Shown in pieces: positions 1 to 64,000 of a DNA stretch of 64,000 nt. The stretch is from Candidatus Heimdallarchaeota archaeon (GTDB lineage Archaea; Asgardarchaeota; Heimdallarchaeia; Heimdallarchaeales; Heimdallarchaeaceae). The notes below the pieces were generated by a model. The model was not told where the DNA came from. It did no database searches and saw nothing but the letters and a program-made list of their open reading frames with translations. A program made the translations under genes and the position numbers. Each line of letters opens with the position of its first letter. Within the stretch, counting starts at the first letter, position 1. The stretch spans positions 32,001-96,000 of the forward strand of contig JABCTC010000005.1 of the NCBI GenBank assembly GCA_018238545.1. The letters are read 5' to 3'.

Positions 1-805
1 TATTAAATCCTAGCACATTATGCACGAAATCCAACATTAGAACAGACATAAGTGTAATTCCAATACTCAGAATCGCATAACTTATCATCCAGATAACATA
101 GTTTTTGTTCTTCAAGGCTACTTTCAATTCTTTCCATATGTTTTTCTTTTCTGTTGCTACATGTTTCTCTTTTATGGAAACCAAAGCTGGAATAAACATA
201 AGAATTTCAACAACAGAAAAAAGTATTGCGAATAATAGTAAAACTAGTGCTGCATCTCCGACTACTCCACCGGATTCTTGAATAGTGCCAGCCATAAGTA
301 AAGAGAATCCAGCACCTACTGCACCACCAAACAGATTGGTGACATTCATAATTGCTGAAACACCTACTCTTTCTTCATGTTTAGTTAGTTCAGGTAGCCA
401 AGATTGATACGGAGTCAGTAGAAAACCGTAGAAGAAATGAAATAATGAATTCCAGATTAGTAGCCATAAAAATATTCCAGTTTGGCTTTCATTTGGAATG
501 ATAAAGTGGGGAAGAAATAGCATTGTAAACGAAAGACCTAGTAATGGAGCACCTATCAAAATGAAAAGTTTTCTTCGTCCATATTTAGACTTGGAAGATG
601 ATAGAGAGTCAGAAACAAAGCCAAAGAAAAAGGATGATATACCTATAACTAGCTTTCCTACAGCATTTCCAATACCATTTAACATCGGATCCAAATCTAT
701 TGTATTACTATACATCCAAAAAGTTGCTAAAAATACAACGTTTAATAGGATAGTTGTTCCAAAACGACAAATTCCATAATAGATTTTTTGGCGAAATGTA
801 AGCAT
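1..805 (-). CDS. MFS transporter, GPH/MelB-like (partial, runs off window start)
   Basis: Not in the ORF track. Read by hand from ATG 805 with GGAGG upstream: MLTFRQKIYYGICRFG...GFVSDSLSSSKSKYGRRKLFILIGAP...TPYQSWLPELTKHEER, which are GPH-family motifs. Confidence 0.8.
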   Translation of the reverse strand, partial: MLTFRQKIYYGICRFGTTILLNVVFLATFWMYSNTIDLDPMLNGIGNAVGKLVIGISSFFFGFVSDSLSSSKSKYGRRKLFILIGAPLLGLSFTMLFLPHFIIPNESQTGIFLWLLIWNSLFHFFYGFLLTPYQSWLPELTKHEERVGVSAIMNVTNLFGGAVGAGFSLLMAGTIQESGGVVGDAALVLLLFAILFSVVEILMFIPALVSIKEKHVATEKKNIWKELKVALKNKNYVIWMISYAILSIGITLMSVLMLDFVHNVLGFN

Positions 806-985
806 ATTGCAGCCTCCGAGTTTTTTCCGTTTTAAAACAACTTTGTCAGATAGTTCGTTGAGTTATATAAAATTATGCAAAAAAGAATAGAAAAATTTTG
901 AGCAGTAAAACAGTAACTAGTGAAAATATTCTTATATTGAATTTATTCCACTATTATTCAACAAAAATAATTATGTTGTGTTTAC

Positions 986-1870
986 ATGTCCAATGAAGAA
1001 ATCCAAAAAATAACCAAACAATTAGAAAACAAAAATCCTGCTATGAGACAATTAGCACTAGAACAATTATCGTCTCACAAACAAGATCATACTGCTATGA
1101 ATCTAATAATTCGAACTCTACAAGATGAAGATAAAGGTGTCCGAACCTTTGCAGCGGAGATTTTAGGAGATATTGAAGATCGACATGCATTGATTGCGCT
1201 AACACACATTTTAGAGGATAAAGACTGGGAGGTAAGACAAGCAGCTATAGGTTCGTTTGGGAAACATAAGAATCCTGAAACTATTCCATTTCTCGTACAA
1301 TCTTTAAGAGATGAACACCCACAAGTCAGGTATTCAGCAGCAAAAGAATTGAAAAAATTTGATAGCCCATCCATGATAGAACCTCTTTTTGATATGTTAA
1401 AAGATGGTACAGATTCAGTTAGGGAAGAAGCTAAATCCACTTTATTGAATTTCCAAGTCAAGGTGCCTGCATCATTAATTGCACGTTTTATCTTAGACCT
1501 CAATAAAACAGTAAAAGAAGTTGCGGTTGAATTTCTTACTACTAGAGTAGAAGGAAACCCCCTTCCACATTTGGAGAAAGCTTTAGAAGATAAAGAATGG
1601 TCTATACGTCTTCTAGTTCTTACAGAGTTAGGGAAGATAATTGAAAAAGAAGAGATTCAAGACTCTAAAATCTTGCAAATGAATCTTAAAATCTTGGATG
1701 ATGAAAATGCTAGGGTTAGATTTGAGGGTTTAAAAAATCTTAAAGAATTAAATGATATTTCAACGATTGATAAGCTAGGTGAGATCGCTAGAAATGATGA
1801 AGATTCAAATAATAGATTAATGGCTACTGAAACCATGACGTTTATCCGAAGGTCGGTAAGACTAGAATGA
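986..1870 (+). CDS. HEAT/PBS-lyase repeat protein
   Basis: Repeated L.D....VR..AA..LG units throughout. Confidence 0.85.
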   Translation: MSNEEIQKITKQLENKNPAMRQLALEQLSSHKQDHTAMNLIIRTLQDEDKGVRTFAAEILGDIEDRHALIALTHILEDKDWEVRQAAIGSFGKHKNPETIPFLVQSLRDEHPQVRYSAAKELKKFDSPSMIEPLFDMLKDGTDSVREEAKSTLLNFQVKVPASLIARFILDLNKTVKEVAVEFLTTRVEGNPLPHLEKALEDKEWSIRLLVLTELGKIIEKEEIQDSKILQMNLKILDDENARVRFEGLKNLKELNDISTIDKLGEIARNDEDSNNRLMATETMTFIRRSVRLE

Positions 1871-1949
1871 TATTTGCATGATAACACCATCATTTTTCTC
1901 ACTACTTTTCCCCTAAAATTTTTATATAGTCTTCTTATCAGCAAATTAT

Positions 1950-2198
1950 ATGAAGCCACCAATGTGCACAATATGTTATAAAGAATTTCTAGATACTGAG
2001 GAAGGCGGTTTAGTTTACTTTCAAAAACGAAGTAGTGATGAAAGATGGATTAATGTTATGAAAGAAGAAAGTATGCAAGGTCATCCACCCTTCGCAGAAT
2101 GGTTCTGTGCAGAGCATTACGAGGCTGCAAAAGAGTTGAAAGAACTCACTATAGATGAAGCTATGAAAATTCTAAAGGAAAAATATCCAACGAGTTGA
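1950..2198 (+). CDS. Small putative zinc-binding protein (CxxC...WFCxxH), paralog 1
   Basis: MKPPMCTIC...GGLVYF...HPPFAEWFCAEH. Confidence 0.65.
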   Translation: MKPPMCTICYKEFLDTEEGGLVYFQKRSSDERWINVMKEESMQGHPPFAEWFCAEHYEAAKELKELTIDEAMKILKEKYPTS

Positions 2199-2202
2199 TT
2201 TT

Positions 2203-2433
2203 ATGAAGCCACCTGTATGTGTAATTTGTGATGTAAGGTTTGATCCTCAAAAAGAAGGAGGGGTAGTTAATTTTGCTAAACGGGAAGGGGATATTGAGTG
2301 GGATAAAAAGAAAATAGTTGAACATCCTCCATATGCAGAATGGTTCTGTGGAAGGCATTTTGATTATGCAGAAAGTTTATCGGAACTTACTAAAAACATA
2401 GCTATGCCAAAAATAAAAGAGCGATTTATTTAG
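2203..2433 (+). CDS. Small putative zinc-binding protein (CxxC...WFCxxH), paralog 2
   Basis: MKPPVCVIC...GGVVNF...HPPYAEWFCGRH; clearly homologous to the preceding ORF. Confidence 0.65.
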   Translation: MKPPVCVICDVRFDPQKEGGVVNFAKREGDIEWDKKKIVEHPPYAEWFCGRHFDYAESLSELTKNIAMPKIKERFI

Positions 2434-2610
2434 AAAGAGAAAATTGTATACTCAAAATTAACAATTTTCTAAATTTACTAAATATTTTCCAGAAAAAAGG
2501 CAATTAAGGATTATTGACTGGAAAGAAGTGCCAAACAAACAGTGTTTAAACAAACTTCGTGTCATTACCACAGTAGTAAATTTATTATTCTATTGCAGCA
2601 TATTAAATAA

Positions 2611-4569
2611 TTGAGGCTTTTGAATCTGAGCACCTACCCTAGAGCAAACTTTGAACATGTACGGAAGCTAATTAGTGAAGGAAAGTATGAAGAAGCCTTA
2701 AAAAACTTGAAAAGTATTCAAAAGAAGGGAGATTTGGAAGAGAAGAAGCTGATAAATTGCCAGATTCTCAAAAGTGAGATATATAATAAAACAGGCAAAT
2801 ATGAAAAAGCTCTGAATTTAGCAGAAGAAGCTCTTGAGAAATGCAAGGATCCTGACGACTGTTTAGCTATTCTAGATGCAACAAATGAAACAGCTTATTC
2901 CTATTGGCGATTAGGTAAACTCGAAGAAGCTAAAAAAATACTTGATAAAAATAAACAAATTATTAAAAAATTAAAAGGCCAAAAAATAGGATCTGTTATA
3001 CAAAGAGAAGCTAGAACTTACAGAATAAAAGGAGTACTTTATCATACAGAAGGTAATTTTGAAGAGGCAGAGAAATATTACAGAAAAAGCCTCTCTTTAT
3101 GGGAAAAAATTGGAGATAAGCAAGAAATAAGTTCGATTTTTAATAATCTTGGAGTTCTAAATAGATCAAAAGGAGAGCTTCACAAAGCCTTAGGGTATTA
3201 TCAAAAAAGTTTGTTTCTTTACAAAGAGTTTGGTAACATAGATGATATCGCTACATCTCTAAACAACATAGGGAATATATTTCGCTATCAGGGAGAGTTA
3301 GATGAAGCATTAAGTTACTATAAACAAAGTCTTGATAGTTGGGAAGAAATTGGCAATAGTCAATTTGTTAGTTTAGCTTTTTACAATATTGGAGAAGTCT
3401 ATCAACAAAAAGGGAAGTTTGATACAGCTATACGTTATTTCAAGCAAAGTCTCTCATTGAGAGAGGAGATAGGAAATAAGCAAGATATAGCTATGACTTT
3501 ATTTTATTTAATTTCGGCTTCTTTGGATTCAAACAATACAAAAAGTGCACAAAGATATTTAGATAGATTAAGATATATAGAATCTTCTAAAAAGAATTCT
3601 TTTGTCAGTCAGTTACGAAAAATTGCTGAGGCAACTCTTTTAAAAACGAGTCCGAGGATGAAACATCGAGTCGAAGCTCAAGAACTTCTTCAGAAAGTAC
3701 TTGAAGAAGAAATTGTTGATCATTCATTAACAGTTATTGCGTTAATTGGATTAAGTGAATTACTTCTAGATGAGCTTAAGATTTCAGGAGATCAAGAGAT
3801 TTTTACGCTTCTCCAAGCTATGGTAAGCAGTCTGTTTGATATAGCAAAACATCAAGATTCTCACAATTTACTAGCGAAAACTTACTGGTTACAGAGCCAA
3901 ATAGCCTTAGTTGATTTAGACTTAGAAAAGGCAAGAGAATTACTGAATAAAGCTCAAGAAATTGCAGAAAGAAAGGGATTACGCAAATTAGCTATTAGTA
4001 TTTCAAGCGATCACGATTCTTTATTGAACCAATTGAGTGAATGGGAGAATTTGATTAACAAAAAAGTAGGGCTGAAAGAAAGAATAGAGCTTGCTCAGCT
4101 TGGTGGTCTGGTTGTAAAACTGATCAAGAACGGAAATTCTGGTGCTACAGAAATTATTAATGAAGAACCTGTTCTACTTATTGTCTTATCTGAGAATGGA
4201 ACACCCCTATATACAAAGAATTACGTTGAAGGTAGTCAATTTGATGGAGTCTTGATTGGAGGATTTCTTGCAGCAATAATTAAATTTAGCCAAGAAACAT
4301 TCGCAAGTGAGGGATCAATTGAAAGGATTAAACATCAAGAGTACACTTTACTAGTAAAAGCAAAGAAGCCATTTCTTTTTAGTTATGTAATTAAAGGACA
4401 AACCTATTCAGCAATGCAAAAGTTAGAAGCTCTAACTAGAATTATAGGAACATCGACATCTATATGGGAAGATCTACTAAGAGCAATAAAAACATCAAAA
4501 CCGATTTCGGTGGCCTCTAGAAATATGATTGATGAATTAGCTAAAATGGTCTTTCCCAGCAAAGCTTAG
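2611..4569 (+). CDS. TPR-repeat protein with C-terminal longin/roadblock-like domain
   Basis: Multiple TPRs (NNLGVL..KGELHKALGYYQKSL). C-terminal PVLLIVLSENGTPLY...LIGGFLAAIIKFSQETF..GSIERIKHQEYTLL is a longin-like pattern. Confidence 0.8.
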   Translation: MRLLNLSTYPRANFEHVRKLISEGKYEEALKNLKSIQKKGDLEEKKLINCQILKSEIYNKTGKYEKALNLAEEALEKCKDPDDCLAILDATNETAYSYWRLGKLEEAKKILDKNKQIIKKLKGQKIGSVIQREARTYRIKGVLYHTEGNFEEAEKYYRKSLSLWEKIGDKQEISSIFNNLGVLNRSKGELHKALGYYQKSLFLYKEFGNIDDIATSLNNIGNIFRYQGELDEALSYYKQSLDSWEEIGNSQFVSLAFYNIGEVYQQKGKFDTAIRYFKQSLSLREEIGNKQDIAMTLFYLISASLDSNNTKSAQRYLDRLRYIESSKKNSFVSQLRKIAEATLLKTSPRMKHRVEAQELLQKVLEEEIVDHSLTVIALIGLSELLLDELKISGDQEIFTLLQAMVSSLFDIAKHQDSHNLLAKTYWLQSQIALVDLDLEKARELLNKAQEIAERKGLRKLAISISSDHDSLLNQLSEWENLINKKVGLKERIELAQLGGLVVKLIKNGNSGATEIINEEPVLLIVLSENGTPLYTKNYVEGSQFDGVLIGGFLAAIIKFSQETFASEGSIERIKHQEYTLLVKAKKPFLFSYVIKGQTYSAMQKLEALTRIIGTSTSIWEDLLRAIKTSKPISVASRNMIDELAKMVFPSKA

Positions 4570-4632
4570 GGTAGCAGTATTTTGTTTGACGCTTTAGAAA
4601 ACTTAATTACTTAAGGTAAGTTCATATTTAAC

Positions 4633-5076
4633 ATGTCTTTAAAAGAAGAATTACAAAGATTCACTAAAAATCCATGGGGAATTGGTGTTATAATATCTTG
4701 GATACTCCTAATCGTATTTTCTCTATATTATATGATTTGGTCGTTCATTATAGCTGCACTTCCATTCTCTGGGATAAACGTGTTAATGGGATTAATTCAA
4801 TTATTAGTACTTGGTTCAGCTGTTTTATATCTACTAACATATCTCATTGAACCCAAGGTCAATTATGACAGTATATTATTATACAAAGTGTTTTCATTCG
4901 TACCTTTAGGTATTATCTATCTAATAGCAGTGTTAGCAGGATATCTTACCTTCGTAACACTTCTGTGGCCATATTCTACAATGTTTTTAGCAAGTATAGG
5001 GATTATTTTATGTACCTATTATTATCTAAAGAAGAAAGATGAAACATCTGTAGCTACAGCAGAAGAAGAAATATAA
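4633..5076 (+). CDS. Hypothetical 4-TM membrane protein
   Basis: About four hydrophobic segments. Confidence 0.6.
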   Translation: MSLKEELQRFTKNPWGIGVIISWILLIVFSLYYMIWSFIIAALPFSGINVLMGLIQLLVLGSAVLYLLTYLIEPKVNYDSILLYKVFSFVPLGIIYLIAVLAGYLTFVTLLWPYSTMFLASIGIILCTYYYLKKKDETSVATAEEEI

Positions 5077-5195
5077 AAATAAATAGATGATTTCACTAAG
5101 ATATAATAATAATTATTGTTATTAATCCTTTTTTTTAAATAACTTTTTAATGTTTTTTTACAATACATATTATAAGTATTTGAAACGGGGATTAA

Positions 5196-6173
5196 ATGAA
5201 AACAAAAATTAATCGTTACAGTCTATTGATAATTTTTATAGCGAGTTTAGTAATAAGTAATATAGCGATTACAACTTCAACTGCTGTATTAACCCAACCA
5301 ATCATTGCGGACCATACAATTGTAAACATAGTTCGTTATGACCAAATACCTGAATCAGCGATTATCTATGCTAAAAATACCCTTCACATTGCTTATGAGC
5401 ACACATCTCATGGTTCTCAAATACCTGGTGGGATGGCACCATTAGCTGCTTTTAAAGAAGGGGGTGGCGGAACAGTGGGGCTGTATTCTTATAACAGTAC
5501 TTTCCTCCATGACGATGCTATGGCAAGTTATGCTGCTTCGGCTGCAGATTTGGGTTATGCAGATTGGGCAGAAGCTACAAGAAATTATCTAGAAGATCCT
5601 GCAAACGCTGATTGTAATGTGATAATGTGGTCATGGTGTGGTCAAGTAAACGACTATTTAGGTCAAACCATGATAGATCATTACCTAGGTCCAATGTCTC
5701 AACTTGAAACAGACTTTCCTGATGTGATGTTTGTGTATATGACTGGTCATGTTGAGGGGTTAGGGATAGGTGGTAGCGTTTGGCTCAGTAATGAACAAAT
5801 AAGAAATCATTGCAAAGACAATAACAAGATACTTTTTGATTTTGCTGATATCGAATCCTATGACCCAGATGGAAATTATTATGGTGACAAAAATGTAACT
5901 GACAGCTGCAGCTGGTACAATGAGACACATAATGGCAATTGGGCTTTAGATTGGCAAGCAACACATACTGAAGGTGTTGACTGGTATGACTGCGTCTGTG
6001 CTCATAGTCAAGCATTAAATGGAAACTTGAAAGCTTATGCAATCTGGTGGTTATGGGCAAAACTTGCAGGATGGAGCCCCACAGTAAACGAAAGTATCGC
6101 AGCTGTACCAATCATAAGTGTCATAGCTGTATCTATTGCAATAATGGTTCTAAAGAAATATGGTGAAAAATAG
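5196..6173 (+). CDS. Secreted, C-terminally anchored protein (possibly SGNH-hydrolase-like)
   Basis: Signal peptide; HTSHGSQI and MWSWCGQ motifs; CAHS near the C-terminus; C-terminal TM plus KK. Confidence 0.6.
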   Translation: MKTKINRYSLLIIFIASLVISNIAITTSTAVLTQPIIADHTIVNIVRYDQIPESAIIYAKNTLHIAYEHTSHGSQIPGGMAPLAAFKEGGGGTVGLYSYNSTFLHDDAMASYAASAADLGYADWAEATRNYLEDPANADCNVIMWSWCGQVNDYLGQTMIDHYLGPMSQLETDFPDVMFVYMTGHVEGLGIGGSVWLSNEQIRNHCKDNNKILFDFADIESYDPDGNYYGDKNVTDSCSWYNETHNGNWALDWQATHTEGVDWYDCVCAHSQALNGNLKAYAIWWLWAKLAGWSPTVNESIAAVPIISVIAVSIAIMVLKKYGEK

Positions 6174-6177
6174 ATAC

Positions 6178-6738
6178 CTAACTCGTATCCTTTTTCTTTA
6201 TTTTCAACAGTTTAATTAAAGAAGAAAACTTTGTGAAATCAACTTCTTCTGGATCATCTTCCTTTGAGTTCCATCCAAAAAGAAATTTAGCATCTCGGGG
6301 GAATTTTGTTACATACCATATGAAAAATTGGTTCTTTGTTTCTACATCTTCAATTAGTTCATACTTTGCTGGGAATTTACGAAAACCAATTTTCACTTCC
6401 ACATCATCAGGATTAGCTAGGAGATTATTGAACCAATGAGCTTTCCCACCTCTTCCTGCAACAACATAAACCTCTCCATCTTTTCTTCTATATTCAAGAG
6501 GAGTTGTCCTCACTTTTCCTGTTTTTCGTCCCTTTGTGGAAAGTAAAAGAAATATCTTACCAAAACCAAATAGGGGGAATATTCCTAATTTATAAAGGGG
6601 GATAGTAACATATTTGTTAAGGCGTTTCCAACGTTTTAACGATTTTTGCTTTTGAATCTTATCACCAAATAGGAAATTATGCTCTACTGAGCCTGGACGG
6701 GGAAACACTCCACCTTCCCTTTGATCTGATTTATTCAT
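6178..6738 (-). CDS. Deazaflavin (F420)-dependent nitroreductase family protein (Ddn/DUF385)
   Basis: LLLSTKGRKTGKVRTTPL...VVAGRGG..HWFNNLLANP.VEV. Confidence 0.85.
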   Translation of the reverse strand: MNKSDQREGGVFPRPGSVEHNFLFGDKIQKQKSLKRWKRLNKYVTIPLYKLGIFPLFGFGKIFLLLSTKGRKTGKVRTTPLEYRRKDGEVYVVAGRGGKAHWFNNLLANPDDVEVKIGFRKFPAKYELIEDVETKNQFFIWYVTKFPRDAKFLFGWNSKEDDPEEVDFTKFSSLIKLLKIKKKDTS

Positions 6739-6852
6739 AAATTACCATGAAATGAAGCTTAAATAAAGATTGTCCGCAATAAATAAGTGAACTCTTGATT
6801 ACCCAAAAGTATTTGTTTTCCTTTTGTACACATATAATTTGAGGTTCTATAG

Positions 6853-7239
6853 ATGAAAAAAGATAACTATCAAGCATCATATGTATCTGAAATGATAGAT
6901 GAAGATGATGGTGTTGACGATTTTGAGGGATATGAGGAGGTTGAATTTGAGATAGGTCTTGAGTTATATGAACTAGGATTAGATGAAAACAAAAGAAAAG
7001 ATGCATCCAAAGAGGGAGATAAAATGACATTCAGGTTATTGTTTTCAGCATTATTGGCACTTATTTTTATGATTATCACTCCTTTGACAGCAAAACAAAT
7101 TGATCTGATAACTTATTGGTGGGCACCTTTGATTGCTGCATTTGTGGGAGCTTTAATAGGAGCATATATTGGTTCTATTTTTGATGCCTTCAACTTTAAT
7201 CTACCACGTAAAGAGAATAAAATTGATGTACAGCAGTAA
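6853..7239 (+). CDS. Hypothetical protein, acidic N-terminus plus 2 TM
   Basis: D/E-rich first half, then two hydrophobic helices. Confidence 0.55.
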   Translation: MKKDNYQASYVSEMIDEDDGVDDFEGYEEVEFEIGLELYELGLDENKRKDASKEGDKMTFRLLFSALLALIFMIITPLTAKQIDLITYWWAPLIAAFVGALIGAYIGSIFDAFNFNLPRKENKIDVQQ

Positions 7240-7283
7240 ATTCTTTTGAATCACTTTTTATATATGAGAAATGAAATATTATA

Positions 7284-8189
7284 TTGATTCACATGGGGAG
7301 AAAGAAATATTTTCTTATGTTAATATTATTATGTTTCAATTTTTATTATTCAACTGACATAATTGTTGCAGCAAAAAACTACACAATTGAAGCTCAAGAT
7401 AGTATAATACTTACTTACGAAGAATCATCAGAAAGTATTGTTATTTTAGAATTTGAAAATTATGAAGCAAAGAAGTTTCATGTTGAGGTTAAAAATTTGA
7501 GTAATATGATATTATCCTCACGATACAATTATACACAAAATTTACACTTAGCTTTTATTAAAGAAGGTCAATATACTGTTACCATAACAAACCCAAATAA
7601 CGAAAATATGGAAATCAGTTTAGAACAAGATTCTTTTCCAATTTCATTCAATTCAAATACTGGGGGATATTCTTACAAGGATGATCTCTACTGTTGGAGT
7701 TTCAATTCTGTAGAAGAATCTTATAGAGCTATATTTCCAATAAGCACCATCAATTCAAAATACTATGAACTTTTCTTCATTGTTGCAAATTATGACACAT
7801 TAGGTAATATCTGGCTTTCATACAAGAATCCAACAACTGAATCATATTGGGCAGCGTATCTTGATCCTATAAGTTATTCAAGAAATGGAAAAGTATCGGT
7901 TAAAATTGAGGAAGGGATGAGTTGGCTAGTTACAGATTTATCAATAACAAGTGATTGTAATGTGTTGATTATCCTTTACGATGCACCAATATTCACAGCA
8001 TTAGGCAAGGTTTTAGTGGGTATAGTTACAACTGGGGTAGCAATTGTCATGTTCTTATTTGTTTATTATAACCCTCTCAAGTACAGAAAACGTAAGGTTG
8101 GAGGGAAATCTTATGATAGTATTAAGAGTGATTACGAGTCATCTGAAAAAATGCCATTGAAGATAAAAGAAGTGTTTAATGAAGAGTAA
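7284..8189 (+). CDS. Hypothetical single-pass surface protein
   Basis: Signal peptide, beta-rich ectodomain, C-terminal TM plus basic residues. Confidence 0.6.
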   Translation: MIHMGRKKYFLMLILLCFNFYYSTDIIVAAKNYTIEAQDSIILTYEESSESIVILEFENYEAKKFHVEVKNLSNMILSSRYNYTQNLHLAFIKEGQYTVTITNPNNENMEISLEQDSFPISFNSNTGGYSYKDDLYCWSFNSVEESYRAIFPISTINSKYYELFFIVANYDTLGNIWLSYKNPTTESYWAAYLDPISYSRNGKVSVKIEEGMSWLVTDLSITSDCNVLIILYDAPIFTALGKVLVGIVTTGVAIVMFLFVYYNPLKYRKRKVGGKSYDSIKSDYESSEKMPLKIKEVFNEE

Positions 8190-8220
8190 AACAAAAAAAA
8201 TAGAAAGAAAAAATGGAAGT

Positions 8221-8604
8221 TTATTCAATTTTTATTTCTTTTTCAAATTTCCAAAAACCATGTATATTGCAATAAGAGGTAGCAATAAGTTTTCCTGATT
8301 TTTCAGTTTTTAGTTGAAAAACTGCAAAGGGTTCAGAATAAACTCCACTTGTATCTGGACCGTTAATTGAAGCACCGTGAGCATCAAAATTAGCTAATCC
8401 AATTTGATAAGGATATTTCTCACCTTCTGGCCAAAACATTAGTTTTATCCATGAAATGTGATGTTCTGTTTTGTTGGGATGAGAGATCTCTTTACCTACA
8501 CTAACAGTAACAGGGGTTTTTTCTCCACTCTTAACAACGTCAACTACTTCAATAACAGGCACATGTTTTTCTGTTTTCCAATCAGCTGTTCCATATAAGT
8601 CCAT
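8221..8604 (-). CDS. sor: Superoxide reductase (neelaredoxin-type, class II)
   Basis: EKHVP, HPNKTEHHISWI and YCNIHG iron ligands; GGTGA SD upstream. Confidence 0.92.
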   Translation of the reverse strand: MDLYGTADWKTEKHVPVIEVVDVVKSGEKTPVTVSVGKEISHPNKTEHHISWIKLMFWPEGEKYPYQIGLANFDAHGASINGPDTSGVYSEPFAVFQLKTEKSGKLIATSYCNIHGFWKFEKEIKIE

Positions 8605-8716
8605 ATGTACTCACCTAAGTTATTGGAACTACATCTATAAATAAATTTCTTGGAAGAACAAAAATTTGCAAAATAATAATAATAATAAGTAACAAAAGAA
8701 AAGGAAAAAAGAGATT

Positions 8717-9148
8717 CTAATCGTCTTCGAGAACAGTGGGTTCAAGTGGGTAAGATTCTTTTGTTGGAGATGGTTGACCAGACTGATGAGCAGAAATATC
8801 GCTTTCTACCTCGTTTAGTTCTTGCTCTAGTTTATCTATTTCTCCTTCAACCTTTTTGATTCTTCTCTCAAACTCTCGTATTTTATATTCTTTTTCAGCG
8901 ATGTGCGCTTCTTTCTTCTTTGTTGCAACCTCACTTTTGAAAGCTTTATCTATCAACCCTTGTTGTTCAAAATCAATTTTCTTTAACAATTGTTCCTCTC
9001 GTTCTCTATTATCTCGAGCTTTCTTCTTCATTTGCTCAGCAATTTTTTTCTTCAAATCTTGCAAATCGCCTAGTTTTTTGAAAATGTCTTCTTCTACGTC
9101 GTGTTTTTTCTCTAGAAGTTTAAAATAATGAACATTCGATTCACTCAT
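8717..9148 (-). CDS. Hypothetical coiled-coil protein
   Basis: K/E-rich heptad pattern. Confidence 0.6.
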   Translation of the reverse strand: MSESNVHYFKLLEKKHDVEEDIFKKLGDLQDLKKKIAEQMKKKARDNREREEQLLKKIDFEQQGLIDKAFKSEVATKKKEAHIAEKEYKIREFERRIKKVEGEIDKLEQELNEVESDISAHQSGQPSPTKESYPLEPTVLEDD

Positions 9149-9335
9149 ATTAATCCAAATTATTAGGGGAGATGATTGTTTTTAAATTTATAGAAATAAG
9201 GGAGATTAGAAAGTTCCGTTAAATTTTCTTAAGAAAAAATGGTAGAAATAAATGAAGATAGAAAAGAAAAATTTAAGAAGAAAAGCAATTGAAAGAGATT
9301 AGGTGTAAGAGTAAATACACATACACAAAAAAAAT

Positions 9336-9459
9336 CGGACCTTAGCTCAGTGGCTTAGAGCTCTCGGCTGTAGTCAGGAGACACCCTTGTGAACAATGAT
9401 CAAGGCGTCAGTCGGTAGTAACCGAGCGGTCCCGTGTTCAAATCACGGAGGTCCGACCA
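9336..9459 (+). tRNA. tRNA-Tyr(GTA) with 47-nt intron (9374-9420) at 37/38, CCA encoded
   Basis: Acceptor CGGACCT/AGGTCCG (C1-G72, A73, CCA); D-stem GCTC/GAGC; anticodon stem CTCGG/CCGAG with GTA at 9370-9372; T-arm CCGTG-TTCAAAT-CACGG; relaxed BHB with helix CUGU/GUAG and bulges AG|U and UA|A. Confidence 0.93.
9374..9420 (+). ncRNA. tRNA intron with K-loop; candidate cis-acting H/ACA-like guide
   Basis: Stem ACCCUUG-U-GA[ACAAU]GA-U-CAAGG(C)GU gives tandem sheared G.A pairs, U.U and G-C. The flanking GAC and CAGUCGG are complementary to the bases around U35. Confidence 0.6.
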
Positions 9460-9468
9460 CTTTATTTT

Positions 9469-10227
9469 TTATTTTGTTTTCTTACCTATTGCTGTAAATA
9501 CGGGTATAAAGATCATCCTTCTATTCTGCTTAATCAGCTGTTGCTCTTTTTCCATAATTTGTTTAAACTCTGTTTCTGTAATCAGATTCGCCTCTAACAC
9601 TCTTTTCCATTCTTCCTCTATGTTATTAATTAAAGATTCTTTGTTCCAGGTTTGAGCTATAACAGAGATCTCAGTTTCTAGCCCTGCGGATTCAAAATAG
9701 GAGAGTAATTTTCTTCCAGCTAAAGGATCAGCACCTTCGTCTCTTAGATATTCAGTATGTTTTTTACCAAGGTTCATTTCAGGATATTCAACCCACCCTC
9801 CATAATCAGGTTCAGCTAAAGCTGCAACATATCCTTGTTTTTTACATACTCTGTAAATTTCATTCATTGCTTTAGTCGGATTCTTTAACCACAATAAGAG
9901 ATATTGAAAAAGCACAATATCGAATTTATTATCTTTCAAAGGAAGGTTTTCAACAGCCTCCACAAGAAATTCTACGTCTTCAACTCTCTGCTTCGCTACT
10001 TCAATCATTTTTTCATCTATATCGATAGCTGTTATCTTAGCAGATGTTCGAGATCTTAGTTCTCTAGTTATTGTTCCCATGCCACAACCAATTTCTAAGA
10101 TGTTTTTTGCTTTGGTTAAATCTATCTTTCTGTAGATTTGGTTGCGAAAAAAAAGGGTCCAAGAAGCTTGACGTTCAAACTGTTCTACTATTTCTGGACC
10201 CCAATTAACTCTCGGTTTTTCATTCAT
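9469..10227 (-). CDS. Class I SAM-dependent methyltransferase
   Basis: ILEIGCGMG motif I, AIDID, FDIVLFQYLLLWL. Start set at MNEKP (10227) because the longer ORF-track start overlaps the radical SAM gene. Confidence 0.88.
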   Translation of the reverse strand: MNEKPRVNWGPEIVEQFERQASWTLFFRNQIYRKIDLTKAKNILEIGCGMGTITRELRSRTSAKITAIDIDEKMIEVAKQRVEDVEFLVEAVENLPLKDNKFDIVLFQYLLLWLKNPTKAMNEIYRVCKKQGYVAALAEPDYGGWVEYPEMNLGKKHTEYLRDEGADPLAGRKLLSYFESAGLETEISVIAQTWNKESLINNIEEEWKRVLEANLITETEFKQIMEKEQQLIKQNRRMIFIPVFTAIGKKTK

Positions 10228-10249
10228 TTGAGACACACATTTGACAATA

Positions 10250-11557
10250 TTATGAGAAGGATTCTCTACAAACAGTAGTTGGAGCACTATAATTAAGAGG
10301 ACATCCTCCTCCACAGATTTCCACTTCAGGACAATCAGTGCACTCATCAGGTAGATATTTCATTTTCCTTAAACTCTTAGCAAGCTTGTGGTTCCATATT
10401 TTCTTCCATTTTGTGTTCAAGATATGGCCTAGTGGTTCAAAATAACTTTGACATGGAAGAACCATACCATCAGGTTCTATTGCCATGGCAATATGAGCTG
10501 CTGTGCATTGCTTTAATCCTAACCCTTTTTCAATTGGATTAAAATCGCAGTATCTTGTAGGACTGTACCAGAGGAAACCCATGTCTTTTTCTTCTGCTTT
10601 GTTCATTATCCGACTAATAACATCATCCAATGCTTCGACAGAGAGAGTGAAAGCTTCATCTTTTCCGCCTCCTGATTTGATGATACCATTTGCAGCAAAA
10701 TGGTCTATACCTAGAGAATCGAGGAAATCTATTGTTTTCTCAATATCTTTTATATTGTAAGGAGTTAAGGTTGTATTTGTTAAGATGTACACTGGAGTAG
10801 GAACGATGTTTTTTATTCCTTGAACAGTTTCTTTCCAAGCTCCTTTGAAACCGCAAAGTTCATCATGAAGCTTCTCATCGTGACTCTCGATTGTGATTTG
10901 GAAATGATCTATTCCAGCAGTAACTAGTTTGTCTACAAATTTCTTATCCTTAAACATCCTACCATTCGAGATTATACCAGTAATAATTCCCAAATCTTCA
11001 GCATAAGCTACTAACTCTGGTAAATCCTTTCTTAATGTAGGTTCCCCACCAGTAAAAGTTACATGAGGAATACCAATTTCCCACAGATTGTCTAGTACTT
11101 GTTTCCATTCGTCTGTAGTCAATTCAATGATTTCTCTCTTATGTTCGACATAACATTTAGTGCATTTATTATTGCATCTGTAGGTTAAGGCTAAATCCAT
11201 ACGTAAAGGAGCAGAGAAAGGAGTTTCTAGTAAAGAACTGATGTCTTGAGATAAGTGTTGCACAGGATCGATATCGGGTTTTGTTAAGAGATCCATTATT
11301 GATGTCTTGAAATCTACTAAGTCGTTCATCAGTTGAATCTCATCTACACGATATTTTCTTTTAACTTCGGATACAATTTCCTCATTGGTTTTCCCTTCAA
11401 TTATTCGAGAAGCAAAATCTGTTGCAGTTCTGTTTAAATGAAAAATTCTTGTAGCATTTACCAAGAGTAAACTATTACCCTTTTTCTCTTTCCTTAAATG
11501 CATTCTTGCAAAAGTATCTAAATTCCTTATATGGGACATTTTCTTTTCTCGCATCAT
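10250..11557 (-). CDS. PqqD/RRE-fused radical SAM protein with SPASM domain
   Basis: N-terminal RRE-like HLNRTATDF...GKTNEEIVSEVKRKYRVD; CNNKCTKC; TGGEP; SPASM C-x12-G-x4-C and CTDCPEVEICGGGC. ATG 11557 overlaps the upstream TGA (ATGA) and has a GGAGGTG SD. Confidence 0.92.
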   Translation of the reverse strand: MMREKKMSHIRNLDTFARMHLRKEKKGNSLLLVNATRIFHLNRTATDFASRIIEGKTNEEIVSEVKRKYRVDEIQLMNDLVDFKTSIMDLLTKPDIDPVQHLSQDISSLLETPFSAPLRMDLALTYRCNNKCTKCYVEHKREIIELTTDEWKQVLDNLWEIGIPHVTFTGGEPTLRKDLPELVAYAEDLGIITGIISNGRMFKDKKFVDKLVTAGIDHFQITIESHDEKLHDELCGFKGAWKETVQGIKNIVPTPVYILTNTTLTPYNIKDIEKTIDFLDSLGIDHFAANGIIKSGGGKDEAFTLSVEALDDVISRIMNKAEEKDMGFLWYSPTRYCDFNPIEKGLGLKQCTAAHIAMAIEPDGMVLPCQSYFEPLGHILNTKWKKIWNHKLAKSLRKMKYLPDECTDCPEVEICGGGCPLNYSAPTTVCRESFS

Positions 11558-13233
11558 CTTCCACCTCCGGCACAGGCACAGGCACAAGCACAGGCACAAG
11601 CACATCCTCCGCCACCACCACCACTTCGACCACTGCTTCTGGAAACAGGGGGACGAGTAGCTTTTTGTAAAGATTTTGTGAAGGTTTGTGGTTTTGCTAT
11701 GACTCCTGATTGGAGACTGCTAATTGGACCAACATGAGTTGATCCACTGTGGTGTTGAATCCTGAAGAATGATCTAGAAGCAGACCGTGTATATGAACGT
11801 CCTGTATAGAAATAGTAATTTCGGACATACCAATGTGGATAGTAGTAACCATCTCCTCGTCTTTCAAGACGTTCTTCATATCCTTCATCAACCATAATCC
11901 AAAGAAATGCATCTTTGAGTTCAGGAGTAGTTTTCTTCATCTCCTCCCATGATTTATCGATAATTTCCTCATAATGCTTCTTTGTTCTTCTAACGGAGTA
12001 ACCTTTCATCTTTTTCGAAACACCTTTAATACGTATTATGAGAGCTTTTTTCAATTCAGTTTGGTGAACTGGTTCTCGAGGGATAGCACCAGAACTAGCA
12101 CCTTTTTTCCATTTTATATCTTCCTTATTTCTTCGTCTAATACCCGCTATAATGCTTTGTTGATATTTAGGAAGCTGAGTAATTACTTGAGAACTAGCAA
12201 CCACTTGAAACCTTAAAACGGGTTTTGTGGTCTCAATCTCCAAATAACCTAATTTCATCATTTCAAATAATATCAACGTTGCAACTTGAGCTAATGGTCT
12301 TTGTAATAGTATTGCAACTTGTGAGGGAGTTAAATCCTTCTTCACACCCCCACCTAGAGTTGTTACTATTGGTGGAAGGTATTCCTTGCTCTTTCTTCTT
12401 TTCCTCAATAAGTAAAATATTACAATCACGGCCACTATAGCAAAGAAAATAATTATGTCTCTGTTGTTATATAGGGTTAAACTCCAGAAAACACTATGTA
12501 CTTTCACATATTCCTCCGGAAGACCAACAGCTGACATGTATCCTTGGGAAGGAGAGCCAATTTTATTAAATTCAATATAAGGTCCATCTGAAGATGAAGC
12601 TACAGATGTTGCATCACTAGGTTCAGCATGTAAAACATTCCAATCTGAAGAAGTTTGTCTTACTTTTGTTTCATCAATGTCAGTCAAAATTTCTGGAAAA
12701 TAATATCTTACTCTTCTTTCAGTTGTGCCACTTGCAAAAGAACCATCATACCAAGTTTGGAGAAAAACTACGGATGCAAAACCCTCTACACTGTCAGGAT
12801 ATACCATTGCAGGATTGTGACAAAAGACTTCTAAAACACCAAATTCTCCAGGATCAATTTGACTAGCACCAAGCCAAATTTCAACACCGATTTCTATATA
12901 CTCGCTTTTTTTGATTTTTGAACTAGCTATCTCTAAACCGTTCAATTTCGCGGTAACAGAGGATAACTCATAGTGATCATTTGGAAACCCAACATCAATT
13001 ACATCTATTGAACTATAACCAGGAATACAATAGAATTCCATCTCATAATATATATCAATTGAACCATCTTCTAAAATGTGAATATCTGTATACATATAAG
13101 GAATTTCAAAACCATAAACAGCATCTAATGTTGTTAATCCGTCATCGAAATCACTCGCTAAACTAGCACCAGAAACGATAAAAATCGATATGAACAAAGA
13201 ACAACTCACAAATAATAATAACCTTGATCTCAA
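11554..13233 (-). CDS. DUF2207-like single-pass membrane protein with C-terminal G6-(CA)6-GGGR tail
   Basis: TTG start with GGGGAG SD; signal peptide; ectodomain (IHILEDGSIDIYYEMEF); TM plus RKRRK; LTPSQVAILL...MMKLGYLEI; Ser/Gly-rich linker; CACACACACACAGGGR. Confidence 0.8.
   Translation of the reverse strand: MRSRLLLFVSCSLFISIFIVSGASLASDFDDGLTTLDAVYGFEIPYMYTDIHILEDGSIDIYYEMEFYCIPGYSSIDVIDVGFPNDHYELSSVTAKLNGLEIASSKIKKSEYIEIGVEIWLGASQIDPGEFGVLEVFCHNPAMVYPDSVEGFASVVFLQTWYDGSFASGTTERRVRYYFPEILTDIDETKVRQTSSDWNVLHAEPSDATSVASSSDGPYIEFNKIGSPSQGYMSAVGLPEEYVKVHSVFWSLTLYNNRDIIIFFAIVAVIVIFYLLRKRRKSKEYLPPIVTTLGGGVKKDLTPSQVAILLQRPLAQVATLILFEMMKLGYLEIETTKPVLRFQVVASSQVITQLPKYQQSIIAGIRRRNKEDIKWKKGASSGAIPREPVHQTELKKALIIRIKGVSKKMKGYSVRRTKKHYEEIIDKSWEEMKKTTPELKDAFLWIMVDEGYEERLERRGDGYYYPHWYVRNYYFYTGRSYTRSASRSFFRIQHHSGSTHVGPISSLQSGVIAKPQTFTKSLQKATRPPVSRSSGRSGGGGGGCACACACACACAGGGR
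11569..11604 (-). repeat. (TGTGCY)6 hexamer repeat encoding (Cys-Ala)6
   Basis: TGT GCT TGT GCC TGT GCT TGT GCC TGT GCC TGT GCC; the Ala codons vary synonymously. Confidence 0.95.
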
Positions 13234-13390
13234 ATTTTTTGCTCCCCAATTATTCTGTTAAAGTATATCTTTAATATGTCAAATCATTGAATAAACTAAT
13301 AATTAAAGTTATTGTATTAAATTTTCCAAGCTAAAATTCTATCACTAGTTGGCAAGATTTATTACAAGGATTACTTTCTGTTCCAATAGC

Positions 13391-13744
13391 ATGACCTCTG
13401 AAGGATTCCAAAAGATAATGCGAGTTATTTGGGAACAAACAAAGCCCTTACTGAGATTTTTACTAACAGTGACAGTCATAATGTCAATAGCAATTATAAT
13501 TATGCTATTTGTTTGGGGTTTTGATTTTCAAGATGATGCATTTCTCGTACTAGTTATAGCTGATATCTCTATTCTCATAATTTTTGTTGTTGGATTAATC
13601 ATTGTTGGAGTTAGACACGTGTTTACTGATTTAACAAAGGGTGATGAAGTTCCATGTAGGTTCTGCGGAGAGGATATAACAGGTGGGAGTAACATTTGCA
13701 CAAACTGTGGCAAGGACAATAGAAAGTTCACAGATTCAACATAA
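13391..13744 (+). CDS. 2-TM membrane protein with C-terminal zinc ribbon
   Basis: Two TM helices, then CRFC...CTNC; start set at the first ATG. Confidence 0.7.
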   Translation: MTSEGFQKIMRVIWEQTKPLLRFLLTVTVIMSIAIIIMLFVWGFDFQDDAFLVLVIADISILIIFVVGLIIVGVRHVFTDLTKGDEVPCRFCGEDITGGSNICTNCGKDNRKFTDST

Positions 13745-13817
13745 GCGTTTCTTAATCATGGAGAATTTAATAAGAGTACAAAATAAATTAAACAAAAACC
13801 AGAAACTAAGAAGGACA

Positions 13818-14735
13818 TTATTTCTTTTTTACAGTTCTTTCTCCTTTTACTAATTTCTTTTTGCCTTTTTTCGCTGCTGGTTTTTTCTTGATTTTATAAA
13901 TAATCCTTTGAATATCTTTCTGTACCTCAATTTCTATCTTGATCCCACTACTTTTTGTTCTTTGTTGCCATTGATAATTGAGCAAATCAATATACTCTTT
14001 TTCAGTCATTTTCTTGACAACTGTCAATGATTCTAATGCTTCAAGTTCTCTAAATCCATCAAAAATAACCTCGTAATCGTCAGTTTTTTTCATAATTACT
14101 CCTTTCCACCCTTCTACATTTGCGCCCATAACCGCTATATAGGAGATATATTTGAAGGGACCTTCAAGAAAACCAAACAAAGTATCAACTTCTTCGATAA
14201 ACTCTGCTTTATCATTAAACAACATTTTGGCTTTCTGTTTTCCACTATCGTCCTTTATTTTCATATACATTTTATTTATAAGAGCAACTTTTCTCACTGC
14301 TGACATAAATCCTTTCCATTTTTCATCCAGCCTTGGAATCTCAGTTCTTTTTCTTCTGGTTTCCCCATATATTGGCACAGTCATGGTATTAATTCTAGAA
14401 AGCACTAATTTTTGAAATTCGTTTCTTGGGTGTTTTAGAGTCCAAGTAATGTCCATACTTTCAGTTGGAGAGGTTCTAGTTGAACTATGAATGAGAATTC
14501 TGCCGTCTTCAAGTTTTTTGATAAAACGAGGATAAACCCTAAACCTCGCCATCGTGTTATGGAAATTTGCTGTAATCATACTAAGGAAAGCCTGAATTAC
14601 ACCTTCCAAACCATCTCCCTCAAGCAACGTTTCAAGCTCCCATTGCCTTCTTTCATTTACCACGGCTTCAAGAGATAACAGAAACTGGTTGATAAATTCA
14701 AGTTCATTTTCTGAAATATTAACTGTTTGAACCAT
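13818..14735 (-). CDS. Hypothetical protein with basic C-terminal tail
   Basis: 305-aa ORF with normal composition; no recognised motif. Confidence 0.6.
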   Translation of the reverse strand: MVQTVNISENELEFINQFLLSLEAVVNERRQWELETLLEGDGLEGVIQAFLSMITANFHNTMARFRVYPRFIKKLEDGRILIHSSTRTSPTESMDITWTLKHPRNEFQKLVLSRINTMTVPIYGETRRKRTEIPRLDEKWKGFMSAVRKVALINKMYMKIKDDSGKQKAKMLFNDKAEFIEEVDTLFGFLEGPFKYISYIAVMGANVEGWKGVIMKKTDDYEVIFDGFRELEALESLTVVKKMTEKEYIDLLNYQWQQRTKSSGIKIEIEVQKDIQRIIYKIKKKPAAKKGKKKLVKGERTVKKK

Positions 14736-14810
14736 AAGGATCAGCAGAGTATAGTGATATATTCACGTTCTCACATTACTTATATCTATTTTTGCATTTA
14801 TGATGTTCAT

Positions 14811-16208
14811 TTGTCTTCTTGTCTTATTAGACAAAGCTAAGTACATGTCGTGCTTAGAGCTCATGATATAGGGCGAAGATACTCTATACTCACTCTGAGT
14901 GGATACATCACGTATCCTCCTATCCCGTTCACCCTGCGTTTAGGCAAGGCTTTCGGATCGCTTTTTATCAATATATTATATGCAGCGTTAACATCAGCAT
15001 TGATCAAATAGCCAGTAGCAGAACGGAACAACCCTCGGCGAACCCTTTTCCCCTTGTACTTCTTACGATAACGGGGAAATTCATTATCCAGGAAACTGCT
15101 CTTGGAGGTGTATTGTTCAGGAATCGTCTCCACCTTTATCCCTTGCTCAGCTCCTTTATATTTTAGCATATCGATGATTTTCAAGTAAGGGATGGTGACG
15201 AACATCTGGGTGGTCTTTTTCCAGAAATGGAGATTCTGTTTCCATAGCTCATTGTAGCCTATGATCACTTCATGGAGCCCTCGTTCGACCCACAAGTCTA
15301 CCAGATACTTGGTTAATTTGTGGATAGCATCATTCAGTTTCCTTCTCCACTTTTCTTTGAGTTTGTAGTAAGCTGGGCCATACTTGAGTCTGTTCTTATT
15401 TTGCAAATGCTTTCTCTGCTGCTGACTATACTGTAGTTGTAATTTCTTCTGTTCTTTCAAATAATATTGTGTAATGGATTTTATGCCTTTCCCTGCATCT
15501 TTGATAACAATCGGTCTTCCTCCGAGGTTATCTACGAAAGTGGCAAGGTTGTCCATCCCTAACTCTATCGCTCCTTTTCTGATTATTTTCTTCTTGAGAT
15601 TGGGTATACTCTTGAGATAAACAAGTTCAAGGGCATAGTGAGTTCTCCTTGGAATGATTCTTACTTCTCTTAACTCCGCTTGAGCTGTCAGTCTTGTCTT
15701 GCAGGTGTACTTCACTTTCTTAGGTAGCACCAACCATCCATTTACTATCTTCGCTTGTTGATTGGTGAAGATGGCTACCACTTCGCCATCCTTCTTCTTG
15801 TAGTTAGGTGGATTAGGCATGGCAAAAAACAATGTTGGGTTCCTCTTCCACTCTTGTTTCGCTTGGAAATAGCTCTTCCAACATCTAGAAAGAAGCTTGA
15901 GCGTCTGTTGGGCAACATGGGCGGGAAGAACACGATAGCACTCCTCCAGTTTCAACTGTTTGTCAAGACCGTAGTAAAAGAGAAGTTTGCTTGTTTGCTT
16001 CAAAGAAGTTTTTATTAGAAAATTTGCCCGATTATAGAGATTTTTAGCTTGATGACAGATTCTGCTAAGTGCTGGATGATACACCACTTCTATACGTTCT
16101 GCACGCAGTACCTTTGCCATCCTTCGTTGACCTAGAGTTCACTATAAAAACACCCGTACTATCACTAAAATTTTTCTAGATTTACAACTTAACAAGACAA
16201 AAAGACAA
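14811..16208 (-). mobile_element. Non-autonomous TnpB-only insertion sequence (IS200/IS605/IS607 superfamily)
   Basis: Visibly higher GC than the flanks; tnpB only; imperfect inverted repeats at 14811-14830 and 16189-16208 (17/20); repeated TTGTCT motifs and hairpins at the ends. Boundaries are approximate. Confidence 0.7.
14861..16120 (-). CDS. tnpB: TnpB-family RNA-guided nuclease (rearranged RuvC; RuvC-I Asp to Glu)
   Basis: AKNLYN, PNPPNYK, AIELGMDNLAT, VIIGYN..WKQ, PEQYTSK, RGLFRS..G..INADVNAAYNI. Confidence 0.92.
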   Translation of the reverse strand: MAKVLRAERIEVVYHPALSRICHQAKNLYNRANFLIKTSLKQTSKLLFYYGLDKQLKLEECYRVLPAHVAQQTLKLLSRCWKSYFQAKQEWKRNPTLFFAMPNPPNYKKKDGEVVAIFTNQQAKIVNGWLVLPKKVKYTCKTRLTAQAELREVRIIPRRTHYALELVYLKSIPNLKKKIIRKGAIELGMDNLATFVDNLGGRPIVIKDAGKGIKSITQYYLKEQKKLQLQYSQQQRKHLQNKNRLKYGPAYYKLKEKWRRKLNDAIHKLTKYLVDLWVERGLHEVIIGYNELWKQNLHFWKKTTQMFVTIPYLKIIDMLKYKGAEQGIKVETIPEQYTSKSSFLDNEFPRYRKKYKGKRVRRGLFRSATGYLINADVNAAYNILIKSDPKALPKRRVNGIGGYVMYPLRVSIEYLRPIS

Positions 16209-16260
16209 AGCATATTCATAATAATGAAGTAAAAGCGAAAAAGATGAATGTTGAATTAGT

Positions 16261-16986
16261 TTAGAAGAACAGATATTCATCGTCTTTAGACTTTTTCTTG
16301 GCTTTTCTTCTTCTTCGCTTTTTCTTTTGAGATTTCTCCAATTCCTCCCTAACCAGCTCTAATATCGGTTCTTTGATGCCTAAATCCTCGTCAAGGGTTT
16401 CCGCAATCTTACTCATTGTCTGATAAATTAGCAATCTCATTTTATTTTTTGTTTCCCTTCTATATACACGTTTTAGTGTTTCCAAAGATTCTGAGTCAGC
16501 ATAATTAGGTATAATATTCAGAGACATTTGAATTGGGGAAGCAGATTTTTCATTCTGTATTACTTCAAGTAATAAGTCTTTTATTTCATCTTTTTTTAGT
16601 TTTCCTCGATCATGCAATTTACGAATTGCCATTGAACGAACAATTTCATTTTCATCTTCTTTTGATATTCTACTCAGAAAACCTTCAATTTTTGGAGATG
16701 ACATATATCCGATTGCTTCAATCAACACAAGTTTAACGCTATTTTCTCTTTCGTATGCATAAAATTCCATTAGTTTTTGTGCAATTTCTTTCTTCTTTGT
16801 ATCCTTCAAAATAAGAATGGCTTTAATTCGTACCCTCTCATATTTCTCCTTCTCAACAACTTTGATGAGAAATTCCATGTTATTCTTATCTATTTCTTTC
16901 TCCGATATCGAAATGAGTTCTTTCAACTTCGTCACATCAGGTGAGTTGTTGAATTTTTTCAGTCTCTGCTCCAATTTCGAATCCAT
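16261..16986 (-). CDS. HEAT-repeat protein with basic C-terminal tail
   Basis: VRIKAILIL, VKLVLIEAIG and VRSMAIRKL repeats; start set at MDSKLE. Confidence 0.7.
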   Translation of the reverse strand: MDSKLEQRLKKFNNSPDVTKLKELISISEKEIDKNNMEFLIKVVEKEKYERVRIKAILILKDTKKKEIAQKLMEFYAYERENSVKLVLIEAIGYMSSPKIEGFLSRISKEDENEIVRSMAIRKLHDRGKLKKDEIKDLLLEVIQNEKSASPIQMSLNIIPNYADSESLETLKRVYRRETKNKMRLLIYQTMSKIAETLDEDLGIKEPILELVREELEKSQKKKRRRRKAKKKSKDDEYLFF

Positions 16987-17073
16987 TGTAGTTCTAGTAA
17001 ATACATTCCTTCTTTTAAGGTTGCTCAATTTTTGAGGTTTTTATAAGATTATGAAGAGATATTATGAAGACAG

Positions 17074-17628
17074 TTGACTACAATACTAGACGAAAATAAA
17101 CAGGAGCTTGAAGGTTATGCCATTGTTTATTTTGCCGATAGTGGCTTTGAGTTATTTGCATCCAGTCTAGATAATCCTAAATTAGACATTACATTGACAA
17201 ATTATCCTACATTGATGGGGATGATGCAAAATCAAAAAATCGAAGGCTTAGCTTCCTCAAAAATCAATAATAACACTTTTCTTTTTGCTTATGCTTTGAA
17301 CTTAAAAAACTTAAATGCAAGAGATTCCCGTTTGAAGCATGAAACAGTGACAATAGTCAATTTTGTAGTCTCACGAGAATTATACAAAGAACTTATCGTA
17401 AACTTTGATGATTTTGAACAATTCTTGGAATCCTATTTTCAACCTATCAGGTTTCTTTTTGATCTTTATGCAGTCGACTTTACTAAAGTAATACCTATAT
17501 TTCAAGAAAGGCAGCGCATAATAGAAAAAACTAGAAAAAGAAACAATGGAGAAGGAGAAAACTCTTTAGCTACGGAATTTAACAATTGGTTGAAATCAGC
17601 AGACTTTTCCAAAGAAAAAAATAAGTAA
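17074..17628 (+). CDS. Hypothetical protein, possible uDENN/longin-like fold
   Basis: YAIVYF..SG.E; FLFAYALNLKNLNARDSR...TIVNFVV beta-strand pattern. Confidence 0.45.
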   Translation: MTTILDENKQELEGYAIVYFADSGFELFASSLDNPKLDITLTNYPTLMGMMQNQKIEGLASSKINNNTFLFAYALNLKNLNARDSRLKHETVTIVNFVVSRELYKELIVNFDDFEQFLESYFQPIRFLFDLYAVDFTKVIPIFQERQRIIEKTRKRNNGEGENSLATEFNNWLKSADFSKEKNK

Positions 17629-17686
17629 CAAGCATATAGTATTTTTTTTATATCACATATTCCCCTGTTCTTTTAAGTGAGATTTA

Positions 17687-18601
17687 ATGCATGAAATTAG
17701 GTTCCATGGTAGAGGAGGTACTGGAGCAGTTATGGCTTCAAGAGCACTTGCTAAGGCGGCGTTTTATGCAGGAAAGAATGCTGTATCCTTTCCATCTTTT
17801 AGTGCTGAGAGAAGAGGAGCATTGGTTTTAGCGTTTGCTCGAATCAACACTAAGAAAATCTACCGAAAGTCACAAATCTACGAACCTGACACAATTGTTG
17901 TTTTAGATAGTTCCCTAATTGAGTTGAAAGATGTCGCAAAAGGTCTAAAACCTGACGGAATCGGAATTATCAACACAACAAAGAAACCTAAGGAGATAAC
18001 ATTATCCAAAGTGATTAAACTTGGGGTTGTAGATGCAACAAGTATTGCTAAAGAAACTCTAGGGCAACCATTTGCTAATAGTGTCATATTAGGTTCTTTA
18101 ATTAGGAGTACAAAATTAGTTGGAATGGAAGAATTAGAGAAGGGTATTCTGTCTGTATTTGGTGCAAAACTGGGAGAAAAACAAGCAAAGAGAAATGTTG
18201 AAGCAGCTCGTAGAGGATATGAAGAAACACAATTTGGTAAATCACATGGAGGAAGAAATTACTCTAAATTGCAACCATGGTTACCATCTGTAGAAGAGCT
18301 GCCTATTGGAACTATCTTGCCAAAAACCACAGTTTCAACTGGACAGTTAATTGGACCAGGATCTGCAATCACACGGATAACAGGTACGTGGAGTTACATC
18401 AAGGCAGATATCGACCCAGAACTTTGTATTAAATGTCTTAAGTGTGTATTTCATTGTCCTGAGGGGACCATCCACCGAAAAAATAATGTTGTAATTGTAA
18501 ATAAAGCATATTGTAAGGCCTGTGGAATTTGTGAATCAATTTGTCCAGTAGATGCTATAAAAATGATAAAAATAAAAGAGTTTTCAGAAATCAAACCCTA
18601 A
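17687..18601 (+). CDS. 2-oxoacid:ferredoxin oxidoreductase gamma-delta fusion
   Basis: EIRFHGRGGTG, PSFSAERRGA, VDATSIA (gamma); TGTW plus two CxxCxxCxxxCP ferredoxin motifs (delta). Confidence 0.9.
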   Translation: MHEIRFHGRGGTGAVMASRALAKAAFYAGKNAVSFPSFSAERRGALVLAFARINTKKIYRKSQIYEPDTIVVLDSSLIELKDVAKGLKPDGIGIINTTKKPKEITLSKVIKLGVVDATSIAKETLGQPFANSVILGSLIRSTKLVGMEELEKGILSVFGAKLGEKQAKRNVEAARRGYEETQFGKSHGGRNYSKLQPWLPSVEELPIGTILPKTTVSTGQLIGPGSAITRITGTWSYIKADIDPELCIKCLKCVFHCPEGTIHRKNNVVIVNKAYCKACGICESICPVDAIKMIKIKEFSEIKP

Positions 18602-18605
18602 GCTC

Positions 18606-19478
18606 TTATTTGTATCTATCTAAATCATCTTTGTTATTTCGGTATTTTCCAGAGACTGATTTAGAATCAAAAGAGTAATCATTATTCGAATTACTTTCTT
18701 TTGCATCATTTTCAAAATCTTCTTCGTTCTCAAAATCTTCGAAATCTTCGAAATCGTTTTCTTCTGTATCTTGGTAGAATTCTATTTGGGTTTCAAGAAA
18801 CGAAGTATCAAATTCAGTAATTTTATTTGAGTGAAAATCTCTATTAATGTGAGTTTCTACTTCTTTTAGAGCCATTAATGCTGCATCATAATCGATGTCA
18901 AAAGTATTACAATAGGATAAAACAGCTAATACAGGAACACTATATGCTGTACCTTCTGTAAGGAGAAAACTTATTGGTCCTCTGATTGATAAGTCATCTC
19001 TGAAGGTTCTTTTTGTTCCATAAACTTCTGTGTATTTATTGGTAGGAACTAAAGCTATCCAAGAATCATCTGTAGTGTCTCTTACATCCTCTCTCAACCC
19101 ACCAATTATAATGTATCTCTTAGCATTCCAAGATAGAATCTCCTGTGCTAACCACTTCCAGAATGCGTCTGGTAAAGCATCGTAACCAACTACAGGGATC
19201 GGTAAACGCGAAGCTACCAAAACAACTTTTTCTTTCTTGTCGCTGGAATCTGCGTTCATAGAGTATACAGTAATTGGAGTTTCAATGTTAGCCTTATGAA
19301 ACCAACTCATCGTTCCCCAAAAACCAACAGAGACAACATCAGTCTCTTCGACAAGATGATTTAAGACAGTGGTTCCCACTGAACCGTAGCCCGTAAAACC
19401 TAGAATCACTGTCGTGTCAGAATCTATAATTGAGGTGTCAAAGGACATCTGATTAAGAAAAAGTGTTTTATTTTTCAT
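18606..19478 (-). CDS. PAC2-family proteasome assembly chaperone-like protein
   Basis: VILGFTGYGSVGT...HLVE, IIIGGL, IRGPISFLL; long acidic tail. The true start may be 19448. Confidence 0.75.
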   Translation of the reverse strand: MKNKTLFLNQMSFDTSIIDSDTTVILGFTGYGSVGTTVLNHLVEETDVVSVGFWGTMSWFHKANIETPITVYSMNADSSDKKEKVVLVASRLPIPVVGYDALPDAFWKWLAQEILSWNAKRYIIIGGLREDVRDTTDDSWIALVPTNKYTEVYGTKRTFRDDLSIRGPISFLLTEGTAYSVPVLAVLSYCNTFDIDYDAALMALKEVETHINRDFHSNKITEFDTSFLETQIEFYQDTEENDFEDFEDFENEEDFENDAKESNSNNDYSFDSKSVSGKYRNNKDDLDRYK

Positions 19479-19574
19479 TGTTTGATGAAGATATTTACAT
19501 GTGGTTAAAAAATTGATGGTTAGAGCGTTTTTTTGCGCTCAATTTTTGTTTGAATTTACTAGTTTCTGGTAAAT

Positions 19575-21170
19575 TCATGCTTCCTCAAGTTCAGTTTCTT
19601 TATCTTTTCTTCTCACTTTAGATTTATCTATAAATTCCTCTTCTTCAGGCCATAAGAAGGAAGCAATTGTAGTAAAGATAAGCAACAACACAATTGGAAC
19701 TAACAAGCCTATGAGATTATATGCAAAATTATCTGTTCTATCAGAAATTGCAAACACAATCATCAATGCTACACCACCTAAAATTATCCCAATTATTTCA
19801 CTTACTGAAATAATTGTCTGTTGAATACTCATAGTAGATCCATGTCTTTCTTCATCCATTCCGATTGAACTGCTATCTCCTAAGCGACCACTTATTGCGG
19901 GAAAATACGCTGCACCCAGGACGAGTGATATTACTAGTAATATAAGAATCCACCAGTTACTCGTAAAACCATCTGGATCAAATTCTGACGTGGGGTCATA
20001 CCAAGGTTGTCCTCCTGTCATGAAATTTCCAAAAAAGGATATTCCAATAACAACTGCCATCATTAGTAAACCTGCAACGCCTATTGAAAGAGCTTTCCGA
20101 CGTCCTATCTTATCAGCTATCCAACCCCAAAAGGCCATAGGCAGTCCCATAGTCAAAGTAAATACAACCGTAGTTAAACCAGCATCTGCAGGACTTGATT
20201 CAATTGACAAAATTAAGAAACCCCAGTTGTTCAGAATACCAATTATTGCAGCTGTTCCCAGCAGAGGTAAAACTATTCCTCTTCTGCTCTTATCAACCAT
20301 GAGTTTCCATGACATTAACAGCTCTTGTTTAACACTGTACTCTTCATGTTCAAGAACAGGTTTGGTTTTATCAATCATGAGAAAAACAACAACTGCAGAG
20401 ATTATTATTGCAAAAGCAAATAAAAGATAAAGATAGGCAAGTCTTTGGGGGTTGTTGGGTTGCCAATAAGTAATAACGTTTCTTGCACTTAGACTAAGTT
20501 CGTTAATTTTAGCAAAAAGATTGATTCCCCCGATCCTAATAAGCTCATTAACGCCAACTATGGAATTGTAAAGAACACCTGCTAAAAGAACACCTGCAGA
20601 TCTACCTCCAGAAACAGCTACATTGTATAGACCCATTTTAGTAGCTCTTGTTTCATAAACTGAAAATCTGGATATGTAGCCATAAGAAGCATTCACCTTG
20701 ATAGAACCTGCTAGACCATGCAAAAAATGAAATAAACTCATTCCAAAGATCATCAAACCATTAGCTAAGGGGATTATACCAATCCATCCTTGCCAATTGA
20801 GAGCACAAATTCCATAACCAATTAATATTAATCCTCCGGCAGCTGTTCCTAGTAGAATCCACCGTTTTGCATCAGACACATCAGATCTAAAACCAAAATA
20901 TCCCGAACTGATGATCACAGCAATGGCATAAGTTATTTCAACGAATATTATTGACAGATTCGCTTCCCAACCCTCCATTCGAAGATGAAGAAAGATGTAA
21001 ATTGGCATTAATACAGTTGTGCTGCCAAATGCGACTCTGAGGAAAAAAGTTGAGATTAAAATTCCAATAAAAGAAAGAGTAGGTCTCTTTTGAGTGTATA
21101 AATCATCGCCATCGTTTGTTTTGTCCAGAGTACCATCCAATTTATTTGATGATTTGTTGCGCATATTCAT
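19575..21170 (-). CDS. MFS transporter
   Basis: About 12 TM helices; GFRSD and WGWIADKIGRRKAL motif A. Confidence 0.88.
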   Translation of the reverse strand: MNMRNKSSNKLDGTLDKTNDGDDLYTQKRPTLSFIGILISTFFLRVAFGSTTVLMPIYIFLHLRMEGWEANLSIIFVEITYAIAVIISSGYFGFRSDVSDAKRWILLGTAAGGLILIGYGICALNWQGWIGIIPLANGLMIFGMSLFHFLHGLAGSIKVNASYGYISRFSVYETRATKMGLYNVAVSGGRSAGVLLAGVLYNSIVGVNELIRIGGINLFAKINELSLSARNVITYWQPNNPQRLAYLYLLFAFAIIISAVVVFLMIDKTKPVLEHEEYSVKQELLMSWKLMVDKSRRGIVLPLLGTAAIIGILNNWGFLILSIESSPADAGLTTVVFTLTMGLPMAFWGWIADKIGRRKALSIGVAGLLMMAVVIGISFFGNFMTGGQPWYDPTSEFDPDGFTSNWWILILLVISLVLGAAYFPAISGRLGDSSSIGMDEERHGSTMSIQQTIISVSEIIGIILGGVALMIVFAISDRTDNFAYNLIGLLVPIVLLLIFTTIASFLWPEEEEFIDKSKVRRKDKETELEEA

Positions 21171-21385
21171 TATTCCTTAATTGATAATCGAAGTGTGTCA
21201 GTCTTATTATTAAAATTTTTGCTGATATTTTCAGATTTAGCTTTTAGTTATTGATTAAAGTGAGTAGCAAAATTAACTTGGAATAAAAACACCAACTGAG
21301 AGTACTTAAACGAAAATCGACATAGTTCATAAGTGAAATGTTTAATTATTATAAAAAAATACCTTGAAGTATACGAGAAGTAGCG

Positions 21386-21417
21386 TAAAGTATTTAAGAA
21401 AGGCATAAAGTATTTAA
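21386..21417 (+). promoter_or_regulatory. Tandem 12-bp direct repeat TAAAGTATTTAA (20-bp period)
   Basis: Exact copies at 21386-21397 and 21406-21417, upstream of 21470; BRE/TATA-like or an operator. Confidence 0.5.
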
Positions 21418-21469
21418 TACTGTAAGAACATAAAATAATTATTAATAGAACAGATGGAGAATTAGAAAA

Positions 21470-21898
21470 ATGAGCAGTGAAAAGCAGTCCGTAACAATTG
21501 CCAAGATGGTCAAATTAGAGGCTGAAAGGCCGATTGAACTACCCGAGGAATTTTTATCAGCTCTAAAACCCGATGGCAAGACTTATGCTGTCTTGATTTT
21601 AGCTCCCAACACTCGAATAATCAGAATAATTCCAACAAGTACAAATGAAGTCGCGAAGATTAACATCAATATTGGGAAACTTTCTCCTGATTTCCTTCGT
21701 AAGATGGGTTCTATTTTCATCAGACTTGGTATTAAGACACTCTACAGTACTGGTCTTTGTTTCACTCAGAGCGCCTGTGTGTATGAAGGGTACATTGACT
21801 CTGATGAATTAAAGGAAGTCAGTATTGATCAGATCAAAGATGAGCTTGAAAGAATTGAAGGCGTATCGAGTGTCGAGGTAGAAACGCTAACAGTATAA
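21470..21898 (+). CDS. Hypothetical protein, AbrB-like N-terminus plus ACT-like C-terminus
   Basis: KLEAERPIELPEEF..AL; PDFLRKMGSIFIRLGIKTLYS...IKDELERIEGVSSVEV. Confidence 0.55.
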   Translation: MSSEKQSVTIAKMVKLEAERPIELPEEFLSALKPDGKTYAVLILAPNTRIIRIIPTSTNEVAKININIGKLSPDFLRKMGSIFIRLGIKTLYSTGLCFTQSACVYEGYIDSDELKEVSIDQIKDELERIEGVSSVEVETLTV

Positions 21899-21912
21899 AG
21901 GGGCCAACCTTA

Positions 21913-22629
21913 TTGGTTCAACGGAGTAGGAAAAAAGAAAAAAGATTAAATTTACTCCTTCACCCGTTGCGCCGTGAGATTTACAGACTAGTGTGTGAAA
22001 CCCCAGGGGTTTACTTTTTTGAATTATCTAGTGCATTAACAGCTCCACATGGTACTGTAAACTGGCATCTTAGAAAACTAGAAGAGGCAAGTTTGATAAA
22101 TTCTATGAAATTTGGAGGTAAAAGAGTTTATTATTCCCGAAATTTGCGTACAAAAGATGTTGAGAAAGCTTTTGTTGTTTTGAAGCATGTGACAGCACGT
22201 AAGGTTTTTGCACATATATTAAACAGCGAGAACTGCCACCAAACACAAATTGCTCGGAGCTTGGGTATTCATCATGACACAGTTCGTCACCATACTCTGC
22301 GTATGGAGAAAGCAAATTTAATTGAAAGTTTTAAAGATGGAAGAAAAACCTGTTATAGGCTTGGAGAGATTGGGAAAAAACTCCAAGAAGATAGTTTGAA
22401 TACAATCTCAAACACATATATCGCAGCTCTGATGGACATTCTTGAAGAAAGTTGTCTTCATCCAGAAATAGAGGAAATAAGTACAAAGCATCTGACAATA
22501 AGAATCGAATGTCCTGGATCAACAGATGCTACTTTTACAATTTCGTTAGATCAATGGTCATTTGATGAAGAAGAATTCGATGTTGTACAAACTGAGGGAG
22601 AAAGAGAAATTGCTCAAGAGGAATCATAA
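21913..22629 (+). CDS. Double winged-helix (ArsR-like) transcriptional regulator
   Basis: RREIYRLV..TPG..F.EL...HGTVNWHLRKLEEASLI; second HTH HQTQIARSLGIHHDTVRHH..RME.ANLI. Confidence 0.82.
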   Translation: MVQRSRKKEKRLNLLLHPLRREIYRLVCETPGVYFFELSSALTAPHGTVNWHLRKLEEASLINSMKFGGKRVYYSRNLRTKDVEKAFVVLKHVTARKVFAHILNSENCHQTQIARSLGIHHDTVRHHTLRMEKANLIESFKDGRKTCYRLGEIGKKLQEDSLNTISNTYIAALMDILEESCLHPEIEEISTKHLTIRIECPGSTDATFTISLDQWSFDEEEFDVVQTEGEREIAQEES

Positions 22630-22674
22630 TTTCACACAGAGTGCTTGTGTGTATGAAGGCTATATCGACTCTGA
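22630..22674 (+). repeat. 45-nt direct repeat of 21760-21804 (gene fragment with synonymous-only divergence)
   Basis: 39/45 identical; both copies encode FTQSACVYEGYIDS. Confidence 0.9.
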
Positions 22675-22799
22675 AATTGATTGTTCTAGATGAAACGGGA
22701 TTTTTTTACAAATAAGTCAATTAATTAACCAAAAATAAATTTCTTCAAAAAAATAGCTTTATAAGGGAATTTGGCAATCCATCATAAGGAGTGTCAAAT

Positions 22800-23816
22800 A
22801 TGAGTTCGAAGACTAAAGTATCTTCTACTAAAAGTAAAAAATCAACTAAAATCGATATTAAAGGCCTTGCAAAGAAAATTAAAGAAATTAAGAAAAACAT
22901 GAGCAAGGTAATTGTCGGACAAGAAGAAGTTATAGATGCAATGATTACAGCACTTATCGCAGATGGTCATGTTCTGCTTGAAGGAGTGCCAGGAATTGCA
23001 AAAACATTAATGGTACGTGCTTTATCAAAAGCAGTTTCAGCAGAGTTCAAAAGAATACAGTTTACTCCAGATCTTATGCCATCAGATGTTACAGGAGTTA
23101 TGGCTTACAAACCCGAAACAGGTGAATTTTACTTCAAACAAGGACCGGTTTTTACAAATTTGTTACTAGCAGATGAAATTAACAGAGCGCCACCCAAATC
23201 TCAAGCTTCAATGCTTGAAAGTATGCAAGAAAAGCAAGTAACAATTGAGAAAAAAACCTACAACCTTCCAGAACCATTTATTGTTTATGCAACTCAGAAC
23301 CCAATCGAAACTGAGGGAACGTATCCTTTACCTGAAGCTCAAATTGATCGTTTTGCCTTCAAAGTTCTAGTAACCTATCCAAAAGAGGATGAGGAAGTAG
23401 AAATCGTAGAAAGGTTTACTGGTGAGCATGATTCTTACGATAAATTGGAAGATATTAAACCAATACTGACTGCCAACGATGTAATCGAACTCCAAAAACT
23501 TGTTCGTAAAGATGTTACCATTTCTGATGAATTAGCTAAATATATCGTCCGTATCGTCAATTTAACTCGTGAAAGTGAGGAAGTATATATGGGTGCAAGT
23601 CCAAGGGCAAGCTTATGGATGACAATTGCCGCAAAAGCATCCGCAGCGATGGAAAGCAGAACTTATGTTAATCCAATTGATATACAAAAGATAGCTAAGA
23701 ACGTTCTTAGACACAGAGTTCTTATTAAGCCTGAATACGAATTTGATGGCACCACATCTGAAATAATTATTGACCGAATCCTACAACACACTCCTGCACC
23801 TAGTGTTCAATCATAG
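22800..23816 (+). CDS. moxR: MoxR-family AAA+ ATPase
   Basis: GHVLLEGVPGIAKT, RIQFTPDLMPSD, LLADEINRAPPK, ATQNPIETEGTYPLPEAQIDRF. Confidence 0.95.
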   Translation: MSSKTKVSSTKSKKSTKIDIKGLAKKIKEIKKNMSKVIVGQEEVIDAMITALIADGHVLLEGVPGIAKTLMVRALSKAVSAEFKRIQFTPDLMPSDVTGVMAYKPETGEFYFKQGPVFTNLLLADEINRAPPKSQASMLESMQEKQVTIEKKTYNLPEPFIVYATQNPIETEGTYPLPEAQIDRFAFKVLVTYPKEDEEVEIVERFTGEHDSYDKLEDIKPILTANDVIELQKLVRKDVTISDELAKYIVRIVNLTRESEEVYMGASPRASLWMTIAAKASAAMESRTYVNPIDIQKIAKNVLRHRVLIKPEYEFDGTTSEIIIDRILQHTPAPSVQS

Positions 23817-23841
23817 AGTTTGAAAAATTCAATTACAGAGT

Positions 23842-26049
23842 TTGAAAAGTATGAAACTATCTCGGAAATCCATATTCCTTTTAGTTATTGTCCTTGAAAT
23901 ATCAGGGCTTATAGTGGTAAGTGGGCTTACTATAAACTCCAAATTGAACGATTCATCGAATATTCAAGCTCAAGCTGAAGATTTGACAGTGACCATTGAA
24001 AAAGATCAGTTCTATTTCAAAAATGACACCGTAAAATCAAACGCCTACATCTATTGGGCAGAACTTGAAGGTGGTAAGTTAACTATTTATGGAAACACTT
24101 CAGACATGTACCAAATAGAATTTTGGGATGGTATAGGCAACCTTACTCAAAAAACAGAAGAACAAAATGGCGATTATGAGATTTTTCCAGACAGGATAGT
24201 TATTACTATTCGCACAACAGAGTTGTATTATCAGATACGAAGTAATTATTATCCAGATTATTTTCTTGATACAAATTTCATAGTTATTTTTGATACATTC
24301 TGGGCTCAATTCAGCTATTTGACTCCAGAGGGAGAGGAGAGATATGCGCCAGTAAATTATCATAATAGGCAATTACTTCCAGAAGGGGCTGGAATAGTAA
24401 GCTATGCCCCAACAGATGGAGCTATTATCGTAAAGGAAGGAAATTCATTTGGCATAGTTTGGGAATATTCTGAAAGAGCTATGGACCCTTTCCATGAACC
24501 ATTAACTTATGAAATAACATATAATTTTGATCCAATCTATCTGCAGTTTACAGAGCAGATGTTTAATAATCAACAGCAGCAACAAGAGAAAGAACAAATT
24601 GATAATTTGCTAGATTTATTAAAAACATATTTCAAATTAATAACTTATTTTGCTATAGTTTTAAGTGTTATAGCTGCACTTCTTGGTTATTTAAGAGCAA
24701 AAAGGAAATTTAAATCACGATTAAATGAAGCACGAAATATGCCAAAAAAAATGCTGAAAGACATCGAAAAAGAGACCGATACCGGCAAAAGGGTTTCTTC
24801 AATGTTCAGTGTTCTTTTCTTGGTATTAATTCTCTCTTCAGCACTTCATCAAGGAGATAATTTGACAGAGGCTCAAGATGTATCATATCTAGCTAATAAT
24901 AGACAAATTACAATAGATGACTATTCTGAACTAGAGGCTTCTAGTGAGAATATTTTATACGACACTTCCATTGATTTAGGTAAAGATGGCATTGCGTATG
25001 AAACGGTGACAATAGAACTCCCGTACACTATAGATAATTTCAGTATCTGGGTTGATACAACAACAGTACTTGATTTTAGAGCTTACAACAGCTTAGGAGC
25101 ACCAATATCTTATCAAGAATTTACTGATCATTTTCTTATAAGAAATGTTCAAGGATATGTTAAATATGAGATAGTGAAACCTTACATTTACTATAACAAT
25201 AGCAATATTCTAGTGTATATAGATTATTTTTGGTTACTTTTCGTAGACGAAGAAGCAGAGGAGGAAGATATAGGATACTTGAAAGCAGATATAGATTTCA
25301 CTATAGTAGTTCCTGATGGAGCGATACTATATAGTGCATCTCCAGAAGATATTTTGACTCTATCTCAAACTCCAGAGGGGAGAAGAAAAGTATCATTCTC
25401 TGATACAGATAGACAAATCGATCCTTATCATGAACTTTTCTCAACACAAGTGACTTTCTCCTATATAGATGTGATAGAAGCTATAGAAAACCAATCAGCA
25501 AGATTCGAGCATTTCCAAGTCGATATAGAACTGACAACTGAGCAGATAATAGAGTTTACTAGAAATTTGATCTTCATAAGTTTATTAGGTTTAATTGCAC
25601 CTATACTATCATTTCTCTTAACATACTTCATAATGAGAAGAAGGATGATGCGTAAAATCAAAGAAGAGGAACAAAAACATGAGATGCTTATATCGGTCGA
25701 GGAAATTCAACTAAGGGCAATGAAAGATGCGCTAAAAATAGATATTTCAAAAGAACCTTGGAAAGCAATGCTTGGAGAATATTGGGAATTATTGTCCTAT
25801 CTTAGCAGATTTACACCTGTTAATATGCTAGGATTAAATGAAGAGATACATGAAAAGACTGTTCGCAAGTATCTTCCTTCAATGTTAATATCAGAAACCT
25901 TAGAATTATTATCTGTTGGAAAAGCCCTTTCAGATAATTGGAAGAACGAAGAACAAATACACTATACAAGACACCAAGCTCGAGATTACCTTGAATCAGT
26001 GATGAAATTGATTGAGAAAACAGAAAAATGGAGAAAAGAGAATTCATGA
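23842..26049 (+). CDS. Membrane protein with duplicated ectodomain-TM module
   Basis: DTFW..F...LLPEGAGIVSYAP...MDPFHE..TYEITYNF is repeated as DYFW..F...VVPDGAILYSASP...IDPYHE..STQVTFSY; each copy is followed by a TM. Confidence 0.7.
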   Translation: MKSMKLSRKSIFLLVIVLEISGLIVVSGLTINSKLNDSSNIQAQAEDLTVTIEKDQFYFKNDTVKSNAYIYWAELEGGKLTIYGNTSDMYQIEFWDGIGNLTQKTEEQNGDYEIFPDRIVITIRTTELYYQIRSNYYPDYFLDTNFIVIFDTFWAQFSYLTPEGEERYAPVNYHNRQLLPEGAGIVSYAPTDGAIIVKEGNSFGIVWEYSERAMDPFHEPLTYEITYNFDPIYLQFTEQMFNNQQQQQEKEQIDNLLDLLKTYFKLITYFAIVLSVIAALLGYLRAKRKFKSRLNEARNMPKKMLKDIEKETDTGKRVSSMFSVLFLVLILSSALHQGDNLTEAQDVSYLANNRQITIDDYSELEASSENILYDTSIDLGKDGIAYETVTIELPYTIDNFSIWVDTTTVLDFRAYNSLGAPISYQEFTDHFLIRNVQGYVKYEIVKPYIYYNNSNILVYIDYFWLLFVDEEAEEEDIGYLKADIDFTIVVPDGAILYSASPEDILTLSQTPEGRRKVSFSDTDRQIDPYHELFSTQVTFSYIDVIEAIENQSARFEHFQVDIELTTEQIIEFTRNLIFISLLGLIAPILSFLLTYFIMRRRMMRKIKEEEQKHEMLISVEEIQLRAMKDALKIDISKEPWKAMLGEYWELLSYLSRFTPVNMLGLNEEIHEKTVRKYLPSMLISETLELLSVGKALSDNWKNEEQIHYTRHQARDYLESVMKLIEKTEKWRKENS

Positions 26050-26765
26050 AAAAAGTTAGCAAAATTATAGTTTTTATTTTACTTATAAGCATACTAGCTT
26101 TAGATTTTACAAGTTATGTTTCAATAAGTCAAGAGTCAGTATATACATCACCAAAGGAGACATTGGAAATCAATGGAGATACAAATTTCACTGTATATTC
26201 AACAGCACCTTTAACTTGGGAGTCAAACAGTCAGACAAATTATACAGTTTACTTTAATTCCACTGGCGTGCCCCTAGGTGAAAATATTACTCTTGTAAGT
26301 GTCGCAATTTACTATAATATTCCTGATAATCCCCACAGACAACAAGCTCGTATTCTTACTCCTCAAGTTAATCTAACAGGTGTTAACCAACAATATGAAA
26401 TATTGAGTTCTCTACGACCTCCCTCAGATGCAGATGAGTTTAACATAACAATTGAAATCGTTGCTAGAAGCACATCTGAACCTGAAAACAAATTATTCGA
26501 AACACAATTCCCAGGGGATGGAATATATATTGATATTAAAACGGACTTGGTTCTACCTGTAATAAATCTTCCAGGATTCCCAAATATCGAAACTTTTGCA
26601 AGGTGGATTTTCATTTTTGCAGTTGCTTTTGTAATAATCTCCTTACCAGCAATTTTCGTTGTTTCTTTCAAAATCCAAGATTTTGTGAAAACACGTAAAA
26701 AAAGTGGAAAGAAGGAGAGAACCAAAACGAGAAAAAGTAAAAGAGAAGGAGGAAAGAAAAAATGA
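26046..26765 (+). CDS. Single-pass surface protein
   Basis: ATGA overlap with the upstream gene; signal peptide; C-terminal TM plus K/R-rich tail. Confidence 0.7.
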   Translation: MKKVSKIIVFILLISILALDFTSYVSISQESVYTSPKETLEINGDTNFTVYSTAPLTWESNSQTNYTVYFNSTGVPLGENITLVSVAIYYNIPDNPHRQQARILTPQVNLTGVNQQYEILSSLRPPSDADEFNITIEIVARSTSEPENKLFETQFPGDGIYIDIKTDLVLPVINLPGFPNIETFARWIFIFAVAFVIISLPAIFVVSFKIQDFVKTRKKSGKKERTKTRKSKREGGKKK

Positions 26766-28354
26766 GCTCTAAGGAAACCACCACACCACTTGAAAGATCA
26801 ATGAAAAAAATGGATATTTTAATGAGATCCTTTGGAATGCGCACTAGAATCTTCAAAGGAAGAACTCGAGCAGTTGTAAAGGGAACTAGAAAGGTTTATC
26901 CTTACGAGTTAAATGCCACTATCGTTGAAACTGCAAGAGGGGTCGGAATCAGAGTTAAACTAGAAAGAACTTGGTATACTTTTCTCAAACTAATACCATT
27001 TTCGATAATTCTAATATTCTCATTATTGCAGTATTTTGTACCATCTGCGGGACAAGTGATTGCAGATGCTACAGGTGTTAATCTTTTTCTACTTATTTTA
27101 GGACCGACGCCAAACCCTATTGGACTCTGGGTTATTCTACCAATAATTGGCATTGTAATAGTTGGATCCGAGATTCTGGAACGGATAATAAGAGCTAGAT
27201 ACATCCAAAATAGAATGCCTCGTTTCTTAAGCGGAGCAGAATGGATGGTTGCTGAACCACCTGTTGCACTCGATATAGTAAGTTCATCCAATAACTTAAT
27301 TTGGTTAATGTATGTGATACTTATTATCATTTTTGCACCCTTATCCTTCCATGAAGAAATCTATGCAAAATTTCTAGAGGTTTATCAAGTTGAATCAGCT
27401 GCTTTGCGAAGCACAACACTGCTTATCTCTGTATTAGATGTAGCACTTGTATCTGGAATCATGTTTGCTATTCTTTATCAGAATTATGAGAAATTTAGAG
27501 GAAGTTTAGACAGGCAGCAAATGAGACATGACATTAAGCTTGAAGGTCAAACACGACAAATGTTCCAAGTTGTTCTAGGAGCAATATTCCTCGCAACACT
27601 TGAAATATCATTATTCTATTTCGCTTTCTGGTCTGCAATTACAGTAGTACAGGTTTTAATGTTCTATGGGATAACTATAGCTTCAAGTGTACTAGGTTGT
27701 TGGTTGTACTGGCAAAAGGAGAGTTACAACTTTATTGCAATGGCTATCTGGTTCTTTCTAATAGATGTTATAATGATATTCCTTAATGCGGACGATTCTT
27801 CCTACTCTTGGATGATTATTTGTCACCTATTCCTCATACTCCTAATAGCTATTCTTTCAATGAATAGGCATTTTGAGCAATATCTAGAGAAAAAGGGTGT
27901 GTATGAACCTAGTTGGATTTTCAATCCCTTACCAATATTTTCTTTTATCGCTGTATTTCTAAAGAAAAAGGTTAGGGGGGTTAAAGGAGTAGAAAAGGAT
28001 CTAGATGAAATCTTAGACGAAGAAATGAAAGATAGAGTGAAGGAAAAAGAACCTCTATTCATTGATATAGGAAAAGTACGAATCAAAGGTAAAGAAGCTG
28101 TTAAAATCATTGAATATTATGAAAGATTAACTTCAAGAATAGTTAAAGGTGAGTTAAACATACTTTCTCTCACTGCTCTCGATGATCAAATCAAAGAGAT
28201 TGTCAAATCTGACAAAAATCTAATGAAAGAAGCTGACCTGTTTTTCTCTACTGTTGACAGTCTCCTATGGCATGATGATTATAAACTCAAAGATGGTGAA
28301 AAGGTTCTCAAAATTGGAGAGAAACTGTATAATGAAATAATTAAAACAAGGTGA
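26762..28354 (+). CDS. Polytopic membrane protein
   Basis: ATGA overlap; about 8-9 TM helices. Confidence 0.7.
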   Translation: MSSKETTTPLERSMKKMDILMRSFGMRTRIFKGRTRAVVKGTRKVYPYELNATIVETARGVGIRVKLERTWYTFLKLIPFSIILIFSLLQYFVPSAGQVIADATGVNLFLLILGPTPNPIGLWVILPIIGIVIVGSEILERIIRARYIQNRMPRFLSGAEWMVAEPPVALDIVSSSNNLIWLMYVILIIIFAPLSFHEEIYAKFLEVYQVESAALRSTTLLISVLDVALVSGIMFAILYQNYEKFRGSLDRQQMRHDIKLEGQTRQMFQVVLGAIFLATLEISLFYFAFWSAITVVQVLMFYGITIASSVLGCWLYWQKESYNFIAMAIWFFLIDVIMIFLNADDSSYSWMIICHLFLILLIAILSMNRHFEQYLEKKGVYEPSWIFNPLPIFSFIAVFLKKKVRGVKGVEKDLDEILDEEMKDRVKEKEPLFIDIGKVRIKGKEAVKIIEYYERLTSRIVKGELNILSLTALDDQIKEIVKSDKNLMKEADLFFSTVDSLLWHDDYKLKDGEKVLKIGEKLYNEIIKTR

Positions 28355-28358
28355 GAAT

Positions 28359-29297
28359 TTGACTGTAGTGGATGAAAAAAAGACTGTGCGAGAAGAAAAG
28401 GGTAAAATAAAAATACCTCTCAAAAAGATTAAGAGATTGGAAATCTTAGCTAAAGAGAGGTCCACAAGTTTTCTTCAAGGACATCGTAGATCCATTTTCA
28501 GAGGGCCAGGAACCGAGTATGCTGATCTAAGAGAGTATAACGAGGGAGACGACTTGAGGTTCATTGATTGGAATGCATCATCACGTGTTCCATTCAAATT
28601 GATTGTGAGAGATTATGAACAAGAGAGAAACACTAACATAATCATGATGATGGATACTAGTCATTCCATGCTACTGGGAGAACCAATCCCAAGAATAAAG
28701 ATGGCTGTTGAATCCATTGCTACACTTGCTTACACAGTAATGAATAACAGAGATAAATTTGGGTGGGCATCTTTTTCTGATAAAGTACACAACTATATTC
28801 CACCAAGAGGAGGAAAAACTCATCTCTATCATGTATTCAATGAAATGCTGAAAATTGCTCCTCATGGAACAACTAATATCGGAGAGACAGTAAGAGAGAT
28901 TGCACTTTCACAGAAAAGGAGATCTATCATAATCATTCTAACTGATTTGCATAGTGATTTAGAAGGGGCATTAGATGGCTTCAAGATTGCAAAAGCAAAA
29001 AGACATGAGTTAAAGCTCATACACATTCATGATCCAGAAGAATTCTTATTTCCAAAACAACCTAGGCAGATTAAATTCCAAGATCCAGATACTGAGGAGA
29101 TACAAGTGATTAACTTCAGTAATCTTCTCGAACGAGGTAAATTTATGTTTGAACTTGGTTTGCAAATTAATAAGATTAATGACTTTAAACGAAGTATAAG
29201 AGGACTCAATATTGATGTTATTGATGCACCTACAACAATCTTAACTGAAAAGCTGTTATTGGCTTATTTCGGAACTAAAAGAAGGAGCCTTATGTAA
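28359..29297 (+). CDS. DUF58 (vWA-like) protein, MoxR partner
   Basis: G.HRSIFRG.G.EYADLREY..GDDLRFIDWNASSR; DTSHSM MIDAS-like; IIILTD. Confidence 0.92.
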   Translation: MTVVDEKKTVREEKGKIKIPLKKIKRLEILAKERSTSFLQGHRRSIFRGPGTEYADLREYNEGDDLRFIDWNASSRVPFKLIVRDYEQERNTNIIMMMDTSHSMLLGEPIPRIKMAVESIATLAYTVMNNRDKFGWASFSDKVHNYIPPRGGKTHLYHVFNEMLKIAPHGTTNIGETVREIALSQKRRSIIIILTDLHSDLEGALDGFKIAKAKRHELKLIHIHDPEEFLFPKQPRQIKFQDPDTEEIQVINFSNLLERGKFMFELGLQINKINDFKRSIRGLNIDVIDAPTTILTEKLLLAYFGTKRRSLM

Positions 29298-31159
29298 TGA
29301 AGAACATTAAGATATCTACAATATTTATAATTTTCTTGTTCTTATTCAGTTCAAGCACTCTGTCAATTATTGAAACTACAAGCATCGTTATAGCAGGTAG
29401 TTCAAGTTCAGGAGACATTCCACCTCCAAGTGGTTCTGGCGGTGATACGGGAGGAGGAGGAGCTGCTGGAGGATTATATCTCAACTACAGAATCCCATTA
29501 CTGTTTCGCTCTGGTCCCTATGGTCCTTCGTTAATTGCAATAAATTCTATAGAAAATGAAACATTAGTTATTTTCGAATTCAATAACACAAGATTTCCAG
29601 ATTACACTGCAGTGATAAATGTAGGTGAAACCTTAATTCTAGATCCTTCAAAAATACCAGAACTCAGAAATGGTTCACTTATTCAAGCTTTTACCCCGCT
29701 TCAAATTACTGTTTTTCATCAATCTAATTCGCCCGGATTTGATGATACATATTCCTACTCTCCGTTAGTGATGCAAATGTGGGGAAGAATTTACCAATCA
29801 GTTTACGATGATATGCGTGCTATCATTGTTGCAGGATATAATAACACAGAAATTGAAATTAGAACTCCTGGAAAAGAATCAGAATATATTGACATACCTT
29901 TAATTGGTCAAACTACAAATATCACTGTTTCTAAGGATACGATTATTGAAGCAAATGGTCCAATAGGAGTGGTTTTTTACTCTCTATCTAGCACCACTGG
30001 TTCTTTTACTTTTACAGGCATACCCCACTTTCTCTGGGGAACTGAATACTTCGTTTACAGTAGACCAGCAAATGACACTTTACCTCTACTTGAAGGGGAC
30101 ATAGAACTGTCAATATCAGCTGTAGGATTAGGGGAGAAGATACACGCTATTACAAATCTCAATGATGATCATCTTGTAGATATTCCAGATAATGAATCAG
30201 TTTTAGTTCCAAATAGTAATCTAGATCCCGGAGAATACTATCACAACTTTGTGAGTCTTACTACATATTTTTCACTAACAGCTTTGTATAATTATACATA
30301 TAATGGAGTAGCTCACAAATCAGCTATTGGATATATTTCGGTCGAAAATATGAAATACGCAGAACTATTCTACACAAAATTCGCTTATAATAACAGCGAA
30401 CTTAAATCTGTTATCTTAACAGATGCAACACCAGTATATCCTCTAGTTATTCTTGGAATGGACATATACCTTGACATCGAAAATTATATCGAATTAAACA
30501 AAGGGGATTACTTCTCGTATAGTGGACATGAGTATTTAGGTGTTTTTGGAAACGGATCAGTCTATTCTTTTGTAGAAACATCTACCCCCGAAACAATCAA
30601 CTGGAATAGTTCCACAAACATTCTTTATCCACTTAATTTATTCTCATATAAGTATAGTACATCAACTTATTTCCCCTCCTGGTACAGATTCCCCAACATA
30701 AATGTAAAAGAAGTGTTGATTAGTCCTAAAATTCCTACAGAATTCCGTAGATTACAGTTAGATATTTTTGTTCAAAACAACGGTTCAATTCCTTCTGCTC
30801 CGTTTTGGGTAACTGTTTATGTTAATGATTCACTAAAAATCAATACAAAACTGGATGGTATAGATATTAATCAGAGTATCCCTGTAACATATGAAGAATT
30901 CCAAAGCTTTGGTTTAAAAATTCTAAATGTTTCAATATTCACGGATTCTCAAAACCAAATATTTGAACTCGCAGAATTTGACAACTCGCTTCAATTCTTT
31001 ATTGAAATTAAGCGTAATTGGAACATAATTTATACAGGGGTTGCCATAGCAGTCGCAGTAGTAGGGTTTGTTGTATACATTATTACAAAAAAAATAGTAA
31101 AACAACGTAAAAAGAACAAATCTCGATTCGATGTTATTCTCAGTGATATTGAGGTCTGA
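29297..31159 (+). CDS. Surface protein with IgGFc-binding-like region and CARDB domain, C-terminal TM
   Basis: TAATG overlap; P...WG..Y repeats and IEANGPIGV; CARDB-like VQNNGSIPSAPFWVTVYVND...DSQNQIFELAEFDN. Confidence 0.7.
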   Translation: MKNIKISTIFIIFLFLFSSSTLSIIETTSIVIAGSSSSGDIPPPSGSGGDTGGGGAAGGLYLNYRIPLLFRSGPYGPSLIAINSIENETLVIFEFNNTRFPDYTAVINVGETLILDPSKIPELRNGSLIQAFTPLQITVFHQSNSPGFDDTYSYSPLVMQMWGRIYQSVYDDMRAIIVAGYNNTEIEIRTPGKESEYIDIPLIGQTTNITVSKDTIIEANGPIGVVFYSLSSTTGSFTFTGIPHFLWGTEYFVYSRPANDTLPLLEGDIELSISAVGLGEKIHAITNLNDDHLVDIPDNESVLVPNSNLDPGEYYHNFVSLTTYFSLTALYNYTYNGVAHKSAIGYISVENMKYAELFYTKFAYNNSELKSVILTDATPVYPLVILGMDIYLDIENYIELNKGDYFSYSGHEYLGVFGNGSVYSFVETSTPETINWNSSTNILYPLNLFSYKYSTSTYFPSWYRFPNINVKEVLISPKIPTEFRRLQLDIFVQNNGSIPSAPFWVTVYVNDSLKINTKLDGIDINQSIPVTYEEFQSFGLKILNVSIFTDSQNQIFELAEFDNSLQFFIEIKRNWNIIYTGVAIAVAVVGFVVYIITKKIVKQRKKNKSRFDVILSDIEV

Positions 31160-31163
31160 AAAA

Positions 31164-33377
31164 ATGGTTGCCAATCTAGAAGATAATCAAATTAAGAAAC
31201 GTAAAGAAAACGAGAAAGAAGAGTTTACGCCCCTTAGCGTGATATTAGCTAGGGATCTTATTTTCATGGATTGGACTGTTCAATTTGGAGGACAGATATT
31301 AGGATTGATAGTTGGTGTGCTCTTAGGTTTTCTATTTGGTGCAAATATGGGCGCTTTGTTTGGTTTTGGTGACTCAGATACCATCGATTTTTCAGCTTAC
31401 CTTGCAATACAGATAGGAACAATAATTGCTGTTCTAGTTTTAAGTGTTTTTTATATTCAGAAGATGGGTATTAAAATTAATTCACCAAAGAAGATAGCAA
31501 GAAACAAACTTAATATAGCAAAAATATCTTTCTTTGGTCTTTCTTTCATCTTTGCTCTAGCTTTACTATATAACTCTGTCCTCGTTCCTGCAGTTCATAA
31601 AGTTGCAGGGATATTAGTTGAACCAGGAGTCCCAGAACCTGGCACAGAACCAACACAGGGAGTTTATGTTGATTTTAAAACCACCAATCAATATATTTTT
31701 CTTTTAGTAACAATAATGTTAGCAGTTGCAGTTTTTGCTTTGCTTTTTGCTGGCATCATGTATGCGATCAACGTCAAAGTTAATACAAAAATAGGTGTCG
31801 CAATCGGCTCATCAACAATTTTGTTAACCTTCTATCTACTTTCTCAAGGTTCAATTCAGTCTTACATATTAGAAGCATTTTCTACGAAATCATATTCTTT
31901 ACTTTTAGTTTTTCTTACTGATTTCTTCTATTATTTGCTAGTCGCATTTATCACAATATTGGCTTATCACTTAAGTAGAAGGATTGAACTTTCAGTTCTT
32001 CTGCTCTTTATCGGGTTTACATTTGGGTATGGTGCTCCTTCAAACGTAGTTCTTCAAATAATTGCACTTAAATGGGGATTTCCAAACTTCTCTGACGGAA
32101 TTACAACTACCGCTGATATTTTAGCAAGGACTGTTGAAGGAATCGAATATGCCGGAGTGTTTGGTATAGCACTCTACCCGTTTATTTTTTATCAGGATAC
32201 GACCAAATTTTTTAAACAATTTTGGATAACTTTGAAAAAACAAGGGCTTTCACTGTTAGTTTTTACAATAGTAATTTTTGCGATTGAGTTAATTATCCAG
32301 GCATTGTTTGGTTCTCTAGGAATTTTCTTTTCTCTGATAATTTTCATAGTATTGGTGTTTTTGGTTAACATGTTAATCTCTGCTAAATATGGAAAGCAAA
32401 GCTATACAGGTTTAATGAAACAAATGACATTGAAAACTCTTCAGATGAGTGATCCAATCGTGCCAAATCTAAAACATCAGTCTAAGTTTTTAGAGCGTAA
32501 AGCAAGAAAACGAGAGTGGAGTACATTGATAATGGGAACCACAATACCCGTTGCTATATATTTTCTAGTAATGTATTTAACAACTGCAATTACTAGTACA
32601 ACCCTAATTGGCACCACGATATTTTTATTCACAGCTGTTCCGATTTCTATTGCTGTAATGTCTTTTGCAACTGTGTTTTATTTCTCTAGAGATCCTCTAA
32701 TCAAAGGATATTTTAGTTATCCGATTAAAATTCTATTACTTTTAGGGAGCATTTCGTATTTCTTTTACGCGAATTATGGTTTAGTCTATAATGTTTTAGG
32801 GATATATCCGTTAATTGCCATTGCATATATTCCTTTTATTGCACTGCCCATAGTAAGAAAAGCGAAAGTTGGAACATTGCTTCTTGCGATTGCTGGTGAA
32901 AATAAGCAGAAAGCTTTGAATAAATTATCACTTAGAAAAGATGTTAATTTTGACATTCTGGCAGAGACCTATTATAAATCACCAACTATTTTCAAAAATT
33001 GGCTAGCTTTACTCTTAACAAAAAATGGTGAAAGAGAAACCACATTAAAGAATCTCGAAACTTCCTTAACAAGCAGTTTTCCTTTAGAGCGAGCTAATGC
33101 ATCTTTGTGTTTCCTTTACTTGAATGAAAAAAGCATTCTAGAAAGGATTATCATTCTCCTAGAAAATGATACTGATCCAAGAGTGAGAAATGCAATAGCA
33201 TATGGTTTAAGGTATACTGAAGATGTCCACGAAGAATTATACAAAAGAGTTATTGATTCACAACATTATGAAGACGATGCTCAGGTACTGCAAACACTGA
33301 AAGAAACAGTTATCATACTAGATCAAGCCTTTTCCTCAAAATTAGAAGAGGAGGAAATAGGAATGGCAGAGATTTAG
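31164..33377 (+). CDS. Polytopic membrane protein with C-terminal HEAT repeats
   Basis: More than 12 TM helices; ERANASLCF and DTDPRVRNAIAYGL. Confidence 0.7.
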   Translation: MVANLEDNQIKKRKENEKEEFTPLSVILARDLIFMDWTVQFGGQILGLIVGVLLGFLFGANMGALFGFGDSDTIDFSAYLAIQIGTIIAVLVLSVFYIQKMGIKINSPKKIARNKLNIAKISFFGLSFIFALALLYNSVLVPAVHKVAGILVEPGVPEPGTEPTQGVYVDFKTTNQYIFLLVTIMLAVAVFALLFAGIMYAINVKVNTKIGVAIGSSTILLTFYLLSQGSIQSYILEAFSTKSYSLLLVFLTDFFYYLLVAFITILAYHLSRRIELSVLLLFIGFTFGYGAPSNVVLQIIALKWGFPNFSDGITTTADILARTVEGIEYAGVFGIALYPFIFYQDTTKFFKQFWITLKKQGLSLLVFTIVIFAIELIIQALFGSLGIFFSLIIFIVLVFLVNMLISAKYGKQSYTGLMKQMTLKTLQMSDPIVPNLKHQSKFLERKARKREWSTLIMGTTIPVAIYFLVMYLTTAITSTTLIGTTIFLFTAVPISIAVMSFATVFYFSRDPLIKGYFSYPIKILLLLGSISYFFYANYGLVYNVLGIYPLIAIAYIPFIALPIVRKAKVGTLLLAIAGENKQKALNKLSLRKDVNFDILAETYYKSPTIFKNWLALLLTKNGERETTLKNLETSLTSSFPLERANASLCFLYLNEKSILERIIILLENDTDPRVRNAIAYGLRYTEDVHEELYKRVIDSQHYEDDAQVLQTLKETVIILDQAFSSKLEEEEIGMAEI

Positions 33378-33473
33378 TATTGATATTCATTAATATGGAA
33401 TCAATAAATTGCAAAATCGATATTTCCTTTGTTTCAGAGAAGTTCTTATAAATCAGTGAGCTCAGTAATTCCT

Positions 33474-34340
33474 ATGGAAATTAGATTTGTAACTGATAGT
33501 GGCTCCGATATAGATTTTGATTATGCCGACAAAATAGGAGCCAAGATTGTTCCACTAAGTGTGACATTCAGTGATGATGCTAATGTTGAACATTTTGAAG
33601 ATAAGAATTTTGATTTAGAATCATATTACAAAAAATATAAAACAGATGGCGATTTCTCTGCAAAAACTGCACAACCTAATCCAGGGGCGTTCTTCAAAGT
33701 ATTTCAGGAACTAGCTGCTGAGGGAGCAAAGGAAATCATTGTAGTTACTTTGAGCTCAGGTTTAAGTGCAACAATTAACAGTGCTCGCTTAGGTGCTAAT
33801 ATGCTCAAAAAGAAAGATGATTCAATAAAAGTTCATCTTGTTGACGCACTTAATGCTTCTTACTCTGAAGTTTTTCTATTAGAGAAGGGGATCAAATTAA
33901 GAGACGAAGGAAAGTCTGGAGATGAGATTGTTAACTTATTGAGAGCTCATACTAAGAACATTAAAACATTCATACTCTTGCCATCCTTGAAATATTTGCG
34001 CAAAGGTGGAAGAATTTCTGTTACCAAATACATTCTTGGTTCATTACTGAAGAAAAGACCAATAACTATTGTTAATAGTGAAGGTAAAAATGATGTAGCT
34101 GCCACAGTAAAAGAAACAGATGAAGGGATTCAGAAGATTATTGAACTAACAACAGAAGATTTCAGTAGGTTCCCAAAACAAGTTTGTATTATTCATGGTA
34201 GTAATCTTGAAAGAGCTGGGCTCATGGAAAAGGCAATTAAAAAACATATTAAAGATGCAAAAATAATTGTAAGATGTACAGGAGTTACTATTTCTGCACA
34301 TACTGGACCAGATGTAGTTGCATTAATTTCGGAATTCTAA
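33474..34340 (+). CDS. DegV-family (FakB-like) fatty-acid-binding protein
   Basis: VTDSGSD, KTAQP, LSSGLSAT, LKYLRKGGRI, ISAHTGP. Confidence 0.92.
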   Translation: MEIRFVTDSGSDIDFDYADKIGAKIVPLSVTFSDDANVEHFEDKNFDLESYYKKYKTDGDFSAKTAQPNPGAFFKVFQELAAEGAKEIIVVTLSSGLSATINSARLGANMLKKKDDSIKVHLVDALNASYSEVFLLEKGIKLRDEGKSGDEIVNLLRAHTKNIKTFILLPSLKYLRKGGRISVTKYILGSLLKKRPITIVNSEGKNDVAATVKETDEGIQKIIELTTEDFSRFPKQVCIIHGSNLERAGLMEKAIKKHIKDAKIIVRCTGVTISAHTGPDVVALISEF

Positions 34341-34342
34341 AA

Positions 34343-35026
34343 CTATTTTAGAATTATCCTAGCATCTACAGGAAAGATTCCATCTTCATTAGCTATAATT
34401 GGATTGATATCCATTTCAGTTACATATTCTCTATTTTCCCAAGCTAATTGAGAAATCTTAACTATTAAATCAGCTAACTGATCCTTGTTAACCTTTGGTT
34501 GCCCTCTAAATCCTTCAAGTAGAATTTTTGCTTTTATCTCTCCGATTGCCCCAAGAGCTTGTTCTTTTGTAACAGGGCACATTCTAAAAACAACATCCTT
34601 TATTGCTTCTACAAGTACACCCCCCACACCAAAGAGGATTACCGGACCAAATGTTGAATCAGTACTTGTACCAATAATTAGTTCAAGTCCTTTCTTTACC
34701 ATTTTTTCAACAAGAACACCAGCGATTTCTATATTTTCAAACCGTCTCATGAAGTCAATATAAGTTTCCTTAACTTCTTGTTCATTTGATAAATCTATTA
34801 CAACGGCACCAGAATCGGTTTTGTGCATAACATCTTTTGACATAAGTTTTAGTACAACTGGAAAACCAAATTCTTTTGCAGATTCAATAGCTTCTTCTTC
34901 ATTTAAAACTAATTTTGATGGAGGGATAAGTATATTCATGTTTTGTAAAACTTGTTTAGCTTCATGTTCTAATAACCAGCTTCTGTTTTCTTGTTTTGTT
35001 TTTTCAAATAACTCTCTATTATTCAT
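34343..35026 (-). CDS. acdB: ADP-forming acetyl/acyl-CoA synthetase, beta (ATP-grasp) subunit
   Basis: GFPVVLK..S.DVMHKTDSGAV, FGPVILFGVGGVLVE, EMDINP, VDARI. Confidence 0.9.
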   Translation of the reverse strand: MNNRELFEKTKQENRSWLLEHEAKQVLQNMNILIPPSKLVLNEEEAIESAKEFGFPVVLKLMSKDVMHKTDSGAVVIDLSNEQEVKETYIDFMRRFENIEIAGVLVEKMVKKGLELIIGTSTDSTFGPVILFGVGGVLVEAIKDVVFRMCPVTKEQALGAIGEIKAKILLEGFRGQPKVNKDQLADLIVKISQLAWENREYVTEMDINPIIANEDGIFPVDARIILK

Positions 35027-35028
35027 TT

Positions 35029-36459
35029 TTAATCCTCCACATGAATTGATTTTGGATCTACTCCATGTTTTCTGAGATACTTCGTATAGTCAGTTAGCAG
35101 CCCTAGTGCTCTAACTGCTCGTCCAGGACTTGGAAAGACAGGTATGTCTTCAGCAAGCAATTTATTTGTAGCTTTAGTACCTTCTTCTCCTCCTATCAAG
35201 GCAGTTAAAAAGGGTTTTTTCTTCCTCTGTGCAAATTCACTTGTATATTTTACATAATCATTAATATCTAAATCGGGGATACAAGGAATGTTTAGATTTA
35301 TTATGGCATCTACATTTGGATCATTGTAAACTGCTTCAAATGCATCCCGATAATCTTCGGCAGTTGCACTTCCGGTAAGATCAATAGGATTACCAGTAGA
35401 ATAGAAAATTGGAAAAGTTTCATCAAGTTTTTTCTGAACATCAGGTGAGAATTCTGCTAATTTCAGATTGCAATCTGAAACCATATCAGATGCCATAACA
35501 CCGGCACCACCACCATCTGTGATGATTGCAACTCTATCACCTAGTGGAAGTGGTTGGGTACCAAAAGCCAAAACACAGTCTGCTAATTCATCCCAAGTAA
35601 TTACACGAAGGATTCCAGCTTCATCTAAAAGATCATCAACTATCGCATCGTTTGATGATAAAGCAGCTGTGTGGGAAGCTCCTGCTTTCGCTCCTGTTTC
35701 AGTTCGATTTGCTTTTATTCCCATAAGTGGTTTTTTCAAAGAAATTTCTCTTGCTATCTCCATGAATTTCCTACCATCCTTGAAATCTTCCAAATAAATT
35801 ATAATCATTTTTGTGTCAGAATCTTCTCCAATATATTCTAGAGAATCTGTTTCGTTGATATCACTAGCATTCCCATATGATATGAACTTGGAAACCCATT
35901 GACCAGACCCCAAACCTGAGAGTTGATCAATGAAGGCTGCACCAAATGCCCCACTTTGTGTAAATATGGAAACAGGACCACTTTTTGGACGTTTTAGTTT
36001 TGAATCAGGTAAGAACATTGTATCAATTCCAAGAGCAGGAGAATAAATACCAAGGCAATTAGGACCAATCACATTAAGATTATACTTTTTCATTATTTCA
36101 TACATCTGATTCTGTAAAACAATTCCTTCTTCTCCTATTTCACTAAAGCCGCCAGTTGTAACAATAATATTTTTTATGCCTTTTTCTCCACATTGCTCTA
36201 ATGCTTGTGGAGCATATTTTGCAGGTACGATTATACAAGCTGCATCAATCTCATCCTCAACATCTAAAATTGATGGATATAATTTTTTTCCATATAACTC
36301 TCCTCCTCTAGGATTAACCAGATAGGTTTTTCCTGGGAAGGAATTAATGAAGTTATAAGCTACTACATTTCCTGGTTTGTTGGGAGTTGTAGACGCCCCT
36401 ACCACACAAAATGACTTTACATTGAAAAAATTCTCAAGCCTTGCTGTCATTATTATCAT
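35029..36459 (-). CDS. acdA: ADP-forming acetyl/acyl-CoA synthetase, alpha subunit
   Basis: VVGAS, IGPNCLG, QSGA, SHTAAL phospho-His, GGAGV, NPIDLTG. Confidence 0.92.
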   Translation of the reverse strand: MIIMTARLENFFNVKSFCVVGASTTPNKPGNVVAYNFINSFPGKTYLVNPRGGELYGKKLYPSILDVEDEIDAACIIVPAKYAPQALEQCGEKGIKNIIVTTGGFSEIGEEGIVLQNQMYEIMKKYNLNVIGPNCLGIYSPALGIDTMFLPDSKLKRPKSGPVSIFTQSGAFGAAFIDQLSGLGSGQWVSKFISYGNASDINETDSLEYIGEDSDTKMIIIYLEDFKDGRKFMEIAREISLKKPLMGIKANRTETGAKAGASHTAALSSNDAIVDDLLDEAGILRVITWDELADCVLAFGTQPLPLGDRVAIITDGGGAGVMASDMVSDCNLKLAEFSPDVQKKLDETFPIFYSTGNPIDLTGSATAEDYRDAFEAVYNDPNVDAIINLNIPCIPDLDINDYVKYTSEFAQRKKKPFLTALIGGEEGTKATNKLLAEDIPVFPSPGRAVRALGLLTDYTKYLRKHGVDPKSIHVED

Positions 36460-36570
36460 TGGTCATAGTATGGAAAGCAATAAAAATATTTGCAATAATG
36501 CTCAAAAAAACCCTCAAAACCATCATTCTGGTTTCCAAACAATTAAATAATTATATGACCAATACAAATT

Positions 36571-37173
36571 ATGGCTAGAAATAGATTTCTATTTGATGTT
36601 ATCGGAATTATTTCATTCTTTGCTAGTACCATACCAGTCTTTCTATTCGCCAATACTGAGAATGCAAGCGTTTTCTTCGGTTGGGGAGGAGGAATATTTG
36701 GAGGGGCGCTACTATTAGGATTTTTTGCGTTCAAAAATGATGGTATAAAAATTACGGCAATCATAGCAGGTTTAATTGCTCTAGGTGGCATTATTATAGG
36801 TGTTTTAATGATTGTTGGTGCAGCTACTATTTTTGATTCTACCAGTGATTTGGGAGAATTAATTGGCAGTCTTATACTTGGACCACTTTTTCTTATTATT
36901 GGTATCATTTTAATAATAGCTGTCATTATCGTAGGAGGCATCAGTATAGGTGTAGCTGCTATTGGTTCTGCAATTGGTGAAGCTGTTTGGAAAGATAAAA
37001 AGGATAAAATTTTCACTGCAGCACCAGGACAAACATATGTTCCATCAAAAGATGCTTATCAACCAACTACTCCTGTAAAACCGCAAGGACCAAGTTCTGC
37101 AGTATGTAAACAATGCAATGCAAGTAACCCTGGTGGAGATAAATTTTGCATAAATTGTGGTGCAAAATTGTAG
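36571..37173 (+). CDS. Gly-rich membrane protein with C-terminal zinc ribbon
   Basis: Four TM helices, then CKQC...FCINCGAKL. Confidence 0.7.
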   Translation: MARNRFLFDVIGIISFFASTIPVFLFANTENASVFFGWGGGIFGGALLLGFFAFKNDGIKITAIIAGLIALGGIIIGVLMIVGAATIFDSTSDLGELIGSLILGPLFLIIGIILIIAVIIVGGISIGVAAIGSAIGEAVWKDKKDKIFTAAPGQTYVPSKDAYQPTTPVKPQGPSSAVCKQCNASNPGGDKFCINCGAKL

Positions 37174-37262
37174 ACACCCCACTTATTTCTTTTCTTTTTT
37201 ATTTTTAAATACTAAAATGTTTAAAGCATAATTTTTTTATCGTTCTTTCTTTAATTCAACTC

Positions 37263-38450
37263 ATGAATATGAATGACTTTTCTCCTATTTACTGGAGTGC
37301 ACCTTATCAAAAAGAAGTATTAGCAAAAGTTATTGGAATAAACAAACATGAAGTTAAGGTAGATAAAGCACTTTTTTATCCTAGTGGAGGAGGGCAATTA
37401 TCAGATCTTGGTTTAATTGTATATCAACAACAAGATATCAAAGTTATAGGTATAGAAAAAAGAGAGGATGGAAATTGGCTTCAAATTGATTCTGTAGGAG
37501 ATTCAGGCTTAGAAGAAGGAATGGAAGTCTTGCTCCAACTAGATTGGGATAGAAGATATTCCTTCATGAAATCTCATTCTTCTCAACACCTTATTTCACA
37601 TGTCTTAAAACGATTATTCGATATTGAAACACTAAAAGCCAATTTTGACGATGAAAAAATAGATATTGAAGTTTCAAGAAACTTATCTGAAGCAGAAATT
37701 TCAGAAGTACTACAAGAATCTAATCAATTGATTAACGAAGGAGCAGAGGTTATCTCTCTCATTGTGGATAAAGACGAATACAAGAATAAATACAGAGATG
37801 TTGCCAGAGGAAAAGTCTCAAATGAAAACACAGTGAGACTAATACAACTTGGTGAGGGAGAAGGATATGATTTAACTTGTTGTGGAGGAGTTCATGTTAA
37901 AAACCTTTCAGAAATCAAAGGGATATTTCTTGATACTTTCAAAGGTAATTCACTAAAATTCTTCATAGATAAACATGGAATCGATTCAGTGAATAGACAA
38001 AGGATTCTAATGATAAATCTCGAAGAAATTACAGCAAAGAAGGGAGAAAAACTTGTTGAAATGTTAAAAAATAAACTAAATGAAGGTAAAATTCTACAAG
38101 AAGGAAATCTTAGTCTCCTCAAAATGGTTTTCAGCGAGATTGCTTACAGGAGTCAAGAAATAAATGGCAACAAAATAGTATTTTTTAATCTACCGGAAAT
38201 CGATAGGCAAGCTCTACAATCAGCAGCAAGAGAATTGGAAAAAGGATTTCTTATAGTGGTTTTAGGTAGAAACGATATTCTCTACTTTATATCAACTAAT
38301 GGGGAGCTAAGCGCAAAAAAAATCAATGATATAATAATTGAAAAAACAGGTTCAAAGGGAGGAGGAAACAAAGGATTTGCACAAGTTAATGTAAAAAATA
38401 TTGAGAATCCTCTTAGTTTAGTTAAAGAGGTTCTAACAATGTTTAATTAA
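37263..38450 (+). CDS. alaX: Alanyl-tRNA editing protein (AlaX-L type) with DHHA1 domain
   Basis: FYPSGGGQLSDLG, HSSQH, CGGVH; C-terminal KGGGNKGFAQ. Confidence 0.88.
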   Translation: MNMNDFSPIYWSAPYQKEVLAKVIGINKHEVKVDKALFYPSGGGQLSDLGLIVYQQQDIKVIGIEKREDGNWLQIDSVGDSGLEEGMEVLLQLDWDRRYSFMKSHSSQHLISHVLKRLFDIETLKANFDDEKIDIEVSRNLSEAEISEVLQESNQLINEGAEVISLIVDKDEYKNKYRDVARGKVSNENTVRLIQLGEGEGYDLTCCGGVHVKNLSEIKGIFLDTFKGNSLKFFIDKHGIDSVNRQRILMINLEEITAKKGEKLVEMLKNKLNEGKILQEGNLSLLKMVFSEIAYRSQEINGNKIVFFNLPEIDRQALQSAARELEKGFLIVVLGRNDILYFISTNGELSAKKINDIIIEKTGSKGGGNKGFAQVNVKNIENPLSLVKEVLTMFN

Positions 38451-39442
38451 TAGAATTCATCTTTCGGACCTATGTAAGTATATGTAACTGGGTCTGATTT
38501 CTCGTTTTTCTGAACCTTCTTCTCATCAATTAGTTTATTGAGATGTGCTTCCATATTCACTTTTGGAGCCATCATCATATAGGGATGATACCAAACTATT
38601 CCTTGTGAAGAATGTACTCTTTCAATTAACTCATCTCGAGTAATATATTTTTGCTCAGTCATTGCCATTAAGAGCTGGCTCTCAAACTGCATGAATGATT
38701 CTTTAACATCGCGGATGTATGGAGAAATGTGTCTAGCTTCTTGATAACCATCATGAGCAGGACATAAAACGGAAATTTTAGCCTTTTCAAGGAATTCTAT
38801 GTTCTTGAACCATTTTTTATAGTTTCCAGTATAATCAATGATATAACAACTTGGAAGGGCAGGATAGATATTAAGGGCATCACCGGTAAACATAGTGCGT
38901 TCAGTTGTAGAGAAAAACATACTATGCCCAAAGCTTGTCCCATCAAAATTTACAACCATTATTTTAGTATCTCCAATATCGAATTTATCTCCATCTTTGA
39001 AATAAATGTCAGGTTTAAATTTATCCAAATCATCAAAAGGATCTTTTTTCACTGCAAAATAAAGGCGCTCTTTTCTCGAAAACTTGAAATTCACTGCCCT
39101 TAATTCATCCTTAGGATCTTCCATTACGCTCTTTAGTTTTTCATGTATAGCAACTTGAGCATTTGGAAAAATTTTCTTTAGTTTGTAAACACCACCCATT
39201 ATATCGGGATATGCATGTGTCAAAAAGATATATTTTACATCTTTTACATCCTTGCCTTTGTTGAAGATAGCTTCTTGGAAATCAGTTTCAATTGTTCCAC
39301 GTTTTCCAGTATTTATAATTGCAAAAGAATCCTTTCCAACTATATATCCACGGTTTTTTTCTCCTCCATCTCCCGATGGTCCTTCAACTACAGTTAATCT
39401 TTCATTGATATCGTGTATAGAGTCTCTTATCATTATGAACAC
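38447..39442 (-). CDS. MBL-fold protein with degenerate metal site and C-terminal winged helix
   Basis: INTG, THAYPDIMGG, GTSFGH, FTGDAL, PAHDG; AHLNKLIDEKKV wHTH. Confidence 0.75.
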   Translation of the reverse strand: MFIMIRDSIHDINERLTVVEGPSGDGGEKNRGYIVGKDSFAIINTGKRGTIETDFQEAIFNKGKDVKDVKYIFLTHAYPDIMGGVYKLKKIFPNAQVAIHEKLKSVMEDPKDELRAVNFKFSRKERLYFAVKKDPFDDLDKFKPDIYFKDGDKFDIGDTKIMVVNFDGTSFGHSMFFSTTERTMFTGDALNIYPALPSCYIIDYTGNYKKWFKNIEFLEKAKISVLCPAHDGYQEARHISPYIRDVKESFMQFESQLLMAMTEQKYITRDELIERVHSSQGIVWYHPYMMMAPKVNMEAHLNKLIDEKKVQKNEKSDPVTYTYIGPKDEFY

Positions 39443-39446
39443 CTAA

Positions 39447-40280
39447 TTATCTTGCTTCTGCAAGAATATTTGCAACTGTTTTGCTTACTTTCTTCATTCT
39501 ATCAATTTCTACAGACTTCTCTTGTTTATATTTCCCATATTCTTTTTCTGAAATCTCACCTGTTTGTGAGTTGACATAAAGAATCTCTAGATCTCTTTGC
39601 AAAGTTTTCATCTTTTTCTCTAAAGCGTCAAAGGTCTTTCGCATCTTTGCTAGTTCAACATTGAGCTTGAGTTCTAGATTTTTGATGTTTTTCTTGAATT
39701 TAGTTTCCATTTCCTCTAGTGTAGCTCTACTGACTGCTTTGTCTCCCTTAAGACCACTTAGTTTTTTGAGTTTCTTCTTTTCATTATTTCTGTCTTCTAT
39801 TATTTCTTCTATAGGCAAAATAGCTGAAAAGTTCTCAAATTGGTCTTCTAGAACAGAAACACTTTCAACCTCTTCCTTCAATTCTTTTATTCTAGGTAAG
39901 GCTTCATTTCTAGGAATGAGTTTGTTTTTGACACGATCAAGTAGTTTGTTGATTTCGTCATCTAAATCGGTTTTCTTCTTAAGAAGAGCATTATAATCTT
40001 CTCTTTTAACAATGACATCAGCAATTCGCTCTACTAGCTCGTCATCTGTTAGCTCTTTCTTCTCTTCTTCTTCAACTTTGACTTCTTCAACTTCTAAAGG
40101 CTCATAAAGCATTCCAGTTGGCGATTCAGGATCTTCCGTAGCTATTTCAACGACTTCGTCCTTTACAATAAACTCCTCAGGATCTTCTTTATGAACTAAT
40201 CTTGCACCACATTTTCGACAAAAATTCCATTGAGATTGAACGGGGTTTCTGCAGTAATGACATTCTACCATACAATTCAC
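39447..40280 (-). CDS. Zinc-ribbon plus coiled-coil protein (CdvA-like C-terminus)
   Basis: CHYC...FCRKCG; long coiled coil; LYVNSQTGEISEKEY. Confidence 0.6.
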   Translation of the reverse strand: MNCMVECHYCRNPVQSQWNFCRKCGARLVHKEDPEEFIVKDEVVEIATEDPESPTGMLYEPLEVEEVKVEEEEKKELTDDELVERIADVIVKREDYNALLKKKTDLDDEINKLLDRVKNKLIPRNEALPRIKELKEEVESVSVLEDQFENFSAILPIEEIIEDRNNEKKKLKKLSGLKGDKAVSRATLEEMETKFKKNIKNLELKLNVELAKMRKTFDALEKKMKTLQRDLEILYVNSQTGEISEKEYGKYKQEKSVEIDRMKKVSKTVANILAEAR

Positions 40281-40341
40281 CTTTCTTAAGATAGAAAAGA
40301 GGTTATCCTTAAAAAAGATAATCTTTTGCAGACATATAATT

Positions 40342-40899
40342 ATGTATAAAATAGCAATTTGTTCAAAAAATCCAGTGAAAATTCAAGCTGCAAAGGAAGC
40401 TTGTGAATCTTACTTCAAAGAAATTGAGTACAAAACTTTAGATTTGAGTCAATACGAGGGTGTTTCAAGCCAACCAATGTCATCTGAGGAAACACTAAAA
40501 TCTGCGTTAAGAAGACTGAAAATCGCAAGAACGTTAGAAGAAGCGGATTATTACATTAGTCTTGAAGGAGGATTAAACAGAGATTTTTATGGATCCTTTC
40601 TCACATGGTACATTTGTGTAGGCAATAAGAAGGGGGAGGAATCTATTGCAGGGGGAGGTAGGATGGCAGTACCATCAATCATTTATGATACTCTTATTAA
40701 CAATCCGGAAAAAGAGCTTGGGGAAATAATGGATGAACTAATTGGAGAGAATAATATTAAACAGAAGGGTGGAAGTACAGCAATATTTACTGATAATAGA
40801 ATAATGAGAAAGGATGTCTTTAAACGAGATATTATACTAGCCTTTGTTCCATTTGTAAATACAACTTTTAGAAGGATTGAAAATATAACGAACACCTAG
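40342..40899 (+). CDS. yjjX: Inosine/xanthosine triphosphatase (YjjX/DUF84)
   Basis: SKNPVKIQA, GVSSQPMS.EET, LEGGL, ELG..MD, NIKQKGG. Confidence 0.88.
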   Translation: MYKIAICSKNPVKIQAAKEACESYFKEIEYKTLDLSQYEGVSSQPMSSEETLKSALRRLKIARTLEEADYYISLEGGLNRDFYGSFLTWYICVGNKKGEESIAGGGRMAVPSIIYDTLINNPEKELGEIMDELIGENNIKQKGGSTAIFTDNRIMRKDVFKRDIILAFVPFVNTTFRRIENITNT

Positions 40900-40983
40900 A
40901 TATCAAAAAAAAAAAATTTGTATAAAAAGCACATTTTATAAATGTTATATGTGATTCTCAAACAAATAGAGATATGTGATATT

Positions 40984-41229
40984 ATGAAAGACAAAGTGCA
41001 AGCAACTTTAAACGAAATCCGAGTAGCTCTCCAACAAGATGGTGGAGATATTGAGCTTAAAGAGGTTGATGAGGAAACAGGAACAGTCCGTGTTGAGCTT
41101 CAAGGTGCATGTAGAGGTTGTCCCTATAGTCAACTAACACTTACAGGTTATGTTGAAAAAGTTCTAAAGGAAAGGGTTCCTGGCGTCAAAGAAGTTGTAA
41201 ATGTCAACTTAGAAGCGATGCAAACCTAG
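40984..41229 (+). CDS. NifU C-terminal (Nfu) Fe-S carrier domain protein
   Basis: IRVALQQDGGDIEL...LQGACRGCPYSQLTL. Confidence 0.9.
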   Translation: MKDKVQATLNEIRVALQQDGGDIELKEVDEETGTVRVELQGACRGCPYSQLTLTGYVEKVLKERVPGVKEVVNVNLEAMQT

Positions 41230-41298
41230 AAAGACTTACATAAAGTTTTTTTATTCAATTATTCTTACTTCTATTGTTATTAACAGAGGACACTATAA

Positions 41299-43833
41299 AT
41301 GCCAAATACGCTTCCTGCAGAAATCTTAGCTCATCAAAATAGAATCAGTCCAGAGATACGTGAATTTTTCATTGAAACATTGCAAGGAACTTTTACCCCA
41401 GAGGCATCCGTACAATTAGGTAGGACATTATGGCATATTGTTGATGATCCTGTTTATGAGGGGGATGAAGAATTAAAGTATCTTGCAAGCAAGATTGGAG
41501 TAATGGTTGGTCAATATGACCTTGCAATAAAGTGTATTACTGATTCTATTATTGGTACCAAAGTATGGGGTAGTGTTGCTCTTTTTGAGATTGGTGAAAT
41601 AGACCAAGCATTCAGTAACTTACAAGATGTGATTGAGAATGAAAATACTGACTTCTTGCCTCTTATAGAAGCCATTTTTTGGATAGTATACATTAAATAT
41701 CTAATTGGAGATACAGAAAATCTAGAATCTTATAAAAATAGGTTGAATGAGATTTTTACTGAAAGGAATATTAGACTATTGCCTCAACACCTTCATCAAA
41801 TTAAAGATTTTATTGAAGGAATTATTGAATTACAATCTGCCAACAACATATCAGGTTTGAAGAGGATTGAAGATTTTTTGGAAGATAGAGAAGCAGTATC
41901 TGATCAGTATTGGCAACTATTAGCCCTCCTTACTCTTGGAGAACAAACTTTAGATTCATCTGATTATATTTCCTCAGGAAAAATCTATTCAAAATCAAAA
42001 TTACTTGGAACTAATCTTTCTAATATTTCTCTCACTAGTGCTGCTGAAATAGGTTTAATCCATGTTCATTATCTTAAAGGGGAACTCAAAGCAGGAAATA
42101 TCTTATCTGCACAGACTATTGATAGATTACAAGGCATGTCCCAATACTATCTTGGAAAAGCTCATTTTGCTAAAGGTAGAATCTTAGCAAAACTAGGTCA
42201 CCATCAAATGGCAAGAAATAGTTTCAATACATCGTATTCTTTGGCAAAACAATATCGAGATTATAACAGAGCTTTTCTCTCTTTAATTGCAACCGCTGAC
42301 AATTATATTTCAATAAATGAAAGAGAAAAAGCTCAAGAATTATACGATAAAGCTTACAATCAAATTGTTAATATTGCTAATAAAAGACAATTCGCAAAAG
42401 CATTAGTACAGATTGCTGTAGGAGACATTCGCCAAGGAAACATTCAAAGTGCTACAATAAGAGTTAATCAGATTGAAACACTTTCTGAAGAAATTCTATA
42501 TCAAAAAGGTAAAACAGATGCTCTGAGATTAAGAGCTCAAATTGCCATAAGCTTAAATGAAGATATTAAAAAGCAGATTTTCATTCTCAAAGCCTGTCAA
42601 ATTCTATATCTAGAAGTTGGTGACGAGGAAAGTAATGCAAATTGCGACATTTTAATAGCAGAAGCAAATACTCGAATTGGTAATATAAATGAAGCTGCTT
42701 CGCATTTAGAGAATGCAAAGAATTTCTATCTGAAGATATCAGAAAGCTTGAAAATCGCAGAAATTAAAGAACTGCAATCCTCTTTTGATTTAGAAGAGGG
42801 TAGATTTGATGAAGCTCTTGTTAAACTCCGATCCGCATACAGTCACTATTCAGACATATTTGATCGAAATAGAAGAGTCAGATGTTTAAGAAAAGTTGCA
42901 GATATTCTAGCAATTAAGGGAGACTTCCGAGAGAGTATTAGTAGATACAAAAAAGTTGAAGGAATGATAGGAGAGACAGAGAACATAGTAGAAAAGGTAA
43001 TCATCAACCTAAACAAAGCTAGGATTTACCTATATGAAGAAAAATTTGCACAATCCTTGGAATCTTACAAAATCGCTGAAAGTTTCTTAATTGAACACAA
43101 AATTAAGGAAGTTCTTAATGAGGTTCTTGTTGAAAAGGGCTTACTTTACATCTACAGTGGTGATTTTGAATTATTAGAAGAGACACTCAAACAGATTAAA
43201 GAGCAATTTGAAGACAAGGACGAATTTGAATTAACAAAGAAGTTCCTCTATGCCCTGAAACATATAAAAATGGAACAATTCAGCGAAGCTTATTCATATT
43301 TAACAGAAGTTTTACAGAAAACATTTGAAAACGAACATCTAATGTCTGCGAGTATATTGTTCAATTTGATTTTTGTGATAGTCAAATTAAATATTGAAAA
43401 TCTAACAGAATCGTTTGTTGTAGAAGAAATAAATAACTATTTTGGATTTATCAGTAGCATTACACATGAATTCGATTATTTTTATTTAAAGGGGTTAGGT
43501 TTTCTTGTTGAATTACTGTGGAGAGTTATAGAAAAAGGAGATAGAGATTATAATGAGATATTGGTACAAGCTTCTGAATACTATGCAGGTACTGGTATTG
43601 AGATTTTTGGAAGTAGCCTTCTGGTGCTACAATACAACATTGGTTTATGGGAAAATCAAGAGGATTTAAGATTAAAAGAAATACTTGGGATAGTGAAAAA
43701 ATATGGCTCTAAAGAAGAAGCGTTTTTAGAATTCTTGGAGGATTCTACAAGAGCTATGTTAATTGAAAAACTACTAGAAACAGAAAAAAACCTTTTGGAA
43801 AGTATGTTGAAAGAAGAATCATCAAAAGAATAA
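41299..43833 (+). CDS. Large TPR-like alpha-solenoid protein
   Basis: Repeated TPR-like helical units. Confidence 0.75.
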   Translation: MPNTLPAEILAHQNRISPEIREFFIETLQGTFTPEASVQLGRTLWHIVDDPVYEGDEELKYLASKIGVMVGQYDLAIKCITDSIIGTKVWGSVALFEIGEIDQAFSNLQDVIENENTDFLPLIEAIFWIVYIKYLIGDTENLESYKNRLNEIFTERNIRLLPQHLHQIKDFIEGIIELQSANNISGLKRIEDFLEDREAVSDQYWQLLALLTLGEQTLDSSDYISSGKIYSKSKLLGTNLSNISLTSAAEIGLIHVHYLKGELKAGNILSAQTIDRLQGMSQYYLGKAHFAKGRILAKLGHHQMARNSFNTSYSLAKQYRDYNRAFLSLIATADNYISINEREKAQELYDKAYNQIVNIANKRQFAKALVQIAVGDIRQGNIQSATIRVNQIETLSEEILYQKGKTDALRLRAQIAISLNEDIKKQIFILKACQILYLEVGDEESNANCDILIAEANTRIGNINEAASHLENAKNFYLKISESLKIAEIKELQSSFDLEEGRFDEALVKLRSAYSHYSDIFDRNRRVRCLRKVADILAIKGDFRESISRYKKVEGMIGETENIVEKVIINLNKARIYLYEEKFAQSLESYKIAESFLIEHKIKEVLNEVLVEKGLLYIYSGDFELLEETLKQIKEQFEDKDEFELTKKFLYALKHIKMEQFSEAYSYLTEVLQKTFENEHLMSASILFNLIFVIVKLNIENLTESFVVEEINNYFGFISSITHEFDYFYLKGLGFLVELLWRVIEKGDRDYNEILVQASEYYAGTGIEIFGSSLLVLQYNIGLWENQEDLRLKEILGIVKKYGSKEEAFLEFLEDSTRAMLIEKLLETEKNLLESMLKEESSKE

Positions 43834-43840
43834 ATTTTTC

Positions 43841-45133
43841 TTATTTCAAACTTTCAAGAGCTTTTTCAACAACCTGAGAAGACAAACCAATATAATTTAA
43901 GGGGTCAAGAATTCTATCAATATCTTCTAAACTGAAAAATTTCATTATAACAGCATCGTTTTTTACAGCTTCAACAAAGTTTTCTTCATTTGATAGTTGC
44001 TTCAACAGTTCATGAGCTTGCTGCCTTCCTAATTTACTAGCTAATTCAATCATGAGGTTCTCAGCACATTGAGCTCCTTTACGTAGATAGAGATTAATTT
44101 TAATTTTATCTGAATTTAGATGTAAAGATTTCAGAACACTATTCATTTGAAGGAGAATGTAATGAGTTAAGATAGATGTTTCTGCTAAAATAACTCTTTC
44201 TGAACTAGAGTTAGTTAAATCTCTTTCATGTTCTAAACAAATATTATCAAGTCCTGTCTGAATGTTACCCCGTATAACACGTGCTAATCCACAAATCCTT
44301 TCACTTTTTTCCGGATTCCTTTTTTGTGGCATTGTTGAAGATCCAACCTGAGTTTTAATGAAAGATTCTCTAACCTCATCAATTTCAGTTCTTTGTAAAT
44401 TTCTAATTTCTCTAGCAAAATGATCTAGAACGGTTGCGATAAGACCTAGTCCATAAATGTAGTTAGAGTAAACAACTCTACTAACAACTTGCGTAGTAAT
44501 AGGTAAGCGATTTAATCCCAATCTTTCTAAAACTATTTTTTCAATTTCCATAGTTCGGAATGATGCGTAAGTACCAACGGCTCCTGACATCTTTCCAAAA
44601 TTTATATCTGCATTCTCCAATGTTTTTTTTGCCAAACTCAATTCATTTAAGAAATTAGCGAATTTCATTCCGTAGGTCGTAGGAATAGCATGAATACCGT
44701 GTGTTCTCCCTATACATGCAAGATTTTTGTATTTCAATGCCAGCTTAGCAGAAATGTTCATGGTTTCTATAATTGATTCAAGAATCAACTCCTTTGCTTC
44801 GAGCAGTTGTAAACCTCTGACTGTATCTTGAATATCATATGAAGTAGCACCTAGATGTATATATCCCCCTTCTTCTCCACACTGTTCTGATATAGCTAGT
44901 ACTACGCTCATCAAATCATGATGAATTTCCTCTTCAATTTCCTTAACTCTTTCAAGTTTAACGAAACTAGGTGAACACTTCTCTTTGATAACTTCATAAG
45001 CTCTTTCTGGTATTTTACCAGTTTTATAATTTGCATAAGCTAATTCTTTCTCAACAAGGAGCTGAAGTTCAAACTTTTTTTGTTCTGAAAACACTTTTTT
45101 CATTGATGTTTCATATCTACTTATTTCAAGCAT
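43841..45133 (-). CDS. purB: Adenylosuccinate lyase
   Basis: HLGATSYD, GRTHGIHA.PTTYG, GSSTMPQKRNP, HERDLTNSS.ER. Confidence 0.95.
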   Translation of the reverse strand: MLEISRYETSMKKVFSEQKKFELQLLVEKELAYANYKTGKIPERAYEVIKEKCSPSFVKLERVKEIEEEIHHDLMSVVLAISEQCGEEGGYIHLGATSYDIQDTVRGLQLLEAKELILESIIETMNISAKLALKYKNLACIGRTHGIHAIPTTYGMKFANFLNELSLAKKTLENADINFGKMSGAVGTYASFRTMEIEKIVLERLGLNRLPITTQVVSRVVYSNYIYGLGLIATVLDHFAREIRNLQRTEIDEVRESFIKTQVGSSTMPQKRNPEKSERICGLARVIRGNIQTGLDNICLEHERDLTNSSSERVILAETSILTHYILLQMNSVLKSLHLNSDKIKINLYLRKGAQCAENLMIELASKLGRQQAHELLKQLSNEENFVEAVKNDAVIMKFFSLEDIDRILDPLNYIGLSSQVVEKALESLK

Positions 45134-45213
45134 ATTGAACCCTCATTCAAACAAACTACAAATAGCGCATGTCAATATAAGTTTGACCGATAAAAACAAA
45201 AAGAAGAGGAAAA

Positions 45214-46554
45214 TCAGGTAAATGCTTTCTTTTTCCTTATTATTATAACTATGATAAGCAACGTAGGGACTACAATCAAGAAGGTGTATGCATCTGTTTC
45301 GTCTGTATTTGTAACTGGTCTATAAGTTAAATCGAAATTATATGTTTCTGAATGCACCGTTACATTTGAGGCTTCTGAATGTACTGATATACATGTTGCA
45401 TTAGTAATAGTCATTGTAGAAAAACTTCTGTAAAAGAGTGGGGCTTGTCTGTGATAGACGGTGTAACCTGCCCTAGAAAAGTCATACGAATGTATATGTC
45501 CAAATGCTGCAAATTCTATTGGGAATGATTTGATAAGATCTCCAGCATTATTATTAAAGTCGTAATGATAATAAAGTACATTTGCAGTTCCACTATTTTC
45601 ACTCAAAATAACTCTTAACTGCTGCATTTCAGCTGAATTCAGTCCCTCAAAGGAAGAACCAAATCCAACAAAATTCCAATCTAGATAAGAGAAGTTTTGA
45701 TACCTAAGTGGTCCAAGATAATTATACCAGTTTTCTACTAAATTATCGGGTACAAGGTTAGATGGAGAAAATTCATGATTTCCATGAATAAGATAAACTG
45801 GTAAATTAAGTGTGTCAAGAGCCCATAAACCGAGTTTTAATTGTATTTCAGATCTTAGAGGTTTCCCAGTTTCAGGATCTACAAAAACTGTTGTTGGACC
45901 CTGAATTAAATCACCGGTACATATAATAAAATCAGGATTCAATTTCCTTACTTTTTCCATTTCTTCAAGATTGATATCAGTCGTGTTAGTATCACTCAAT
46001 AGTGCTGGGAAATGGAGGTCAGATATATGAATAAAATTGAAGGGATATTGCTTACTTTCAACAAGTTTTACAGAATGAGTTTGATAATCGTCACCCATAC
46101 TGCAGTTTAATTGAAGATCATACAAACCCTCTATTTGATCGGAGGGCAATGTCTTGAATAGCCATGTTTCATTAACATATTCTAAATCAACTATATCCAT
46201 AGAAATCGCTGTACTACCATTAATTAGTTTAATATTCCAATTTGTTGCATCTGCAGAGGTGTTTACAATGATATTAATCTGCTCTCCAAAGATAGCTATT
46301 TTCGGATTGGCTTTATTTGGATATTGTATTAAGCCAAAGGGTCTAGCAGCTAAATGATAACGTGGAAATGAGGTTTCATTGAAGAATTCCTCAGAGGAAG
46401 TTGCATTATATCGTTCTTCTAGCTCGATTAAAGGGAATTGATTTTGAGATTCAGCAATAACGTTACTAGAGTATCCGTTAAATGAAACTGCAGAAGAAAT
46501 GAAGAAAACACATAATATTACTGCGATGAGAGATTTCGATTTCATATAGAACAT
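45214..46554 (-). CDS. Secreted calcineurin-like metallophosphoesterase, C-terminal TM anchor
   Basis: HISDLH, TGDL, GNHE, GHIH; signal peptide; C-terminal TM plus RKKK. The start may be 46545. Confidence 0.85.
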   Translation of the reverse strand: MFYMKSKSLIAVILCVFFISSAVSFNGYSSNVIAESQNQFPLIELEERYNATSSEEFFNETSFPRYHLAARPFGLIQYPNKANPKIAIFGEQINIIVNTSADATNWNIKLINGSTAISMDIVDLEYVNETWLFKTLPSDQIEGLYDLQLNCSMGDDYQTHSVKLVESKQYPFNFIHISDLHFPALLSDTNTTDINLEEMEKVRKLNPDFIICTGDLIQGPTTVFVDPETGKPLRSEIQLKLGLWALDTLNLPVYLIHGNHEFSPSNLVPDNLVENWYNYLGPLRYQNFSYLDWNFVGFGSSFEGLNSAEMQQLRVILSENSGTANVLYYHYDFNNNAGDLIKSFPIEFAAFGHIHSYDFSRAGYTVYHRQAPLFYRSFSTMTITNATCISVHSEASNVTVHSETYNFDLTYRPVTNTDETDAYTFLIVVPTLLIIVIIIRKKKAFT

Positions 46555-46657
46555 ATAAATTCTTTGTTGAAAAAGATTACTGAATTTTGAGAAAGTAAAG
46601 TGTAATTTGTTTCCTCGATGCAAAACCTTTTTTTGAGACAATAACATAAACATAATT

Positions 46658-47689
46658 ATGCCTCATGAGAGAATGGCCCATAATCTTAATCAAAGCATTT
46701 TTGCTATTTTAGTTGGAACTATCTTTAGCTGGCTCATAATCGCCCTATTTAGTATGAATGCACTAATTCTAGTTATTTTCGAAATTCCACTAGCAATTCT
46801 AGTAGAATTATATGTGGTAACAGAATGTGTCTATTTGTATAAAGATGAAGTTTCAATACAAACAACTTTCAATATGCTTAAATCATTGTTTAAATCTTTA
46901 CTAATCTCAATACCTATTGTAATATTCTACAGCGCTATAATTTTGATACTTCATAATTCCATTGCAAGCTTAAACAGCGCACTTGAACCATTGTTTTCGG
47001 AAACAATCCAAGGTTTAGAGGTATTTCTAGCTATTCCACTTATAAATTTCATTCCTATCTTCATTATGATTTTCTTTACACCTTTTCTATTGTTCTTCTA
47101 TGGAAAAGTACACATTTTGATATGGGGAAAGTCAAAGGAAAGGAAAGAGGAAGATCAAGCAGAATTCGAAGCTAAGGAAGAAGAAGTACACAGACAGAAA
47201 ACATCTGAAATAATGAAAATATTGGATGATAGTATGGTACAATTGCAACAATACTTGTTAGAATTACAAGCATTCGATTCCACAATTAATTCAATAAACG
47301 ATCAGGAAACCTATAAAACAGTCACTATGCGATTAACCATGATGAAAGATTATATTGTCTCACTTGGTATAGATGAAACTAAAGAGAATAAATCATTTCT
47401 GAAGAAGAAGGAAATTAGCAACAAAATTAAAGAAATTGATATGCAAAAAGCGACAATTACTGATATTATTGAACAAAAAGCTAAGAAGCTTAAGAAGGAA
47501 AAAGGAATTTTCGAAAAAGATGAGCAACAAGATGAATACATAAAAGGTGGATCTAAGAAGAAAAAGAAAGAGTCACCTGAACCTCCTGAAGAGAAGAAAG
47601 AGTCACCTGAACCTCCTGAAGAGAAGAAAGAGTTACCTGAACCTCCTGAAGAGAAGAAAGATGAAAAAAATGAAGAAAACGGAGAATAG
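46658..47689 (+). CDS. Membrane protein with coiled-coil, repeat-containing cytoplasmic tail
   Basis: About 4 TM helices, then a charged tail. Confidence 0.65.
   Translation: MPHERMAHNLNQSIFAILVGTIFSWLIIALFSMNALILVIFEIPLAILVELYVVTECVYLYKDEVSIQTTFNMLKSLFKSLLISIPIVIFYSAIILILHNSIASLNSALEPLFSETIQGLEVFLAIPLINFIPIFIMIFFTPFLLFFYGKVHILIWGKSKERKEEDQAEFEAKEEEVHRQKTSEIMKILDDSMVQLQQYLLELQAFDSTINSINDQETYKTVTMRLTMMKDYIVSLGIDETKENKSFLKKKEISNKIKEIDMQKATITDIIEQKAKKLKKEKGIFEKDEQQDEYIKGGSKKKKKESPEPPEEKKESPEPPEEKKELPEPPEEKKDEKNEENGE
47564..47661 (+). repeat. 30-bp tandem repeat x3.3 encoding KKESPEPPEE
   Basis: Unit AAGAAAGAGTCACCTGAACCTCCTGAAGAG; one C>T change in copy 3. Confidence 0.95.
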
Positions 47690-47695
47690 TTTTCT

Positions 47696-48355
47696 TTATG
47701 CTTTTTTGTATGCTTCTAGTACTTTTTCTACAAAATTGTCTTCGGGATATGCTCCCTCGAATTGAATAGTACCTTCGTCAATTACTGTTTTTGGAACACC
47801 CATTACATAGAACTTCTGAGATAACTCTGGAAATTCAGTTGCTTCAATCATTTCACCAACAATATTTGAATTTGCCATCGCTAGTTTATGAGCCATTCTG
47901 ACCGCTGCGGGGCAGTAGGGGCATGTTGGAGTAACAAATACTTGAATCTTCATTGGTTTATCGATTTTAGCTATCTTATCTATATTTTCTTGTTTAAGGG
48001 AAACTTTACGTGCTGAAATATCCAGAATATCCTCAACAATAGTTCCAAATTCATAACCACTTGGAATTCCGCTAAAAATCACATTATGTTCTATATCACC
48101 ATGAAGAATAATAGTTGGGTATCTTTCAACATTATATTTTTTAGCTTCTGGAGGATCATCTTCTCTATTAAACTCCTCTATAACAATCATATTTTCAGGA
48201 GCTAATTCAGCTAAAAGCTCCAAAAGTTCTTTTGTTTGAGCACATGTCAAACAACGATCTTTATCAACAAATAGCTTTGCTATAACTTTATTTTCCATGT
48301 GTTGGAAAATCTCTTTAACTTGTCTTTTGATATTGTCATCAACTTCTAAGGACAT
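47696..48355 (-). CDS. pdo: Protein disulfide oxidoreductase (PDO, AhpF-N-like, two thioredoxin folds)
   Basis: CLTC and CPYC; GIPSGYEF; VMGVPKTVI. Confidence 0.9.
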   Translation of the reverse strand: MSLEVDDNIKRQVKEIFQHMENKVIAKLFVDKDRCLTCAQTKELLELLAELAPENMIVIEEFNREDDPPEAKKYNVERYPTIILHGDIEHNVIFSGIPSGYEFGTIVEDILDISARKVSLKQENIDKIAKIDKPMKIQVFVTPTCPYCPAAVRMAHKLAMANSNIVGEMIEATEFPELSQKFYVMGVPKTVIDEGTIQFEGAYPEDNFVEKVLEAYKKA

Positions 48356-48463
48356 TGTTTATCACCAGTGTGTGTCATTTATGCACACAGGTAAACAAAT
48401 AGGCTTTTTCTTTTAAAGCTTTTGCTTGAACTAATATAAAAAAAGATGATGAATGATTTTATT

Positions 48464-48736
48464 TTACCCAGTTCTCTTAATTATATGATAGCCGAATTCA
48501 GTTTTTACAACGTCTGATAATTCTCCTTTTGCGAGCGAAAATGCTGCTTTCTCAAATTCTTTAACCATTTTACCACGTGTAAAGAAACCTAAACTTCCGC
48601 CTTTTTTACCAGATGAACAAAGTGAGTGGGTCTTAGCTAATTCTGCAAACTCTGTACCACTTTGGATTTCCTTTAGTAATCTATCTGCCTCAGATCGTTT
48701 CTTAACGAGAATGTGGCTTGCTTTTATTTTTGACAT
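48464..48736 (-). CDS. ppiC: Parvulin-type peptidyl-prolyl isomerase
   Basis: ASHILV, FAELAK.HS.C.SG.KGG.LG.F.RG.MV.EFE, TEFGYHII. Confidence 0.93.
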   Translation of the reverse strand: MSKIKASHILVKKRSEADRLLKEIQSGTEFAELAKTHSLCSSGKKGGSLGFFTRGKMVKEFEKAAFSLAKGELSDVVKTEFGYHIIKRTG

Positions 48737-48804
48737 ATTAACACCAAATTTCCTTTCCGCAAGATATTAAAAAAGTATTTGATTTGTAATAAATCAAGAT
48801 TCTT

Positions 48805-49509
48805 CTATTCTAAAATGATTCTAGCGTCAATTGCTCGTAACCCATTTTCTGTAGCAACAACAGGATTCAAATCCATTTCGAAAATAATTGGATAGTTCTC
48901 AATTAATTTAGATACAATCAAAATCAATGAAATTAATTCTTCTAAATTTGCCTTAGGTAACCCTCTAAAGCCATCAAACATTGCTTTTCCCTTAATTTCA
49001 TTAATCATATCTCGAACATCTTTTGAAGAAACTGGTATTAATCTAAATGAAACATCTTTGTATACTTCTACAAAAATCCCTCCAATTCCTAGTGCAATCA
49101 TTTTTCCAAACTGTGCATCTGTGTTTGTACCTATTAACAATTCCACTCCACTCACCATTTCCTCCACACTTACTCCTTCAATTTTAGCATCAGGATAAAA
49201 AGAAAGAACGCTTTTCATCATTTCTTGATAAGATTTAGATAGTTCGTCATCAGATTTTATTCCTACCTTAACCCCTCCCGAATCAGATTTGTGAACAACA
49301 TCTTCTGAAATAACTTTAAGCACGATAGGATAACCCACTTCGTTTGCTCGTTGGATACTCTCTTCTAAATCTTTTGCAACCTTCATTTTGTTCAAAGGAA
49401 TCCCAGCAAAATCCATCACTTTTCTTGATTCTTCGTAGTTAAGGACAGTTCTTTTCTGATTTCTTACATTTTCAAAAATTGATTCAATTCTATTCATTTG
49501 AGATACCAC
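48805..49509 (-). CDS. acdB: Second ADP-forming acyl-CoA synthetase beta (ATP-grasp) subunit
   Basis: GYPIVLKVISEDVVHKSDSGGV, FG.MIALGIGGIFVE, EMDLNP, IDARI. Confidence 0.88.
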   Translation of the reverse strand: MVSQMNRIESIFENVRNQKRTVLNYEESRKVMDFAGIPLNKMKVAKDLEESIQRANEVGYPIVLKVISEDVVHKSDSGGVKVGIKSDDELSKSYQEMMKSVLSFYPDAKIEGVSVEEMVSGVELLIGTNTDAQFGKMIALGIGGIFVEVYKDVSFRLIPVSSKDVRDMINEIKGKAMFDGFRGLPKANLEELISLILIVSKLIENYPIIFEMDLNPVVATENGLRAIDARIILE

Positions 49510-49603
49510 TTTAGTAGATCAATTAATTTATCAGATGAATTTATCAGTTTTACTTAAATTAAAATCTTCTGAAAGCAAATAGAAAAAGAAAAGGAAGGGG
49601 TAT

Positions 49604-51493
49604 TCAATATAATTCCAATTCTAATTTTTCAAGTGGTTCAAACAGATCTATATTTGTTCTTTTCTTCACAAGTGCAATTATGTGTTGATACAATTTTTTA
49701 TAGTCAAACTCTTTCACACTATTTCTTCCAGGGATTACTAGGTTATGTTTTTCACCAATTTCAATTGCCTTCTCATAACCAGCAGTAGCATGACGTAGAA
49801 TAGCACTCAATGGATCCCAAGTAAGAACTCTAAAAAGTCTCTCTTGTGAAAGTTGAGTTCCATCAGCTAATATAACTTGACCCGAATGAAGAGAATAACC
49901 TACACCAACGCCTCCTCCACCATGGTAAGATACCCATGTCGCACCACTCAAAGCATTTCCTAGGAGATTTATTACAGGATAATCACCAATTGCATCGCTA
50001 CCATCTATCATTCCTTCAGTTTCTCTATTTGGAGATGCAACACTTCCCCCATCTAGATGATCTCGACCAATCACAACTGGGGCCTTCAAAATATCATCTG
50101 CAACAAGTTTGTTCATTAACATTCCAAAAGCTGCTCTACCAATGAATCCTGCCCAGAATACCCTAGCAGGTAAACCTTTCTCAAAAGGTATATATTTATC
50201 TGCTAGTTCAAGCCAAGTTACTAGTTGTGGATCATCATAGAAGAGCTTCTTAGCATATTTGTCTGTTATCCGAATATCTTCAGGGTCATTACTCAAAGCC
50301 ATCCAACGGAATGGTCCTTTTCCTTCACAGAAAAGAGGTCTAACATATTCCAGAACAAATCCACCATAATCAAAAGCATCCTTTACTCCGAGTTCATATG
50401 CTTGTTGACGGATATTATTACCGTAATCAAAGGTTTCTGAACCCCTTTTATGAAGTTCTACCATTAAATTTACATGTTTAACAACTGTTCTTCGTGAGCG
50501 CTCCAAGTATTCCTCTGGGCTTTCAACTCTTAAAATATCAGCTTCATCATATGCGATTCCAGCTGGATAATAGCCATTAAGTAAATCATGAGCAGAGGTT
50601 TGGTCTGTTAGAATTAGAGGTGTAATCTCATTATCAATTAGATATTGTAACAGCTCGGTAGCATTACAGAGAACACCTATTGAAACTATTTCATCTTTTT
50701 CAACAGCTTCTTTCGCAATTGTAATTGCCTCTTCAATTGATTCAGTTTTGTAATCTAAATATGGTGCTCCTTGTTTTCTCCCCGTATTGTAAATTCGTTC
50801 AATAAGATTAGGGTTGACTTCTGCAATGATAGATGTTTTTCCACACATTTTGAAAGAAAGAGGTTGAGCTCCACTCATCAAACCTAATCCAGCACTAACT
50901 GTTAGCTTTTTCTCAAACTCTGAAAGCTGCTGATATCTCGGTTTTTTCTCTGCAGTTTTAATTGCAGCAGCTATTGTTTCATATGTTCCTTGTATAATTC
51001 CTTGTAACCCTATGAAAATAAATGAACCAGCAGTCATCTGTCCATAAACTGTTAACCCCGCACCTACAAATTCCTCAAAATTTGGCGTCCAATGAGGAAC
51101 AATCACACTGTTTGTTATTACACATCTAGGTGCCCAACGAGTAGTTTGCATTTTACCATATGGAGTTCCTGATTGTAAGAACAAAGTTTCATTAGGTTCT
51201 AGGCTTTTCAACAAGTCAATAGTTTCAAAAAAAGATTCCCAATCTTTAGCTACTTTACCTGATCCTCCGTAGATGTATAATGACCCCCAATCTCTTCCAT
51301 TATGGAGATTTGAAATCATTGCACGAATTATTGCTTCAGTCTCCCAACCAGCTTTAGTGCTTGGGGTTAAAGCGTCACTTCCTTTTGGAAGAGGAGGAAT
51401 TTCATCAGGTTTATCTTTCAGTTTTAATCTGTCTTCTTCAGATAATCGGTGTTTTCCAGCCATTATCTCTTCCATTTTATTCCTGAACTTCAT
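49604..51493 (-). CDS. hutU: Urocanate hydratase
   Basis: YGQMTAGS, QGIIQGTYET, TDQTSAHD, FDYGNNIR, GRDHLDGGSVASPNRETE, HGGGGVG. Confidence 0.95.
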   Translation of the reverse strand: MKFRNKMEEIMAGKHRLSEEDRLKLKDKPDEIPPLPKGSDALTPSTKAGWETEAIIRAMISNLHNGRDWGSLYIYGGSGKVAKDWESFFETIDLLKSLEPNETLFLQSGTPYGKMQTTRWAPRCVITNSVIVPHWTPNFEEFVGAGLTVYGQMTAGSFIFIGLQGIIQGTYETIAAAIKTAEKKPRYQQLSEFEKKLTVSAGLGLMSGAQPLSFKMCGKTSIIAEVNPNLIERIYNTGRKQGAPYLDYKTESIEEAITIAKEAVEKDEIVSIGVLCNATELLQYLIDNEITPLILTDQTSAHDLLNGYYPAGIAYDEADILRVESPEEYLERSRRTVVKHVNLMVELHKRGSETFDYGNNIRQQAYELGVKDAFDYGGFVLEYVRPLFCEGKGPFRWMALSNDPEDIRITDKYAKKLFYDDPQLVTWLELADKYIPFEKGLPARVFWAGFIGRAAFGMLMNKLVADDILKAPVVIGRDHLDGGSVASPNRETEGMIDGSDAIGDYPVINLLGNALSGATWVSYHGGGGVGVGYSLHSGQVILADGTQLSQERLFRVLTWDPLSAILRHATAGYEKAIEIGEKHNLVIPGRNSVKEFDYKKLYQHIIALVKKRTNIDLFEPLEKLELELY

Positions 51494-51591
51494 AAAATAA
51501 CCTAGTTATATTACTTATCATGGACAAAAATACCTAAATCAAAAGTTTTACTCTATGACAGATTGAAATAAAAAGAAAAAAGAAGATGAGC

Positions 51592-52980
51592 CTAGTATTT
51601 TTCAATCAAGGCAATCATTTCTTTATTAAAAGCAATTATACTTTCTACTTGTTCATTGATTTCCCAATCAACTACATTTTTTCTCAAAATTCGAACGGTG
51701 TTCTTTGTTACAGGGATGGTCGAGCTGTTAAAGTAAGAATAATCTTCATCTAAGGATAAAAAGACATCAACGGAATAGTGATCAGAGCCAAGGTTTGCAG
51801 AAGGAGTGTCTCCAACAGTAGCATTAATCATCCGATCAGCCCAAAAATCATTAACTAAAATGAAATCTATTCTACCCCAGTATTGTGGTTCCCAATAACC
51901 AAAAGAATGTCCAGGGTCGTCGGGATATAATTCTCTAAAAACATCAGTAAAGTTGTGTACTTTAGGAGAAAGATGACCATAACTTGGATCTTCTGGGCGA
52001 AGCCACATCCTTAATGGTCCATCACCAAGCCAGCCTAGAGGCGCTAAATCGCCAACATCATCAGGAGAGTGAGAGTTAAAATCACCTAAAACCATAACTG
52101 GAACATCGCCTAAATCGTCTACATAGTTAATCATTAGTTCTGCTTCAGTCTCTCTCATCTCTGTAGTATTAGTAGAAGGTGTTGGAGAGCAACATTTTCC
52201 ATGATAACCAATGACATGAGTTACCACACCATTGATATCTATAACAGCGTCAAAGAAATCACGATAAAGTGTTACATTGGGACCAGCATCTGTTCTCCAC
52301 GTATCTATCTGTAAGAAATCTAAGATTGGATACCGACTTATGATTGCTTCACCATTAGTTACAGAATGACTTGTAGGGCCAAGTTGATCTGCTCTGCCTT
52401 CAAAAGGTGCTTGTTTATAGTAGTAACCACCAACTCTGTTACAAATTTGTATTAGTTGACTGTTATTAGCATTATCTAGACCCCCAGTTTCCACTAGAAC
52501 AGCTATATCAGGATTTTCTTCAATAATAACATCCAGATATTCGCTCATTTTACCACTTTCCCAGATATTATAGTTCAAAACCTTGAAAACGTCTGTTGGA
52601 GTAGGATCAATAGTATTATCAACTGTAACAATAATTTCTCTTTCTGCTACATTTCTTTTTTTATCGTAAGCCTTAAAGTTGATTATATGAACTGATCCAT
52701 CTTCATATTGAGTAGTATCCCAATCATAGGTGTTTTCTTTTGAGACGAGAACATCATTAATGTAGATTTTATATGAACCCATACCCGAGGGATTTTCACC
52801 AGTATCTGTTGCTTCAATAGAAATTTCAATTACTCCTGAAACTATTTCATACTGAATGGGTGTTAGATTAGTTATAGTGGGGGGGTCAGTTTCTCCAGTG
52901 AATATGATTACAAGGGGTATAGTGGCTGCTAGAACAATCAAAACAGCTCCACTAATCATAATAATTAATTTCCGATTCAT
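51592..52980 (-). CDS. Membrane-anchored endonuclease/exonuclease/phosphatase (EEP) protein with Ig-like domain
   Basis: N-terminal TM; Ig-like YDWDTT..EDG; YNI, LVE, GDFNS, RIDFI, SDH. Confidence 0.85.
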   Translation of the reverse strand: MNRKLIIMISGAVLIVLAATIPLVIIFTGETDPPTITNLTPIQYEIVSGVIEISIEATDTGENPSGMGSYKIYINDVLVSKENTYDWDTTQYEDGSVHIINFKAYDKKRNVAEREIIVTVDNTIDPTPTDVFKVLNYNIWESGKMSEYLDVIIEENPDIAVLVETGGLDNANNSQLIQICNRVGGYYYKQAPFEGRADQLGPTSHSVTNGEAIISRYPILDFLQIDTWRTDAGPNVTLYRDFFDAVIDINGVVTHVIGYHGKCCSPTPSTNTTEMRETEAELMINYVDDLGDVPVMVLGDFNSHSPDDVGDLAPLGWLGDGPLRMWLRPEDPSYGHLSPKVHNFTDVFRELYPDDPGHSFGYWEPQYWGRIDFILVNDFWADRMINATVGDTPSANLGSDHYSVDVFLSLDEDYSYFNSSTIPVTKNTVRILRKNVVDWEINEQVESIIAFNKEMIALIEKY

Positions 52981-53171
52981 AAAGTATCACTTTTAGGAAT
53001 GAGATTTAGAATTAAGTAGATTATGAGTATTAATTCTAAATGATTCATTTTAACAGTGAGAATAGGAGGTATTTATGAGTTTTGTATAAACGTTATAGAA
53101 CAATGTAGAATAAAATAGAATTTTATCTGGTTTCTAGGAAGATTTTAATTTTAAATGATACTCTGTATTTT

Positions 53172-53882
53172 ATGATAAAAATATTAATAACAGGCGCAAG
53201 CAGAGGGTTGGGGTTAGAGTTTACAAAACAATATTTGGAGAGAGGAGACAATGTTATTGCTACTTGCCGCCAACCAGAGAAAGCAAAAGAATTGGAAGGG
53301 TTACAAAAAGATTTTGGAAAAAGGCTGGAAATTGAACAACTAGACGTAACGAGTGAGAAATCAAAGGATGTACTATATCAAAAATTATTAGATGATTCAA
53401 TTGAAATTAATATCTTAATTAATAATGCAGGGATAATATCAGGAGATGAAAAAGAGGGTCTTTCTTTTGGAAATCTCTATAAAGAAGATTTTAGCAAAGT
53501 ATTTCAGGTAAATACTGTTTCTCCCATACTGATTTCAGAAAAATTCCTACCATTATTGAAAGAAGCAATTGAACCTAAAATCGTTAATATTTCATCCATG
53601 AGTGGAAGTATAAACAACAAAACTAGAAGTGGAGGATATGCGTACAGTTCAAGTAAAGCAGCTTTAAACATGATGACAAAAACTCTATCAAATGAACTGA
53701 AAGAGATGGAAATTACAGTTGTTGCAATTCACCCTGGTTGGATAAAAACAGATATGGGAGGAGAAAATGCACCATTAGAACTAGAAAGTTCTATAACTAG
53801 TATAATCAGTGTAATAGATTCATTGTCAATAAAAGATACTGGAAAATTCTTGGATTGGCAAAGAAATGAGGTTCAATGGTAA
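53172..53882 (+). CDS. Short-chain dehydrogenase/reductase (CsgA/C-factor-like)
   Basis: TGASRGLG, NNAG, YSSSK, HPGWIKTDMGG. Confidence 0.92.
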   Translation: MIKILITGASRGLGLEFTKQYLERGDNVIATCRQPEKAKELEGLQKDFGKRLEIEQLDVTSEKSKDVLYQKLLDDSIEINILINNAGIISGDEKEGLSFGNLYKEDFSKVFQVNTVSPILISEKFLPLLKEAIEPKIVNISSMSGSINNKTRSGGYAYSSSKAALNMMTKTLSNELKEMEITVVAIHPGWIKTDMGGENAPLELESSITSIISVIDSLSIKDTGKFLDWQRNEVQW

Positions 53883-53996
53883 AAGAAGTAACACATTGAT
53901 CTTCGAAAAATAACAAAATATACGCAATGCTAAACATTACTTACAACACATGAAAGAGACAATAACTTTAATAAATTGACATTCTTTTTTTCGCCC

Positions 53997-55376
53997 ATGA
54001 AAGTAATAATCATAGGTCATGGTTCAGGTGGTATGACAGCTTCAGGTACTCTCAGAATTTGGGACAGAACTGCAGAAATCACCAATATAGACACAAAGGA
54101 TTTTGATTTATATCATCCATGTGCAACTCCATACGTAATTGGAGGTAAATTCCAAGAGCTAGGTAATGGGAATGCAATAAAAGAAAATATTCCATACGAA
54201 AAAATGAAAATCAAACATTTACATAGACATCTAGTAGAAAAGATAGACCGCACAGCAAAAAAAGTGCTAGTCAGAAATCTAAATACTGATGAAAGATTTG
54301 AATTAGAATACGATAAGATTATCCTTGCTACAGGTTCATATAATACCAGTCCGCCTATTCCAGGAGTAAAAGAAGGCAAAAATGTCTTTTCACTCAAATG
54401 GTTGGAGGAAGCAGAAGAAATACGTTTAGCTGCTGAGAAAGCAAAGAAAGTTGTGGTCATAGGTGCATCAGCTATTGCTCTCGAGGTTGGATGTGAGCTA
54501 GCTGAAAGAGGACTGGATGTCACAATATTTGTAAGATCCAGAGTCCTAAGACAATCTTTCGATCCAGATTATAGTAAACTCATTGTTGATCTTTTATCTG
54601 CTAAGCTCCCAGAGCATCTAACAATAAAAGTTGGTGAAAATGTTAAAGAGGTTGTTCTAGATGAAAATGGAATGGCATATAAAGTAATCACAACAAATGA
54701 TGAGGAAATGGAAACAGATTTTGTATTTGTTGCAGCTGGAGTAAAAGCAGAAACAACACTAGCTAAAGATGCAGGATTGGAGATTGGTGTAACTGGTGGT
54801 TTGAAAGTTGATAAATATCTACAAACTTCTGATCCAGATATCATAGGTGTAGGAGATTGTACTGAGACAGTTGATCTAGTCAGAGGTGACCCACTTTCAT
54901 CAATGTTGGCTACATGTGCTGTTCATATGGGGAGAATAGCAGCATACACAATAGGAAAACCTGGTGAATTAGAGTTCCCTGGAACATTAAACAATTTCAT
55001 TGTACCTTTCTCCGATTATCATGTGGGTTCGGTTGGATACAATATTGTCACAGCTGAAGAAAAATATGGTGAAGGGAATGTATTAGCGGTTAAAATTAAG
55101 ACAACAGACCTGCCCCATTATATGCCAGAAGCAAGGGAGATTTATTTCAAGGTCTTAGTAGTTAAAGAAACCGGAAAAATAATTGGTGCCCAAGGTATTG
55201 GATACAAACTTGTTACAGATAATTTGAATATAATATCGATAGCTATTCAAGCAGATATGACATATAAACAACTCTTAGAAGCTGATCTTTGTTATGCGCC
55301 AGCTATTAACGAAACAATCTATCCAGTTACACAAGCACTAGAGATGGTCGCAAGAAGATTACTAAGAAAGAGATAA
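53997..55376 (+). CDS. FAD-dependent CoA-disulfide reductase / NADH oxidase family protein
   Basis: YHPCATPY redox Cys, LATGS, TSDPDIIGVGDC, CYAP. Confidence 0.85.
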   Translation: MKVIIIGHGSGGMTASGTLRIWDRTAEITNIDTKDFDLYHPCATPYVIGGKFQELGNGNAIKENIPYEKMKIKHLHRHLVEKIDRTAKKVLVRNLNTDERFELEYDKIILATGSYNTSPPIPGVKEGKNVFSLKWLEEAEEIRLAAEKAKKVVVIGASAIALEVGCELAERGLDVTIFVRSRVLRQSFDPDYSKLIVDLLSAKLPEHLTIKVGENVKEVVLDENGMAYKVITTNDEEMETDFVFVAAGVKAETTLAKDAGLEIGVTGGLKVDKYLQTSDPDIIGVGDCTETVDLVRGDPLSSMLATCAVHMGRIAAYTIGKPGELEFPGTLNNFIVPFSDYHVGSVGYNIVTAEEKYGEGNVLAVKIKTTDLPHYMPEAREIYFKVLVVKETGKIIGAQGIGYKLVTDNLNIISIAIQADMTYKQLLEADLCYAPAINETIYPVTQALEMVARRLLRKR

Positions 55377-55377
55377 A

Positions 55378-55416
55378 ATAAGAGCGAAAGCTCTTATACA
55401 TCATTTTTTTATTTTT
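55378..55416 (+). terminator. Hairpin with GAAA tetraloop followed by T tracts
   Basis: ATAAGAGC-GAAA-GCTCTTAT immediately after the stop codon, then TTTTTTTATTTTTT. Confidence 0.55.
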
Positions 55417-55530
55417 TGAAATTCTAAAATTATTTATTTTACATTCTTATTGATCCTTTTTTCACGCTTTGAGTGCGTAGTATTTCTAATGAATAGTAAT
55501 TGTTTTTAATTCATAGTACATTTTCTCAAT

Positions 55531-56892
55531 ATGCCTAAGAAAATCGTGCTTAAACAAGCCCTTCATTTAATTGATAACTGGCTTGATTATCAAACTTACA
55601 TAAAAGAAATCCCTGGAGTTGCGGTTGGTATTTTTGTTGAAGATGAGATTATTTTCAAAAAAGAATATGGTTATGCAAACCTAAAGGATAAAACAAAATT
55701 AACAGATCAGCATTTATTCAGAATTGCTTCTCATTCTAAACTATTTACAGCAACTGCCATCATGAAACTTTATCATGAAGAAAAATTATCAATCGATGAT
55801 AAGGTTTCAAAACACCTTCCTTGGTTTACCTCTGGAAAGGATAAGAACATGGAACAAGTTCGTATCCGTCATTTGCTTACACACTCGAGCGGAATGTCGC
55901 GAGATGGTAACACAGCACATTGGTATAATCACAAATTCCCAGGAATCGAAGAGATTAAAGAACAAATCAAAGAAGGAATTAGTTTCTTCGAGACAAGTGA
56001 GATTTTGAAATACTCTAACTTTGGTTATACTCTCTTAGGGCAAATAATAGAAACTGTATCAGGATTAAGCTACTCTGAATATATTCAGAAAGAAATTCTT
56101 GATCCCTTAGAAATGAAAAATACTGTTTTAGATGTTAATGAAACAAATCTTGCTAAACACGCGACTGGTCACAAAAGAAGACTCCCAAAAGAAGAGAGGG
56201 AGATTATTGAGCACGTCCCTGCAAAAATAATGCATGCTGCAACAGGATTAAGCAGTACAGTTGAAGACCTTATTAAATTCTATAGAGCTCACATATTAGG
56301 GAATGATATCTTGTTTCCTGATTATATTAAACGAGAAATGCAGAGAATACAATTCAAGGCTAAAACAGCAGATTGGGGTTTAGGATTTAGCATTACTGCT
56401 TTACCAAAAGTAAAGATTGTTGGACATGGTGGAGGTTATCCTGGATTTATAACTAGAACTGGGTTGATTCAAGAGCAAAAAATAATCATAGTTGTACTTA
56501 CAAATGCTATTGATGGTCCAGCGTTAACTTTATTCAACGGAATAAAGAACATTTTAGGTCAACTAGAGAAAAAGAAGAAAGAACTAGAAGCAAAGCCCAA
56601 TGAAGTGGTTCCAGATTTCAAAAACATAATAGGTTTCTTTGCAGGAGAGTGGGGAGTAACACTATTCAGTCAAATTGGGCATAAATTCGTTGCTATAAGC
56701 CCTGCTGCAGATGATCCAGTCGAAATCTTTGAAATATACAAACATGAAGAAGGAAAAAAATTCACACTCTCCAAAGAATATCCATTTGGTTCTCCAGGAC
56801 AGAAAATAGATTTTGTTGATGGACCCGATGGCGAGAAAATATTCATTGACAGCCATGGTGGAAAAAGCAAAAGATTCAATTATAAATACTAA
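55531..56892 (+). CDS. Serine hydrolase, beta-lactamase/AmpC-like (S12) family
   Basis: ASHSK (SxxK), LLTHSSG, YSN, GHGG; no signal peptide. Confidence 0.9.
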   Translation: MPKKIVLKQALHLIDNWLDYQTYIKEIPGVAVGIFVEDEIIFKKEYGYANLKDKTKLTDQHLFRIASHSKLFTATAIMKLYHEEKLSIDDKVSKHLPWFTSGKDKNMEQVRIRHLLTHSSGMSRDGNTAHWYNHKFPGIEEIKEQIKEGISFFETSEILKYSNFGYTLLGQIIETVSGLSYSEYIQKEILDPLEMKNTVLDVNETNLAKHATGHKRRLPKEEREIIEHVPAKIMHAATGLSSTVEDLIKFYRAHILGNDILFPDYIKREMQRIQFKAKTADWGLGFSITALPKVKIVGHGGGYPGFITRTGLIQEQKIIIVVLTNAIDGPALTLFNGIKNILGQLEKKKKELEAKPNEVVPDFKNIIGFFAGEWGVTLFSQIGHKFVAISPAADDPVEIFEIYKHEEGKKFTLSKEYPFGSPGQKIDFVDGPDGEKIFIDSHGGKSKRFNYKY

Positions 56893-56907
56893 TACAGTGA
56901 AATAAGA

Positions 56908-57864
56908 ATGAATAATCATAAACCAACAGATCCAATTAAATCTCCAAGATTCTCAGGAATTAAAACATTCATGCGTTTACCGCACTTAAAAACAACTGAA
57001 GGAGTCGATTTTGTAATTATTGGTGTACCATCAGATGCAGGAGCATCATTTAGAACAGGACAAAGAGAAGGTCCAGCTGCTATAAGAAAAGTATCTGCTC
57101 TATTGAGAGGCCACAATCCTATCTTAAACATAAGTCCATTTGATTATGTTTCAGGTATTGATTACGGGGACTTACCTGTTGTTCCAGGTTACATAGAAGA
57201 CACTTACAAGAGAATAGAGGAAGAGCTTTCATCAATAGTCGAAACTGATGTTATTCCAATTTTACTTGGAGGAGACCATGCAATAACATTACCAGAGCTA
57301 AGAGCAATAAAGAAAAAACATGGCTCCGTGGCATTGGTTCATTTTGATGCACATAGTGACACAATTGACGAATATTTTGGTAAACCATATAATCATGGAA
57401 CGCCATTTAAAAGAGCTGTCGAAGAAAATCTGTTACTTGTTAACAATTCAATACAAGTTGGATTAAGAGGTTCCATCTATTCCGAAGACCATTTAAAAAT
57501 TCCAAAAGATTTAGGCTTTGAAGTAATAACAGCTGACGAAATAAGAAAAATAGGTTTAGTAGAGTTAGTAAAAAGAATAAAAAATAGAGTAGGAGATGCA
57601 AAAGTTTTCTTTACATTTGATATAGATTTTGTTGACCCAGCATATGCACCAGGAACAGGAACTCCAGAAGTAGGAGGATTTACTAGTGGAGAAACATTGA
57701 ATTTAATAAGGGAATTAAAAGACCTAAATTATGTTGGATTTGATGTTGTTGAGGTTTTACCATCCTTTGACCCAGCAGAAATAACTGCCCTTTTGGCATC
57801 AAATATTGTTTATGAGTTTATATCAATAATTGCTCATAAAAAATCAAAAGAGATTAACAAATAA
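56908..57864 (+). CDS. speB: Agmatinase / ureohydrolase
   Basis: GGDHAIT, FDAHSD, HGTPF, FDIDFVDP..APGTGTPEVGG. Confidence 0.88.
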   Translation: MNNHKPTDPIKSPRFSGIKTFMRLPHLKTTEGVDFVIIGVPSDAGASFRTGQREGPAAIRKVSALLRGHNPILNISPFDYVSGIDYGDLPVVPGYIEDTYKRIEEELSSIVETDVIPILLGGDHAITLPELRAIKKKHGSVALVHFDAHSDTIDEYFGKPYNHGTPFKRAVEENLLLVNNSIQVGLRGSIYSEDHLKIPKDLGFEVITADEIRKIGLVELVKRIKNRVGDAKVFFTFDIDFVDPAYAPGTGTPEVGGFTSGETLNLIRELKDLNYVGFDVVEVLPSFDPAEITALLASNIVYEFISIIAHKKSKEINK

Positions 57865-57886
57865 GGAAGTTTGTTTTAATAAAAAA

Positions 57887-59575
57887 CTATTTTTTCTTTC
57901 TTTTGCCTTTTCCTTTGTTGGTTTTTCTTCTCTTCTTTTTATTTGCCTTTATCACTATATATGTCAATATAACAATAGCTCCCCCTCCAATGAAGATGAC
58001 ATAGTAGATTAGGTTGTCACTTCCATTCTCAAATGTAACCAAAATTGAAGTTTGGTTTGTTAACCCTTCGTGATCAATTGCTACAGCGGTAATATTATGA
58101 GTACCATCTGCATATTGACTCGTATTGCACATGAAGTGAAGTTCAGGATAAGGATAATAATCAGGCATAGAAATAGTATCAACTAATAGATCGTCTATGT
58201 AAAGCGCAACACTTTCTAGTTCTTGATTGTCATTACCTCTCGCGATTATTTCTATAGTATCTGAAACATTATCATCGGCATGTGGTTTGATTATATCAAT
58301 TGATGGAGCTACTGTATCTGGGGGGGCTTCTCCATCCGCACTGAACGAAAGAGAGGTTGAAACAATATCTGCAACCATCCCTGCTGCGTCATATGCTAAA
58401 ATATTAACCATAAATGAATCGCCTAGAGCAAGACCATCAAAAGCTGCATCACCAGAATAAATACCATTCCCTAAAGGATCTTCTAATTCAATCATTTGTA
58501 TTTCATCATCATCAATCGGGTACACATATCCGTCTTGAAGATAAGTTGGTTCCCAGCCTGAAGGTACGAATCTAGCATAAACTTTGCTTATTCCCATAGA
58601 ACTTTCAACTTCTACACCAATATATACAACACTAGTAAAAGGATCCCAAATTTCGTAAATAGGTAAGGGGACCATTTCTATTTGGATTATAGGAAAACAT
58701 ATTCTTGGTTCAGCCCATATCCTCACATCTAATGCATCATAACCTTCTCCACCGGAAGGTAAGTAATCATTTGGATAAACAGTAGTCCCTATTCCATCAT
58801 GATTGTCATCAAGTTTTGGTGATTGGTTACATCCAAGATTTCTTATGTGAGTACCAGCGGCTTCAAATGCTTTTCCTATTGTTTCACAATATGCAATAGA
58901 TGACCAAAAGGCTTCTGAAAAAGCCCCATTCGTTCTATCAGCATTGAAAGCCGCACCAAGGTAAGTAGCGGTAGATGTTACAATAATTCTATTATCCTTA
59001 CTCAAGGTGTCAATAAAAGATCCAGAATGACAACCCTCAATTACAACAATAATTCTTTTACATCCAGTAGTTGATTCAAAATTGTTCAGATATGAATTCA
59101 AATTATAATCCCATAAAGCATCACCTACCATCACAGCAAGAGCATCTATATCACCATGAGAAAGGAGTGCTATTCCTAAACTTTGGGTTGAATTAACATG
59201 CTGTGGTGCCCATGTTTCAATTGCATATTGAAGATTAATTTTAGTTGCAGAAGTATTTACATAAGGTTGGCTTGGTCCAACTTCAGGACCCAAATAGTAT
59301 AGTTGTTCTGAAGTGAACCCAGCACCCCTTAGAGTTTCGTAAATTATATTAACCCCACTTTGAATAGATGCCATATCTCTATGATCCCACGTATCTCCTG
59401 CAAGAAGAATCCAAGCACTTTGAACTTCACTGCTTGTTGGCGCTTGATTCATGATAAATGGAGAACAATCTGCCCGAGCACTTGCATTGGAAGTAGTTTG
59501 TTGTAGATGTAACATGGAGAGAGAAAAACTCATCAATAGTATTAAGGTCAAGGTTCGCTTGGTGAAAATTCTCAT
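57887..59575 (-). CDS. Surface-anchored clan CD (C13/legumain-like) cysteine peptidase with Ig-like domain
   Basis: Signal peptide; SHGD and EGCHSGSF His-Cys dyad; QSP; Ig-like NTSQYADGTHNITAVAID; C-terminal TM plus basic tail. Confidence 0.82.
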   Translation of the reverse strand: MRIFTKRTLTLILLMSFSLSMLHLQQTTSNASARADCSPFIMNQAPTSSEVQSAWILLAGDTWDHRDMASIQSGVNIIYETLRGAGFTSEQLYYLGPEVGPSQPYVNTSATKINLQYAIETWAPQHVNSTQSLGIALLSHGDIDALAVMVGDALWDYNLNSYLNNFESTTGCKRIIVVIEGCHSGSFIDTLSKDNRIIVTSTATYLGAAFNADRTNGAFSEAFWSSIAYCETIGKAFEAAGTHIRNLGCNQSPKLDDNHDGIGTTVYPNDYLPSGGEGYDALDVRIWAEPRICFPIIQIEMVPLPIYEIWDPFTSVVYIGVEVESSMGISKVYARFVPSGWEPTYLQDGYVYPIDDDEIQMIELEDPLGNGIYSGDAAFDGLALGDSFMVNILAYDAAGMVADIVSTSLSFSADGEAPPDTVAPSIDIIKPHADDNVSDTIEIIARGNDNQELESVALYIDDLLVDTISMPDYYPYPELHFMCNTSQYADGTHNITAVAIDHEGLTNQTSILVTFENGSDNLIYYVIFIGGGAIVILTYIVIKANKKKRRKTNKGKGKRKKK

Positions 59576-59672
59576 TTTAATCTATTATACATCTTCATCT
59601 TCCAATATTATAAGTATTGCTGGCTACTATAATCAAATTACAAGTGGAGAAGCAATAGAACTTGTTAGGAAC

Positions 59673-61067
<1,395 letters not shown>

Positions 61068-61423
61068 TTAATCACTTTACTCAATAAGTAAGATTGTGTT
61101 AAAAATATTTCGCGGACTAATGAGCTTAATTCTAATAAAATCAAAAAATAGTAAGAACAAAGTCCTTTAAAATTATTAGTAAGAATTGGTTGATAGACCA
61201 ATATCCTCTAGGTTGTTGATAAAACAAGATTAGGCAAATAGTAACACAGTCATGCTACTATAAATAAGTTCTGAAAATTGTATCAAACCATGAAATTATA
61301 ATAGAAAAACAGATAGTGGTTTTTCAAGCTTTTTCACGCTAAAGACATGTCTTATATAATTTAATATTCTAAAGCTAAAATAATTGTACCTGAATACAAG
61401 AAACGGTAAGAGGAGGTAAAGAG

Positions 61424-63076
61424 GTGCCAGAAACCACATTATTCACAAAGAAGACTATACTATTCATACTTGGTGTTGTTTTAATTTGTCTATCAGTTTT
61501 TCTTCCTGTTTATTTTACAATCATAAAAGATGATAGTGTTTTTAGACCTACTATATGTTCTTCTGCTTTCATTTGTATTGATTCTGATGATGATTTTGCT
61601 TATTACAATTTAGCAGGTAATGGCTCTTATTCGAATCCGTATGTTATTGAAAATCTCACTATGATTAGAGATTTTTCTTGTGGTGTTTTAATTAAAAATA
61701 CTACCAAACATTTTGTTATTCGAAACTGCTTCTTTGATAGTTCTAGTGGGATCGAGATCTCTAAAATTCAAGCTGGAACAGCCAAGATACATTCGAATGA
61801 ATTCTGGGGTAAAACAGGAATTAGTTTAATGTATGCAAAAAACACAATTGAAACTTTTCAACATGGTGTACTAATAAATGTTGAAGATGGATATCCTGAA
61901 ACAACGATAGCTTGGTCAAGAGTTGAAAATGCATTTCAGTTGCATCCAAACCTAAAATACAACTATGGTTCTTATAAAATGGCAGTCTTGGATACTGGTT
62001 TTGATGAACCAACTTGGAATCATTTTGCTAACAAAATTCCAAATTATAAACTTAATTTACACCTAATAGATGCGGACGGGTATTCTGTCGACAGACCTTT
62101 TGCTTATGATATGTATGAAAATCTTCATCATGGAACAGCTCTCATGAGCTTAATTATTCAGATGCTGGAAAGACAAGCATATAATGTATACGCAAGTATT
62201 TACATGTTTATTTGTACTGATGATACTGATGGTTCGTTAGATTCATATATAATAGAAGATCAATTGCAATATATAATAAACTTTAATCAACTCTACCCAA
62301 GTAGTCCATTCAAAGTAATATCTATGTCCTTTGGAGGAAGTGAAAACTTCAATCCGATTTATCAAGACGAGATTAACACACTCATTAACACCTATGGATG
62401 TATAATAGTAGCTTCATCAGGTAACACTCAAACTGAAAGTACAATGCTTGAAATTGAAAATGAACGTAATTATCCTGCAACAGAAAATGCTATTGTTGGA
62501 GCAGGAGGTTACTATGGACAAGATGTTGAAGATTGTGAGGAAAATCCTGGTGAACTTGCTTACTATAAGAAATGTCGTATGAGTACTTCCTATTCTGATC
62601 AAGCGAATGAACTTGAAACAAATAATCAATACATAGGAAGTCAATACTACAGATTGGATGAATATGAACAAACAGTACCACGGTCTGAAGCTACAGTTGA
62701 TGTTACAGCGCCAAGTTTTCAAGTAGAAATGATTTGTGACATAGATGATAGTGGAGCAATCAATTACATAAAAGCTACAGGCACAAGTATTGCAGCTCCA
62801 CAGGTAGCAGTTGCAGCATATCTTGGAGTAAGGATGAAAGCTTACCTTGATAGCAGTAATCCATTGACACCATCTCAATTCATGACAGCTCTTAAGAAAA
62901 CATGCGAATATGACTCAAGTATGAAGTATCTTGATCAATCTACGCGAAACTATTGGAATATTGTACGCAAACCTTTTGCAAATAGAGATATGAGTTATTA
63001 TTATTCATATCATGTAGGGTATGGAGCATTAGATATTGGAGATCTCGTGGAATATATATTTGACACTTATTCGTAA
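61424..63076 (+). CDS. Membrane-anchored S8 subtilase with N-terminal beta-helix-like segment
   Basis: AVLDTG (Asp), HHGT (His), ASSGN, GTSIAAP (Ser); N-terminal TM and GNGSYSNPYVIENL...FVIRNC. Confidence 0.78.
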   Translation: MPETTLFTKKTILFILGVVLICLSVFLPVYFTIIKDDSVFRPTICSSAFICIDSDDDFAYYNLAGNGSYSNPYVIENLTMIRDFSCGVLIKNTTKHFVIRNCFFDSSSGIEISKIQAGTAKIHSNEFWGKTGISLMYAKNTIETFQHGVLINVEDGYPETTIAWSRVENAFQLHPNLKYNYGSYKMAVLDTGFDEPTWNHFANKIPNYKLNLHLIDADGYSVDRPFAYDMYENLHHGTALMSLIIQMLERQAYNVYASIYMFICTDDTDGSLDSYIIEDQLQYIINFNQLYPSSPFKVISMSFGGSENFNPIYQDEINTLINTYGCIIVASSGNTQTESTMLEIENERNYPATENAIVGAGGYYGQDVEDCEENPGELAYYKKCRMSTSYSDQANELETNNQYIGSQYYRLDEYEQTVPRSEATVDVTAPSFQVEMICDIDDSGAINYIKATGTSIAAPQVAVAAYLGVRMKAYLDSSNPLTPSQFMTALKKTCEYDSSMKYLDQSTRNYWNIVRKPFANRDMSYYYSYHVGYGALDIGDLVEYIFDTYS

Positions 63077-63089
63077 AAGATGAACAAAC

Positions 63090-64000
63090 ATGAATCGAAA
63101 CAAAACAATAATTTTAGGTTCAGTTGTGATTATCATTTTAATAGTAACTAGTTCACTTTTCTTATACTTTGAACTACGAAAAAACAACGTTAATCCTAAT
63201 TCTGAACCTCCTTTTATTTACCCAAGAATATTCTTTTCTAACGGAAGTATCTCAGATATGGCTATCGAAAATGACGATAGTATTCATTTTCTTATAAGAA
63301 GTACAAATGAAACATGTCTAGGACCGGCATATGTTAAATTGGATTTAGAAAATTATTCAGTGGATATGATTAAAGCTGGTGGAGATGTTGCAACATATCA
63401 TATTTTGGACATTGCACTTACACCAAATAATCAGCCTATAATTTACAAATATTTTACAAATGCTTTTTTCTATTTAACAGGCACAATAGAAATTCTAGAA
63501 GATAAAACATGGAAAGAATATCCTTCAATTGATGATGATCCAGTTTATATGGGAGCAATGTCTCGAGGTCCATTACTAAATTGGACATTTTCAACAGATA
63601 GAAATCTTACATTTGCATATATCTATGATAATGGTGCTTATTTTGAAGATCGGTTCTATACTCCTGTAATATATTCTGAAGCAAATGATACCTACTTCTT
63701 CATGAATTCAACTTTCCCTGAGATAAAATATTGGAATATCGGAAGACATGGTGATTTCGCTGTCAACAATAGATCCCAAGCAATTCTATTTCACAGACTC
63801 ATTGATTTAAATCATAGTTATCCTTGTGTTATAATTAACTGGGAAGAAAAACCTTGGATGCTAGAAGAATTAGGAGACGTAAATAGCAACTTAATTCCTT
63901 TACTTGTAGAACCGTTAGAAGAAGGATTTGTCATATTTTCATATGATCCTGGAAATGAAAATTTTAGAAGCAAATTAGTAAAAACAACAATAAACAATGC
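63090..64000 (+). CDS. Membrane-anchored extracellular protein (partial, runs off window end)
   Basis: Read by hand: MNRNKTIILGSVVIIILIVTSSLFLYF...SDMAIENDDSIHFL; absent from the ORF track, consistent with no stop codon in the window. Confidence 0.65.
   Translation, partial: MNRNKTIILGSVVIIILIVTSSLFLYFELRKNNVNPNSEPPFIYPRIFFSNGSISDMAIENDDSIHFLIRSTNETCLGPAYVKLDLENYSVDMIKAGGDVATYHILDIALTPNNQPIIYKYFTNAFFYLTGTIEILEDKTWKEYPSIDDDPVYMGAMSRGPLLNWTFSTDRNLTFAYIYDNGAYFEDRFYTPVIYSEANDTYFFMNSTFPEIKYWNIGRHGDFAVNNRSQAILFHRLIDLNHSYPCVIINWEEKPWMLEELGDVNSNLIPLLVEPLEEGFVIFSYDPGNENFRSKLVKTTINN

Follow-up and report, generated by a model that had tools for sequence, protein, structure and literature searches.

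A conserved H/ACA-like module in the tRNA-Tyr intron of Heimdallarchaeota and other archaea, with a probable role in guiding pseudouridine 35

The intron of a tRNA-Tyr(GUA) gene from Candidatus Heimdallarchaeota archaeon, a member of the Heimdallarchaeaceae, was found to contain a hairpin module that embraces the anticodon of its own transcript in the manner of an archaeal H/ACA guide RNA. The module is real, widespread and apparently undescribed, and it is likely that the intron guides formation of pseudouridine 35, by whatever route, as an atypical H/ACA-like guide that dispenses with the ACA box. A concrete, testable function would thereby be provided for a tRNA intron that ranks among the most widely retained, in a module that reaches the Asgard archaea, the group closest to the eukaryotes, in which pseudouridine 35 requires the intron.

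The tRNA-Tyr gene and its intron

The window analysed is a stretch of 64,000 nucleotides from contig JABCTC010000005.1, and the features relevant to the present work, with the basis for each, are as follows:

9336..9459, plus strand: tRNA-Tyr(GUA) gene with encoded CCA and a single intron at position 37/38 (cloverleaf read from the sequence)
9374..9420, plus strand: 47-nt intron with the guide-like module (boundaries from the anticodon stem and from relatives)
9371..9372, plus strand: U35-A36, unpaired at the foot of the upper stem, with U35 the presumed target (sequence)
9364..9370, plus strand: exon positions 28-34, which the 3' pocket strand pairs with (pairing with 9409-9415)
9373..9382, plus strand: 5' pocket hairpin, G37-U-C (9373-9375) with GAC (9380-9382) and an AGGA loop as tether (covariation)
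9383..9408, plus strand: upper stem, 10 layers to the second sheared pair, with bulged C9406 (unfitted MAFFT alignment)
9390..9400, plus strand: K-loop with ACAAU loop, a putative L7Ae site (sequence conservation in relatives)
9409..9415, plus strand: 3' pocket strand CAGUCGG (position of the YRGY core in K-type introns)
9415..9421, plus strand: bulge-helix-bulge (BHB) splice strand, which excludes the pocket fold (sequence and energy evaluation)

The 124-nt transcript has its anticodon at 9370-9372, followed by G37 at 9373, with C1-G72 as acceptor pair and the CCA encoded at 9457-9459. The exon boundaries are set by the anticodon stem (9363-9367/9422-9426). A BHB motif for the 37/38 intron is present, in which GUAG (9415-9418) pairs with 9368-9371 and the bulges are of 3 nt, one of them at 9419-9421; the second, intron-side helix is weak, making the motif one of the relaxed kind. 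Neither ARAGORN run without introns nor Rfam at gathering thresholds gave a match anywhere in the window, whereas ARAGORN with its intron option detects the gene and labels it tRNA-Asn(GTT). Since standard tools miss or mislabel the gene in this way, such genes may be misannotated in public records. Immediately downstream and convergent, the stretch at 9469-13233 (minus strand) encodes a membrane protein whose tail is a Cys-Ala repeat, together with a radical SAM/SPASM-like enzyme and a methyltransferase.

Fold of the intron on its own anticodon

The original prediction placed an H/ACA-type guide geometry around U35, and this is borne out: every base and pair that it named is present at its coordinate when checked base for base, and the K-loop, the 10-layer stem and the two pocket strands lie where they had been drawn. 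The upper stem comprises A9383-U9408, C9384-G9407, C9385-G9405, C9386-G9404, U9387-A9403, U9388-A9402 and G9389-C9401, with C9406 bulged, and is continued by the K-loop layers U9390.U9400, G9391.A9399 and A9392.G9398 up to the loop ACAAU (9393-9397). At its base the 3' pocket strand (9409-9415) forms seven pairs with 9364-9370, two of which are G.U, while the 5' pocket strand (9380-9382) forms three with 9373-9375 across a 4-nt closing loop. The intron flanks consequently pair on both sides of U35-A36, and that dinucleotide alone stays free.

Set beside a canonical H/ACA guide, the intron has the K-motif, in the form of tandem sheared G.A pairs that are conserved in 200 introns; the expected separation of pocket and distal G.A by about 10 layers (10 in this intron); and an unpaired U-N, U35-A36, flanked by 3 + 7 pairs. 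It differs in having no lower stem, the 5' end of the module being the target itself, and in having no ACA or ANA box 13-16 nt from the pocket (9423-9425 reads CGA), canonical guides carrying theirs at 14-16 nt. The original prediction carried both absences as a caveat, and both hold in this copy. They weigh less than they otherwise would because guides without either element work in vivo and in vitro (PMC11077068). The module does have what defines an atypical, ACA-less H/ACA-like guide, namely a K-motif hairpin with a 3' guide strand and without lower stem or ACA.

In single-sequence prediction for naked RNA, the pair probability of the 3' pocket is close to 0 and that of the upper stem is 0.37-0.95. 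ViennaRNA, which models neither K-turn nor protein, assigns -39.7 kcal/mol to the pocket fold, -35.3 to the BHB fold and -42.7 to an unrelated minimum; the protein-free pocket fold accordingly lies 3 kcal/mol above the predicted minimum, yet below the BHB fold. As the naked RNA is not predicted to adopt the pocket fold, the help of protein would presumably be needed. Single-sequence folding gave the module no support (z = -1.6, 0.0 and 0.4). An alternative register, in which GAC (9380-9382) pairs with GUC (9407-9409), was rejected, having pair probabilities <0.1 and misfitting the covariation described below.

Conservation and covariation

Comparison among Asgard relatives, proposed at the outset as a check, showed the pocket and K-motif to be conserved and the 5' pocket to covary. 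The U35-A36 register is identical in all 200 introns that carry the K-motif (K-type introns). Counted along the 3' strand, the distance to the distal G.A is 10 nt (151 introns) or 11 nt with a bulge (47) in 198 of the 198 counted with a parser that permitted only these two lengths, and the YRGY core of the pocket lies 8 or 9 nt past the 3' GA. The TGA of the K-loop is invariant in 40 aligned relatives. Conversely, pocket pairs 5-8 and the U.U layer are poorly conserved, the layer adjoining the sheared pairs being U.U in only 43 of the 200. Pairing of the 3' pocket is nearly universal at position 31 (199/200; pocket base 4), stands at 160 for position 30 and 158 for position 29, and then fades. 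Since the partners in the anticodon loop are themselves invariant, the evidence on the 3' side is one of conservation.

Evidence on the 5' side comes from 152 introns with a tether of 5-12 nt, in which the pocket partner was placed by optimising the upper stem alone. The base before the stem is a C facing G37 in 150 of these, and intron base 1 is Watson-Crick paired in 143 (A:U 93, U:A 27, C:G 12, G:C 11). Permutation gives 70 such pairs overall and 93 within groups, and none of 10,000 permutations reached 143; base 2 is paired in 87 introns, against expectations of 44 (overall) and 65 (within groups). Sliding the register by one or two bases reduces base-1 pairing to 14-50. Kinship was handled by clustering and within-group permutation in place of a tree-based count of independent changes: when introns were clustered at 70% identity over their remaining sequence, pairing persisted in 73 of 81 clusters, and five clusters contain a switch of pair type.

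A MAFFT alignment of 40 Heimdallarchaeia sequences, which was not fitted to the structure, has 90% of cells paired and 76 double changes, compared with maxima of 48% and 26 for slid structures. Within it, four of the seven upper-stem pairs change on both sides (93.6% of cells paired) and the U9374-A9381 pair is compensated. The two measures in this test that count pairs or types stayed within their shuffles. Run on this alignment, RNAalifold found the four pairs at the core of the pocket (positions 31-34) and missed the upper stem and the 5' hairpin. Judged on these comparative data, chance is out of the question as the origin of the module's shape.

Distribution of the module

The combination of K-motif, 3' pocket and 5' pairs is reproduced in 10 of 20,000 dinucleotide shuffles of the intron under study; the feature having been chosen post hoc, comparison between genomes outweighs this single-intron result. 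tRNA-Tyr genes were gathered by patterns fixing exon bases only, from the relatives, class and phylum of the window's genome and from samples of two other phyla, with the strict-pattern search of the phylum matching 33 of 399 genomes. The module, with either a K-loop or a K-turn as its K-motif, is present in 85 of 103 unique Asgard introns (3.0 in shuffles), 46 of 50 from Nanoarchaeota (2.6) and 9 of 44 from Thermoproteota (0.5), counts that do not represent prevalence, many genomes having no pattern match and the Thermoproteota set being partly hand-picked. A scan of all GTDB species, using a pattern that fixed the 3' half only, returned K-type introns from Heimdallarchaeota, Promethearchaeota, Woesearchaeota, Pacearchaeota, Nanoarchaeota, Thermoprotei, Culexarchaeum, Geoarchaeota and Methanomethylicaceae, and the 5' half, absent from the pattern, fits in the matches nonetheless. 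In all, the module recurs in hundreds of archaea belonging to three superphyla, Asgard, DPANN and TACK. The genome's 13 further intron-containing tRNA calls all lack the geometry, and inspection by eye revealed no module in the tRNA-Tyr introns of the phylum (Thermoplasmatota side) to which a Methanomassiliicoccales-labelled genome belongs.

Several departures from the common pattern were noted. Asgard genes L030, L068 and L097 have a decayed module, a different intron or none, and so offer natural controls. Minimal K-type introns of Nanoarchaeota (L141, L142, L147, L170, L179, L197, L212 and others) have only AU or AA between G37 and the upper stem. In one Thermoproteota group (L309, L310 and kin) the 3' UGA of the K-turn has become UGU, with stem and pocket retained. 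A second tRNA-Tyr intron occurs in close relatives, at sites that vary between the D loop (L011, L012, L027) and the T loop (L014-L017, L019), while the 37/38 intron remains conserved. At G072:C52, L056 and L057 are a pair of tRNA-Tyr 5' halves in inverted arrangement, separated by 2.5 kb; L056 stops after a damaged pocket strand, without a 3' exon, and resembles an integration or duplication scar. Labels or bins are probably wrong for Methanosarcinales-titled records that turned up in the sample of the Nanoarchaeota phylum (G487, G482), and for one named Nanopelagicaceae bacterium that has a Promethearchaeota-like tRNA-Tyr; the suspect records for both cases are L205, L216 and L166.

Separately, the 49-nt intron of tRNA-Met(CAU) and the 46-nt intron of tRNA-Leu(UAA) in G000 (C106:12461-12585 and C102:64761-64891) both start with ATCTTG and have in common an A-run followed by AAGGGTTAGAA, possibly a site recognised in both by a modification guide or an enzyme.

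An ACA-type sister variant

Of the 57 introns that are not K-type, 42 have the same CAG-type pocket strand with an ACA 14 or 15 nt from the pocket start. Since the BHB strand reads ACAG anyway, it is relevant that the ACA is separate from that strand in 20 of the 42. Introns assigned to this ACA type are:

ACA-type introns: L071, L073, L088-L095, L107, L108, L111, L112, L282-L306, L336-L346; plain hairpin, pocket strand and pairing to exon 22-29 or the D loop, K-motif absent

By eye, the segment that separates the pocket from the ACA can be paired to exon 22-29 in Asgard members and to the D loop in those of Thermoproteota, the latter with matching changes (GCUUGGAA with UUCCAAGC in L282-L283; GCCUGGUA with UACCAGGC in L286-L289). 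Judged by this pairing, the ACA-type variant is the lower-stem-plus-ACA half of an H/ACA RNA, its predicted lower stem being supplied by the tRNA's own exon (the D arm). Both halves are apparently combined in a few K-type introns (L060, L096). ANA at 14-15 nt is not enriched among K-type introns. The 10-layer spacing of the K-motif and the 14-15-nt spacing of the ACA are independent hallmarks of the Cbf5 particle, and point to the same U35 in different lineages. In two Asgard genomes (L111, L112) this ACA, at 14 nt, straddles the 3' splice junction, so that the intron no longer carries it once excised.

Other Thermoproteota have short introns of ~13-20 nt without either module. Separate guides for U35 have been described in Sulfolobales and Aeropyrum (PMC2651775), and it is no more than a lead that the short-intron Thermoproteota may be the lineages with separate guides. 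A further conserved intron type in Thermoproteota (group G661 to G731), with CAG, a stem of C-run and G-run and an ACA in the loop, fits neither the K-type nor the ACA-type variant.

Competition between the pocket and the splice motif

The pocket fold had been predicted to exclude the anticodon stem and the BHB helix. This proved correct: pocket and BHB helix compete for exon bases 9368-9370, and by virtue of this common use the two folds are mutually exclusive. The intron strands of pocket and BHB overlap in 110 of the 200 K-type introns, in registers three bases apart, and are separate in the other 90, including the intron described here (overlap of ≤1 nt). Among introns with overlapping strands, 80 of 95 have C or U at base -4, which can pair with G30 in the pocket but breaks the BHB pair with U33. 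An A at this base would fit U33 in the BHB, and where the strands are separate A is found in 49 of 85. This bias indicates that the pocket fold is maintained at a cost to the splice motif.

Protein partners

The genome encodes Cbf5, with its GTLDP catalytic motif retained, Nop10, Gar1 and L7Ae, and Cbf5 is present in 196 of 201 Nanoarchaeota genomes. The suggestion that TruD/Pus7 might be missing or degenerate did not stand up, as the protein is full length (417 aa), with both the lysine of motif IIIa and the motif II KR pair in place; Pus7 is likewise intact across the family, which retains K and either KR or KK. With these motifs intact, the notion of the guide as a rescue for a broken Pus7 does not hold. 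This does not sink the guide reading: in Sulfolobus, albeit with an altered enzyme, Pus7 makes pseudouridine 13 and a guide makes pseudouridine 35 (PMC11077068). Pyrococcus Pus7, on the other hand, forms pseudouridine 35 unaided (PMC2651775). An intact Pus7, taken together with the unaided Pyrococcus enzyme, means that a guide is not obviously needed here.

Proposed mechanism

Our preferred reading, somewhat favoured on the arrangement of the sequence, is that the intron serves in cis as an ACA-less H/ACA-like guide on its own pre-tRNA. L7Ae would bind the K-loop and, via Nop10, seat Cbf5, accompanied by Gar1, at the stem base. The anticodon stem would be opened by the 3' pocket strand, the short tethered 5' hairpin would fix G37, and U35 would be converted to pseudouridine inside the same pre-tRNA molecule. 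The RNA would then refold to the anticodon stem and BHB, with splicing to follow.

The K-motif, the 10-layer stem and the unpaired U-N set how L7Ae, Nop10 and Cbf5 hold a target. Of 15 productive guide folds from Pyrococcus, 14 have a stem of 10 layers (PMC4652768). Guides lacking both ACA and lower stem are functional and depend on L7Ae and Gar1, and recombinant archaeal H/ACA proteins accept ACA-less guides (PMC11077068). Pairing on the 3' side is more important than that on the 5' side (PMC7075261). Against the proposed mechanism, substituting a K-loop for a K-turn in Haloferax led to loss of activity in vivo (PMC7075261). A genome-wide scan for other pocket targets returned 40 matches rich in wobble pairs, about what a pattern this short would be expected to yield.

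Action in cis is favoured by three features: a 5' duplex of only 2-3 pairs closed by a short loop; 38 introns in which the tether is ≤4 nt, leaving little or no room for a 5' duplex; and the junction-spanning ACA of the two Asgard genomes noted above.

Alternative explanations

The same guide could instead work in trans, the excised intron (linear or circular) or one pre-tRNA acting on another, unspliced pre-tRNA-Tyr, and we regard this as possible though rather doubtful. There is precedent in the box C/D guide of the tRNA-Trp intron, first proposed to act in cis and later reported to be trans-acting (PMC7994747), and 3'-side pairing alone can support modification (sR148, PMC11077068; PMC7075261). 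Covariation with the intron's own bases is equally expected from a trans guide, its target being the same transcript. However, such a guide would have a weak grip on a structured target, given a 5' duplex of 2-3 bp, or none in up to 38 introns, and a 3' duplex of just four pairs in several species, and an excised intron of the L111 or L112 type would be without its ACA.

It is improbable, in our estimation, that the module when bound by L7Ae merely holds the pre-tRNA in a non-spliceable state, whether to time splicing or to present the anticodon loop to Pus7 or another enzyme. The intact Pus7 motifs and the mutual exclusion of pocket and BHB folds are consistent with such a role, as is the intron-dependent formation of eukaryotic pseudouridine 35 by Pus7 (PMC2651775). 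Yet the pocket pairs U33, G34 and G37, which flank U35 in the motif read by Pus7. A holding function would also not account for the spacing fixed at 10 layers, for precisely two bases being left unpaired, or for the 14-15-nt ACA of the sister variant, three features that are rules of the H/ACA particle (PMC4652768).

Superficially, GUGA (9389-9392) and AUGAUCA (9396-9402) look like boxes D' and C', such that the K-loop might belong, as its C'/D' half, to a box C/D methylation guide like those in the introns of tRNA-Trp and tRNA-Met, a reading we consider very unlikely indeed. There is one K-motif only, with no second C/D pair and no Rfam match, and a U.U adjoins the sheared pairs in just 43 of 200 introns. 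The stretch upstream of the D'-like box is itself base-paired to the 3' strand of the intron, and the pairing shows compensatory changes, so that no antisense guide is left free; the fifth base upstream of that box would in any case target an intron base. Finally, that the module is a chance feature, or a by-product of the complementarity to positions 32-35 that any 37/38 intron must have for its BHB, is scarcely credible despite the overlap of the strands in 110 of 200 introns, since they are separate in 90, the geometry is absent from the 13 other intron-containing tRNA calls, tRNA-Tyr introns on the Thermoplasmatota side have no module by eye, and shuffles and slides fail to reproduce it.

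Comparison with known systems

The module lies outside the canonical H/ACA family, having neither lower stem nor ACA, and it is not a C/D guide. A search of the open literature, with most subscription papers outside its reach, returned no description of the module, and neither an H/ACA-type guide within a tRNA intron nor one acting on its own molecule.

The closest structural counterparts of the cis guide proposed here are sR109, sR136, sR148 and sR563 of Sulfolobus islandicus and sR203-sR210 of Pyrobaculum, which like the tRNA-Tyr module have a single K-motif hairpin with a 10-layer stem and guide strands at the stem base, without lower stem or ACA (PMC11077068, PMC4652768). Those, however, are free RNAs that act in trans, mostly on rRNA, whereas the tRNA-Tyr module sits inside its target on a short tether, with a 5' duplex of ≤3 pairs. 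The closest counterparts by target are Sso1, Sto1, Sac1, Mse2, Ape7 and sR115, which address the same U35, require unspliced pre-tRNA-Tyr, and like the module pair across the anticodon arm and the start of the intron (PMC2651775, PMC11077068). These are encoded by separate genes, have a lower stem and ACA, and occur where Pus7 is altered; here the intron itself would be the guide and the Pus7 motifs are intact.

The tRNA-Trp intron (sR50) and the tRNA-Met intron of Nanoarchaeum equitans are likewise intron-encoded modification guides (PMC7994747, PMC3491384), and that of euryarchaeal tRNA-Trp is, like the module, aimed at its own pre-tRNA (PMC7994747). They direct ribose methylation by Nop5-fibrillarin, carry two box pairs and are reported to be trans-acting, as opposed to the one K-motif and pseudouridylation-type pocket of the tRNA-Tyr module.

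In eukaryotic tRNA-Tyr, Pus7 forms pseudouridine at the same base, with the intron at the same position, before splicing (PMC2651775). There the modification is the work of a stand-alone enzyme. To our knowledge, the eukaryotic tRNA-Tyr intron is not known as a guide RNA. A broader view, which we put forward tentatively and at slightly less than even confidence, is that the pre-tRNA-Tyr of Asgard archaea, Nanoarchaeota and Thermoproteota may be the RNA of an H/ACA-type particle, guide and substrate in one molecule, built to two complementary half-designs (a K-motif without ACA, or an ACA and D-arm lower stem without K-motif), in which modification gates splicing. If true, this would represent an old reason to keep the tRNA-Tyr intron, and a possible forerunner of the intron-dependent pseudouridine 35 of eukaryotes.

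Follow-up and report, generated by a model that had tools for sequence, protein, structure and literature searches.

What does a radical SAM enzyme of the RiPP type modify when no precursor peptide is encoded beside it? Research on such enzymes has dealt almost exclusively with the small secreted peptides that they make. The question is raised by an operon of three co-oriented genes on the minus strand of a Candidatus Heimdallarchaeota genome, located in the 64,000-nucleotide stretch of DNA that was analysed (the window). In order of transcription, the genes encode a tail-bearing membrane protein, an enzyme combining RRE, radical SAM and SPASM domains (rSAM) and a class I SAM-dependent methyltransferase (MTase). 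A sequence-only reading had interpreted the Cys-Ala tail of the membrane protein as the rSAM substrate. The results below support this interpretation without demonstrating any chemistry.

Operon anatomy and translational coupling

The first gene (11554..13233, minus strand), identified as an ORF and translated, encodes 559 amino acids ending in SGRSGGGGGG-(CA)6-GGGR. The last 16 residues, (Cys-Ala)6-Gly-Gly-Gly-Arg (11557..11604, minus strand), represent the proposed modification site; at the DNA level they read as a near-perfect (TGTGCY)6 repeat and then GGAGGTGGAAGATGATG. This gene's TGA stop (11554-11556) overlaps the ATG (11557) of the 435-residue rSAM gene (10250..11557, minus strand) in an ATGA arrangement. 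By inspection of the sequence, the final Gly/Arg codons GGAGGTGGAAGA form a Shine-Dalgarno-like run leading into this overlap (11554..11573, minus strand), with GGAGGTG positioned 4 nt 5' of the rSAM start. At L001, L003, L109 and numerous class A loci, class A being the type in which the rSAM gene lies directly downstream of the tail gene, the two genes likewise overlap by ATGA or are a few nucleotides apart. The 252-residue MTase (9469..10227, minus strand) begins with an ATG (10227) located 22 nt 3' of the rSAM stop. Everything the sequence-only reading had stated at the sequence level, namely a single-pass 559-residue protein, the G6-(CA)6-GGGR end, the ATGA overlap, the Shine-Dalgarno run and the 22-nt gap, was confirmed. 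ARAGORN returned zero tRNAs across the window; Rfam reported one tRNA adjoining the operon.

No separate small precursor had been seen in the earlier reading, and this holds: a search for Cys-containing small ORFs at 8600-13900 found none that was intergenic or on the operon strand, all those present being antisense shadows within larger genes. Nor does the conserved module include protease, exporter or further tailoring genes. Strict criteria for a RiPP pathway, i.e. a short leader/core precursor and proteolytic release, are thus not met, as there is neither a precursor ORF nor a protease in the module.

Conservation of the tail and its pairing with the radical SAM enzyme

Among the matches listed, the tail forms the C-terminal end in 130 of 157 homologues, with most of the other 27 being visibly truncated; in Bacillota, the tail is internal and followed by 20-40 further residues. 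C550, C552, A553, C554, A555, G556-558 and R559 are invariant across 50 sequences. At 59 loci with identical last ten residues, no position is encoded by one codon alone, synonymous codons being mixed throughout. A search with a degenerate tail DNA pattern, for which we estimate about 2 chance matches in 596 Gb, returned at least 119 loci, about 113 of which encode, in frame, the C-terminal tail of a homologous protein. What is widespread here is a protein motif rather than a DNA repeat, and protein-level invariance together with mixed synonymous codons indicates that the tail is under selection.

A same-strand orthologous rSAM is present at 95 of 113 tail loci among the matches listed, and the pairing extends across Chloroflexota, Bacillota, Planctomycetota, Bathyarchaeia and Asgard archaea. 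All five genomes with an rSAM-less tail locus (5/5) encode an rSAM orthologue elsewhere (E ≤ 1e-152). The proposal would have been refuted if tail-bearing homologues mostly lacked a linked RRE-rSAM, and it withstood this check. While the rSAM is found directly downstream of the tail gene in class A, it is located directly upstream in class B of Bacillota, showing that the pairing survives rearrangement. Of 200 Asgard genomes, 69 carry both genes and 116 lack both, which leaves 15 with just one of the two. Within Asgard families, tail gene and rSAM are kept or lost together genome by genome (f1, 18/20; f5, 6/10; f13, 4/40). The system is found in hundreds of protein clusters, including those from gut Bacillota, Chloroflexota, methanogen relatives and Asgard archaea.

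The near-perfect hexanucleotide repeat in the window could in principle be a slippage-prone microsatellite without function that lies next to the rSAM gene by coincidence. We give this reading practically no credence and consider it ruled out by the linkage at tail loci, the rSAM orthologues elsewhere in all five exceptions and the fixed residues encoded by mixed synonymous codons at 59 loci. Co-occurrence of motif and enzyme in many bacterial and archaeal phyla also speaks against it.

One Asgard family departs from this arrangement. In f16, rSAM and MTase genes adjoin each other and the tail gene is found at a separate locus. All 19 sampled MAGs encode the rSAM (19/19) and 10/19 the tail gene, leaving 9/19 in which the enzyme was found without it. 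The tail DNA pattern was also absent from five rSAM-only f16 MAGs that are 78-89% complete. The absence of the tail gene in f16 exceeds what incompleteness alone predicts.

A sister system encodes a related membrane protein (cytoplasmic domain E ~1e-20) with a Cys-repeat tail likewise ending in GGGR and an RRE-rSAM-SPASM enzyme nearby. It differs in its repeat, (ACHS)n, which has a period of 4 and includes His, and in belonging to a diverged enzyme clade (rSAM E ~1e-110). The type of Cys repeat therefore changes with the enzyme clade. No NCBIfam model exists for either the Cys-Ala or the (ACHS)n system.

Genes that recur with the module encode the MTase, a membrane protein with a Zn ribbon and a second rSAM-like paralogue. 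The MTase meets class I SAM-dependent methyltransferase membership (Methyltransf_11, PF08241, 90 bits against a cutoff of 21.2), though no NCBIfam equivalog cutoff is reached. Homologous MTases are encoded at 29 class A loci, and at 17 of 26 among those with enough downstream DNA. Of the two neighbours whose co-occurrence with the tail pattern was to be scored, the rSAM is usually linked (95/113) and the MTase is an accessory member of the module. An ORF divergent from the operon (13349-13744), encoding 131 amino acids with two transmembrane segments and a Zn ribbon, might have been the Zn-ribbon partner but was ruled out: it fails to match the profile of the partner, and in all but one genome its homologues within the genus are located on contigs other than that of the tail gene. 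A true homologue of the partner is encoded on another contig of the same genome; the usual partner is thus unlinked here.

The radical SAM enzyme and the proposed fate of the tail

The domain assignments made for the rSAM and MTase from sequence alone are upheld by Pfam matches above cutoff. In the rSAM, the RRE, a PqqD-like peptide-recognition domain (PF05402, residues 33-83, 11309..11461, minus strand), scores 28.3 bits against a cutoff of 23.4, Radical_SAM (PF04055, residues 124-279) 98 bits against 29.5 and SPASM (PF13186, residues 351-410) 40.2 bits against 21.5. Superfamily, subfamily and RRE membership are therefore met, the last without data on tail binding. The CxxxCxxC motif (C128/C132/C135) is invariant in 43/43 orthologues, and the seven SPASM cysteines (337, 351, 369, 406, 409, 415 and 419) are kept in 41-43 of the 43. 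RRE matches also pass in the Planctomycetota-type (29.7 bits) and (ACHS)n-type (35.3 bits) enzymes; one Chloroflexota enzyme remains sub-threshold (20.4 bits) and three Bacillota enzymes have no Pfam RRE match.

Curated NCBIfam equivalogs do not define the reaction, as the rSAM falls far below every cutoff. The best score is for PqqE (TIGR02109, 138.8 bits against 381.35), and the other cofactor enzymes NirJ2 (136 bits) and AhbD (121 bits) as well as the mycofactocin maturase model also score. Sactisynthase models (score/cutoff: SkfB TIGR04403, 115/300; StsB NF045574, 84.9/625; AlbA NF012164, 74.8/850) are not met. Since the core scores as well against PqqE, NirJ2 and AhbD as against peptide maturases, the chemistry remains open. 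The best solved relatives are SkfB (6EFN, E 1.3e-27), PqqE (6C8V, 1.6e-20) and SuiB (5V1Q, 3.3e-15), while CteB is absent among the PDB sequence matches at a limit of 1e-8. These three share the RRE/radical SAM/SPASM-or-twitch architecture of the present enzyme but act on small dedicated peptides. Y136, just after CxxxCxxC, and T169, just before GGEP, are invariant and, by motif landmarks, may correspond to Y113/T147 of StsB rather than F112/F152 of CteB. Without structural superposition, this active-site hint is weak. Complex prediction of the rSAM with membrane-protein residues 490-559, three 4Fe-4S clusters and SAM gave no usable model, its score being close to zero, and is not informative either way.

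We hypothesize that the system is a dedicated protein-maturation module, with substrate, type of chemistry and tail retention being inferred; gene anatomy, topology, invariance of the tail at protein level, the domains and cysteines of the enzyme and its close co-occurrence with the tail across phyla are established. In our judgment, the cytoplasmic tail is probably the target of the rSAM, with thioether crosslinks as the most likely modification, a chemistry that is untested. This reading is favoured by translational coupling, linkage, co-presence, selection on the tail, the RRE/SPASM enzyme type, the lack of a precursor ORF, the change of repeat type with enzyme clade in the sister system and the precedents of CrpC, StsB and QhpD, as well as by the weak active-site hint. 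The co-translated enzyme would engage the disordered Gly linker and (Cys-Ala)6-GGGR and modify the tail cysteines via 5'-deoxyadenosyl radical chemistry and two auxiliary clusters. The most likely products would be intramolecular sactionine or ranthionine crosslinks that would stiffen the tail as a ladder or hairpin; assignment of the rSAM as a thioether synthase is again an inference. In lineages having the MTase, it may add tailoring methylation, and the modified tail would stay on the membrane protein as a functional end-piece. Against this reading count the absence of mass, activity or binding data, the equally good scores of the rSAM core against cofactor enzymes, the separation of genes and the missing tail genes in f16 and the Bacillota enzymes without an RRE match, in addition to two features of the tails that point to metals.

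Runs of alternating Cys-X-Cys are a textbook thiolate site for metals, and the sister tail, (Ala-Cys-His-Ser)n, adds His, a typical metal ligand. The tail may thus be an unmodified metal or iron-sulfur ladder, with the rSAM linked for another reason. Variants of this idea have the tail donate, receive or scaffold clusters or metal, or have the membrane protein anchor or regulate an rSAM with a lipid or small-molecule substrate. The top scores of the rSAM core against cofactor-type SPASM enzymes (PqqE 139, NirJ2 136, AhbD 121 bits) are consistent with this, as are the f16 genomes with rSAM and MTase in which the tail gene went undetected and the reported upregulation of Crp proteins on pyrite in Methanococcus voltae (PMC13692751). 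Yet metal binding alone requires neither invariant Ala and Gly residues nor an exact GGGR end across phyla. Further, the fused RRE is a peptide-recognition device, the nearest characterised RRE-bearing relatives act on peptides or proteins, and both the translational coupling and a linkage that rearrangement leaves intact are in keeping with an enzyme and its substrate. We therefore consider an unmodified ladder unlikely, though it deserves to be kept in mind.

The C-termini of peptides are the source of PQQ and mycofactocin. By analogy, the tail could be a sacrificial precursor: once the rSAM (and the MTase) had acted, cleavage at the Gly linker would release a small crosslinked peptide or cofactor, with the membrane protein acting as a mere carrier. 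Release at this linker had been left as an option in the sequence-only reading; the PqqE and mycofactocin maturase scores, the long Gly run before the tail and the fixed GGGR end are compatible with it. We regard such release as improbable, given that the module lacks protease, exporter and further tailoring genes and that spending one 559-residue membrane protein per product molecule would be costly. The remainder of the protein is well conserved and well folded, and the Bacillota tail is internal, with 20-40 residues after it.

On the reading we prefer, i.e. modification of a retained tail, the pairing across anaerobic bacteria and archaea suggests an undescribed modification on a whole membrane protein and not a small peptide. 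We found no description of the Cys-Ala tail system in Pfam, NCBIfam or the searchable literature (tail motif, Cys-Ala repeats with radical SAM, DUF2207). The earlier statement that no characterised system is like this one stands for the Cys-Ala system itself. It does not stand for whole-protein crosslinking by radical SAM/SPASM enzymes, which is in print for QhpD (PMC7876137) and CrpC/CrpA (PMC13692751), the only two cases of RiPP-type enzymes crosslinking whole proteins in the searchable literature, both with soluble substrates. If true, our proposal extends RiPP-type radical SAM chemistry to a membrane-protein tail, and the near-unchanging 16-19 residues would provide a very clean substrate for mass spectrometry.

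The nearest systems in print are CrpC/CrpA (2026), StsB/StsA and QhpD. CrpC of M. voltae is likewise an archaeal RRE, radical SAM and SPASM enzyme with three [4Fe-4S] clusters, and its substrate is likewise a neighbouring protein-sized Cys-repeat protein rather than a short peptide; it forms thioethers on the Cys-rich CrpA, including at Cys-Ala motifs (ACAGM, CAVD, PCAGD) (PMC13692751). CrpA differs in being soluble; it has a leader-like N-terminus and ten repeats of 17 residues each, whereas the candidate site here comprises the last 16-19 residues of a membrane protein. The CrpC report mentions neither a membrane protein nor a Cys-Ala tail and assigns CrpC to TIGR04463 (PMC13692751). That model is not among the best 25 NCBIfam matches of our rSAM. 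StsB, an RRE-dependent SPASM enzyme, crosslinks C-x-C-x-C to G-x-G-x-G and thereby forms a hairpin; alternating Cys donors and Gly acceptors are used in StsB/StsA and BlaB/BlaA (PMC10288494). The Cys-Ala tail also has alternating cysteines, with runs of Gly on either side. StsA differs as a short RiPP precursor served by a separate RRE protein, StsC; here, the RRE is fused and acceptor residues have not been identified. QhpD crosslinks the whole subunit QhpC by intra-protein thioethers and the subunit stays in the functional protein (PMC7876137), a likeness drawn by analogy alone. In QhpC, which is small, soluble and periplasmic, the links run from Cys to Asp/Glu and a quinone cofactor is present. 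The ACGX/CXXX-repeat radical SAM target systems described by Haft represent a further near comparison, although the ACGX model TIGR04340 is far from met (66.2 bits against 400).

Topology and fold of the membrane protein

The 559-residue protein, for which we found 549 homologue clusters (E ≤ 1e-3), starts with a hydrophobic signal or anchor, followed by a β-sandwich ectodomain (residues 38-242) and a transmembrane helix (254-282). On the cytoplasmic side, a winged-helix plus helical domain spans residues of about 300-526, and the last segment (539-559) consists of a disordered linker rich in Gly that carries the Cys-Ala tail. In the AF2 model (pLDDT 85.9), the second helix is followed by RKRRKSK, which places the C-terminus in the cytoplasm by the positive-inside rule. 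Insertion would leave the β-sandwich outside the cell and the C-terminal half, including the tail, in the cytoplasm.

Pfam and NCBIfam returned no match for the protein or its bacterial and archaeal relatives, aside from weak sub-threshold DUF2207 matches, and a PDB profile search with the membrane-protein alignment also found none. DUF2207 proteins (PF09972/PF20990, e.g. S. mutans SMU.243), a family without known function, likewise have an exported β-rich domain and a cytoplasmic domain joined by a transmembrane helix, and their C-terminus is rich in Gly (PMC10457818). DUF2207_C matched weakly in 12 of 50 family members (best E 9.9e-5) and the N-domain in 1, while the 559-residue protein itself has no Pfam DUF2207 match at E ≤ 5. 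ESM Atlas neighbours include DUF2207 clusters, again as a lead only. As the matches in relatives are weak and sub-threshold, homology to DUF2207 is a lead and not a result.

Beyond what had been noticed from sequence, an Ost1/ribophorin-I-like ectodomain, a weakly GOLPH3-like cytoplasmic domain and the unlinked Zn-ribbon partner are new. In the predicted model, the fold nearest to the ectodomain is Ost1/ribophorin I (residues 38-242 against Ost1 227-446, Z 16.3, rmsd 2.8, 182 aligned). The likeness is one of fold only: no PF04597 sequence match was found in the protein by Pfam, a separate PF04597 homologue (62 bits) is encoded on another contig of the same genome, and hhalign between the two gave no match. 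For the cytoplasmic domain, the resemblance to GOLPH3 is weak, and Foldseek against the PDB returned no match at E ≤ 0.001. Taken as a whole, the system may be a widespread RiPP-type radical SAM maturase, present in many phyla of anaerobic bacteria and archaea, that permanently rebuilds the cytoplasmic Cys-Ala tail of a full-length membrane protein, crosslinked and sometimes methylated, as a functional end, e.g. a redox- or metal-responsive or signalling module, on a carrier with Ost1-like outer and GOLPH3/Vps74-like inner domains. In this complete form, the reading is tentative, with the balance slightly against it. That an Asgard carrier resembles two eukaryotic endomembrane folds, Ost1 outside and GOLPH3 inside, adds a cautious extra interest.

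Organization of the Cys-Ala tail operon

The three co-oriented genes proposed by the sequence-only reading, encoding a Cys-Ala-tailed membrane protein, a radical SAM enzyme and a methyltransferase, were borne out by open reading frames, translation and domain matches. The tail membrane protein gene (11554-13233, minus strand) encodes 559 residues ending in six glycines, six Cys-Ala pairs and GGGR. Because the tail DNA runs (TGTGCY)6 followed by GGAGGTGGAAGATGATG, its TGA stop shares bases with the ATG of the radical SAM gene, giving the predicted ATGA overlap, and the Shine-Dalgarno sequence recognized in the final glycine codons is present as a GGAGGTG run 4 nt ahead of this ATG. The radical SAM gene (10253-11557, minus strand) encodes 435 aa with Pfam PqqD/RRE (residues 33-83, 28.3 bits against a cutoff of 23.4), Radical_SAM (98 bits) and SPASM (40.2 bits) domains. 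The third gene (9472-10227, minus strand), which indeed starts 22 nt past the radical SAM stop, encodes a class I methyltransferase of 252 aa (Methyltransf_11, 90 bits). At its 5' end, the operon is preceded by an AT-rich 115-nt spacer with a GGGGAG run 7 nt ahead of the TTG start. The 3' boundary is formed by a tRNA on the opposite strand (9336-9456, plus strand, 121 nt), 13 nt from the methyltransferase stop; it was missed by ARAGORN but matches Rfam RF00005 over the full model (50.2 bits) and, given its length of 121 nt, therefore carries an intron. All Cys-containing small ORFs in 8600-13900 are antisense shadows of larger genes; a separate small precursor is therefore absent, in agreement with the sequence-only reading. 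GC content is about 33%, the tail occurs once in the genome and the nearest homologues all come from Heimdallarchaeota MAGs.

Conservation of the tail and its linkage to the radical SAM enzyme

Judged by alignments and codon usage, the tail is a protein motif and not a microsatellite. When 1.8 billion cluster representatives were searched exhaustively with HMMER, 549 matched the tail protein at E<=1e-3. Cys-Ala repeats and GGG end all homologues at 42-85% identity, plus one at 24%, and the tail is found at the end of 130 of 157 listed homologues, with most of the other 27 visibly truncated. Across 50 aligned sequences (31% mean identity), the final ten residues show little or no variation, and synonymous codons are mixed at every Cys, Ala and Gly position among 59 loci sharing the same last ten residues. 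A degenerate DNA pattern of three Cys-Ala pairs and GGG, searched across 596 Gb, matched at least 119 loci against an estimated 2 or so expected by chance; among the matches listed, about 113 encode, in frame, the tail of a homologous protein. Bacterial matches include Anaerolineae and other Chloroflexota, Lachnospiraceae and other Clostridia, Planctomycetota and Hydrogenedentes, and archaeal ones Bathyarchaeia, Methanomassiliicoccales, Thermoplasmatota, Nanoarchaeia and Ca. Heimdallarchaeum aukensis.

The check proposed earlier, whether tail homologues keep a linked radical SAM gene, was carried out and came out in favor of linkage: a same-strand radical SAM homologue is present in 95 of 113 tail loci among the matches listed. 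In class A (73 loci, Chloroflexota and archaea) the protein ends in GGGR and the radical SAM gene lies immediately downstream, often overlapping. In class B (40 loci, Bacillota) 20-40 further residues follow the tail and the radical SAM gene is immediately upstream; in Planctomycetota and similar lineages the tail ends in GGGR with the enzyme gene upstream. The position of the radical SAM gene thus differs by lineage, and the pairing has therefore survived rearrangement. In all five genomes with no radical SAM gene in the fetched tail-locus DNA, a strong orthologue is encoded elsewhere (E 1e-152 to 1e-194). Across 200 Asgard genomes, 69 encode both genes, 116 neither, 2 the tail protein alone and 13 the radical SAM enzyme alone, and within Asgard families the two genes are present or absent in the same genomes. 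These genomes are related, so the counts do not amount to a statistical test; the co-occurrence pattern is clear despite their kinship. Chance adjacency of the two genes is excluded.

The exception is one Asgard family, f16, in which the radical SAM and methyltransferase genes share one locus and the Zn-ribbon and tail genes another. Here, the radical SAM gene is found in 19/19 sampled MAGs and the tail gene in 10/19, leaving 9/19 without a detectable tail gene, and the tail DNA pattern was not found in five radical SAM-only f16 MAGs (78-89% complete). Incompleteness may explain part of this discordance but probably not all of it, and a second substrate of the f16 enzyme can therefore not be excluded. 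It should be noted that the f16 radical SAM and methyltransferase genes (L131 5005-7845, L132 5049-7902) adjoin a gene for a 200-aa membrane protein, taken by eye only to be a VIT1/CCC1-like iron transporter.

Predicted modification of the tail

Several characterized enzymes offer parallels. CrpC of Methanococcus voltae is an archaeal RRE-radical SAM-SPASM enzyme that installs ranthionine thioethers on its protein-sized Cys-repeat neighbor CrpA, at motifs including Cys-Ala (PMC13692751, September 2026); that paper makes no mention of membrane proteins or of a Cys-Ala tail. StsB links a C-x-C-x-C run to G-x-G-x-G, giving a hairpin (PMC10288494), and QhpD crosslinks a whole subunit (PMC7876137). 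The Cys-Ala tail system lies outside the families of CrpC/CrpA, StsB and QhpD, with every equivalog model scoring far below cutoff: none of the curated NCBIfam equivalogs was reached by the tail protein, the radical SAM enzyme or the methyltransferase, the top score for the enzyme being PqqE (139 bits against a cutoff of 381). By analogy, the system may nonetheless work like CrpC, StsB and QhpD, the modification itself being inferred.

We hypothesize, with moderate confidence, that the radical SAM enzyme would act on the cytoplasmic Cys-Ala tail of its membrane protein neighbor, that the chemistry would most likely be the formation of thioether crosslinks, optionally accompanied by methylation, and that the product would stay on the membrane protein. 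The tail might instead be an unmodified metal or cluster site, which we consider unlikely. Still less probable, in our estimate, is a tail that is sacrificed as a precursor to release its end.

Between 41 and 43 of the 43 orthologues of the radical SAM enzyme, ranging from Asgard archaea to Chloroflexota, retain its CxxxCxxC motif (C128, C132, C135) and seven SPASM cysteines, together with Y136, F168-T169-G-G-E, Q220, T222, S225 and C369-Q370-S371. By sequence, the best solved relatives are the sactisynthase SkfB, PqqE and SuiB. Proximity residues were compared using motif landmarks from a published catalytic-site paper; positions 1 and 2 (Y, T) correspond to those of the sactisynthase StsB (Y113, T147) and not to those of the ranthisynthase CteB (F112, F152). 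Without structural superposition, this gives only a weak hint of a sactisynthase type.

A sister system was identified in Asgard family f10 (L134 3697-5871, minus strand; L135 10076-12331, plus strand; L138 6608-9379, plus strand). Its membrane proteins are about 725-924 aa long and terminate in (Ala-Cys-His-Ser)n followed by GGGR, GGYR or GGWG; one of them, at ~725 aa, has a match (E ~1e-20) to the cytoplasmic domain of the tail-protein family. A diverged RRE-radical SAM-SPASM enzyme (E ~1e-110, PqqD 35 bits) is encoded nearby, in L138 upstream of the membrane protein gene and on its strand, and L134 also has a gene for a Zn-ribbon membrane protein in the vicinity. Since f10 pairs its own tail with a diverged enzyme, the type of Cys repeat changes with the enzyme clade, a joint change that would be as expected of an enzyme and its substrate. 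NCBIfam holds no model for either system.

Module partners, membrane protein folds and flanking genes

Of the 26 class A loci whose flanks extend far enough, 17 encode a homologue of the methyltransferase and 18 a second radical SAM-like paralogue. On the upstream side 46 class A loci had sufficient flanking DNA, and immediately upstream 38 of these encode a Zn-ribbon partner (~124 aa) that has two TM helices and ends in EEPKW. Bacillota tail proteins carry a Zn-ribbon domain of their own. In Ca. H. aukensis a diverged partner gene immediately precedes the tail gene, and in the genome under study the homologue lies on another contig (G000:C100:25701-26042, E 6.7e-12; locus L152 1468-1887, plus strand). 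The same luciferase-like oxidoreductase gene adjoins the partner in this genome and in Ca. H. aukensis (L079), so the tail-radical SAM-methyltransferase block appears to have moved away from the partner in this genus. A ~114-aa conserved protein, PAS-like by eye, is encoded on the same strand downstream of the cassette in nine Chloroflexota loci (L012, L027, L040, L050, L065, L069, L085, L091, L092).

The tail protein itself has no Pfam or NCBIfam match. Its AF2 model (pLDDT 85.9) comprises an outer β-sandwich (residues 38-242), one TM helix (254-282), a cytoplasmic winged-helix-like unit, a helical domain and a disordered tail. The ectodomain best matches 6ezn_A (Z 16.3, rmsd 2.8 Å, 182 residues) and 8pn9_E (Z 14.2), which from our own reading of the entries we take to be yeast Ost1 and human ribophorin I. 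Both matches fall on the membrane-proximal luminal domain, located directly ahead of the TM helix as in the tail protein, and rank above M1-aminopeptidase N-domains (about Z 12). This modeled likeness is at fold level only: Pfam PF04597 (Ribophorin_I) does not match the tail protein, and a profile comparison with the separate PF04597 homologue of the same genome (G000:C43:24363-25139) found nothing. The cytoplasmic domain (286-526), modeled alone (pLDDT 84, pTM 0.82), matches GOLPH3 (Z 6.3 over 161 residues) and Vps74 (Z 5.2 over 162 residues), all others being at Z<=2.6; Foldseek with this domain against the PDB found nothing at E<=0.001, and the predicted likeness, without any sequence-level relation, is a modest lead. 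Weak DUF2207_C matches in 12/50 family members and DUF2207 clusters among ESM Atlas neighbors are a lead that the family may branch from within the DUF2207 superfamily, for which no function is known (PMC10457818).

The product of a divergent ORF (13349-13744, plus strand), 131 aa long, combines two TM helices with a short CxxC-x10-CxxC Zn ribbon. Considered as the module partner, this ORF was rejected as encoding a different protein; it is conserved in the genus, where it and the tail gene usually occupy separate contigs, and it probably does not belong to the module. A 419-aa ORF (14861-16120, minus strand), TnpB/OrfB-like by eye, is located two genes upstream of the operon, with no transposase gene seen adjoining it. 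Downstream lie genes for a 143-aa coiled-coil protein (8717-9148, minus strand) and a 127-aa protein (8221-8604, minus strand); beyond the genus, neither showed a link to the module. The Desulfoferrodox domain of the latter's counterpart in locus L001 suggests a superoxide-reductase-like protein, and the same order of both genes in L001 and L109 indicates genus-level synteny.
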